A stretch of 64,000 nucleotides of DNA from Eledone cirrhosa (lineage: Eukaryota): contig OZ024742.1 in NCBI GenBank assembly GCA_964016885.1, positions 216,814,001 to 216,878,000 on the forward strand. Reading direction: 5' to 3'. How positions within the stretch are numbered: the first letter of the stretch is position 1; each line of letters opens with the position of its first letter. Shown piece by piece: positions 1 to 64,000 of this stretch. The notes beneath the pieces are model-generated. The model saw nothing but the letters and a program-made list of their open reading frames with translations. It made no database searches and was not told the origin of the DNA. Both the position numbers and the translations under genes were made by a program.

Positions 1-561
1 TATACATACCTTTACATGTACATGCTGTCCTCAGAAATGATGATATGTGTTTATTGAAAAAAACAAAGAATTGATATAAAGAGTCTGTTTGGGAACAGGT
101 TTTGAATTGACCAATAGAAATGATTTAGAGGTCAAGTTGATAGAATAACAGTAGTAGAAATTAAATCTAGGAGTGGAGGAGTGCAGATTAATGCTTTGAA
201 TGAAAAGAATACAATGAGGTGGAGAAAATGAGGTCAAGTCAAGAAGATAGTGAAGTGTTCACGAAAATTTGATGTTATTAAAGACTGTTGTTAAAAACGA
301 AGGAAAAAATCTTTTGGGGGGGATAAGGGTATTAGTGAGAAATACCAATCTTATTTAAACTACAAGGAATCTAGATACATAACAGGAAATTAAATTAATT
401 GATAGGTATACTTATAGGGATAAAATTATATTAATTCATATGAATAAAGAAGTAAAAAATTAAAGCAATAAAAAATATATATATATGGAAAAACTGAGAT
501 AGATAAACATTTTTATAAAGAGTATTGTATATATACGGACATTGATGATATTAAAGATATT

Positions 562-747
562 TGTTTCTACTTTAGGCACAAGGCCAGCAATTACCCAGTT
601 CATTACTGGTACTTTATTTTATCGACCCCGTAAGGATGAAAGGCAAAGTCAACCTCGGCGGGATTTGAACTCAGATCGTAAAGGGACGTAACTATGCTGC
701 AAAGCATGGCGTCCGACCCTCTACCGATACTGCCAATCCACTGCCTT
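562..747 (-). mobile_element. tRNA-derived SINE (family A; resembles octopus SINEs / Meta-type core)
   Basis: Reverse complement of the consensus: TGGCAGTATCGG A-box-like, GAGTTCAAATCC B-box, GCCTTTCATCCTTACGGGGTCGATAAAATAAAGTACCAG core, GTGCCTAAAGTAGAAACA tail. Confidence 0.85.
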
Positions 748-994
748 GATGATATTAAAGATATTAATTATAATTAATAATCATAGGTATTAAATGTGAT
801 AAATATGGGATGCGATTAAATGAAGTAGTGAGGTTTAAAATAAGTTTAGGAAAAGAGAGCTGTAAGAGGGAAATAAAATTATGAAATTCTCTGTAGTAAA
901 ATACTAATTATAGGTTAACTAAATTTAAAAAACAATTATAATAATTTGTAAAATATAAGAGTAAGATATATATTAATTAAGTTTATAATATTTG

Positions 995-1360
995 AAGTTT
1001 TTTCTAATTCTATGATTGCAAGATATAATTAATTCCTGTCGATTATTTAATAGGATATCCTTAGATTTCATGATTTCAAAAAGTTATTGGGAGCATAACC
1101 TACACTCGTATCTGCTCTTTTGATAAGAGGTGGCCCTTTTAAGCACGCTCCAGGTCAGGTTATAATCAATGTTCTTTTTTCTATAATTATTAATTGCTTC
1201 GGCTAAGGATGTTGTATTAGCTAATGCGGCATTTTTAAAACTATGTTTGTGGGTACTAAATCTTACTTTAAATTGGTTAGACGTAGATCCTATAAATGAA
1301 TGAGTGGAATCCTTAGTGCTAATTTTACATTTATAAACTATGTTATTAACAAGACAATTT
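995..1360 (-). mobile_element. Penelope-like element GIY-YIG endonuclease remnant (decayed)
   Basis: Minus-strand translation CLVNNIVYKC...FIGSTSNQFK/RFSTHKHSF...WSVLKRA...CRLC...LLNNRQELIISCNH, with frameshifts and a stop. Confidence 0.8.
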
Positions 1361-1536
1361 TATATATATAATAAAATGGTTTTAGACAAATTATATATAA
1401 TAAAATGGTTTTAGCTTGATCGTCGAGCATACTATACTCCAATAGTATCTACACTCCTTAAGCATAGAGGTCTGAGTTGAAAATGTTTTTATTAACACTC
1501 CCACTCCCCCCCCATACACACACACACATATATATG

Positions 1537-1583
<47 letters not shown>

Positions 1584-2139
1584 GCATGTATGTATATACG
1601 TTTATATGCAAGTATGTATATATGTGTGTGTATGTTATGTATATGTGTGTATGTATATACGTATGCATATGTGTAGACACAAGCTGTGAGCATTGATATA
1701 ATTCTATTTATATTTGCTATAAGTTCAAATATCCCAAACCTCGGGTGCTTTAAAGGCGTGGTAATCTCTCCCTAGTAAATATTGAATGAAATATGAAACT
1801 GTTCCGTTTCATCACGTCATCAAACTCCCCAAAGCGGGAATATGTTTGTGTTTATTAAACAGATTTATATATCTTCCCTATATGTATTTGCTAATGTTCT
1901 CGGTACGTTTGTACTATACTCACACATACACACACACAAATATATATGTACATATATGTGTGTGGGGGGGGGGATAAGCACATGTGTTTAGAAAGCGGTG
2001 AACGGAATTTGAAAATTGATTTTAAAGATTTTGCTTTACATGATAGCGCACTTGTCCAACAAATAAGAGGTGTATGGTCGACCACCAAATGCGCTGATGC
2101 CCGTCTTTTTCCATTTAGTGGATTATTATGAGATTATTT

Positions 2140-2325
2140 TGGGATTGGCAGTATCGGTAGAGGGTCGGACATTATGCTTTGACGCATAGAGTTATGTCCC
2201 TTGCCATTCTGAGTTCAAATCGCGTCAAGGTTAACTTTGCCTTTCATCCTTACGGGGTCAATAAAATAAAGTACCAGTAATGTACTGGGTAATTGCTGGC
2301 CTTGTGCCAAAAGTAGAAACAATTA
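2140..2325 (+). mobile_element. SINE family A copy
   Basis: Same A/B boxes, core and tail as 562-747. Confidence 0.85.
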
Positions 2326-2539
2326 TTTTATTTAGTCAAAGTTACGGCGAAATTCAATATATATATATATGGAAAATATTTTAAAGGCGTTTGATAAGCA
2401 CACCTCGTATATACATAAAAAGATATCTTTATCATATGTACAAAAATAGATGTTAAAAACTGATGTGTGGCAAAACATGTTTTCTCCGTTTTGGATCATC
2501 AAAACATTTGTTATTATGTTAAACTGTTTTTTCATTAAA

Positions 2540-2935
2540 TCTCCTGCATGCATATTACAAATATTGATGATCAGGCATTCGAATAGAGATATCAGGGCAG
2601 CAAGAAGATGACAATCGTTCCCATACTCCTCCACAAACTTCCACTGTGGGTCCTGAGAAATGCAGTTATATGCCTTTTCAAGATCCACAATGCAAGAAAA
2701 TATATGTTGGCAATACTCCCACGTTTTCTTGAAGACCTGCCGCATTTGGTCGGCTGTGCTGCGTCCGAGGCGAAAACTGCACTGTTCATCAGCTAGCTTG
2801 GACTCGACAATCTCCGAGCATCTTTACTTAGACTTTGCCGGGGAGGCTTAACAAAGAGATCTCTCTATAATTGGAACAATCTCTCTTGTATCTCTTTTTG
2901 CAATTTGAAATTATCACTCCTGATTGCAATTACTT
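2540..2935 (-). mobile_element. RTE-like LINE reverse transcriptase fragment
   Basis: ORF 2332..2745 contains 'KKTWEY...CIVDLEKAYNCI', the RT domain-3 D-x-x-K-A-Y/F motif. Confidence 0.65.
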
Positions 2936-3176
2936 AGGTGCCTTTCCAGAGATCCCGACCATCCGGTACACGAGTCAGCCAGAGAATACATTCTGTATTT
3001 AAGGCTTTTAATATCTCCTTAATTGCTCTTGTGAACTCAGCCTCTGAGAGATTAGCCACCGCTCCCAGATACACCTCGTGTACATCAGAAGATGTTGTGG
3101 GGTTTAGGAAATTATCAAAGCATTCTCTCCACCTCGGGCGGATGCACACCACTGCACAGCTGTTCATATCTATACA

Positions 3177-3213
<37 letters not shown>

Positions 3214-3239
3214 TTTCATGGATCGACTTTCGTCAAATC

Positions 3240-3434
3240 GGACCGAGGAAACAATGTTTCCGTCGGTCTTTCCAGTTGCTAGTACTATCTATCGGTCGCA
3301 ACTCCAGGTAGAAGGAACAACGTGAAATAAAGTGTCTTGCCCAAGGACATAACGCATCGCCCGTTCCACGAATCGAACTCACAACCTCAAGATTGTGAAT
3401 CCAATTCTCTAACCACTCAGCCACACGCCTTCAC
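3240..3434 (-). mobile_element. tRNA-derived SINE, family B (CORE-like)
   Basis: Minus strand reads TGGCTGAGTGG (A-box), GAGTTCGATTC (B-box), then TCCTTGGGCAAGACACTT (CORE-SINE-like). Confidence 0.75.
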
Positions 3435-4063
3435 ATATATATTATATATATATATTTATGTCAGGTCGCTCTCGAATGCTACTGCTAACATGTAACCCAG
3501 TACAACCTGTCTCAACGTCGGGTCGTCGGTGACTAAACCGGTGACCCCATCAAGCTTGCTTGATGATGAGGAGGATATTTGGACACCCTGCGGGATGAAA
3601 TACAAGACCGGCAAAGAGCAGAAGAAATCAACAGAGTCAACGGCCACCCAAAAAATACATATTTATTTGTTTAAGCTGAGGGCTGTCGTTGTATTTTCCG
3701 TGGCAGACATTTGCACCGAAGATATGTGTCGTCAGTTCCAAAAAGTGTGGTTGGTCCTACACAAGTCTTCGCCACTTAAAACTAAACTTTGTGTGGATAG
3801 TTCAACATCACTTCACTTTTTCACATTTCCGCCAGTCTTTTGCAGGGAGAGTCGGTAGGTGATGGGGTGGCAGTGATGGGGACATGTAGAGGAAGTCTCT
3901 AACTGGAGCTCTCCACTGTAGCGACTGCTGTGTCATAGCTGTTCTAGCACAAGCCATCACTGGCGGGATTGGAATGTAACATGAGACACCGCCATCCAGA
4001 GAGCCGAACTTTTGTTGAACACTCATACTTCGGATATCGACGGGAGTGTCCATCATATGTATA

Positions 4064-4110
<47 letters not shown>

Positions 4111-4111
<1 letters not shown>

Positions 4112-4400
4112 CGATATTAAACAAATGGAAACTATATTTATAAAACCATATTTATTTCATTATACATATTTCAGGGATACCATATTAAAAATATGGCATG
4201 CCTTCGTCAGATAAAATACAATATATAAACAGTTTTATAAATAATTTTGACGTACCATAAATATAAGCGACCATTAAATATAGTTAAATATAGTTTCCAT
4301 TTGTTTAATATCGTATATCGACTCCAAAAACTTGTCGAGTGCTTTATATCAGTTATAAAATATTTACTTGTTGTAACCCAACAATTTTAAATAAAACTTT

Positions 4401-4403
<3 letters not shown>
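4111..4403 (-). mobile_element. PLE terminal-repeat remnant with inverted repeat, between (TA)n tracts
   Basis: acgatattaaacaaatggaaactatattta (4111) is inverted at about 4285-4314. Contains an HHR. Confidence 0.7.
4153..4218 (-). ncRNA. Hammerhead ribozyme motif (type I, minimal stem III)
   Basis: Minus strand: tattttat CTGACGA aggcatgccatatt-ttt-aatatggtatccct GAAA tatgta TA atgaaata. Stems I and II pair well. Confidence 0.75.
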
Positions 4404-4458
<55 letters not shown>

Positions 4459-4460
<2 letters not shown>

Positions 4461-4625
4461 AACGAGTAGGACCCCGACGGCTGAGCTCATGCCGTTTCGA
4501 CGGCTAATTCTGGACTAAATGAAAATGTTTATCCTGTCCACGGGATTACCCACTCTACTACCCTAAGTATTGAGTACTTTGGTGCGTTATGGTCCATCTG
4601 GTTCCTTACCACATTTCCTTCGTTA
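4459..4625. mobile_element. Short PLE-type repeat in (TA)n; same family as 48885-49086
   Basis: 4546-4625 is the reverse complement of 48885-48964. gacggctgagctcatgccgtttcgacggct is also shared. Confidence 0.7.
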
Positions 4626-4649
4626 TATATATATATATATACACATATA

Positions 4650-4684
<35 letters not shown>

Positions 4685-4695
4685 GTATATATCTG

Positions 4696-4735
<40 letters not shown>

Positions 4736-4755
4736 CATATACATATATATATCTG

Positions 4756-4795
<40 letters not shown>

Positions 4796-4821
4796 CATAT
4801 ACATATATATATCTGTATATA

Positions 4822-4891
<70 letters not shown>

Positions 4892-5201
4892 TGTCTGTGT
4901 AAATAGATAGATATATATATCTTTGTGTGTATGTGTTTGTGTATGTGTGAACATGTTTATGTGTGCCTAAATGTGTGTCTGTATGCGTGTACGTGATAAT
5001 TTGTTATGCCACTCTTAACGCCTTTAAAATTCGTTATTTTACGTGAAATATTTCAGAACCAATTAAATATCCTTAATTGTTTATAAGTTGTTTGCCTTGT
5101 ATTTCTATAGATGTCTCTAAAACTCTTTATATATATATTCCGCATTGCATCAACAACACACTTTTACATACACACATACACACACGCACACACACATACG
5201 G

Positions 5202-5234
<33 letters not shown>

Positions 5235-5325
5235 CACACACGCACATACACACAGGCATAAATATATATATATATATATATATAACAAAGGAATATATAT
5301 ACATATATTCATATATATATGTATA

Positions 5326-5393
<68 letters not shown>

Positions 5394-5530
5394 ATATATA
5401 CAATTGATGCACCTTGTCAATGAGAACAAAACTGACAGATACAAGTTAATTTACTCAACACTTGTAGTGTTCATTTTACTTTAATGGTATATTAATTTGA
5501 CAGAATCGAAGCGGAAAAGTCTCAAACTAG

Positions 5531-5563
<33 letters not shown>

Positions 5564-5826
5564 GGGGGGGGGGGGGGATAGAGTATATATGTATCTGTAT
5601 AATCATGTCTCTGAATATATGCGTGAGTATGTGTGCGTGCACGTGTTTCTGTAAATAAATATCTATACAAAGGGCATTTCATTTGCTGTGTCCCCATAAT
5701 ATTGTCATATTACATTAAATATTAACAAAACAATATTTAGCAACGTAACTTTGTTCGTAAATGTTTATGTTTTCAAAGAGTATGACACGATTTTTTTATT
5801 AGATACAATTTTGCTATTAATTACAG

Positions 5827-5905
5827 TGCAGATGAGCGAACTGAAGAACACCGAGAAGCTCTTATTGTCGTCAGGTCTACAGGAGCTATAGTGTGGATGC
5901 CCCAG
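5827..5905 (+). CDS. nAChR alpha-type subunit, extracellular-domain exon (first exon visible; 5' exons not found in the window)
   Basis: ttacag|T GCA GAT...CCC CAG|gtaat. Encodes (x)ADERTEEHREALIVVRSTGAIVWMPQ, the segment after the loop-A 'YN' motif. Ends in phase 0 and joins the 26249 exon to give WMPQ-VIYKSSC. Not in the ORF track. Confidence 0.88.
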
Positions 5906-6001
5906 GTAATATATAAAGAATTTCTTCTTTTTGACAATCTGTCTTTCTCATATTTCTATGTATAAGTAATGTATACATACAAACGTAATATATTGTCATA
6001 T

Positions 6002-6064
<63 letters not shown>

Positions 6065-6067
6065 AAA

Positions 6068-7633
<1,566 letters not shown>

Positions 7634-7677
7634 TATCGATACATGAACGTACACAAAAACATATATGTGTGTGTGTG

Positions 7678-7753
<76 letters not shown>

Positions 7754-7891
7754 TGTGTGTGTGTATGTATGTGTGCGTGTGTGTATATATATATATAAGT
7801 TCATCTCGGGTTCAATCGGGGGGTAACCACAGTAAGTAAGGTACTCAATACATAGCGGAGTATAAATATTTAATATAGAAATGGCTTCTAC

Positions 7892-7934
7892 AGGACTAGA
7901 ACTGTTTCATTCCGGAGAAATCATCAGTAAGCCT
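7892..7934 (-). ncRNA. Hammerhead-like motif in a PLE remnant (core intact, weak stems)
   Basis: aggctta CTGATGA tttctccggaat GAAAC agt TC tagtcct. Flanked by inverted repeat 7876-7907/7942-7973. Confidence 0.5.
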
Positions 7935-7971
7935 ACGGTCCAAACAGTTCTAGTCCTGTAGAAGCTATTTC

Positions 7972-8065
<94 letters not shown>

Positions 8066-8929
8066 ATATATATAAGCATGTATATGCGTGTGTGTCTGTC
8101 ACGATAAAAGGCACCCGGTACTTCATGTAAAGTGGTTGGCATTAGGAAATACATGCAGTAGTAGAAACTACGCCAAAGATAGAACTTATGAGCATAGCGT
8201 GGTCCTTTCCCACATCAACACTCAGGTTTCACCTACCTACCCAATCCATACTAGCATGGAAACTCGAAGTAAAATTATGATGGGGATATATATAGACATC
8301 CGTAGTTTTGAACAGTCTTAGTCATGTAAAATGGATGTTAACATTCCGCTTAAACTGTTGTAATTATATGACTGTAGGAAAGATTACAGAAGAAGGTGAA
8401 ATGTTAAGGGTTGATATTCTAGAACGAAAGGACACAATGTATTGATCAATTCGGGCTCTGGGCTATGGTTGTCAAAAGCTCATGAGTCGAAGTGATATGA
8501 GACCGGCCAAATCCGGGGATGAAAGATCACTTTAGTAACGGTAGAAAAAGAAACTTGCGGTTGAGAGGGGGCCTGTTAGTGTACTCTCGCCAGTCTGCCT
8601 AATTGTCTTTCTCTTGATGTTGTTTACGGAGAATGTTTGTGTGAGCCCCAGAAGTGGGAATAGAATTCATTGTTGCTTTCACTTGAGCTTTGACTATATT
8701 ATAACTCAACAGATAATGATGTCGACTAATCATATATTTAGTTTTTAAATTGTAAACTTTGGGATAAAGATGTGCATTCGTCCGTAGCGAGCAGCAGTAA
8801 TAGTGAGACTTGGCTCTTCAAGTAATTTTGAGGCCAAGGTTTACGTGCTACACGTGTTCAAATTTGTTGAGTTTCGTTAATGGCTTGTCAATGTATAATA
8901 GTATTCTTTTTCACTATTGAAGGCGATAT

Positions 8930-9720
8930 AACCTACAGTCCATCATAATAGGTTAGTTTTCATTCAGTGAGTGCAATTTGGCGTAATATTGCATATAGAA
9001 GAGGTTTATATGCAGAAGGTTAGAGATAAATGAATGGTGATATCACCTGCGTAGAAGTAGATTGTTAATGTAGAGTGAAAGAGTGGGGATACAAATACAA
9101 GGATCTTGGGTACATAAAAGTTGATAGAGGATGTGTGAGAGCATACACTATGATAATGCAATCTCACAGAAAGCCACTGATGAAAGAGATATGAGATATA
9201 TAGAACACATGGGTTAGCATTTTGATAGTAAATTCGTTGGACAGAAATGGTCGAAAACTTTACTGGCTTCCAGGACAAACTTTCACTATACTTCTCAAGG
9301 CTGAATGCCCACTGGTGAGCGACGTATGTTATTAAGTCTGCAGTAGAGCTGGATGTATAAGAGTCATACTGATGAAAATGAAGGAGGAGAAGATATTCCA
9401 GATGTCGGAAAAGATTGTTGTTAATGGCCGTCTCCAACAGTTCGCAGGATCAGAAGAATTGTGTCTTTGGGGAATGGGAGGGGATATACCATAGTGTTTT
9501 TACAAATATTGGGATATATACATGCAGAGGATACGAAAGATATGGTGGCAAATTGATAATTTTGGTAAGAGTAATTCAGGAACAGGTTGTTTGAAGGTAA
9601 TTGACTGACTATGAACTCCTGATGAAGTTATAGGGATATCGTCGTGACTTGTGGCGGATTTTGAGCGTATTGAACCTGATAAAGCCTATCCATCTCCAGG
9701 TTTCACCACGATTAATTTCT
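8930..9720 (-). mobile_element. CR1/Jockey-group LINE RT fragment (decayed)
   Basis: ORF 9006..9437 has 'METAINNNLFRHLE...HQY...STADLITYVAHQW...YAGD', decayed RT domains 2-5. Confidence 0.6.
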
Positions 9721-10016
9721 TCTTCGAGGGGGAAGAATGGAAGAGAGAGAAAAAAGGGAGAAATAGAAAGAAGAATCAGCCCCAGTACTTGACGAGTTCT
9801 ATATGTATCGATTTAAAAAAGATGAAATGCAAGGTTAGCCTCGGTAGGATTTGAACATTGGCGCAGAGAACCGGAACAAATATTATGAGGCAGGCTACAT
9901 CACATTCGAACGGCTGTTTGTGTTTGTATGTATATGTGTGTGCGTGTTTGTATATATATATATATATATATATGTATATGTATATATGTATATATATATA
10001 TATGTGTGTGTGTGTT

Positions 10017-10077
<61 letters not shown>

Positions 10078-11745
10078 GAATATATGTGTGTGTTTGTCTA
10101 TGTAGTATCATTATTTTTATTATTATTGATATTATGTACTGGATGTTCTCCTCTTTATTTATTGAATAATACATGTTGTGCACGCTGCAACAACTTCAAA
10201 TACATACAATTCTATGCGTTGTGGAATTTCTCACATATAAAATTTACCACCCGAAATTTTATAACATCTTGTAATATTTAGTTGAATGTACTTTTGAAAT
10301 AAAATCCATTTATCTTGCTTAGTAGTTTAAAGCAACAGTAATTCTGAGTGAAGAAGTTATAAAAGAAAGTGAATGAAAGGAAAATAACCTTAGTGTTCTA
10401 TTATCAGTAAGAAATCAAACGTAACAAACACTAGTTTATCAGTAGTTGACTAACAAAGAAATAAATATTTTGAATATCTGTTTAAATAGCAGAGTTTTAA
10501 ACGTATGGACATCTTTAAACTTATCTGCAGACATTGAAATCTCAAAGGTGTCTTTCAGAAAATATTTTATTACAAAATAATTTATTCAAAGTATTGTTCA
10601 ATAATTATAGCCATTATTACCACCATTCGAACTATGACGATCTGTTCATTAATATATGAATACTCTAAAGAATGATAGGTTAGATGAAACGAATATCTCA
10701 CCGGACTACGCGATGTCTAATATATAGTCTCAAAACTCTCCACATTTTGAGTTCAAATTCGGCCCAAGCTGACGTTTTCGTCCATATTTACAATACAAGT
10801 TACAAACTAGAGTCAAATTTGAAATACTATAAGATAAGGAATCAGTAAAACCTGATGTTGGCAAAAGTTAATCCACAAAGGTTCTTAGATATAAATATGA
10901 TACAAAGATTTAATCTGTCATGAGTAGTGACTATTCCAATGTTTCAGACTTCTTCGAAGAGGAAAGAAAAATAAAGAATTACTAATGCCGTAGTTATTAG
11001 ATGTGACTATTTCAATCCAGCTATATTCGTAAATACACATCTCATTTTCCCCCTTATTTAATCTTTACCTTAACCAGTGTTGTATGGTTTCTTATTTTCA
11101 TACTTTTCATAGACCTTTGGTCTTTTAACATGAAGAACTGCTTTCGCATGTCGTCCATCATTTGTATTTCGCCCGTATCAGTCAGACTGAACCGTTTTCT
11201 TACTGAAAGTATACCGCAGTATTCTTTTGTGTAATAATGGGGTTCTCTCTGTCTCGCATTCTATCAATAATACTTCAGAATTAAGTAAGGTTTACCATAC
11301 TCCTCATTCAGTACATCATTGACTTTCTCGCTGTCACTTCTAACAACATATGCTCCTACACATGTGATACCAATCTTTAGTGCCTGTTAACCCCATGTAA
11401 CGCAGGCGTTATCATCGTACACATTAAATAGATCGTGTCAAGCTAAACAAGCCGCGATAGCACTATCAAATAGTGTCATCACAACAGCACTAAAGACAAT
11501 TGATATTTATTTCAATAGAACTAGCTTGCAACACCCTTCCTCTGCTTGCACAACACACATTTGATAATAGCTGACTCACTCAAAACACTAGGTATCACTA
11601 TTTCTTGCAAATCTCCTGATGAATTCTTCGTCGGAGCATTCAGTTGTCTGATCAACTAAGCTCCCTGTTTGTGAATTACCAAGTAAGTGGTTGAGTATTC
11701 CACATACACACACTCACACACACATAGACACATATATATATATAC

Positions 11746-11846
<101 letters not shown>

Positions 11847-12050
11847 TGAGAAATAAGATAGATTGAAGGAACGGGCGGGTTGGAATTGGAAAAGATGTCT
11901 TTAGATAAAAATAACAGGTCCATTCATGTTGACATCTCTTATATATATGCAGCTTGTTGTAAACTTTATTACATATTATAAATTGTTTCCATATCGATCA
12001 GCTCGGAGATGATCATGCGATCGGATTCCGACTCTCTCTCTCACTCTCTT

Positions 12051-12144
<94 letters not shown>

Positions 12145-14563
12145 CTTATTGTGATTCTCACACTATATCAGTGTGACAAGACTTGACCTTTGAATTTCAG
12201 TTACAAGCCATCGGACGAGTTTCCACATAGTTTCCGTTTACTAATTTCCGTTTACTAATTTCCGTTTACAAGACTTGAGTGAAATCGAGGTTATATTAAA
12301 GATACTTAACTATTCATCCTTGCTCGCGTTCACTCATGTATCTCATACTGATTATCCAACATGTATCTCATACTGATTATCCAGCATGGTGAAAGCTAAT
12401 AAGATGCCTCTTCAAAACCAGAAAATATTTTGAGCACTATCATTTGCTGATTCTGTGTTCCCTGTTAGAGTACTGATCACATTCTGTAATGTGATCAGCA
12501 GTATTGACACACATTCACGTATATCCTAAACTAATTCAAGAAAGTGACCATGTAAATTTTATTGCCAAATGTGCAGTCACTAGTTCAGTGTAACCACTAG
12601 CACATAGCCGTACTGTGCTTCCCGATTCTCCTCATCTTTCTCTCAAAACATAATCTACATACATCGCCCCACATTCACCCGAGCTATTCGCCTCAAACAC
12701 TGTAATAGATATCTTCTGACTCCGAGATATGCCTATCGGGAACTCTTCTGATCATCATTTACTCACTGACCTTAATCAACTGCAGTTCAAGCTGAATGTC
12801 ATCAGTAATGACCTAAATAAATGTTTGAGAATTCCTTCAAATATATAGAAACATTGACGATTCTTTAACCATTAAATTATAAAAATAATTAACTGCAGTC
12901 CATTAACAAATTATCAATAAAGAACGGCTTAACATTTTTTTTCAAAACTTAAACTACATATTGGTGCCTTATACATTGGCACTGAGGCTTCAGCGTCTGG
13001 TGACTGTAGTAAAGACACCAAGTGGCTAGGCTATGGTGTTCAACTGAATGCCGTTTTAAGTCTACCACACAAGTAGGTCACGGAGGGATTTGAACTCAGA
13101 AGTCAAAGAACCGGAACAAATATTACAAAGCACTCCATCCGACACTCTATGGATTCCACCAGTCTAGTACTTTTTACGATACCAGATGAAAGAGTAAAAA
13201 AAGGGTAAAAACCTCGGCGAAATTGGAACACAGAACGCAATAAACCGGAATGAACACAATGAAATTTGTTCGATGATTTAACGCTTCTGCCAACCTCCCA
13301 CTTTACCAGATTAAGTTAGTGTTTGGTCAGCTAGAATTGTATGCCGGTCGAGCGCGATTAGCCGTTACACTAAATCGTATCTAGCCGGTAGTAACCGGTA
13401 ATTGGCGGCCAGGTGTGATTTAGTTAGTCGCGCTCATTCAGCATTCAAGAGGTTTGTAGTTTGATCGCCGCAGGGGTCTCAGTTCACTTTTTCCCGTCAC
13501 CAGGGTACTTTATTCAACTATCTCTTATAGTTATACGCATCGTAACAACTTCCCAATAAAAGCTAACATACTTTCAAATTCCATATTTCCCCAAAGCTTC
13601 ATAAATTGATCGAAGGCAGTAACTAATATTTTCAAAAAGAAAAATCACAAAAACACTTTAGTCATTGATTTATTTTCTTTTAAAGTATTAATTTAGTATA
13701 ATTATATAAACTGAAAGATTACGATTGAATTGTTTCATTGTTGAAGACACATTACATTTTTATTATTTTGCCCCCAAAAGTCGTAGAAAATGTTTGACAT
13801 CAACACCTTAATATATTCTGTATTTTAATCGAAACGGTTTTGTCCGAGAGGGTTTTAGTTCCATGGAGGTTTGTTCATATTCCATTGACTCTCACCAAAA
13901 ATATATTTGTTAGAAATAATTCATACAAAGTAGTCAGTGTCAGAATTTCTTATGTTCTGGACAAATTTATTTACATCCGAGGCCAACTTTGTAAACTGTG
14001 GCTCCCTTCTTTCCGTGATTAATAAAATATTAGCAATCAATCTGACTACGCCCAACCTCTAAAGTACGGGCTTATGCCTAAATCAAAAATAATGTCTTAA
14101 AACACTAAAAGTCACTCTTTTTATGTTTGTTGACCCCTATATATGTAAGTTAATTGTCGGTAAACTTGTTTCGAATTGTTTGCGTGATGTTCTCGGTTGA
14201 TTTACGCAGCAAGTTTCGTAGTAATATACTTCTTTAGCAGAAACAGATCGAGTCTATCAGAATTACTGAGTGAACACTACGATTAATAGATTTCTTTACA
14301 TGTTTACAGCTACATGTAACATAAGCTAAATTAGCCTGAATACTGTTACGACTGAAATTGCAAACAACCTAATACTGAGGTTGATGCCAAACGGATGTTG
14401 ACAAAGATAAAACATGGTGTCAGACATTTTACATCCGTAAATTGGAGATGAGCTATAGAAATTAATCAATACTTTCGTTCTCGCAGTCTTATCGTTATTT
14501 TCCGCGGGGATTTCTCCACCACAATTCCCTCTCCCCACGCTTCTCTCTGTCCCTCCCACATTA

Positions 14564-14650
<87 letters not shown>

Positions 14651-15570
14651 CTCTATCTATCTATCTATCTATCTCATTCACTCACACTTTATCTTTCGTC
14701 TGAGATGCGTTTCGATTTGTCTTTACCGAACGTTAATATTGACTAATGGCTGGAAAACTAAACTATTGATGAAAGGTGTCAGTTTTAAGTAAACTAATTC
14801 TAAAACATATCAACACCAAAAGAAAACGTTAAATATCTTTGGAAGGTACTTTTCTCAGAATGGTTTATATCTTCAGAAAGAGGTAACGCCGACAGATAAC
14901 GAAGAAAATGTTTTACAATATCTAATGTTTTAGTTCAAAGACTATCATGTTTGACTTCGCACTTTTTTCTTAATAAACTAATACAATTTACTAGTATTAC
15001 CTATGGAAACTTCATAGTTATTTTGAAAACTATCAGAGTATTGGAAGTTTATAGAGAACCATATTCATTTCCTTTTTCTTGTTTCGAAATTGTATTTTTC
15101 CTTGAAGTGATTTATTCGATGGTATCAAGTAAACGCTGGCTCTTATTCTTTGTTGTAGACTTGACACCTGTTCCACCCTGAAAGTTGTTGTTCATTATTA
15201 TAATCTTTACACCACGAAATAAATAATCTTAACTATGTAATTAAATCGAAGACATAATCTGCCTATAATATTATTCTGTTTCGATACTACTCCATTAGTA
15301 AATATGTATAGTCACTAATCAATATAACATTTGATGTGTAACTGCTTTTTACTGACATTTTTTTCTGTGTTTGGGTCAGGACACGCAATTCCTGGATCCA
15401 CAATCAAACGATGAATCTTTAGTTCTGGACATATACACATCCCGCGCGTCTTCGACAATTTACTACTAGCATTTTCTCATCAATGGTGGCACACGGAAGG
15501 AGTTTCAAAGTGTAGAAGTACTTGAAAGCGAGTTGACAACCATCACACGCACGCACATACATATATATAT

Positions 15571-15615
<45 letters not shown>

Positions 15616-15619
15616 GTAT

Positions 15620-17246
15620 AATAAACAATACAATATAATTACCTCATTACCAGAGGTTTCCCGAATAAGACGAATACGAAAAACGTCCTCATTCGTTCAT
15701 CGGACAAGGCAATTTAAAACATAGTGAAATATTTGAATAATCTCGTCAAGAAAGGCAAGATTTTAACGGGCAAAAAAAATATAAAGCAAGAGATATATAA
15801 AAATAAGGAAATATAGTTAGGGTATGTGTATAAATGTGTATATATTCACTCACAAATGTACATATGTGTGTATGTACAAATGCATGTGTATAGTGAAAAT
15901 GTGTGCGTAGGTACATATATGAGGGCATGCATAATAGTGTATGTGTGACCACAAATACGTATATAATACAAGTTGAAAAAGGAATTGTAAGATAATGTAC
16001 ATCCAGATATAGATATTAAATATATACACATACAAGTATGAAAGCACGCGTATAAACACACACACACACGCGATCATTTATATGCGGAAGATAAAAGGAA
16101 AGGGAGTGTATTAGTCAAAAAGAGTGTCATATTTGATACATATAAAAATAAAACAATATATGAAAAAAATGTTGTTTAAATCAAAGAGAAAGTAAGAGGG
16201 AGGGGTTAGCAATTATAAATTAACACTAGAGAAAAAGAAAACAAACATAGGTTCGCACGTACGCACACATACATATAAAAATATATATATATGAATACGT
16301 ACAGGCAAAAGCGCATGCATACGTACATACATACACACGAAGCACACACATATATATATATATATCGCAGCACTTATATCTAAGCACACGTACGTACGTG
16401 ACTATATATATACATATATGCATACACACACATACATACATATACATATACATATATATATATACACATACTTATACACATACATTCACCCACATACACA
16501 CACTCGTATAAATATAGATATAAAAACACACATGCTCACACATATAGACACACACACGCACACATACGGAGGCGCATGCACACTCACACGCATAGATACA
16601 AATTATAAACCAGCCATATGAAAAAAAGAAATACAAATATAAAAGCGTGTGCGAAACAACAGAATATATCTGGAGTTGAAAACGCAAGTGACAAGTAATA
16701 TCAGGTAGTGAAAGAAAATGGGGAGGTAAAATGTGGAATGTGAAGATATTAGGTAAGTTAATCAAAAAGTAGGGGGGGGGGGAGGTCACTGGTGGATGTG
16801 AAGTGAAAATAAAAATAAAAATGAAAATAAAGTTAAAACTGAAAGTAAATCAGAAAGAGAAGTCTGTAAAGAGGATAATTTAAGGAAAGTGAAGAACAAA
16901 AGTTTATGGAGGATAAGTATCTGAAAGTGAGTTAAGTTTATATGAGCTGGAAAGCAAGTGTGATTTCATGTGTGGGCAACTGGTGAAAATTTCTGTTTTT
17001 GTATTTAGGCAGGTTTTTGGTGATTTAAGGTTCTGTAAAACCCAATATTTTTCACTTATGCAGAGTGTGCATATTCTTGTTCCTCTTGCATATTCTTTAG
17101 ATTGGTTCAAAATTGACCAATCCAATTTATATTGGATACCTTGGTCTTTCAAATCCCATATTCTGCTAGACAGAGTTGTTGTAAATCTTTTTTCTGGGTG
17201 TCGGAAAGATGCGACATGTGAGTAATAACGCGTTTTGAATTTGTCT

Positions 17247-17250
<4 letters not shown>
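15620..17250 (-). mobile_element. Penelope-like element 3' part (GIY-YIG C-terminus, 3' UTR, terminal repeat with degenerate HHR)
   Basis: ORF 16904..17152 'WSILNQSKEY...CTLCISEK...LNTKTEIFTSCPH'. Minus strand about 15645-15715 reads CCGATGA-cgaatgaggacg/cgtcttattcg-GAAACctctgGTA. Confidence 0.7.
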
Positions 17251-17332
<82 letters not shown>

Positions 17333-18299
17333 GTGTATTTATATGCACGTAAATGTTCTATCTATAGTAAATTGTCTTCGATGTTACATACTTAAAGTGT
17401 TGCCTATGTAAACCGTAGCAGAATAATATCATAGAAGATTCCTTTTTTAACGTGTTAGAAACCAATTTTATAAGTAGGCATGCTCATACTCATTTGAATC
17501 GTCACTAGTTTGCTGGTACATAATTTAGTAACACAAAGGAATAAAAACCGAACGTTACGCCGATGGAATTTAAAATCGAAACCTAAATAAAAACTTTTTG
17601 TCAAGGATTATACCGTTTTTGTTAGTTCTACAACTCTCTTGGAAGGTAAATATATAAACGTAGTGGTTCTGGTAGATGCTACTAAATATATCAGGAGATT
17701 GGATCCATAAAATTGAATATAAAAGACCTAACATTCTGAAATGTGCTAAGCAGAAATAGCATAGAATAACATATGCTGACCTTCCTCCTGAGGTAGTTCT
17801 GAATTGAAGTAATATCCAATTTTCTAACAAAGACTAGAGACACTAGATGGTATTAAACCGAATCCTTATGTCTCTATATGGCGGAAGATGGATTAAATAA
17901 GGAAATAAATGACAATAATTATTTCAGGATATATTCCCAGTACTAAGCTATGTCTTCATAGGAAATATGTATTGTGCTAAGTAAAAAGGATTTATAATTC
18001 CAAGATTCCATCCTTTTAGATTAGATTAAAGCAAGAATTGTAAAGTGTAGGTTCTTGACGTGGGATATTGTTCCTGTGGCAGTTTACTTCATTAACATAG
18101 ATAATGTATAGAAAAGAAATGGTATTTCCATTTGTCATTAATATTAAACTGCCAGTCACAAACGTCCACGACTAAAGTAGTTACGACAGATAGTATCCCT
18201 AACCGGGTATTCTTTGAAAGAAAAGTAACGTCATGTTATAATTGATTTTTTTAGATTGGAGGAAGAGAGAATATAAGTATGCCCGAGGTCGTTATTCAC

Positions 18300-18590
18300 C
18301 ACATAAAGTGAAATTGGTACAATCAGAGTTTGAAACCGATTTGGGAAATAATCTATCGTCTTCTTCTCCCACTTATTCCTGAGGGGGTCATGGGGGCAGA
18401 GTCCTCAAACGCTCCCTCCTGCGGCTCCTGTCAGAAGCAACCGTCTCTACCTGATCCAGCTGGAACCCCAAGTGTGACCAGCCACGCTCATGAATGTTAT
18501 CCAACCCTCTTGCTCGGGGTCTACTCCTAGGTTAGTTTTGCCCGAAAAATCTGTCCAGCAATCCTTTCCTGAGACTCGCTGGACAGATGT
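18300..18590 (-). mobile_element. LINE (RTE-like) 3' end; same family as 54998-55245
   Basis: Shared cccacttattcc..gagggg tc..ggggg.agagtcctcaaa...ggttagttttgcccg. Minus strand encodes a 'RPRARxLDNI' C-terminus. Confidence 0.65.
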
Positions 18591-18784
18591 TAATCTATCG
18601 TGCTCAGCAATATTATGAACACAGAATGAAATAATCTGAATTAATGTGGTTTTGTTTCATTTCTATTTTTTACAAAATACTATTTGATACTATTTTACAT
18701 CACAATTACTGTTGGATTTTATTTTAGTGTAAATTGTAATGTTTTCTATTTAATTTTAACGTTACATTACAATGTTTTGTATAT

Positions 18785-18942
18785 AGAATAATGAGACGGT
18801 CTAATTTGATACCAGGCACAAATGCCTATCTTTGATGAGTTAATATCTGTATACAACAACTACAACGGTACGCGATGGGGCCCATAACTCATCAAAGATA
18901 GGCATTTGTGCCTGGCATCACATTAGACCGTCTCATTATTCT
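18785..18942. repeat. About 58-bp inverted repeat hairpin
   Basis: agaataatgagacggtctaat...ctttgatgagtta, with its reverse complement at 18885-18942. Confidence 0.85.
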
Positions 18943-21232
18943 GTTTTGTATTCATTTCAAAAAGCCCATGCTGTCTTCTTAAATACATTTTTCTCGTGTT
19001 AGAGCAATATTAGAAATACTGTTTGCATGAAATTTCCTACATTTCCAATACCAAACACATATCAATAAGATTGCTTTTTACAAAAAAAAATAATAATAAA
19101 GGTACGAGGCGAAATAAAGAATGGTAGTATACATTCGAAAGATCAACATGATCGGAATAAACAATCAACAAAAGAAATGTTTATGTAACAAATGGGAATT
19201 AGTTAATTCTAAAAAATTGCTGAAGAAAATAGTGTAAAAATCAAATTATAATAGAAGAAAAAGAAAATGCTCAAATAATGATTATTTTGGGGCTTAGATA
19301 GGTCAGTTTTCGAGAGCACAGTAGAATATTTCAATTCTAGTAGCTAGATTATAGCTGATTTATCTAGTAGGAAAGATTTAGAATTAATTTAATCTTTTTA
19401 CTGTCGACAGTGATGCAAAAAGCCGAAAACCAATTCTGATTTATATAGTGTTAAACGAATGAGAGACAAATAACTCTTAGAAAGAATACCAATCTATCAC
19501 AGATATGTTTGGCACGTTGAGGTCTGAAACTCAACATTTCGTAACAACTACCAATAACAGTGAAATATACAATCCATTTTCGTTCTATTCGTCCAGATAG
19601 ACACCGTAGGTGCCTCGGTGGCTAACCTCTATATCAGACCGCTGATGTAAGCACGAACCGGGGATTCGTCTATTGTATCGCCATAGATTCGAACATCTAC
19701 CGTTCTTAAGGTGCTTTAAACTGTTGGTTTCGAAGTTAAATACATGACCAAATATTCTATAGTAATAGAGTGTTTTTGATTCTTCTTAACTTTAGCGACT
19801 CTGTGAAGGAATGGCAATTGACCGACTGATTCCGTTTCATGTTGGTCGCCGTCGAGACATTCGGTGTACTTGGTTCCCGAACTACCGTTTTCCTCGACAA
19901 AATCGGGAGGAGTGCATACGGCCTGAAGAAGGAGTCCCATGAGGTAAGGTGACTGATGCAATTGGTATCACTGGCTGTTCTTCGCAGCTATGCCTTCGCC
20001 ATTTTGTCCGAGGGACACAGCTGAGATATACCGTTTAGACATGGTTGTAGAGTTTGCCCATTCCTCTCTCTTTCTCTTATTTTCACTAATTCATTTTTTC
20101 TCTTTCTTTTTCGTTTATATTTCCATCTTAATACGTAAACCAAAGTAGAATTTGAACTGAGAACGTAGATGATAATAATTAAAGAATATAAGACATTCAA
20201 CTTCATCGTTTCTGTCATTCTATCATAGTTACTCTACTGACACAAGACCACAGAATTCGGAGGGATGAATGTAGTCGATTTAGTGGAACCGGCTATAAGA
20301 GACTTACGTTGTGTAGAACGAAAGTCAATTAAGCTGCTATTATAATACAAAAGCAAAACAAGGCACGCCATAAACAAAGAATACCACAAAACATTTTGAG
20401 TGACAATCTGCTTAATTTGGTATTCTCTGTCTTTGAATTGGTTAAATAATGATTTCTCACATTAGAAGGCTGTTAGTAGAGTTTTGGTTGTTGTTTTTGT
20501 TGTTCACAGGTTTTAGGTTTTAGTAGTCGCCTATGAGGTTACATCTTTTAAGCAGTTTCCTGGATGTTTTAATTACAGTCCTATTATGTCACCATTTTCC
20601 CGGTGACAAAGAGGTGGAACTTGAACGCAAAAAGATGGAACAGATATCAACTCTCTAACAATTCTAGTAATCCATCGACCTGAATTGGTTCTTTATTTAT
20701 CGAGCATGAAAGAACGAAAGACAATGTTGACAATAGTGAGATTTGAACTCAGGGTGTAAAGAAACTAGAAAATAGTAGGCTGAATTGAAGAATTACCTAG
20801 CTGAATTGAACAAATAAATTACTGGTATTTATCGACACATGTAGGATGTGGGAGTACTTATCAACTGTAGCACCACTGCCTTTATAGATGAAATAATGAT
20901 TTATAATACTGGAACAACGCAGCAAATTCTGTAGTGGATTGAATCGATCTCCAAGACATTAATCGTACTTGTTTATCGATCCAAGAATGATTAATAGGCG
21001 GGATTTTCTATTTTGCTCTTTGCAACAAATGTTATTTTTTAATGAATGATGATTCTCCCTATTTATTTCTGAACATTGAGAAATAATTTCTGTCATCACC
21101 ATTTTTTTTCCTCCATTGTATGTTAGGAATACAATTTATATGAAATAGCTGAAAGCAAAAATCTAACATTTTAATGCTTTTGCTCTATTTGACATTATAC
21201 GATATTAGGTCTTGTGCTTAAATTAGAAAACA

Positions 21233-21252
21233 TTCTTCTTCTTCTTCTTCTT

Positions 21253-21282
<30 letters not shown>
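21233..21282. repeat. (CTT)n microsatellite
   Basis: Direct reading. Confidence 0.95.
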
Positions 21283-21285
<3 letters not shown>

Positions 21286-21669
21286 ATTATTTTTATTATT
21301 ATTAAAAATAAAGTACCAGTAATGTACTGGGTAATTGCTTGTGCCAAAAGTAGAAACAATTATTATTATTATTATTATTGGACGTTGAAATGAATGGACG
21401 TACTATCTTGAGCTCGAGTAGGTTTGTTATTCCTACGCTTTTAAAAACGTTTGTTATTAATACTTTTTGTTTCAAAAGGGGCATGAAACTTTAGTCTTTT
21501 CCCTCAAGAAAGAATTCCTCATAACATTTAGCCCAAATATTTAACCTTTGTGTGTTTAAAAGAACATTTTTATCGAAAAAGAAAAACTTTCAGTTTGCTG
21601 TCGTGTGACAGTGAGTCAAACGTTGAGACTAATAGCTCTGCACCTTCCGCAACAATTTTAAAATGTAAC

Positions 21670-24600
21670 AACACATCAGGCAATATCGCCAACACTAACA
21701 CCAACAACAACAACACCAACAACAACAACACCAACAACACTAACACCAACAACAACAACACCAACAACAACAACAATAGCAACAGCGACAGTACCAGCGA
21801 TCCGGGTTCCGCCTTCAGTGGATATTGCTTGAATGATGGCGGAGACAACAACAATCCTAGACGTCATGCGTATAAGACAGGAAACTGGTCAGGCTCGGGG
21901 ATGGAGCTAATCATCCAATCAAACTATGAAAGCATACAAGCCATCACCGATGTGTTCGAACTGGACGACGGCAGCCATCTACCCGTGACAGTCGAAGGTA
22001 GGCGTCTAAGGTGTCATGGGTGCGGAAACAAAATAGACCTTAAGGCCTTCTACCCCAAACGCACCAAGGCTCCTCCTTCTCCCTATGCGGTGCCCCGCGA
22101 CTGGAGTGGCCAGACCACTCGAGGCTGCAGTGGCAGAAAAACTACCAGCACCAGCGACACCAACGACAAAAACACCATCTCCTCCACCACCAGCAGCGCC
22201 AACAAGACTAATGGAGAGCATGCCACTTTCCGATATCTCTAAATCGGACAGGCAGTGTGATGACGCGGAAGGGTGGAAAACTATCACGGCGAAAAACAAA
22301 AGAAAGAACTCCCTACCTTCGCCTTCCAAAAAAAAAAGGAGGAAAAAAACAAAACAATTAAAAATTCAACGACCCCACCGCCATCACCAACAACAGCCAC
22401 ACACCCCACAAAGATCTACACCATTACTACCACCATCGACACTACCACCACCGCCATCATTATCATTTACCCCATCCTCACCTCAAGCAACACTACATCA
22501 AACACGGGAAGCAACAAAAGCAGACACAATACACAGCTATAGACACAGACAACACAAAGCTTTTAAATTACAATCAACACCACCACCAACATCACAGGAA
22601 CAAATTACATACAAACCATCAAAATAGCACCTCCCACACGCATAAAAATAATTGAAATCTCTCAAAAGAATAACACAACATTAAAGAAAAAGTTCCCGCG
22701 CAAAATGGAGACTATCGTGGGACCCTCTCGAAAAGAATATACTCTGATATTCTCGTGGAGAAATCCATCACTGGTTGGAGGGATGGATCACCCACCCCCT
22801 TTCTAAAAAAGCCAAAGATGAGGTTTTTACTTTTCCCCTCTCACTTATTTTCTTCCTATCTTAGCCAACATGGCTTCTCTCGGGATAGGCAGTATGAATG
22901 CACGTGGCCTGGGGCGTCATGGAAGCAGGGTGACCTGCTCAACGATCTCCGGTCGCTAAACATAGATGTGGTGGCCATCAGCGAGACCAGAATCTCCGAG
23001 TCACGAGCATTGGCACCCATTTTCGGCGGCTACGAGGTGTACACATCTCCAAACCATTCCGGATCTGGGAGAGGAGTGACTGTTGTTCCGGAGTAGTCTG
23101 AATCTCGAGATACTGGCAGCCTTCTTGGACCCAGACAGTAAGTTGGTGGTGGTGCTGGGCGTGACCAGCAAAGAAGGGCAAGCTTTCAGGCTAGCGCCCC
23201 GACAGAGACAGAACGGCCTGACTTCTTCCGGTGACTACGAACCTCCCGCTCTTTAGTGTTAATGGGCGACTGGAACGGGATCTTAGATGCACACTGGGAC
23301 TGTATGGGATTAGTGTATAGGGGAAGAGGGTGAAAAGCCTCGAAAATTTGTTCAGAAGTTTTCAACTGTCTGATAGGTACCATCTGGTTTCCTGAATGTA
23401 CCAATGTGGACATGGACAAACCGCATCGGGTCATCCAGATCGTATCTAGACATGGTATTTTGTAGGGAAATAGGTTTGTCTAGCATAGGCAGTCCACATT
23501 CAAGATAGTCGTCTACACAGACCACAAATTCGAGATCTGTGTGGTCGACTTAGATAGGATTCATAGACAGGGACCCGGCTACTAGAAGCTAAACGCATCG
23601 TTGACAGCACGCTAAGCCTACAGAGACCGGATTAGCGAAATAGTTAAATGGGCATTGACAGAGGCCATCGTCAACAACGAATGGCGGTTTGGCCTGAAAA
23701 GAGCGATTAGAATAGAGTCCGTTAGGTTTAGTAAGGCGTTAGCAATAGAAAAAAATAGAGAAGAAGGAGAACTAGTTAGAAAATTAGACGAGGCGCTTAG
23801 CAAAGCCATCACGACCGACGTGCTTGAGGCGAAATTTGCCCTCGATCAATTTTTCAACGCAAAGCACGAAGGCTTGCGTTGTCAGAGCTAGGGCGCGTGC
23901 TCTCAGACACGAGGGGACGAAAGCCGTTCAGTGGGCCTGAGTGGCGGAGGGAGCATCGTGGCAACAAAGACACGACCCGGTCTTTGAAGGACCACGACAA
24001 GCGCATGTTACTCGAACCCGGGCAAATGTGAGCGGCCTTTCAGCGGCACTTCGCTCAGCTGTTCAAGAGCAGCGGTGGGTCGGATCGCAGGATGGACTTT
24101 AGCGCCTACCTCGAGGGTTCCCCGCGGCTCTCGACCTCTGAGGTGGAGTGTTGCGAAAAGCCGATAACAGCCGCTGAAGTACGGGTAGCAATGACTGACT
24201 ACACGATGGCTAAATCGCCTGGTTTGTATGGTCTGTACTACGATCTTTACGTACACATGCCAGACTTGTTCGGCGACCTCTTGACGGACGTTTACTGCAA
24301 CTGGCAGCAGAAGGGGAGATTTCACAGCTCTGTGAGCGGAGGAGCAGTAGCGCTGCTCAAAAGGGACCCGAACAAGGGGGACGAGTTAGATAATTTCAAG
24401 CCCATAATTCTGCTAAACGCCCAGTTCAAGATTTTGGCCAAGGTGCTAGCAAAGAGGTTGGCGCTTGTCGTCGATGGTCGGATGGCAGAGGTGCAGACAT
24501 GCGCCATTCCAGATAAATCCATCTCCGACAAACTCCACCTCATCCGATACATCTTGGAGTAGGGTTGCCAACGAACTTGGCACGGGAGGGGCCTTGTTCA

Positions 24601-25520
24601 ATTTAGATCAGTCGAAAACTTTCGATAGGATCGACTATCCTTATCTGGCGGCGGTCCTGAGGGCGGCCGGCTTTGGGCCCGTCTTCAGAGGCTGGATCGC
24701 TGCCATGCACAGCGACATCTGCTCTGTGGTGAGAGTGAACGATCACCTTTCGTAACCGTTCAACATCATGCGCTCGGTCCGCCAAGGATGTCCCCTCTCG
24801 TCCCTGTTCACGTATTGACTCTCGAGCTATTACTGCACAAACTGGAGACGTTGAGGGATGTCCTGCTCGAACTGGGATGCGGAAGAACCGTGTCAGCATA
24901 TTCCGACGACGTCACCGTAGTGGTGTCGAGTGCCAAACACATCGAGGCGATCGGCACTACACCTAGTGAATACGAGGCGGTGACAGGGGCAATGATCAAC
25001 CAGGAAAAGTCGATGGATCTGCGATTTGGCACCTGGAGAAGCAGGTCGATGCCGTCAAACAGTGTCGTCGGGCGCTGGACGGACGGACCGGTTAAATTGC
25101 TAGGGGTCTGGTTCGGTCCGGACCTCCAGATGGACAAAAGCTGGGACGAGATGGCGAGCAGGGTGGCCTCTCTCGCCCAGAATTGGGCCGAGAGGAAGCT
25201 AGCTCTGAAAGGTCGAGCGGAGGTGGCAAACGCGTACATCACGTCCGTCATCTACTACTATATGACCGTCGTGCCTTGTCCTAAGCCTCACCTGACTGCG
25301 TTGGAGTGTTTGCTCTTTCGCTTTCTGTAGAAGGGACGCGCTTCGATGGTCAGGCGGTCCATCTGCTGACAACACCCGGTATGCGGAGGACTGTTATTAC
25401 TTTTTCCTATTACTTGTCTGTTTTTTTTGCTGTTAACTCGATTTATATAAATCCTCACTCTCCATGTACATTTGTATTGTTCTTTGTGTTTCGACCCTAG
25501 TGGTCAATAAAGAAATCATT
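21670..25520 (+). mobile_element. Decayed Tx1/L1-like LINE (ORF1 remnant, APE endonuclease, RT, 3' UTR)
   Basis: GC-rich island. ORF1-like 'LPVTVEGRRLRCHGCG'. APE motifs GSMNARGL and 'VVAISETR', plus MGDWN. RT motifs 'KSPGLYGL', 'NFKPIILLNAQFKILAKVLAKRL', 'LDQSKTFDRI', 'RQGCPLS', 'AYSDD', 'KLLGV'. Many stops and frameshifts. AATAAA near 25506. Confidence 0.9.
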
Positions 25521-25521
25521 A

Positions 25522-25890
25522 TTACGTCCCTCTACGATCTGAGTTCAAATCCCGCCGATGTTAACTTTGCCTTTCATCCTTACGAGGTCGATAAAATAAA
25601 GTACCAGTAATGCACTGGGTAATTGCTGGCCTATTGCCAAAAGTAGAAACAATTATTATTATAATATTAAGGGCGGTGCACAGGCACTATGGGTAGAGCA
25701 TCAGACAATATGCTTTGTGGCATATAGTTACGACCCTTTACGCTTTGAGGTCAAATGTTGCTGAGGTTACCTTTACCTTTCGTCCTTACGGGGTCGATAA
25801 AATAAAGTACCAGTAATTCACTGGTTAGATTTACTTGACTTTCCCTCCCCCCAAATTGTTGGCCTTGAGCCAAATATAGAAACAATTATT
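25522..25890 (+). mobile_element. Two tandem SINE family A copies
   Basis: B-box, core and tail at 25522-25655 and again at 25670-25890. Confidence 0.8.
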
Positions 25891-26248
25891 ATTATGATTG
25901 GGTGTGAGATGTTAACAGAGTCGCAAGAGCACAGATGAAATTCTTTGTGTATTTAACTACTTCTCTTTACGTTCAAATTCGTTACCAATTAAACAGATTG
26001 TGATTATCTGGTGGATTTCTGCTAGAAATTACTATTGTTGTCTCGTCTGAAGTTATCGCCAATATTTCCTCAATGTACAGAGTTTTCAATTCAATTTTGA
26101 TTTCCTTTAAAACATTACGGATTCATTATATTAAGCATCTTGCACAACTCACAACTTCTTTATTACATACCTGAGTCATCTGAATTATGTTAATATGTAT
26201 TCATGTTTTTTTTTTAAGTATCCTGAATTTTGTCTGTTTCATTTATAG

Positions 26249-26624
26249 GTTATCTACAAAAGTTCATGTGCTATTGACATCAGCCATTTTCCATTTGATG
26301 AACAAGAATGTGATCTAAAATTTGGGTCATGGACGTACGACGGTTACAAACTGGATGTTAATTTCCTAAACAACTTAACCAAAATCGATCTGTCTGAATA
26401 CATGCCCAGTAATGCATGGGAAATAATCGAAGCTCCTGCCCGCCGAAATGTACAGTATTATAGTTGCTGTCCAGAGCCATATTATGATCTGACCTTCACA
26501 CTGAAGGTCAGGCGGCGATCGGCCTTTTACAACTATCTTTTGATTTTGCCGTGCATTTTACTTTCAACTCTTACATTGGTTCTCTTCTGGATACCTCCGG
26601 AATCCCCAGCCAAAATGGCTTTGG
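26249..26624 (+). CDS. nAChR alpha-type subunit exon: Cys-loop, loops B and C, M1, start of M2
   Basis: tttatag|GTT ATC TAC...TTG G|gtaagt. Translation has Cys-loop CAIDISHFPFDEQEC, loop B GSWTYDG, loop C YYSCCPEPY (vicinal Cys marks an alpha subunit), M1 and PPESPAKMALG. Confidence 0.97.
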
Positions 26625-26721
26625 GTAAGTACTTTTACTTTAGTGTTGTTTTATTTTAACTTCTCTTCTATGTTGTTTATTTATCATAGTGAAATATTGA
26701 AAGCTGTGCATTATGTTTAAG

Positions 26722-26892
26722 CAATGCCGGATTTAGGACAAATGAGACACTGTTCTAGTTAACTTATGATGCCCCTTACTTGGGCCTTGAAGGAGGTAGG
26801 CCCAGTAGGTCTACACAAGAAGATGCCTGCCCCACTGGCCAACGGGGCCCTGTGCTTAAGCACACCTAAGCACAATGGTAAATCCGGCACTG
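26722..26892. mobile_element. MITE-like element with 14-bp TIRs (hAT-like)
   Basis: CAATGCCGGATTTA...TAAATCCGGCACTG, one mismatch. No clear 8-bp TSD. Confidence 0.55.
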
Positions 26893-27629
26893 TAAATACC
26901 ATAAGATGAAGATGAATCTTTCCATTCTATATAAGGTAACTGACTTGAACGTCATATACTAGTATTTCAGAGTCGTAAATCTTTCATCAGTGTCTGACTC
27001 ACTCGGTACTGAGCTTCAGAAGCTAATATTACTTGTATATATATTTTTATGGTGACTTATATCTATTGTATATAAACATATTGTGTATGCTTGTATTTGC
27101 GCCTTTGTTCAAAATCACGCTGCGTTAGTGCTACTGGTAATTAGTTTTAGCTCGATAAGTCCACACTATATACAAGTAAGCCGACATTAAAAACGTATTT
27201 GTTGCATAATGCCTGTGTCTATGTTTACACTTGTTTTTGTGTCTGTGTTTATGTCCCGTAAGTAGCGGCTTGATAAAACAAGTGCCACACTTGAGAAAAT
27301 AAGTACTGGAGTCGATATCATCGACTAAGTTTCTTTAATGTGGTGCACCACACATCACCACATTTAAATGACTGAAACCAGTAAATGACTATATATATAT
27401 AAATATATGTGTGTGTTGTGTGTGTGTGTGTGTGTGTGCGTGCGTGTGTGTGTGTATGAGTAGTGAACTGCATTTTATAACATGTTGATACTGGTAGGGT
27501 AAGCCTATGTACCTCTATTCGTATGTAATGTAAACAGCAGCATTTGTTTTGTTTTGTTTTTGTTTCTTTAAAATTTTATTCTTAATTTTAACTATGATAA
27601 TGATTTTCTTTACTTTTTGTTTATTCTAG

Positions 27630-27713
27630 GTATTAACATTTTTGTGGCGTTTTTCTTACTCCTGGTTATTTTGGAATCCAGTTTACCGTCAGCATCAACC
27701 GTGCCTTTGCTTG
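27630..27713 (+). CDS. nAChR exon: M2 and M2-M3 loop
   Basis: ttctag|GT ATT AAC...CTT G|gtaag. 84 nt, phase 1/1. Encodes (G)INIFVAFFLLLVILESSLPSASTVPLL(G). Confidence 0.95.
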
Positions 27714-28669
27714 GTAAGATATTGTTGTCAGTTTTATGTAAAGGTTACAATAAATGAAAACATATATTTCTTTGAAAAACAAAGGTTCGTAGGACTAGTA
27801 ATTTTTATTCAGAATGTATGACGTAAAGCAAGTCACATATACTATAACTTACATGAAACACTATAATGTTTTTCAGTGATAACATTTTCAAATCACATAT
27901 GCCCATTATCCTGTTTTGTTAAGATAAGACACTAATTTTTCAGAGTTAAAATTCGAAAATCTAGTCAAATTATATAATTTTCTATCTTTTCAAGAGAGAT
28001 AATGAAACGCCTGAAGCCAAAACTGATCTTACGACACTTACATAAGTCAATAATCCAATAACATTATTTAAGGAAGCGCTCTAGACATATAAGGACTACG
28101 TTGTATTGATTTCTTGCATAACATGAAGTTCATAGAATATGGGAAATGTATGTGATTAACGTTCATTAGAAATTATATATCACCGGGTATTGAAATATAC
28201 GGTAATATGCATTAAAATGTATATCAGCGGGTATTGAAGCAACTTCACAGACTGGCTTACACTCAACACTTCGATCTATTTCATAGAACTTACCATGCAC
28301 AAATGCTACAAATCCATCTGCCTTACTATATAACACAAATTTATAGCACACATGCTATATATTAACCAAAGTGGATAAATTAATCCAAGTTATTAGGTCG
28401 AGCTAATGTTCAAACAATATTCTAGTCTTACATATTTCGTAGTATGAAATAAACGTTTACAATTTATTTAATACCTTTATTATATACATGATATGGATAT
28501 ATTACCTGAATATATTACCTATTATAAATGCCATGTCTAACGTAGCTTTGATGCCGAAATATGTTTGCTAATCGAACAGGTAAATGTTATGACATTGTTA
28601 TAACATACGGACGTCGTGGAGCTGAGGGAGAAAACTGTTCTTATCTAAAACTAAGGAAGATATTGTGTA

Positions 28670-28729
<60 letters not shown>

Positions 28730-28757
28730 GAGTGTGTGTGTCTATTTTATATACGCA

Positions 28758-28802
<45 letters not shown>

Positions 28803-28842
28803 AAGAAATCTAAGTTAAAATTAACTTCGTTCATTCATAGTC

Positions 28843-28901
28843 GCTGTTATATATATTTCGGTGATAACCATTACAGAACAGCTATGACCTCATCAGACAG
28901 C
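28843..28901 (-). ncRNA. Hammerhead ribozyme motif (minimal, palindromic loop 3)
   Basis: gctgt CTGATGA ggtcatagc...gttatcacc GAAA tatata TA acagc. Confidence 0.75.
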
Positions 28902-29009
28902 TAGAATTTGAACAGAAAAATATAATTATAGGATATAACTTCTGTTATTCCGATTTTTTTTATGTCGGGGCTGCAACTTTATGTTGTTTTCTCAAGGAAC
29001 CGAATTAAT

Positions 29010-29176
<167 letters not shown>

Positions 29177-29231
29177 CACATAAAAAACAGAATCAGTGTT
29201 GCGACGAAAGGAATTTATTGGACATATTTAT

Positions 29232-29503
29232 TGGGGGGGGTTATCTGTCGGATAGGTGCGATATGCGTCCGCCGCTGTTCGTTGTTTTGGGTTTTGAATA
29301 TCTGAGGTATTCAGCAGAGCGCGCGCGCGCGTGAAATGGGGTCGGTATAGCAGAGGTCGGCGGCCGAAATAGTTCTTTTAATTGTGAAAGTGGGGTGGCG
29401 TTAGCTGTCAATCCATTGTATTATCTGCCCGTGCTGGTTTCTGTATTAGCAGTGTTGAATAGCGTGTGGTGGTGGTAGTATTCCATGCCTGTTTGGTGAA
29501 TGC

Positions 29504-29592
<89 letters not shown>

Positions 29593-29740
29593 GTTGTCTC
29601 ACTTGCGTGTGTGTGTGTGCTTGACCGACCCCATTTCACGCACGCGCGCGCTCTGCTGAATACCTCAGATAGTCAAAACACAAAACAACGAACAGCGGAG
29701 GACGCGTATCGCACCTATCCGACAGATAACCCTCCCCCCC
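29232..29740. repeat. About 115-bp GC-rich inverted repeats flanking a spacer with (GT)n
   Basis: ggggttatctgtcggataggtgcgat...gaaatggggtcggt (29232-29346) versus accgaccccatttcacg...cctatccgacagataaccc (29624-29740). Confidence 0.85.
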
Positions 29741-30089
29741 CCCCCTAAAACCCACAGTTGATGGATGTGAATCCGAAAGATAGGGAAAATTAAATCTCTC
29801 CCAAGGTAACTCTAACTCGTGTTATTATTTTTATTTTTTACACTCTTTCCTACGTTCTTCTACACACTATATATTTCATTCTATATTCAGTTGCATCTCT
29901 CTCTTCACCACCGGATCTTGTTATCCGGAGAATTACCCATCTGCATTGTTGAGGCTTCCAAAACGACCTAAATATATCTTATTATTCCACAATGCTTCAA
30001 GCAAACTTCAATACTCTCATATATATATATATATAATTTAAGAAAGAAGAGTGACATGGTTCGTTATACAATAAGGGCTTTATTCACAT

Positions 30090-30199
30090 TGCTGACATTT
30101 GTTTCTTTGATCTGGTAGGTTTAGAGTTCGCTATCCGCCTGATTATGCGCCAATCAAACTCCAATACTTTGTTTATAACCAGTCGTTTTCATCAGAGCA
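30090..30199 (-). ncRNA. Hammerhead-like motif with long insert in stem II
   Basis: tgct CTGATGA ...about 85 nt... GAAAC aaat GTC agca. Stem I pairs; the base of stem II is not clearly paired. Confidence 0.55.
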
Positions 30200-30778
30200 C
30201 GCGAAATGAAGAAGATACACAAGGCATGGCTTTTATATAGGTGTGGTATTACACCAGAACAATAATATCAATAATAAAATAAAATAACTAGATAGCAAAT
30301 AGTTAAAATAATAACATCAATATAAGTGAGAGATAGAGTATAATGAAGAATCTAGCATGTTAAACAAACTGATATGATACAGATGTATGGAATTGACATG
30401 TTAAAACTGCTATAGGGTACATTAGATATAGTGTTGAGGTGGCGACGAGATAGCAGTAACCACTAAAATGTACTTGGAGACAGGATTTATGAGGTATCTA
30501 CTATGCTGTAGGTAGTCTGGCAATAAATCGGAGATTTACTTATTATTTGACAAATAAACATTTTCGTTTTATTAATTTAGTGAGGATGGAGTTGTAGATT
30601 CGTTATTTAAGTGGCCTATACTAAAGGTAGGGATTGTTAGTTCGAATCATGGGGGTTTAGTTTTCACAGCATCAATAACAAATCATGTATAAATAAGACA
30701 GTATATATATATATTATAGTATAGTCAAATTATCTTCAACCCGACTTCGTTGCTCCCACTAGTAGTAGTATATATATA

Positions 30779-30845
<67 letters not shown>

Positions 30846-31025
30846 GAATATGTGTTCCTACACGCACAAGGCGCTAAGGGACACATGTATTGTCCAACCA
30901 TATGCCAATGTGATTCAATGGCAGGTTAATAAATTAACGAGCCAGAACATATATAATCAAGGTTTAGCAAATAAGAAAAAGTTTCAAAATAAATTTTAAA
31001 AAATTAACTTTACTTACTATGGTTA

Positions 31026-31107
31026 CCTTTACCGATTCGGTTTCGATTCTCAAAAATAAACGGAGTCCATACGGCCTTCGTTGCAAAGAAAGAATCTCGT
31101 CAGAAGG
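31026..31107 (-). ncRNA. Hammerhead ribozyme motif (all three stems formed)
   Basis: cctt CTGACGA gattct...agaatc GAA ACCG aat CGGT A aagg, with a GUA cleavage triplet. Confidence 0.82.
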
Positions 31108-31408
31108 ATCTTTTCATTCGAAGAATATAAATTCTCGAATTCAAATTATGAACTGGCGCTATTCAAAATTGTTCCCGAGATGAGAGTAAATGAAGTGGAA
31201 TCAATTTTTTCGTGGTTACTGCCTCTTTCTACTTAGAAAATAAATTTCTACACTCTACGCACCAGTATTGAGCCCTCATTCGGTTATTATTTGGATGTTT
31301 TAAATACTACGGTATCACACACACACACATGTGCGCGCGCACTCACACACACACACACACACATATATATATTAAAAAATAGAGGTGTGACACACGAGTT
31401 GTGATATA

Positions 31409-32970
31409 TTAGTAAAAAGGAAAAGAAAATGCTGACAAATTTTTCCCAGTGAAAATAGTTTAATTAGGAATAAGTATAAATTAGTAATACGTATTAGTTA
31501 GTATTCAGTTTTAGTTTTAAGTCTTTACCGGTTGCGCATTTCTCATGCTTTTCAAAAATAATTTTGAGTGCTCGTGATTTTTGATCTAATCTGATTAGTT
31601 TTGGAAATTTTAGTGGCTTGGGAGGTATTAAGATTTCGTTGGTTGTTGAATGTCACGTGAATAAGCATTATAAATCTCGTGCCAATTCGTGTTGCAAAAA
31701 TTCTTGTAGTCAAAACAATTTTGATTGGTCGGTAGAAGTCACGTGAATGTTTAAATTGATTTTAGCGCGAACTGGTTTCGCACCAAATGTAGGTTTGTCG
31801 AAGAGTGTCCTTTTCTGCTTGATTGAGTTGCAGTCATGTTGAGAGGTCAACAGTTCAGGTGTCTATAAAGACAAATATGTATGTGTGTGTGTGTGTGTGT
31901 GTGTGTCTGTGTGTGTGTGTGTGTGTGTAGCAAAGTGGTTCATTGTTGTGATAATGGAAATGAATCGGTCAGTAGGAATGTGTGTGTACGTGTGTGTGGG
32001 GGTGTGAGTGGGGGGGGGGGTTATTTTAACATGTTGAAACATATTTTTTCAGCTCTTGTCTTATACGGAGAAGTGTGTGTGTGTGTGTTTGTGTGTTTGC
32101 GTGTGTGTGTCTGTCTGTCTGTGTACGCGTGTGCATGCGTGTGTGTGTGTGTCTGTGTGTTTGTGTGTGTGGATGGACCAGTATTTTTGTGGTGCTGGTA
32201 AAAATGGCGTACATTATTCGATATTTTCAGTCATTTGCAAAGACGATTCTCTCAAAAGAACATCAATAATAAAAGAGGTGAAATGATGTATAGTATTGTT
32301 ATAACAACAAGGCGTGTGTGAGTCCAGATTGTACGTACTGCAAGGGGAATCCATTAGGCCCTGCCGTATGGGATACTTGTTTACAAATATGTATGCACCC
32401 ATCAATGTGCAATACATGTGTGCGTATGTGTATGTGTGCGTGTCGGCACGTGTATATCTATAAACATCAAAAGGTATGCGAATTTGTGTATATTTGTGTT
32501 GCATCATAGAACATGTGTGTTTACGTATGTCATTGTGTTTATATGTGGATAGAAATGTATGTAGGTTGTATGTTGATGTAGATATGTTTGTCAACGTGTG
32601 TATGTTGTGGGTTCGTCTTAGGAATAAGTGTTTAGACGGGGTCCGTATTTGTTAATAAAGTGAGATTCCTTGCTGATGCGCTGGGTGCTTATTCACGTGA
32701 CATTCAACAACCAACCAAATCTTAATACCTCCCAGGCCACTTTTTTCACATAAAACAGGAAGAATTTCCAAAACTGATCAGATTAGAGCAAAAATCACGA
32801 GCACTCTATCTCAAAATTATTTTTTAAAAGTATAAGAAATGCGCAACCGCTAAAAACTTAAAACTAAAACTGAATACTAACTAATACTCATTACTAATTT
32901 ATACTTATTCCTAATTAAACTATTTTTCACTGGGAAAAATTTGTCGGGATTTTCTTTTCCTTTTTACTAA
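31409..32970. mobile_element. PLE-type remnant bounded by about 260-bp inverted repeats
   Basis: 31409-31667 is the reverse complement of 32686-32970, with small indels. Contains a degenerate HHR. TA-rich flanks. Confidence 0.75.
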
Positions 32971-33049
32971 AATATATATATATATATATATATATTGTAG
33001 TAGTAATAGTAACAATGGAATCCGCTATATGGCTCTACGTCATCAGTTT

Positions 33050-34910
33050 TCAAAATTCATAGCTGAAGGTTCTGGTTCGAAAAGCTGAGGATCCATCATG
33101 GAGGAATTACTGAGCACCTGAATAAGATCTTGAATGGAGAAAAGAGGTTGTCAGAATGGCTAACCATTGAAAGGATGAACTTGTGTTTGAAGGACCCTAG
33201 CAATGTAAATGCGGTTGACAACTTTAGACCTTTCTCTTATCTCCCCCTTATGTGGATACTTATGACGGATGTCATTGCTGAAACAATGCATGAAAACATG
33301 GAGGAGACACTACATGCAGAGCAGAAGGGATGTAAGAGAAGAAGTATCGTTACTAAGGATTAATTGTTGTTTGATAAGGTGACACAAATATTGCCATGGC
33401 CTGGATTGATTACCGCAAGGCTTATGAAATGGTGCCACATAGTTGGATAGTAGAATGTTTGGAAATATTTGGTATATCAACTAATGTTAGACAGTTTCTT
33501 GTGAGCAGTATGGGTGTTTGAGGATTGAGCTAACATCATGTAGACAAATATTGGGAATTGTGAAGATGAAGAGAGGAATATTTCAGGTAGACAGTCTTTT
33601 ACCTTTACTGTTTGTACTGCGTATAGTTCCACTTTCATTGGTGTTGAGAAGGTCAAAGATTAGTTACGAGTGGGTAGGACGTGAGTTTAAGATAAACCAC
33701 CACTACATCCTATGAACATATTCCCTTGTACAGGCAGTTCATACATTCAGTACGGACATGCGAATAGAATTTGGCATTAAGAAGTGTGGCGTGCTACAAC
33801 AGAAGCGAGGCAAATTTGATAAGATGGAAGGAATTGAATTACCAGATGGACAAGTTATGAAGGAAATTGATGACATTGGGTATAAGTACTTAGGCATCCT
33901 GGAAACAAACCAAATGAAAGAGAAGGAAATTAAATAACTATTATCAAAGGAATATAAACAGTGACTGATGTTGGTGTTAAAGACTAAGTTAAGTGGTAGG
34001 AGTAAGATACTGGCTATCAATACATGGGCTGATATAGGTATAGCACTGGTATGATAGAGGGGAGATGTGGTGAACTTAAGGATTATCATAGAAAGACCAG
34101 GAAAATGATAACACTACAAGGGGCTCTACACCCCAAAAGTGATGTGGACAGGTTGTATCTATCACGACAGAGAGGAGGAAGAGGTCTCATTAGCTGTAAA
34201 ATGTGTCTGAAGTCGGAGTAAATTAATCTGGTATGGTATGTAAAGAATTAAAAGGAGAGTTTGATGGCAGGAGTAAGAAAGATAAAGGTCCTAAACAGTG
34301 ATGAAGCAAAGGAAAAGGGAAAAATTAAACAAGATAGACAGAATGAGACATTGAGATGGAAGAAAACAATTGTATGGTCAATTTGTACGTGAAATGCCTG
34401 AGACAGTCGACAAAGATAGGACCCTGGAGTGGACTAGGAAAAGTGACTTAAAAGTTGAAACTGAGGCTCTTATTTTTGTGGCCCAGTAACAGGTACTGAG
34501 AACGAACTGTATCAAGTTCAATATTGACAAGTCAGTGAATTCCCCACATTGTAGGCTGTGTGGTGAGAAATGTGGGACAATAAACCACTTTATTAGTAAA
34601 TGTAAGATGCTTACTCAGAAAGAATACAAGAGAAGACATAACAACATTGCCAGATTGGTTCAGTGGAATATATGTTATAAGTATGACATGAGCAGAAGTG
34701 AGAAATGGTATCAACCGGAAAGGGTTGCTGAAATGAACCATCCAATGCAACCATTCTATCGTGTCTAGAAGCCTGACATTGTTATCATAGAAAAGAAGAA
34801 TAAGGCATGTATTGTGGATATTGCTTCACCGTGGGACCACAGGGTGAATGAGAAAGAAATTGAGAAAGTTGAAAAATACCAAGAACTGAAGAGAGAATCA
34901 GGACTAATAG
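33050..34910 (+). mobile_element. Decayed R4/Dong-clade RLE LINE (RT, CCHC, restriction-like endonuclease)
   Basis: '[12 protein letters not shown]', 'EQKGCKR', 'AWIDYRKAYEMVPHSWI', 'RGIFQVDSLLPLLFV', 'YKYLGILE', 'CRLCGEKCGTINHFISKC', 'PDI...DIASP...EKVEKY'. Confidence 0.88.
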
Positions 34911-35550
34911 TTTTAATACAGGAACTAGTACAAAGTTTCTTAGACAAAAGTACAAAAATCATGAGATATGAGAGGAGAGTTGACCAATACAGACAAAACC
35001 GTTTGTTCGACAACAACCAAAATATGTTATTTGAATAACTAGAAGCCAAAGAAAGAGGCATCAATGCTATTCCTGAAGCTGAACAGACCAACTCATTTCG
35101 GAGAACTATTTGGGAGCAGCATACCGAGCATAATATTTGGGTAGAGTGGATTGAGACTGTTAAAAAGAAGATTAATGAAGAAGCACATCACCAACTGATT
35201 TGAGCTTCTCGGTCGACACCTTTAAAAGGCAGGCCAATAAATTAACCAATTGGAATTCATAAGGCCCGGATGGTGGGCAGGGATATTGAACTAGAAATAT
35301 AACGTCTCTTCACCCGATACTGACAGTCATATTCAATGACTGATTGATGTTGGATGAAGTACCACGGTGGTTGACAAACGGTAGGACGGTTCTAATAATG
35401 AAAGACAAAGCCAAGAGAAATTACGTTACCAACTGTAAGTCAATCAGATGTCTGTCTTTGATGTGGAAATTGCTAACAAGCATTATGTCTGAGGAAATCT
35501 ACCACGACCTCGACATAAACAGCTTATTGCCGGAAGAATGGAATGAATGA
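34910..35550 (+). mobile_element. Second R4/Dong fragment (region upstream of and entering the RT)
   Basis: 'RYERRVDQYRQNRLF', 'NWNS*GPDG', 'PRWLTNGRTVLIMKD', 'IRCLSLMWKLLT'. Confidence 0.78.
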
Positions 35551-35984
35551 TTATACACATAAATATGCACCGTTAACAATACTGCACCTACATCTATATA
35601 GACTAAGCGCAAAATCTGTATACATACGGATATATATATATACACACATTTTCGGCTAGAAAAATCCATATGGTTACACACAGAACGTATATGTACATAC
35701 AAATATATACATACAGAAACAATATTGACACTTTCAAAAGTATAACTATAAAATGTATAAGTATGTGTGTGAGAGAGTGTGTGTGTGTATATATGTGTGT
35801 GTGTGTGGTTGTGTGTGTGTGTTTGTTCGGATGTGAGGGAGGTGCGTTTGTGTATATAATATGTATATTGGTAGTCACGTGAGTTGTTTCCCCTTTACAA
35901 AAAAAACACCAAATGTATCAACACATTACCTCCCTTACATCAGACGAGATCTCATATATGAAATAACGTTCAGCCATGTTGATT

Positions 35985-36061
35985 TTGCCCGATGATAACT
36001 AATCTAGCACATATAGAATATCTGTCCTATGATGGTTGAAGTTTGAAACCTTAGGTAGCAA
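35985..36061 (+). ncRNA. Hammerhead-like motif with core mutation (CCGAUGA)
   Basis: ttgc CCGATGA taact...agttt GAAAC cttag GTA gcaa. U4-to-C change in the core. Confidence 0.5.
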
Positions 36062-36169
36062 GCATTTGTGTTGAGATCCTATTCATATATATATGTGTGT
36101 GTGTGTGTGTGTTTTGCAAGGTTTTTTATATGAAATCGTGTGTTGAAACAAATATTGTTATATTTGGAG

Positions 36170-36470
36170 AGAGTCATATTGTTATAATATTGCCAGAAAT
36201 AATAACAGAACACACTCACTGTTTGGTTTGGGTTGGTTTTCGCTTCTCTATCTTTTATATCTCCATAGTTAATTTATCTGGCAATCAATGTTTATCATTG
36301 ATAGACTATATATATATATATGTATTTTTAACCGTTGGTCAATCAATGATAAACATTGATTACCAGATGAATTAACTATGGAGATATAAAATATACAGAA
36401 ACGAAAACCAACCCAAACCAAACAATGAGTGTGTTTCTGTTATTATTTCTGGCAATGTTATAATATGAAC
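36170..36470. repeat. About 300-bp fold-back palindrome
   Basis: ttataatattgccagaaataataacagaa...atcattgatagac versus gtcaatcaatgataaacattg...tctggcaatgttataa. Confidence 0.85.
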
Positions 36471-36499
36471 CTCCCCAAATATAAGAATATATATACACA

Positions 36500-36568
<69 letters not shown>

Positions 36569-36571
36569 AAA

Positions 36572-37186
36572 TCTAAACAGGCATAACAGAGCTGCACAAT
36601 ACATACATTTGACCTGCCCCATCAAAAGAATTGGTGGGAGCATCAACCACCTCCCATACTTGAAAAAGATCACATCTCAATCTTGTGGAACTTTAGCATC
36701 CAAACAGACCGAAAAATAGATGCAAATAGACCTGATATAATACTGAAGGACTTTAAAAAGAGGGTATGCCTGCTAATTGATATGTCCGTTCCAATAGACA
36801 AGAATGTATCTATAAAAACATTTGAAAAATTGAGCAAGTATAAGGACCTGGAGATAGAAATTGGAAAAATGTGGAAATTGAGAACTAAAACAATACCAGT
36901 GGTTGTAGGCGCTCTAGGAATGATACCTAAGGGGTCTAATGATTACTTATCGCAAATCCCAGGAAACCCGCGTATAGGAGAAATACAAAAGATAGTACTA
37001 ATGGGAACTGCCCATATACTAAGGAAGATTCTGTCAATATAAGTACATCACAAGTCTAAACACCTAAAGATGCATGTGTGAGTATGTATGTTCTTTCTTG
37101 AACATGGCGGACCTTGTTGTCTCTTGAGGTCACTGGTTGTGACTTGGTGATAACTCGTATGAACATAAAGCAAGATAAATGCAACT

Positions 37187-37188
<2 letters not shown>
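36572..37188 (+). mobile_element. 5'-truncated R4/Dong RLE LINE inserted in (TAA)n
   Basis: ORF 36683..37042 'NRPDIILKD...LIDMSVP...EKLSKYKDLE...IPVVVGALG...QKIVLMGTAHILRK'. (TAA)n on both sides (about 36500-36570 and 37188-37220). Confidence 0.9.
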
Positions 37189-37221
<33 letters not shown>

Positions 37222-37512
37222 GGGACGAAGAGTTAGATCTTCATTACGTTTATTGATCTGTATCGATCTGGCACGACTCTGGAATCAAAAGCTCTTAAAC
37301 TTTCCAGATTCGGGCCAGATCGAACCTTGAGCTGTTCGATCGCGAAACGCGTGTCACACCTCGATAAACCTAATGAAAATCTAACACTTCGTCCTTTTTA
37401 TTATAATTAGTATTACACTCTGCTTAGTACAACACCATTATACCTATTGGAATTTACGAATCGAGTGTTTATTCTGGTGAACCTACACCAACTGGACGTT
37501 ACAATCCCTAAA
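37222..37512 (+). mobile_element. PLE terminal-repeat remnant (related to 52390-52630)
   Basis: Shared cagatcgaaccttgagctg, cgaaacgcg.gtcac, taatgaa, tattacactctg, tcgagtg, ggtgaacct and gttaca blocks. Confidence 0.7.
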
Positions 37513-37538
37513 TAAATATATATATATATATATATTTG

Positions 37539-37614
<76 letters not shown>

Positions 37615-37649
37615 TATGGTTCCAGTAGCAGAGCATTTTCATTTCAAAT

Positions 37650-38535
37650 TTTAAGAAAATTAAGGATACTATATTATTATTCATTTATACATCTCTACGG
37701 ACGTTTCAACGCAGCTAGTATATCGCAATTATTTGTGGAGAGAACTGGATATTACCAGTTAATTATTCACTCCATTATGGGTGCTTTATTCTGACCGTAT
37801 CTTAGGAAATATCTTCAGGAAATATATATAATAAAATAACAATAAATTAATTAATATCATAGGACAAGTTATCAAGAACAATATAGGACTCAAAGCAAGG
37901 TGCATTTATCCATGCAATTAACATTTCAAGTGTAACAGCATAAGCTTGCATATGTTTTCAGACTTGCAAGATTATAAATTTATCAGTGTTTTTCAGAAAG
38001 CATGTTAAAATATTTTAAAGCTATGAATTGGTTAAAGCAGGGTTTGTTAAAAAGAATTTTCTAGATTTAGAGCAATACATTCAGTTATTTATAATCGAAG
38101 GATTTGAAAATATTTAGGTTTTTCGTTAGTCAAAAGTCCCATGTAAGTACAGAAGAAAATTATATGTTAAGACTATTTTCACACATATATATTTTTAAAA
38201 ATATATGTATATAGTTACCTATTATTTCTCTAATCAGTTTCTAGAGTAAAAATAATTTTATACGACTGATACATTTCAAATGAAGTATTTTTGTAAGTAT
38301 TTCAAAATATATCGTTATTGACCGGTGACAGTTTATTTAAGGTTCCATATCTAAATATCTTTACAGTTTGTGTCCAGTATCTTCATAAACGTCCATTTAT
38401 TGTTTCATACGTAGTAAATAATTAATTGGTAATATCCAGTTCTCCCCACAAATAAATGCGATATTCTAGCCGCAGAGTAACGTCCGTAGAGATGTATAAA
38501 TAGATAATAATATACTATCATTTATTTACTTTAAA
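37650..38535. mobile_element. PLE-type remnant with about 115-bp inverted repeats and HHR-like motif (37691-37823, minus)
   Basis: tttatacatctctacggacgtt...ggatattacca is inverted at about 38420-38535. Minus strand reads atttc CTGAAGA...GAAAC gtcc GTA gagat. Confidence 0.65.
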
Positions 38536-39073
38536 TATATAAATATATATATATATATAAAGAGAGGGGGGAGTATTGATATATATATATATATATACAA
38601 ACTTAAGAAAAATAACAAAAAGAGGACAAGACAACGAGCGAAAACAATTTTTTAATGGTAAACCTTAAAAAATTATTTTTTTAAAATAAAAATACAAACG
38701 AAGGACACGGAGCTCCAGAGTCATCGGCCATTGATGTGGACTTTGGCAGTTTCGACCCCAACCAACGGTACTGCTGGCCCACTCGAGATCACAGTTAATT
38801 TGTAGCAATCAAGCCACAAGTACACACAGCATTATAGGTGATGTCAGGGGGAAATGTGGTCTCACTTATAGCACGAGAGTCATGAATGAAACAAAAACAA
38901 AAAGAAAAAAGAAAGGAAAAATAAAAGAAAGAAGACGGAAGTAAGATATCGTGTTAAAAATGTGTAAGTCATTGCAATAAATGGGGTAGAATGGATAGCA
39001 CATTTGTCACATTGGTATTGATAAACTTTAAAATTCTATGTGTACTTGTTGTAGCTTAATTGCTATAAATTAA

Positions 39074-39176
39074 TTGTTTCTACTTTAGGCACAAGGCCAG
39101 CAATTACCCAGTGCATTACTGGTACTTTATTTTATCGACCCCGTAAGGATGAAAGGCAAAGTCAACCTCGGCGGGA
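39074..39176 (-). mobile_element. SINE family A 3' part, next to a 30-bp hairpin (39174-39241)
   Basis: Core and tail on the minus strand. aattgctataaattaat occurs on both sides. Confidence 0.75.
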
Positions 39177-41271
39177 GTAAGAGACGAAAGACAAAACATT
39201 AATTGCTATAAATTAATGTTTTGTCTTTCGTCTCTTACTCCACTGGACAGCGTTTGGCTTGTGTCAGACGTTGTAACCACAGGTGTACTAGTAGTACCTT
39301 TTCTAGGAGTCGAAACTGCTAAAGTGTGTGTGTTGTGTGTGTATTGCGTTGTAACAAAAGTGTTAATGTGACGAACGTCTTATCCCTTATACCGCATTTA
39401 TTTCAATAGAATACGGGGGTGATTGCATGAGTAATTATTTGTTATTTTTGAATGAGTGACCTAAATGACCTGGGTGTCAATTCTGTCATTTATAAATATA
39501 ATTATTTATTTCAAAGTTAGTTATATTTAATGTGTATGAGCTATTTTAATAATACACCAAACCACGTACTAACAATGTACCTTAACATAAAATATTTTAC
39601 GTTCTCTTGTTTCAATCTAGCCTCAGCGTATTTGATGCCAGAAGTAAAATGTCGAACAAATATCCATACAATCTATAGTTATGTCCCTTTATTTCATAAG
39701 TTCGCTGTCATCTTTGCATAGTTTAACTCAATTAGTGAGAACTATCTAATTAACTGTAGCTACCCTCAAAATATGTGGCCGTTTTCTAACCGTAAAACAC
39801 ATAATTTCAAGTTTGTGTTGGAAAGCAGAATCTGCAAATGGCGTTAGCTGGAGAGATTTTCGTAGTACTGGGATATTTTTAAACACGCTGACGCGTATGT
39901 GTATATGTGTGTGCGTGTCTATATGTGCATATGCATACATTTATATGTATGAGTATATAAATATAAACACGCAAACACAGACACACTTACAAAAATACAC
40001 ACTCACAGACATACATTCACACAAATACACATACATTCACGCAAACATACATTCACACAAAAAGACACACACATACATTTACACAAACAGACACATACAC
40101 TCACACACAGTGTAGCAAATGAAACGCCAGTCACCGGTTTGCTATAGTAATATTATTTTGGACACCCATAGTAAGATTCAAACATAATAGTAAATAATGC
40201 CCGTATATTACATTTCATTTTAAATTGCACTCTATTAATGTATATTCCAACTATTTCTTAGTAATCCTAAATGGTGGAGTTACTAATATCAGTAAGAACA
40301 TATCCAATCATCTGATAAAGAATCCTTTAAACATGTGCTTATTATTATAATGATGAATTACAAAGAAGTGACTTCAAACAGTATAAATTACACACAGAAC
40401 TCAAGTATACTTTATATGTTTGTTGAACGTGGTAATTCTAAAAATTCGAATTTGCATATTAATACACAACCCCAAATTTGTAGATATGGGTATAATTGAT
40501 GGTATCAAATCAATATATATGTGGTATTTATGTTACAGATTACCAGATAAATGACGAACAAAGTTGGATTTTATAACTATTTCAGATGTTTTTGTAACGA
40601 TTTAGAGTGCTCTAATATGATTTAAAAGTTTCCAACAAAATTCGTATTTAGAATTTATAACAATACAAATCCATTTAAAAGTGTTCAATATATATATTTC
40701 TCTTAGAAATACATTGAAAGACATATAAATAGCTATGGATCCTCTAGTTGTGTGATTCTCAACATTTTTTATGAAAACCAACCTAAAATACTTTGATATA
40801 TATTACTGAACTTCAACATTTACCCTGAGTTAATAAAGGTGAGATTCGCTTCAAATACGAAATATCTAGCATGTGCATCCCATAGTAATAAAAGTCAATG
40901 ACTACAAATAATGATTGAGAAATTTGAGTAAAGTACCGCTGGAGATGGACAAACCTAGCCAGAGGCTACTGCGAGAATTCGAACCGACATTTTTCAGATG
41001 ATGAGCAAGCGTGCTAAACACGTTCAAGCGTGCACATTACAAATTTCAAATTTTCTAAACACTTCTTCTAGTAGAGATAATCTAGAAGCCATGAGAAGAT
41101 GGACAATTATTTGGAACAAACGAGAGGGCGTTACAGTTAAGGTTCGAAACAGCCGGTGAACGTTGGACACCGTCTGATGACATCAACGTTTCCTGGCTAG
41201 GCTCATGTTCACTGAAAATGAGTGAATGTAAGGGATCTTCATTAAGATGTAATGATATAATTATGTCTCTG

Positions 41272-41325
<54 letters not shown>

Positions 41326-41326
41326 T

Positions 41327-41377
41327 CTGAAGAGATTATGGCAGTGGTACTACACTGTCATCATCGATATATGTATC
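41327..41377 (+). ncRNA. Hammerhead-like motif with core mutation (GAUA instead of GAAA)
   Basis: CTGAAGA gattatggcagtg-gtacta-cactgtcatcatc GATA tatgta TC. Stem I is lost. Confidence 0.45.
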
Positions 41378-41420
41378 CCGGCCTTATCAATAAAGGACTT
41401 TATCATCTAAACTTTGTATA

Positions 41421-41481
<61 letters not shown>

Positions 41482-41489
<8 letters not shown>

Positions 41490-41807
41490 ATACTTTGGGA
41501 GGGTCATGTTGCCAGTAAAAACACACGCACCTGTTGGTTTTTACTTCAATTTATTATAAATTTCCGGTTGATTGGTTGGTTGGTTGCTTGGTTGGTTAGT
41601 TCAATAACCGGAAAGGTTGTTTATACATTGTCAAAGCTCTTTCGTCATACATTCTGTGACCTCCTCAGTGACTAGGTTATTATTTTTTGTCTCTCTTTTG
41701 TTCTGTCCTACACCATTTTGTTTTTGTGTTTATAATAAATTGAAGTGAAAACCAACAGGTGCGTGTGTTTTTATTGGCGGCATGACCCTCCCAAAGTATA
41801 ACAATAT
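41482..41807. mobile_element. PLE-type remnant with about 78-bp inverted repeats in (TA)n
   Basis: atattgttatactttgggagggtcatg...ttattataaa versus tttataataaattgaag...ccaaagtataacaatat. Confidence 0.8.
41630..41672 (-). ncRNA. Hammerhead ribozyme motif (minimal)
   Basis: gtca CTGAGGA g gtca-cagaatgta-tgac GAAA gagc TT tgac. One extra nucleotide after A9. Confidence 0.65.
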
Positions 41808-42384
41808 CTGTTTCAATACACGTTTTCAGATAAGAAATCTCGCAAAACAAATTAAAAAATGAATTATATATATATATATATATATATATATTACATGTGT
41901 GTGTATGCGTGCATGTTTCAAGATATAATTGTTGCTAATAATTCCGTTTAGAAATGAATCAATGAATCAGACCAACTTTAGTGTAGTAAAATAATAAAGT
42001 AGAGAGTATAATTCTGACATGACATAGTTCTGCTTCCTTCCTAAATACTCTCTCGTGTATTATTTAGGAAGGAAACAGAACTTGTTCTGCGTGAGTCTTT
42101 TATTATTCAATGTATATGTTTATGCGTGAGAGAGAAGGGTCTTGGATCTTTCCGATTATCTGAGCTATTTTGAATAGCGCAAGTAGTATTATATATTTGT
42201 TATATTTCACATTCTTCATATCTCTACTCACGGGGCAGAAAGAAAAGCAAATTATTCTCTAGCCTTCAAAACGAAGAACAACATAAAAAAACGCCTTACT
42301 AAACTAAAGATATTTTTCACTTTTTATAACATATGAATAATATATTTATAGATATATATGTATATATATGTATATATATGTATA

Positions 42385-42537
42385 CATGCATACATACATA
42401 CATGCATACATACATACATGCATACGCACACATTCATACATACAATCAATCATACATACATTCATACATACATACATACATACATACATACATACATACA
42501 TACATACATACATACATACATACATACATACATACAT
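42385..42537. repeat. (TACA)n microsatellite
   Basis: Direct reading. Confidence 0.95.
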
Positions 42538-43304
42538 TTCAACAACAAGCTATAAAAAAAATCACCAGATGTCACATTCAATTCATTCACTTTAAATAAT
42601 GTCCTTAACCGTTTAATTGAATCTAACATTCTGAATTCTATCGGAAATCAAAAGCTTTTAGAATTGAATGGGTTTTTTATACTTCTGTAGACAGTTGGTT
42701 AAATTCATATTTTCTCTCGACTTACGTATTCCCGGTTGAAATTTCTTCACACGAAATATTACTTCGATACAGTGAGAGCGAATTTCAATTCTAATTTACT
42801 TCGTACTAATAGAGCGCCTAAAAGCATCTAATGTGCTAGAAAACTGGCTTTTTAGATATTCTATTTTGTTTATTTTGGTTTGGTTTCTTTTTGTCTTAAT
42901 ACATAAAGGTTCTTTTCGAATCAAGAAATACCAAAATAGTTTAAATTTGTGAAAAAATTTCAAAGATTCGATTCAATTTGGTCGACGTGTCACAGCACAT
43001 TAAAATTCTCCAACGTTATTAATATACCTATACAATATTCGCAGATCCCATTTCAGTCGTCGTTTGGATCAATGCCGTGTGTTAATATACTGCCTATCAA
43101 TGAGTCAATTTGCTCCACATATGTCTATCACATTTCAAATTATCATTAAAATTCTCTTTTAGTTCAAGACATGTATATCTGTCTGTTAATATATAATACA
43201 TCTTTTTGCCAACAACGAAAATATAATTACTGAACATAAGACAAATTAAATATTCAACGTAAGAGATGTTCATTTACCAAGAGATTACATAACGGTTGCC
43301 AGTT

Positions 43305-43657
43305 TATCGTCCTTTTACGATATGAGTTCAAATCCCGCCTAGGTTGACTTTGCCTTTCATCCTTACGGGGTCGATAAAATAAAGTACCAGTAATGCACTG
43401 GTGAATTGCTGGCCTTGTGCCTAAAGTAGAAATAATTATTTTACCAACAAATGAGGGCGGTGGATTGGGAGTATCGGTAGAGGGTCGGACGCCATGCTTT
43501 CCAGCATAGTTACGTCCCTTTACGATCTGAGTTCAAATCCCGCCGAGGTTGACTTTGCCTTTCATCCTTACAGGGTCGATAAAATAAAGTGCCAGTAATG
43601 CACTGGGTAATTTCTGGCCTTGTGCCTAAAGTAGAAACAATTATTTTACCAACAAAT
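43305..43657 (+). mobile_element. Two tandem SINE family A copies; the second is full length with a TSD
   Basis: The second copy (about 43453-43640) is flanked by the direct repeat ttattttaccaacaaat. Confidence 0.88.
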
Positions 43658-44240
43658 TCACAGTACCTATATTCGTCAATATTAGCAATTCAACAGACAG
43701 ATTAAGGGGAAATTTACGAGCATATCACATAATAATAACAATTTCTTAGATTACTGAGTCACAATTTCGTGTCTATTGTATCAACTACAGTATGTTATTA
43801 GTAGCTATTTTACAAACTCCAAAGGCATAAAAGCAAAGTCAAATTAGAAGGAATTTGAAATCAGTCGCAAATGAATGTGAAACAAATATGACTCAATTTT
43901 TCCACTCAAATGTCATTTCGTAGATCATTTAATGTTTTATGACACTGTTACGAAGATATATTTTGAGAAAAAAATACATCTTGGTATCTATTTGGTAATC
44001 CGCAAAAATTGAAAAACAAAATAGAACAATTTCGTGGCAATTTCTTGTAAGGATTTGTTAAATAGTGTTATTTATTAAATATATCCCCAGTTTTCTTGAT
44101 ATTAACAATAAATATACACGTTAACAAACCTCAACAAGGTATGTATAAACAATAAATGTGGCTCTGAAAAATAAATTGGTTATATTGCCATACTTTATCG
44201 TTGTCATTAGATATGGGTTTCCTTTTTTCTCTCTTTGCAG

Positions 44241-44356
44241 GTATTTATTACTGCTTCAACATGGTGATTATCACTTTGTCTTCTTTCTTAAACGTCCTTG
44301 TCGTCAACATGGCCTTTTATGGACCCCGAGGGGAAGTGCCACAATTTCTCAAGACT
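44241..44356 (+). CDS. nAChR exon: M3 and start of the intracellular loop
   Basis: ctttgcag|GT ATT TAT...AAG ACT|gtaagt. 116 nt, phase 1/0. Encodes (G)IYYCFNMVIITLSSFLNVLVVNMAFYGPRGEVPQFLKT. Confidence 0.95.
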
Positions 44357-44534
44357 GTAAGTGTATATAAATATATATATATATATTTATTTATTTATTT
44401 ATTTATCTTATTTATTTATTTATTCATTATAAGTACAGATTAAAGTTTTAGCAAAGAATCTCTGTGTATATAGAGAGATATATAGACAGAGAGTGAGAGA
44501 GAGATAGAGAGAGATAGAGAGAAAGAGATAGAGC

Positions 44535-44614
<80 letters not shown>

Positions 44615-47129
44615 AAACAAGCAAACAAACAGACAAATAAACAAATATACATACATACGTAATATTTTTGAAACGATCATAAATCGTATAAGAGTCGCTG
44701 GTAAATTCGGTAATGTCTCGGGTTGTTGGGTGGTGAGTGAGGGTTTATATCATGCCTCTGATAAAGTGACATATCCCTCCAAATGATTGACTTGGGACAA
44801 AATACCTAAAAAGGCCTGCTGCTTGAAGAATTAACAAGAAATTGGTTTACACCATACTTGACATAATGAATCACGAAAGTTTAATTAACCAAATTAAACA
44901 TTTCGTCGTGAGACTAAAGTCTCTACCAAAATCATTAATTCTGGTTATAAAAAAAGCAGTTAGGCAGAACTCGTTGAAACACTATAATTGATTAATATTG
45001 CTTTATTTTGTGTGCTGTGCTTAATTTTTTTAAGTCGATTGAGTGGCGGAAACACACACTTTATACCTAACAGTATTTAATGTTAATTTTTTTCCTAATA
45101 CTGAGTTCAAATCCATCAGGGTTATAGCAACCATGTCTTGTTCGAGGACCTGTTGCTCATGTTGTAAGATATAGAACTGAAAACATCTACTTTTCATTTT
45201 AAAGATAATGTGATGTGTTTATAGAAGACTTAGTTGCTACATTGTATAGACTGAGTAACCATATAAAAGCTTTCTCACTTGCAATTCTTAAGTTCTTTTA
45301 TATAGATATTGGTATAATTTATTTCATTTACTTTTTCTTTCAGAAATCAATATTAAAACAACAAAAGTTAGAAATCGATATTTATTGCATACAGTCGATA
45401 TTTATTACATACACAAATGAATCTAATCCCATGTATTGTTATTATATATAGGATAAGTACGAGTGTGGGTAGGTCTGGCGTCAGTCAGAGAGACATGAAC
45501 ATAAACTAGAATAATGTTAATAATTACAATTAATAAATATCAATTGAATGATGATAAATCAATTAAATGACAATTTGTACAAAATTGTATATCAATTAAA
45601 TGATAACGTTTTTGCATGATGCAAAAGAAATGATTAATGTAATAAAAAATACGATAATCGCATTATTACATGACAAATATAAATACATTTCTATACACAT
45701 GCATATATGTATAGAAATATATAACTCAGAGATACTATCCCTATGAAAATAATATTTAAGTAAGTGTTGACATATCTAATTATAACATAAAATAATTATT
45801 AGATGAGGGGAGAAATATTAGTGAAAGACTAATATTTATATTTTGGTAGGGGTATCTTTTATATTAGTAATGCCATTATTTTATCAATACTTTTATATTA
45901 GTAATGCCATTATTTTATCAATAAAGGGTATTTTTCGCTGATGAACTCACAGTAAGACAAAGGCTTTTCCGGAGTCGTCTCCGATATTTACCTAAAATAA
46001 ATGTTTAATATAAATCATTGATTTACTCTTTTCTAATTATTTTCTTGGTACAATTTTTTGTGTATTAAATAGATTTACTCTGAGTTACCTATATGTTTGA
46101 AATTGCCGCAATTGATGTTTATCTTCAGAATCCGGGGTTAGGGAGTTGAAATTCCGGAAAATGAGGATTGGGGGTAGGGATTAGTGCAGGACATGGGAGT
46201 GTGACACAATACGACGAGTGAATCGGATCGATTTCGATTTCGATGAAGTGTGTATGCAATTATCTCGCTCTAGTGGTCAGGGGTATTATGGTAGAGGTAG
46301 GAAAAAAAACTACATATGTGAGTTTGAGGTTGGTAAGTATTGATAAATGACACCTTGCAAATCAGTCGAATGGTTTTATTTCGTATGTGTTCTAGGATGC
46401 TTAGATTTATAGAAGCAGAATCCTCTTAGATGTGGAAAAAATACTCTCTTGTGAATATTACCTGAGCTTTGTAAATAATCTGCAACTTTACGAAACTGGA
46501 ACTGCATTTAACATAGGAAATGTCTTTGTCAGACATTTCCTATCCTTGCGTGCTTGCACTAATTTACTTGTTAAGTTTCATGACAAATACTGTCTTTTTC
46601 GGTGATTCCGATTAATCTACTCAATGGAATGGAACACCTATAATGTTTTCTACATTGCACGTAGTAATATAATCAACTACAACTTTTTTTTTGCTATCAG
46701 ATACAGAACAACTATATAAGGTCAACATTTTTACTATCATGTAATATCAAAAGAATATGAGTGAATGTTCAATTCTATTAGAATCTTAAAAGAATTTCTA
46801 TGGCTTCTTTATTAGAACGAAAGAATCTCTTTTGAAATATGAACAAGAAACACGTTTGAAATTTTGAACACTTTCCTTCTGACTCATTTTAGGGGGAAAT
46901 ACATACAACCTGTTTATGTCCTATGCAACTGTTTCGATTCTTTTTATCAAGAGATAGGAATCCATCTGGTTGGTAAAACGTATCTCTTCTATTGTCTATA
47001 ATAAAACTGACGCATTATAGGGAAATGGTGGCAGTATATAGCAGAAAGGCCAAGCATTAATCTATTTTCCTTACAGCATTTAGATACCTCTAAATCACAG
47101 TCAGTGTTATTTTTCTTTGATTAACTCTA

Positions 47130-47274
47130 TGCCGCCATGCTTTTCAGCATAGAGTTACGGCCCTTTAGGGTCTAAGTTCAAATCCCGCCGAGGTTAACTT
47201 TGCCTTACGGGGTCGATAAAATAAAGCACCAGTAATTCACTGGGGCAATTGCTGGTTTCGTGCCAAAAGTAGAA

Positions 47275-47277
<3 letters not shown>
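47130..47277 (+). mobile_element. SINE family A copy
   Basis: B-box, partly deleted core, tail. Confidence 0.8.
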
Positions 47278-47311
<34 letters not shown>

Positions 47312-47423
47312 CAGTATTTTCCGTAGTGTTGTAATATAAATATTACACACAGTAGATGGACAGCTCACGTAGAGTTTACTCGACGGTTCCAGTTGTAGTT
47401 CCAAAAGTAATCCGGAGAAAAAT

Positions 47424-47605
47424 AGAAGGATTTAAATGGATACAGTTTAGTTAAAAGGATGAAATGACAGTTGATAATAACATTGAAATATTGAATGTTT
47501 GCATAACTAATACTTTGTAGATAGCAGCTGTTTTCAGGTTATGTAACTGTTATTGAAACACGTGTCAATAAATTCCTTTTAACTAAACTGTATCCATTTA
47601 AATCC

Positions 47606-47612
<7 letters not shown>
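47424..47612. repeat. About 36-bp inverted repeat with HHR 3' half (GAAACACGTGTC)
   Basis: tagaaggatttaaatggatacagtttagttaaaagga and its reverse complement before (TA)n. Confidence 0.75.
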
Positions 47613-47647
<35 letters not shown>

Positions 47648-47730
47648 TTAATAATCAATTTGAAGACTAAAATCCAAAGAGGGCTCGATAAGGATAAATA
47701 TATATCAAATATATAAGAACCGTAGAGCAA

Positions 47731-48864
47731 ATATTTATTAAAATAACAGATTAAAGTTTAAGCAAAGAATCGCTGCTTTCACCATTAAAGGGATCTTCTG
47801 AAACTAACAAAGTCAATCTGTGAACACAGAAGTGAATATTTCAAAAAAAACGTTGCAACCGGAGGAAGACAGGAAAACGATACTTTGGTTCGTGGAAACG
47901 TTCCCTGGCAAAGAACGGGATTATTTGGATCGGTGAAAAACAATTACACGCAAAGACGTTTATGGTATAAAAGAAGTCGTAGACTAATATTCTATTAGGT
48001 GGTTCATAGAGACGTTCTCTGGCAATGAACGGAAAAAACGAAGAAAATACGTCATATGTGGAGCGGGAAGAACAATTGCGCGCAAAGACAAAACCACGTA
48101 AATGATATAACTGAAGTCGTAGACAAGAATTCTAGCTAGGAAACCGAATGATTGTCGGCTTCAGAGATAAGAATAAAGTAAATAAAATACAGAGGTAATT
48201 GAAATTAAATAAATACATACACGCATCCATAAACGCACATACACAAGCATACGCGAAAACACTCACCATAGGTATACAAATACACGGACGTACACAAAAA
48301 AAAAGTGTTTTCGCGTATGCTTGTGTATGTACGTTTATGGATGCGTGTATGTATTTATTTAATTTCAATTACTTCTGTATTTTATTTACTTTATTCTTAA
48401 CTCTGAAGCCGAGAATCATTCGGTTTCCTAGTTAGAATTCTTGTCTACGACTTCAGTTATGTCATTTACGTGGTTTTGTCTTTGCGTGCAATTGTTCTCC
48501 CCGCTTCACATATGACGTATTTTCTTCGTGTTTTCCGTTCATTGCCAGAGAACGTCTCTATGAACCACCTAATAGAATATTAGTCTACGACTTCTTTTAT
48601 ACCATAAACGTGGTTTTGTCTTTGCGTGTAATTGTTTTTCACCGATCCAAATAATGACGTATTATATTCGTTTTTTCCCATTCTTTGCCGGGGAACGTTT
48701 CCACGAACCAAAGTATCGTCTTCCTGTCTTCCTCCGATTGCAACGTTTTTTTTAAATATTCACTTCTGCGTTCACAGATTTACTTTGTTAGTTTCATAAG
48801 ATCCCGTTAAGGGTGAAAGCAGCGATTCTTTGCTTAAACTTTAATCTGTTATTTTAATAAATAT
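47731..48864. repeat. 1.13-kb palindrome (arms about 530-560 bp, 40-bp spacer)
   Basis: 47731-48263 is the reverse complement of 48304-48864, with scattered substitutions and short indels. The mirrored ORFs 48132..48368(-) and 48199..48435(+) confirm it. Confidence 0.95.
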
Positions 48865-48884
48865 ATATATATATATATATATAT

Positions 48885-49218
<334 letters not shown>

Positions 49219-49469
49219 AATCGAAAATGCAACTGTAGTCTTATTTTAAAAAATATATATATATTTATTTGGTTCCTTTGCCGGTTTCGCAGTTCTTCTG
49301 CTTTTCAAAAGGAGAGTTGAGATGGAGGGTCTGTGGTTTTTTTCACATCTGGTTGGTCTTTGAATGTTACTTGTTTTATATGGAAAAAAGTGGCTCGAAA
49401 CGCCAGGTTTTCAGAGAAGTAATTAGATTGGTTGGTCAATAAGTATAATAAATTTCGCGCCAGTCGCAT

Positions 49470-52400
49470 TACAAAGTTCTTCCACAGACTGAGCAACTTT
49501 ATAGACATACTACTAAAACCAATTCTCAAACACATACCAAGCCTTGTAAGAGACGATCTGGACCTCTTAAACCACCTCCCCAAACATGTCAACAACGACA
49601 CTATTATTGTGTCTTTCGATATAGTGAATCTCTACACAACGATCCCACACCAATACGGACTAGAAACAATAGGATTCTGGCTAGAGAAATATCCCAATGA
49701 GATACCTGGCAGAATAGAAAAAAGCTTCATCAGCGAGGGATTAAAATTTATCTTACAGAACAACTTTTTTGATTTCGATGGCAGTACTTACAAGCAAATA
49801 TCGGGGACTACGAAGGGTACAAAAGCCGCTCCAACTTATACCAACTTAGTCATGGCATACTTAGAAGTCCAGATATATGAACAGTCCAAATCAAAATACG
49901 GATTGAACTTCCACAAATATTTATCAGAGAATTGGAAACGCTACTTGGATGATTGTCTCATTCTTTGGTCCCACACACTCGACCAACTGAATGATTTCAA
50001 AAACTTAATAAACGGCATCAATAACCACATCCAATTCACAATGGAATACAGCCAAGATCAACTCCCATTTCTGGACATCTTAATCTTAAAAAAAGACACA
50101 AATATTGAAACTGACATACACTACAAACCAACAGATTCCAAACAATACCTCCAACCATCCAAAACACACGAAGACGAACATTCCTTTTAACCTAGCAAGA
50201 AGAATTTGCACAATTGTCTCCAATTATGAAACGCGAAATAAAAGACTTCAAGAATTAAAGGAAATTCTACTCGAAAGACAGTACCCACCATTACTAATAA
50301 ATAATGGAATAGAAAGGGCTAAAGCAATTGGCATTGATGAATTACGAAAACAGAAACAAATTCAAGGTACGTCCAATATTGTATCATATAACTCAACACA
50401 CAACCCAAGAAATGCGGAAGCTTACAACACTATTCACAAGAACATCCCACTACTGAAACAAGACCCAAGAATGAAAAAACCCTTGAAACAAAATAATCAA
50501 AAGTAAAAGACAACCGAAATCACTGAAAACATTACTCACCAATGCCACAACCAACTGTCAAAAAATGTGGTCGCTCTAATTGTGGAACTTGCACTCACCT
50601 CATTGAAGGCAACACGTATACATTTAAATTAGGACAAAATTTTGCTGTAAAAAATTACTTCACTTGCTCATCAAAAAAATCTACTTTATGCCATTAAATG
50701 TAAAGGATGCAATGAAGATTATATAGGACAAACTAAACTCACCCTCAGAAACAGAATGACAGTTCATCGCCAACAATTACGAGATCCAGCCACGAGACAG
50801 ATACCACTAAGCGCATATCTAGACATATGTGCAAGTAATAAGACACCCAAATTCCAAGTCTTCCCATTTTACCTTTGCGCTGACAATACAACAGAACAAA
50901 TACGAATAAATAAGGAAAATATGTTTATTCAAAAATATAGACTAGCATTAAATATGGTTTAATATACATTATGTCAACACCATAACATGCTAACCATCCA
51001 AACAGACACATACACACACACATAACACCTTCTACTTTAGAAAATAAAAACCCGAACTAAATAAACCTTAACATACGTTTGCGCTGACAATACAACAGAA
51101 CAAATAAGAATAAGTAAGGAAAATATGTTCATTCAAAAATATTCCTACTAACGGAATCATTTTCCTACACACACACAATATATATATATTCTCTTCATCT
51201 TAACATGCTAACCATACTCCCACACACACATAACACCCATACACACACACATAACCCCCCCCCCCCCACACACACACACACACACACACACAACTCCCTC
51301 CCCCATTTCTACTAATAGAATCACTTTCCTACACACATATACACACACACAAAATATATATATTCTCTCCATCTTAACATACTTCCCCTCCCCCCACACA
51401 CATAACACCCATACACACACACACACAACTCCCTCCCCCATTTCTACTAATAGAATCATCTTCCTATACACACACACACACAAACACACAAATAAACATA
51501 CAAGTGTGAGTCTGTGTGTAAGTATTTTTTTATATATATGTGCGTATACATATATGTATGTGTATGCATATATATATATGTATGCGTGTGTATATATGTA
51601 TATGTGTGTGTATGTGTATGTTTATGTATACGTGTGTGCACGTCTACGTGTGCATATCCGTATGTGTGTATGTGTGTATGTGTATGTCTATATGTACAAC
51701 ACCATCTCCATTGACTCTCACCTCCCCTCTATCTTTGTTCTACGCCACCCCCACCGATACTCCCCCACTCTCTCTATATATATCTACACGCGCGCATGCA
51801 CATGCATGTGTGTATATATTCATGTAGATATAGGTATGTGTGGATCTATGTGGGCGCGTGTATGTGTGTGTATATAGGTGTGTACGTATGTATATATATC
51901 AGTATATATGCGCATGTGTATGTATATATATACAACGTATTTGTCAGACTAAGAGGGTCTAGGTATGTATCTCCCCATGGATGGACTCGACACCACCAAC
52001 ACCTCCACCACACCACCACAAACGCCACTACCATAAACAACAACACCACAACCACACCCCTCAGACGCCAACCCGTCTACCGGCAACCCACTACCTCCAC
52101 ACCACAACCCATCCCAGTCAGCGACCGTCACCACCATCTTATCATCACATCCACCCCCACATACACTACAGGCCAAAGCCAATCCGCCACCACCACACCC
52201 CAGCCCATCGCAGCCAGCGACCGTCTCCAACATCTTATCATCACATCCACCCCCATATACACTACAGACCAGTACATCCCTTTGATCGTTCCCACCAATC
52301 AAAGCAACTGATATTGTCAAAATCTTGTACTTCTGTCTTGAACTTCTGTCTTTACCACATAGCATGTATTTCATTTTTTATAGCATTTTAAAGGGTCCGT

Positions 52401-52630
52401 CGAGCTGCCGATCATTGAGTCGGGTAGGATCGATACAGATCGAACCTTGAGCTGATCAGTGACGAAACGCGCGTCACCTACCAATAAATGTAATGAAGGA
52501 GTAACCAATCGTCCTCGTTATCCTTTCAATATATTACACTCTGTATAGCTCTACACCTCATCACAGAAGTGAACCTAAACATCGAGTGCTCGCCCGGGTG
52601 AACCTGCAGTAACTCCAAGTTACACCCCCT
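49470..52630 (+). mobile_element. 5'-truncated Penelope-like retroelement (RT, GIY-YIG, 3' UTR and terminal repeat), frameshifted
   Basis: 'SFDIVNLYTTIP', 'YKQISGTTKGTKAAP', 'WKRYLDD', 'LPFLDI', 'HYKPTDS', Cys motif 'KCGRSNCGTC', 'YAIKCKGCNEDYIGQT', 'RMTVHRQ'. Several frameshifts. Confidence 0.92.
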
Positions 52631-52770
52631 TTCGCCGTATTTTTTGACTAAAGAAATTTTAGCCTGATAGTGGGGTATTGACGTACTCAGTACTCATCTT
52701 TTTCCATTTCTTGGAGAGTTCTAAACCCCACTATCAGGCTAAAATTTCTTTGGTCAAAATTGCGGCGAAA
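52630..52770. repeat. About 47-bp inverted repeat hairpin
   Basis: tttcgccgtattttttgactaaagaaattttagcctgatagtgggg versus ccccactatcaggctaaaatttctttggtcaaaattgcggcgaaa. Confidence 0.85.
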
Positions 52771-52832
52771 GCTATTCTATTTTCAAAACTCGCCCCCTGT
52801 TTGAAAACAAACTTGCTTGTTATATATATGTG

Positions 52833-52865
<33 letters not shown>

Positions 52866-53117
52866 ATTGTAAAGTAGGAGTATGTTACGTTAAACTCTGT
52901 AACACCACTAAATTACTTTACATATCTACTAATTAAAACAAAACAATTTATTTAATTAAGCTATCTAATTTCATAGTTAATATTTATCTGCTCAAATTCC
53001 ACTAAAGGACCAGTAAACTATTGGTTTATTTTCAATCAAATACATTCTTTCGTCTTACACAAAGGTTCCATTGTTCGTTTTCGCATAGACAAAAAACAAC
53101 TACCATTATTTCTAAAT

Positions 53118-53302
53118 GAGAGCGGCGAATTGGCAGTATCGGTAGAGGGTCGGACGCCATGCTTTGACGCATAGAGTTACGGCCCTTGCCATTCTGAGTT
53201 CAAATCCCGCCGAGGTTAACTTTGCCTTTCATCCTTACTTTGCCTTTCATCCCAGTAATGCACTGGGTAATTGCTGGCCTTGTGCCAATAGTAGAAACAA
53301 TT
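53118..53302 (+). mobile_element. SINE family A full-length copy with probable TSD
   Basis: Flanked by attatttcta(g)aatg. Internal duplication of ctttgcctttcatcc replaces part of the core. Confidence 0.85.
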
Positions 53303-54169
53303 ATTTCTAGAATGTTTACAGTTCTTTATATACTGTCTTCAAATCACACAGAAACAGACTTTGCTTTTCATCCTCCTGGGATCAATTAAATAATATACTT
53401 GTCAAGTATTGTAACTTATTCAATTCCCTCGCCTTTCCCCCTCCAAATCTGTGGTCCCACGATTCTTTTAGAATCTACTGGTCAAAAACTGTAAATCATG
53501 CAATTGTAAACAACCTCGAAAGTTTTTATAACTTAAAGCAGGCAGTGACCGTGACTATGATCACCACGAGGTGTTTATGACTAGTAAGATCGATGTGGCT
53601 GATGTCCAGCTGAAACAGCTGTAAGTTGATAAAATCTATAAAAATAGTGTGGCTGAATAGGAAGTAAATTTGTAAAAATTGGTTGTGAAGCCTGTGTAAA
53701 ATGTGATGAGATACGATATAGATGACAAGTTGATTGGTAACAAGTAAGGTCGAAATAGCATGCAATTAGAAATAGGTCAGAAGTAGATTAGCTATTTACG
53801 GATAGATGTTCACATTCCGAGCGAACTAACCAGTTCGAATATTTCGTATGATCATATGTTGATTGTAACGGCATATAATATAGAAAGTGTCATTCACAAG
53901 AATATTAAGACCGCCTTCGTAACTTGGTCGTCTTCTCCTCTACTTCATTCCAGTTCAGCAAATCAGCTCATGATGTGTCGGTTTTTGCTCCTAAAACTTC
54001 AAAGTGTCTCGGTCATCTAGTATGATTAATAATGGGTGAGCAGGTTAGAACACATTGAAGTGAAATGTGCATATGTGTGTGTGCGTGTGTCTGTGTGTAT
54101 AAATGTGCGTGGACGTATGTGTAAGGGATAGACGGTGGGGGTGAGAAAAGAGAAATGTAGAGTAATAGA

Positions 54170-54170
54170 G

Positions 54171-54220
<50 letters not shown>

Positions 54221-54308
54221 GAAAAAGAATGAAAGAAAGAAACACAGAAAGAAAAAAAGAAGGAAAGAAAGAAAGAAGGAAAGAAAGAAAGAAGGAAAGA
54301 AAGAAAGA
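54170..54308. repeat. (AAAG)n microsatellite
   Basis: Direct reading. Confidence 0.95.
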
Positions 54309-54997
54309 TAAACTAAGGCGAAGATGACAAAGATAGGCAGAAAAATGGGGAAAGGAGGAAACTTTCTTTCCATAAATAAATAAGTGGCGAGTGTGACCAA
54401 ATAATTCCAACTAAAATTAATGTCGCATTAAATCACAACAGCAGTTGATCATCATGCTCGTAAATGACAAAAATGAATTGTGTATCACTTCGTTAGATTT
54501 ACTTTATTCAATGTCTTGTTTATTCTGTTGTTCGAAGAAATATTGGTTTCTATCCATCAGAATATTTATAGGGATAAGGAAATATATTGGAATATTAATT
54601 AGATCATAAATATTTATGCGCAACACGGCTTATATTAGAATATCTGAGACAAATTTAACGTAACTATAGCTACAGTTTAAAATTATAAACCTCGCTGTGA
54701 AAACGTAAACAAATTTTAAAATATTTCATTATTCTCTTCATATACAAACAAATAGAAGGATTTTCTTTGCATGTTTCACAGGAAATTGATATTTCGTTAA
54801 AAGACAATTAATCATACCCCTTCCCTTACGAAGAATATTCATAGCATATCGCTTTTCACATAAAGCACAAAACAGGAGTTAACTGAAATGGCAAGTTTAA
54901 TTTTCATAACGTGCATTTGGTGGTGATGTAATTCATTAAGAACCCCTATCCCTCCACTCGTTATATTTTTCTTAAATTTTCTTAATGTACTTTTTTT

Positions 54998-55245
54998 TCA
55001 CCCACTTATTCCGGAGAGGGTCGTGGGGGGAAGAGTCCTCAAATACTCCTTTCAGTGAGTCATGTCAGAAGAAACTGTCTCCAATTGATCCGGCTGGATC
55101 CCCAGGAGTGACCAACCAATCTCATGGATGTTATCTAACCATCTTGCTCGAGGTCTATCCCTGGGTCTCCTGCCGGTTAGTTTTGCCCGTAAAATCTGTC
55201 CAGTGATTTTTTCCTGAGACATTCTAACCACACGCCCATAGTATT
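54998..55245 (-). mobile_element. LINE (RTE-like) 3' end
   Basis: Homologous to 18300-18590. Confidence 0.65.
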
Positions 55246-56000
55246 TTAATATACGTATTTAGTGTAAATATTATTTAATCAACTACCTTGCCAACGGATG
55301 CATATTATGCAAATTAGATTAGACATTAAGTTCTAGTTCGTATAAGATACAAATAACGATTTGTTATAATTACTCTCCTTGGGCGAACTAATAAGAAAAC
55401 TTGTCTCCTCGCGAACAACAAACAGGCAGTTAAATGGCAGAGTCACTATGGCGGAGAATAAAAGGTCTTTCGGTATTCGCTCCCGTCTTTCTGCATTCTG
55501 AATTCAAATCCTACCTTTTGAGGTCGATACAACAAATTGCCTATCCAGGATTGTAAATTGGCGGAATTTGTTAGAGCGTAGGAGTTGCCTTATGGCATTT
55601 GTTCCGACTTTTTGCAAATCCTATTGTCACATACTTGGTTGATAGACTTAATCCGTTGCCTTGTGCTCACCATCATCTGGCGATTTTAGCGAAGTCCACT
55701 CTGTTACAAGTTGACTTCTTTAAGGATTTGAACTCATTTACACAATTTTATCTTCCATTGAATCTAATGTGACTGGCATATTTCACATTTAGATTCCATG
55801 GAATAAAACATAATTACAGCAGCTAAAATCTGGTTTCCACTAAAGATTTTGTTATTTCTATTTGAACTTAGAGACGTAAACTACATACCGTAAGGTGTTC
55901 CGTGTGGTCCTGTTTCTTCCACTGGTTGAACTTCATATATATGTGTGTATGTGTATGTATTAATTTATATGAGCGTATGTATATATATATATACGAGTTG

Positions 56001-56360
56001 ATATATATAATAGTAAAAAAGAAAAAAGACAGTAGAAAATGCTAAAAGGATTTTCTCTCAGAATAACAGCAAAACATTTATTTACAAAATAGGAATTTCC
56101 GCATTATTCGTACTGGTTTCAGGTTATAGGCTTCTTTTTTCTATATATATATGTATGTAAAAAAAATGTTTTCCCATATTCTTATTGATATGCAATGTAA
56201 TTGCATTATACACTTCCATCGCATGAAGAAGTCTATAAGCTGAAACCGGTACGAATAATGCGGAAAATCCTATCTTGTAAATAAATGTTTTGCTGTTATT
56301 CTGAGAGAAAATCCCTTTAGCATTTCCTACTATTTTTTTTTATTTTTTACTATTATATAT
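56001..56360. mobile_element. PLE-type remnant with about 125-bp inverted repeats and a degenerate sense-strand HHR
   Basis: 56001-56126 versus 56226-56360 (reverse complement). tcg CATGAAGA ag..ct GAAAC cg GTA cga at about 56219-56254. Confidence 0.75.
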
Positions 56361-56756
56361 ATGTGTGTGTGTATGCGTGTGTGTTTGTGTGTGTGTGTGT
56401 GTGTAAGTGTGTGTAAGTGTGTGTAAGTGTGTGTGTGTGAAATGTGTGCTTCCCTATGAAAATGATTGTTGTAGTTAGGAAAAGTAGACAGAAGCACATC
56501 TGTCAACGTTTTTCCAATTTTCTTAACTTTTATTCTTAATAATTGACCATTATTATGTTTATTTGCACAGATTTCAAATTTTAAATTCTCGCAATAATTC
56601 TTAATTTAACCATGTGTGTGTGTGTGTGTGTGTTTATATGTAAATGTGTGTATGTATGTGTGTATGTGTGCATGTGTGTGTGTGTAAATGAAATGTTTAC
56701 ACCAAGTGAATTATAACTATGTTGATATAAATATTCTTTTCTTTTCTTTCTTGCAG

Positions 56757-57443
56757 CTTGCATTCGAAATTTTCGCTCGAATCTTCTTTATGAATAGGCT
56801 TGTAGGAAACGTAACTGAAACAGACACACAGACGAAAAAATCTTCAGAAAATCCGTCTCGTACAACGGCTAATGGAAATCATTTTGTCGGAGTAGATGCT
56901 GAAACAAGTTGGCTGGCAGACGGCTGGAGAGAAGCTCATGAAGCCAGCAAAAGTATTATCAGTGGAGGTCCAGGAGGCCACTCGCACATCCCGGGTAGTT
57001 GCGGTCGGGCACTACATCATCGCGGAGAACACGGTCCCGGGATCTACCACACTGGGGGTGGTTGTAGTACTGGTGGCAGAAGCCACGCTAGTGGCGGTGT
57101 TTACCAGGGTGCCGGATGTGCTAGTGGCAGTCATTCGCATGGAGGTCATGCTCATGCCGGAAGCCATGGTCATGCTGGAAGTCATGGTCATGTCGGAAGT
57201 CATGCTCATGCTGGTGGTCATGCTCATACCGGAAGTCATGGGCATTCGGGAGGTCATGGCCATAGCCATGGTCATTCTGGTGGTCATGGTCATATCGGTG
57301 GTCATGCTAGTGCTCGTAGTAGTGGTGGTGGCGGCGGCGTTGGTGGGAGTGGTGGAGGACATCCTAGTGGTGGACATGCAGGTTGTCGAGCAGAGCATGT
57401 TGTTGGTGGACATGGCGGTAGTGGTGGTGGTGGTGGTGGTGGA

Positions 57444-57480
<37 letters not shown>

Positions 57481-57803
57481 GAGGTGGTAGTAGTATTGGT
57501 AGTAGTAGTATTAGTGGCGGTGCTGGTGCATGTGTTGCTAGCGGGGGCTCTGGAAGCTGTGAGAGTCTGATGAAACGTAAGGAACTTATTCAGATTGAAA
57601 GAGATGTGAAAGCAATTCGAAAGTTTGTGAGTGAAAGTATGTACCGACTCGCCGAATCCGACCGCAAAGAAAAGTTGGCAAGAGAATGGAAAGCAGTTGC
57701 CTTGATATTTGATCGCCTTTTCTTTATTTTCTACGTTGTTATTATTTCGATTTCACTGGTTGTCGTTCCAGTGACTTTGAGAGCTGGATTAGGCAAAAAA
57801 TAA
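56757..57803 (+). CDS. nAChR terminal coding exon: MX, His/Gly-rich intracellular loop, MA helix, M4, stop
   Basis: cttgcag|CTT GCA TTC, phase 0. Ends with the canonical ...EWKAVALIFDRLFFIFYVVII... M4 signature and TAA at 57801-57803. Confidence 0.95.
57126..57308 (+). repeat. Coding 18-nt tandem repeat encoding G-[S/G]-H-[A/G/S]-H-x units
   Basis: About 10 imperfect units such as GGAAGTCATGGTCATGCT. 21 His in 61 codons. Confidence 0.9.
57423..57488 (+). repeat. Coding (GGN)22 poly-glycine tract
   Basis: GGT/GGA/GGC run of 66 nt, in frame with the exon. Confidence 0.95.
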
Positions 57804-57823
57804 CACAGAACATTTCAAATTCA

Positions 57824-57829
57824 AATAAA
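57824..57829 (+). terminator. Possible polyadenylation signal AATAAA
   Basis: AATAAA about 20 nt after the stop codon. The AT-rich background makes it weak evidence. Confidence 0.2.
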
Positions 57830-58082
57830 AACAAAAAAATACAAATATTTCTAACAACAAAACAATAACAAGAAGAACGAGAGGAACAAGAAGGAAAAGA
57901 AAAGGGAGAGGATGATAAAGGAAAGGCCGAATGATTAAAAGAACTGAAAAAGAGGTATTTTAAAGTATGAACTATGATATTCTAACAACTTCCCTCTCGA
58001 CTTTTATTCTTATCACACTCAAAGATGAAAAAACAACACATAAAGAAATGAAGGTTTATTAGACACACAGACACAGATATAT

Positions 58083-58164
<82 letters not shown>

Positions 58165-58461
58165 TAACAATATTCACGAAACCTCACTTTCTGCCAAAGA
58201 CACTTTCTACGTAAACCTTATATCAATACTTTAAAAAAAAAACCTCTGAAGACAGTCCATTTAAGCAGAGACTCTTCAACTTCAACAAGAAGAATAATGC
58301 AATGAGAAAATCCTATCCTATCATTTGGTGGAGGTAAAAGAAGAGCGGAATCTAAATTTCAAATTTTGTAGCAAAATAATTGCAGGCAGATTGAAAAGTA
58401 AGGTTCATATATTCAAACATATACAATATATATATATATATACATACATAAATATATATAC

Positions 58462-58496
<35 letters not shown>

Positions 58497-58729
58497 CTAT
58501 AATATTTAATAATAATTATATAATTATAAAATAATAATACTCATGTATGATATGATAACAACTACACATACATGTAAGTTAATAATGTAACCTACTTATA
58601 TACATGAATATATCATGCATATATATATATATATATAAATTTTTTAAAACTTTTACATAATCGTATATATATATATATATATACATGCATATACACCTAT
58701 TATATAAATGTGGGAGGTTGGATGCAGGA

Positions 58730-58774
<45 letters not shown>

Positions 58775-58782
58775 CATATATA

Positions 58783-58870
<88 letters not shown>

Positions 58871-59014
58871 TGTAAGTATGCATATGTATGTGTATAGTTC
58901 TATTTACCAAGACAATACCAATATAATCAAGGGCAAATGTAAATGATCTAGCGAAACGCAAAAGCAGTTCAACAGAAACAAATACATTAGAATGTATATA
59001 TGTGAGTGAATATG

Positions 59015-59061
<47 letters not shown>

Positions 59062-59372
59062 TAACGTATATCCTCATGTGTGGGAGAGAATGAATGTTTG
59101 TGGCTGTCTTTATATATGAATACATAATAGTGTTTGTAAATATAATGCATTAAAAAAAGATGATGCTAAGAAAGGAAAGTGAGAACATAATGTTTGACTG
59201 AACTATTAATTGTGAAAATGTAATTATTGTTATATAGTAATGGTATTTCTTTCTGAAAGAACATGTTATAAGTATTCGCTTCCATATACAGAAGACTAAC
59301 CTTCAACGACTGATTACTGTAAAATGGGTAACGGTTCAGATATAAACAATAATAATATAATGAATATTGTAC

Positions 59373-59918
<546 letters not shown>

Positions 59919-60246
59919 CCTATCAATGTCAATAGCTAAGCGCAAAAACACGTGATAATCAGCGGATAATGAAATATATTTTGGAAAGGCCATCTGCAGT
60001 TTAACATATACGTGCTTGACAAAGAAAGAGATGTGATGTCAGTAGCTGCTTTAATGATTTGTTATATTATTTATTATCTTTGTTTAATTTTATTTTCAAT
60101 AATGCTTCCATAGATAAGCTTTTGACTTGAGCTTTCTCTACTGATGAATATTCAGTGCCATACATACAAACATACATACATGCATGCATACATACATATG
60201 TACATATACAATTAAAATACTGACTCAAATATACGTACACACATTT

Positions 60247-60277
<31 letters not shown>

Positions 60278-60307
60278 TACACACACACACACACACATAC
60301 GCACGCG

Positions 60308-60338
<31 letters not shown>

Positions 60339-60351
60339 GTATATATATATG

Positions 60352-60383
<32 letters not shown>

Positions 60384-60625
60384 TGTATATATATGCACAT
60401 ATACATCCATATATACATCTGTTTAAGCGCGTTCCATAGACAGTTATATCAGTACTTGCAAATATATATATATATATATGTATATATATAAGAGTGTAGA
60501 CATTACTATAAGATAACTTGTTTCCATAGAATGACGGAGATGTTCATTCCCTAATTTACTATCGAAACGGTTCAAGCTTGACAGGCAAGCTTGCACTTTT
60601 TATATATAATATATATATGTATATA

Positions 60626-60664
<39 letters not shown>

Positions 60665-60734
60665 GATGTCAATAATTATATGTATGTGCTTTTGAACAAA
60701 TATGAAAATGTTATAACACAAACTATGATTATAT

Positions 60735-60915
60735 ATAATATAATATAACATAATATATAATATAATATAATATAATATAATAATAATATAATATAATATA
60801 ATATAATATAATATAATATAATATAATATAATATAATATAATATAACATAATATAATATAATATAATATAACATAATATAATATAATATAATATGATATA
60901 ATATAACATAATATA
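60735..60915. repeat. (AATAT)n pentanucleotide repeat
   Basis: Direct reading. Confidence 0.95.
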
Positions 60916-61140
60916 TATTGAGGCAGTAATTCGAAAAGGCCAAAATAAACAATGTACTGGCCGATTGGAACGGAATTGAAATCGGTGTTATGTTTTGACT
61001 CTTAAATTGATATTGGCCCAATGTATATCACAGATTTGTTGAATATCGTCTATATAAACAAATCTTAACCCCCGAATCTATATGGGCGAGTCTGTGTTTG
61101 AGAGTGTCTATGTATAGGTATAAGTAGGCGTCATTATATG

Positions 61141-61254
61141 TGTTCAAATCCCGCCAAGGTTAACTTTGCCTTTCATCCTCACGGGGTCGATGAAATAAAG
61201 TACCAGTAATGCACTGGGTAATTGCTGGCCTTGTGCCAAAAGTAGAAACAATTA
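61141..61254 (+). mobile_element. SINE family A 3' part
   Basis: B-box, core and tail. Confidence 0.82.
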
Positions 61255-61858
61255 TATGTGTATGTTAATGCGAACGTATTTGGGGAAACATACATGTATA
61301 AAAATACATGGTGATAAATATGCTTGCCTATGTGTTTATATGAATAAATATATATATGCACATATATATGCACATATATATGAACATATCTGTGTCCAAG
61401 CGAGCGTAAGTAATTTTGAAAGATATTGTTGGCTCTCGATGAAAATGTAATACCGTAACTGTCTCAGAGAAATTCTGTTTTATGTCTAGCAGTTTCGGAA
61501 ATTTGCAAAGAAAAAAACTCATGCACTTGTTGATATCAAGCACCACTATGACATTTCTTAAAATTGTCAGACATAATGTGCATTTGAGTATATATGAGAA
61601 GGAGAGAGAGAGATACATGTTGACGAGTGACTGTAAAGTGTACATTATATGTGTTAGCTTGAGATGCAGTATGCTGGACACTATACTGAGACAAACTATG
61701 AAATAATATACGAATATTGATGTACAAAGAAACTGGTATCCATTAATAGCAAATGGAGTATTGAAGCAAATATTTATTTATGAAATATATGCTTGTGTAT
61801 TGCATATGTGTACACTCGCACACACATGTGTATGTGACTATTTATGTATGCGTGTCTC

Positions 61859-61892
<34 letters not shown>

Positions 61893-62030
61893 GAACATGA
61901 TATTTAAACTGTATTATTGATTCTGAAAGCCTCAAACTACCAAGTGCACCATCTAGTTTTGTTTATTATTTCACACATACACAAAATTTTACACGTAAAT
62001 TATACATGTATATGTTTGGGGGTATCAGTT

Positions 62031-62069
<39 letters not shown>

Positions 62070-62089
62070 GCATATTCATATCTAAATAC

Positions 62090-62157
<68 letters not shown>

Positions 62158-62251
62158 TACACACGTATATACATATATATATATGTATGTGTGTGTATAT
62201 ATATATATATATGTATATATATGTACATATATATATGTATATATATATATG

Positions 62252-62389
<138 letters not shown>

Positions 62390-62415
62390 CACACACACAC
62401 ACACATATATATATA

Positions 62416-62446
<31 letters not shown>

Positions 62447-62895
62447 GCAAATACCCATGTAAGCAATATCATACCTACTGAAATACAATTTTAGTACGTG
62501 ATTTTTGATTTCTTGCAAAGTAAAGTTATGCTTCTTACTCTTGAAATATAACGCTTGTTACCTTTGAAATATAACACTAATATTGACACAGACAAAATCA
62601 TGGGATGTTTATATCTATCAACCTATCTCTTCCCTTTTACTCTTCTCTCTCTTTCTCTTTCTCTCTCTCTCTATATATATATATATACGTGTGTGAATGT
62701 TTTTTTGTGTGTGTGAGTTTGTGTGCATATATGTCTCTGTGTGTGTGTGTGTATGTATGTATAAAGAAAGATAGATACACAGATAGATAAGCAGATAGAT
62801 ATACATCCATGTACATAAACATCGGTCCATACACATATATATGTATATAAATAAATATATATATACATATGTGTGTGTGTATGTATGTATGTATG

Positions 62896-62944
<49 letters not shown>

Positions 62945-63138
62945 CTGTGTGTCGGATGGTAGCTAAGATGCTTCCATAGGCGGTATGCCGGTTGAGCACT
63001 CTATACTCTTACAGAGCAGAGTATGATATAATATAAAACGATAAATCAGTGATGCATCTGAACTCAATTTATTGTGTGTGAGTTTGTGTGCGTATATGTC
63101 TGTGTGTTCAGATGCATCACTGATTTTTCGTTTTATAT

Positions 63139-63171
<33 letters not shown>

Positions 63172-63792
63172 CAATGAATTGAATTTAAACATATTCACAA
63201 TTTCTGCCACAGAGTCTCTCATAAACGTTCACAGATACACTTACATAAATGTTAAGATTGTTTCCATAAATATACATACACAGATATATTTAATATGCAA
63301 GTATACATATGTTTATGATGTATAGTTGCATATGAGAATGATTAGAATGAAAATGAATTGAGTGGCATGTATTCGAACGTTGAGTATCATGGACCAGGTT
63401 CGGCTTGAAATGAATTCGTATAAGATTGGTGACGAAACACAACAGTATTCTCACCATCGATATAGGTATATGTGCGCGGATCGCCGAGGAAATGGGGGAT
63501 AGAAACAATGAAATAATCGAAAGCAAAAGCATACATTGCACTTAGACACGAAGACACAATGTGAATATAATTACACAATGTTCTCTACATATTACTTGGG
63601 AGATTAAAACACTTTTTCTAAAGTCATAGTCAGATACTTGCTGCCATTTCTGACAGTATCCGTCCTTCTAATTGTGAATGAGTCATAGTGTAGGTGGCTA
63701 TCTATGTATGTTTTATATGTCTGGTGTATGATGATTAGAGACAAATTGTAGTGTAGATTTCTGTATGTAATTTTGCATATATACACACACTC

Positions 63793-63885
<93 letters not shown>

Positions 63886-63892
63886 TGTGTAA

Positions 63893-63961
<69 letters not shown>

Positions 63962-64000
63962 ACGTAAGCTCGGGTTTGATCACATTACGTGGTATATAAC

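Follow-up and report, generated by a model that had tools for sequence, protein, structure and literature searches.

The window analyzed here is the whole 64,000-nucleotide stretch of the Eledone cirrhosa contig OZ024742.1 (positions 216,814,001 to 216,878,000, forward strand; assembly GCA_964016885.1). It carries a receptor gene with seven coding exons, of which five lie within the window and two upstream of it. Every exon border is AG/GT, and the joined exons encode 667 residues in one continuous frame, the signal exon not included; no signal-peptide exon was located for the receptor gene. The exons, and the features of the last of them, are as follows:

Exons A and B, 12.8 kb and 6.5 kb upstream of the window: coding
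Exon C, 5827..5905, + strand: extracellular domain; AG/GT borders, frame continuous
Exon D, 26249..26624, + strand: Cys-loop, loop B Trp, loop C YxCC (alpha type), M1 and the PAK pore motif
Exon E, 27630..27713, + strand: M2 and the M2-M3 linker
Exon F, 44241..44356, + strand: M3 and the beginning of the M3-M4 loop
Exon G, 56757..57803, + strand: last coding exon, with MX helix, insert-bearing loop, MA helix, M4 and stop
Loop start, 56757..56963, + strand: MX helix and a conserved non-repetitive part, from alignments
Insert, 56964..57560, + strand: 199 residues rich in His, Gly and Ser; predicted to be disordered
His/Cys segment, 56976..57050, + strand: non-repetitive and conserved, with 6 His and 1 Cys
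HxH tandem array, 57126..57305, + strand: 21 His within 60 residues; repeat unit of 18 bp
Gly22 run, 57423..57488, + strand: GGN triplets; species-specific
MA helix and M4, 57561..57773, + strand

The gene shows the marks of a nicotinic alpha subunit, namely the Cys-x13-Cys loop, the loop A Tyr, the loop B Trp and the vicinal Cys of loop C, and a PAK motif precedes M2. A PF02931 match (E 1.4e-26) supports exon D; the PF02932 match at the end of the exon G frame was weak and under the cut-off (E 0.044). Exon G is a single open frame from MX to M4 and the stop (within a 371-codon ORF), and the joined frame takes in M1 to M4 along with MX and MA, the helices being those predicted on the Argonauta orthologue. 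Nearest among named proteins were those of Octopus, with 96% identity over the ligand-binding exon, and the M1-PAK stretch had three close matches in the genome (100, 82 and 74%). An earlier note on this DNA had assigned a loop with 34 His to an acetylcholine receptor, and the gene indeed encodes a Cys-loop nicotinic alpha subunit. The exon G frame likewise confirmed its description of six Cys and a Gly22 tract, in frame between intact MX and MA/M4 segments. Its array of 21 His in 61 residues stood as to the His count, and the span proved one residue narrower, at 60.

The full M3-M4 loop comprises 325 residues, including 34 His, 91 Gly and 6 Cys. Its start (56757..56963) contains a two-Trp segment resembling a motif in gastropod and bivalve relatives. 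The 199-residue insert that follows holds 85 Gly, 32 His, 30 Ser, 6 Cys and 2 Tyr, with no Phe and no Trp, and its charge apart from His amounts to 2 acidic and 5 basic residues. The insert is predicted to be disordered, with MX and MA/M4 intact: in an AlphaFold2 model of the Argonauta orthologue (54 sequences, mean pLDDT 65.8) the MX and MA/M4 helices were formed, and residues 405-636, which make up the whole insert, had a pLDDT below 50. The M3-M4 loop faces the cytosol in the established topology of Cys-loop receptors, and the insert thus places HxH clusters plus Cys in a predicted disordered loop on the cytosolic side of the receptor.

The array consists of eight G[SG]HxHx units. A degenerate pattern of two units gave six overlapping matches in the 3.0-Gb genome, all six of them inside the array, against one match for the reversed control; thus, the array is not a chance pattern. 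A six-frame search of 475 kb (the window and the fetched loci) revealed no second 60-residue stretch with at least 15 His and at least 12 Gly. We infer that the array and the Gly run grew by slippage of the 18-bp unit and of GGN triplets, respectively. We also considered, and rejected, that the array had been transferred from a different octopus gene, since a protein search that scored 150 of 17,806 candidates recovered only the query itself and the pattern search of the genome gave no second locus. Two other open reading frames over the insert, of 224 residues in the +1 frame and 246 residues in reverse, were set aside as low-complexity by-products.

We then compared the loop with those of related receptors. 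His richness was found in four octopod species. Conservation of His among orthologues, on which the earlier note had made its proposal depend, held in three other octopod models, with the qualification that repeat units, length and Gly content vary. The loop of O. bimaculoides (P0117) has 268 residues with 33 His and a longest Gly run of 5, that of Argonauta hians (P0114) has 359 residues with 40 His and a longest Gly run of 8, and the O. vulgaris model contains 21 His before it breaks off (longest Gly run 4). Four of the six Cys are kept in the orthologues; the Gly22 run is not conserved among them. Loops were measurable in 27 of the 31 gastropod and bivalve rows of the clade and were 109-155 residues long, all with at most 4 His. 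More broadly, 66 of 131 proteins gave a loop, and the loops of the 64 non-orthologues were 126 residues long at the median, with none exceeding 10 His. Both AChRB paralogues in the genome have ordinary loops, and such an array was found in none of 17 other M4-bearing Cys-loop frames of the genome (two of which are the AChRB paralogues; sample of 89 matches). Among 147 further MA/M4 relatives, the densest stretch held 15 His in 60 residues, followed by 10 and 9. The His array was seen in octopods alone among the loops compared.

Searches for a squid, cuttlefish or Nautilus counterpart came back blank and therefore do not date the insert. No decapodiform name appeared among ligand-binding-exon matches to longer proteins (110 of 204 candidates), and such a loop was found neither by a loop-start search, which gave one match of 20 candidates, nor by MA-M4 against shorter proteins (0 of 99), by HMMER over representatives (best 150 of 227 matches, identity at most 52%) or in metagenome contigs (0 of 594). 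An ESM Atlas search gave no usable match. A 136-residue fragment, P0115, falls in the clade of the window gene and ends before the loop. Other low-complexity inserts, independent of the octopod one, occur in this loop, of Gly/Ser type in Babylonia (31 Gly), Gly-Gln in Elysia and His/Gln in another relative (P0037, P0046 and P0203). Since relatives carry inserts of their own, the loop tolerates low-complexity growth.

Tentatively, we favor the reading of the insert as a Zn- and proton-binding disordered tether that would tune trafficking, clustering or desensitization of the receptor. Tolerated replication slippage is a close rival to this tether reading: the array and the Gly run would have expanded in a permissive loop of a microsatellite-rich genome and would serve at most as a spacer, with the loop start alone under selection. 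We consider this possible, if somewhat doubtful. It is consistent with the 18-bp period of the DNA (a TRF array at 57141-57263, 6.8 copies, 79% matches), with the use of CAT for all 21 His of the array, with the 137 TRF rows returned for the window and with the variation of unit type and length between species. The Babylonia and Elysia inserts in the same loop and the relative with 15 His in 60 residues point the same way, as does the finding that 5-HT3A stays functional when 2-7 Ala take the place of its loop (PMC3335078). Arguing against slippage are the absence of the array from the 17 other M4-bearing frames and the pattern of substitutions in exon G.

This pattern was obtained by comparing the window with contigs from two runs of related organisms, X1 and X17, for each of which the change counts rest on 40 listed differences; many changes are common to both runs, which do not count as independent. 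Over the first 99 codons of exon G, dN/dS was 0.047 (X1) and 0.056 (X17) at a dS of 0.47 and 0.60. The loop start showed a pN of 0.025 versus a pS of 0.31-0.42, and codons 70-99, with 6 His and 1 Cys, a pN of 0.015 and 0.053 versus a pS of 0.43 and 0.41 (X1 and X17, respectively). In these latter codons, synonymous changes outnumbered replacements by 10:1 (X1) and 9.5:3.5 (X17), with Fisher P values of 2e-6 and 2e-4. By these counts, purifying selection acts on the His/Cys segment preceding the array; all its His are invariant in four species, and the segment is constrained although its DNA has no periodicity, which speaks against slippage. Constraint was not significant in codons 101-125 (P 0.24), a point against the tether reading.

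Constraint on this part of the exon need not concern His, because the loop start is equally constrained and His were kept no better than their neighbors in the alignable part (9/9 versus 93/114, a nonsignificant difference). Within the array, 0 of 12 minimal change events among the eight units fell in His codons, which is again unfavorable to slippage; several Gly codon positions are invariant too, and the corresponding test, which is post hoc, gave P of about 0.008 for six columns and 0.05 for four replacement columns. The tether reading draws support from these changes in codons 70-99 and in the array, and from the His counts of 34, 33 and 40, seen against a synonymous divergence of 0.47-0.6 to X1 and X17; a total that stayed at 33-40 counts against slippage. 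Under neutrality, about 0.2-0.3 of His codons would remain His at the divergence of X1 and X17, so that the steady count requires selection or continued slippage. The latter could sustain the His content without selection, which speaks against the tether reading.

A further explanation, which we regard as unlikely, takes the insert for a tag that would target the receptor or gather it into clusters by binding proteins or by partitioning into condensates, with His acting as weak stickers and metal not needed. The loops of Cys-loop receptors are known scaffold-binding sites, the insert is of low complexity, predicted to be disordered and almost uncharged apart from His, and several copies could be displayed per pentamer. 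The earlier note had drawn a condensate analogy with squid beak proteins. Those known as HBP-1 and HBP-2 resemble the insert in being cephalopod, disordered and rich in Gly-His repeats. However, these are secreted structural proteins with GHGLY repeats, and their coacervation requires both GHGLY and Tyr, loss of one of two Tyr having abolished phase separation (PMC6884462, as far as the accessible text goes). The insert, in contrast, is cytoplasmic, lacks GHGLY, Phe and Trp, and has 2 Tyr among its 199 residues. The squid beak mechanism therefore does not transfer, and the analogy is weak.

Finally, the array might be missing from the mature protein, through an assembly artifact, splicing or an alternative last exon; we consider this very improbable. 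Contigs from 8 of 24 listed runs were compared, the runs being those of related organisms and their RNA label being presumed. In X1 and X10 contigs, the match started exactly at 56757, and the 26 preceding letters are the end of exon F, which lies 12.4 kb upstream; this is the spliced exon F-exon G junction. The exon junction that the earlier note had wished to see confirmed is thus GT-AG in phase 0 (44356 to 56757) and is joined in contigs of relatives. The same X1 contig reaches 57191 and then continues with further in-frame His-Ser-His-Gly codons, and contigs of X2 and X17 match from 56757 into the array, with about 700 and 606 extra letters upstream. An X20 contig starts at 56757 and ends before the array, an X16 contig contains MA-M4 alone, and X18 gave no coding piece among the matches listed. 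A contig of X24, near-identical to the window, covers 56853-57406 with one difference and no gap; it does not count as independent because X24 may be the source sample.

On the side of a missing array, none of the contigs listed bridges the Gly22 run or spans the whole of exon G, and several gene models lack an intact last exon. At the Gly22 run the repeat cuts the reads, so that we give the gap there no weight. The RefSeq models of O. sinensis carry another tail of 16 residues and no M4; that of O. vulgaris ends within the array. A separate 77-residue model consists of MA-M4 alone. Public models are truncated, split or broken at the GC-rich repeat in three Octopus species (P0001, P0112, P0113, P0002 and P0111). 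Against this, the insert is carried by two full orthologue models, no acceptor-like site able to remove the array was found inside exon G, and the O. sinensis tail had no match in the window downstream of exon F.

We next asked which acetylcholine receptor the gene encodes. In a tree of 78 rows (quick maximum-likelihood search, no bootstrap), the window gene and its orthologues share a 37-row clade with LnAChR K of Lymnaea stagnalis (ABA60389.1, P0064; SH-aLRT 100), where the sister of the octopod clade is the K subclade together with two further groups. The orthologue of the C19 paralogue grouped with type B in this quick tree. LnAChR K has the same loop D W-D-R-Y and the same PAK motif as the window gene; its loop, however, has 123 residues and 3 His, versus 320 residues and 34 His in the window gene under the same rule. 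W-D-R-Y (end of exon A, window position -12609) is common to 13 of 14 K-subclade rows, the remaining one not being parsed. It also occurs in 5 annelid- or brachiopod-type rows, and the B clade has mostly Thr or Ser at the place of the Arg. The agonist carboxylate is bound by an Arg at this point of loop D in glycine, GABA-A and GluCl receptors. The loop D Arg of K-type subunits matches this place, and their preferred ligand may therefore be a different one.

A preprint on octopus Cys-loop receptors names three AChRB genes, members of the anion-type lophotrochozoan nicotinic receptors, with PAK as the criterion, and describes AChRB1 as an acetylcholine-gated chloride channel by measurement and AChRB2 and AChRB3 as giving no homomeric current (bioRxiv 10.1101/2025.04.02.646353, main text). 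The window gene has PAK and the nicotinic alpha-type fold in common with them, and the three genomic M1-PAK matches compare with three named members. The C19 paralogue, which falls with type B and whose loop is ordinary, unlike that of the window gene, is apparently AChRB1; judging from RefSeq numbering, the AChRB1 accession XM_052969792.1 probably corresponds to XP_052825752.1, of a C19-like cluster. Because AChRB1 seems to be the C19 paralogue and the window gene groups with LnAChR K, the window gene is probably AChRB2 or AChRB3. The subunit is predicted from its PAK motif to pass chloride, and the silent AChRB2 and AChRB3 homomers suggest that it works as part of a heteromer.

As to function, the earlier note had suggested a metal- or pH-sensing module. 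We retained this idea, since the array is present in spliced-looking contigs of relatives, His is kept among octopods and the His/Cys segment is under purifying selection. According to the tether reading, the insert would hang as a disordered cytoplasmic tether on an octopod nicotinic alpha subunit of the LnAChR K type, and its His clusters would bind Zn2+ and protons. Once bound, Zn2+ or protons would tune an inhibitory receptor, probably a heteromer, in its surface level, clustering or desensitization. For a defined metal site, the His/Cys segment is the strongest candidate; the HxH array would contribute avidity, and the Gly run most likely serves as a free spacer. Free Zn in the resting cytosol is very low and the pKa of His lies about one unit below cytosolic pH, so that occupancy by Zn or protons may be small.

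A precedent is offered by the His-rich cytosolic loop of human ZIP4, which resembles the insert in that clustered His occur with Cys in a disordered cytosolic part of a membrane protein. ZIP4 is, however, a zinc transporter with 5 loop His and another sequence and fold, versus 32 His on a neurotransmitter-gated channel. Its loop is reported to have nanomolar zinc affinity and to be required for zinc-induced degradation (PMC7661102, citing earlier work), and removal of the loop His left zinc sensing in endocytosis unaffected (PMC7661102; both statements after the portion of the article available). The precedent thus cuts both ways, because degradation needs the loop and endocytic zinc sensing does not need its His. 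That such a loop can influence a channel is illustrated by 5-HT3A, where loop length and sequence affect expression and desensitization (available part of PMC3335078). A more far-reaching version, in which the insert is a dedicated intracellular zinc/pH sensor of octopods, the K-type subunit adding more than 30 His per copy to AChRB1 pentamers and making cholinergic inhibition dependent on Zn2+ or acid, seems improbable to us.

For Cys-loop receptors, modulation by zinc and protons has been described chiefly at the outer and membrane domains. If a selected inner-loop sensor were true, it would constitute a new control point, with a Cys-loop receptor metal-regulated from inside via the M3-M4 loop, and it would sit on a receptor family believed to mediate inhibition in the visual system of the octopus. 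Among the relatives compared, the insert is a real octopod-restricted variant of a known receptor, with a putative sensing role. The receptor family is known, and the window gene, as AChRB2 or AChRB3, has probably been assayed once. We found no description of the insert in the literature searched, to which subscription papers, such as van Nierop's Lymnaea work, and supplements may add. The terms "histidine" and "intracellular loop" are absent from the main text, supplements aside, of the octopus preprint (10.1101/2025.04.02.646353), "histidine" is absent from the main text of a venom-gland preprint (10.1101/2025.06.15.659772) and of PMC6896357, and the available portions of PMC13174522, PMC4193815 and PMC12240821 hold nothing on the loop. 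The negative oocyte result for AChRB2 and AChRB3 may hinge on the last exon of the construct, because public models break there; the broken last-exon models thus matter even if the array is merely a spacer.

Some further features were seen in and around the gene. The intron start after exon C (5906-5917) and the start of exon D (26249-26260) translate to the same four residues, a likeness that is a possible trace of a duplication-born intron. The intron between exons F and G contains a broken retroelement (49423-50962, + strand), whose reverse transcriptase (PF00078, E 3e-7) and GIY-YIG (PF01541, E 1.4e-6) matches are read in different frames; we take the element to be Penelope-like. Downstream of the stop, 59373-59917 is a minisatellite of 5.9 copies of 93-95 bp with AT/GT microsatellite pieces. 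Elsewhere in the genome, at G000:C11:23618036-23925011, we observed a tandem cluster in which the ligand-binding domain matched more than 20 times, in open frames about 380-430 residues long, which presumably are intronless chemotactile-receptor-like genes.
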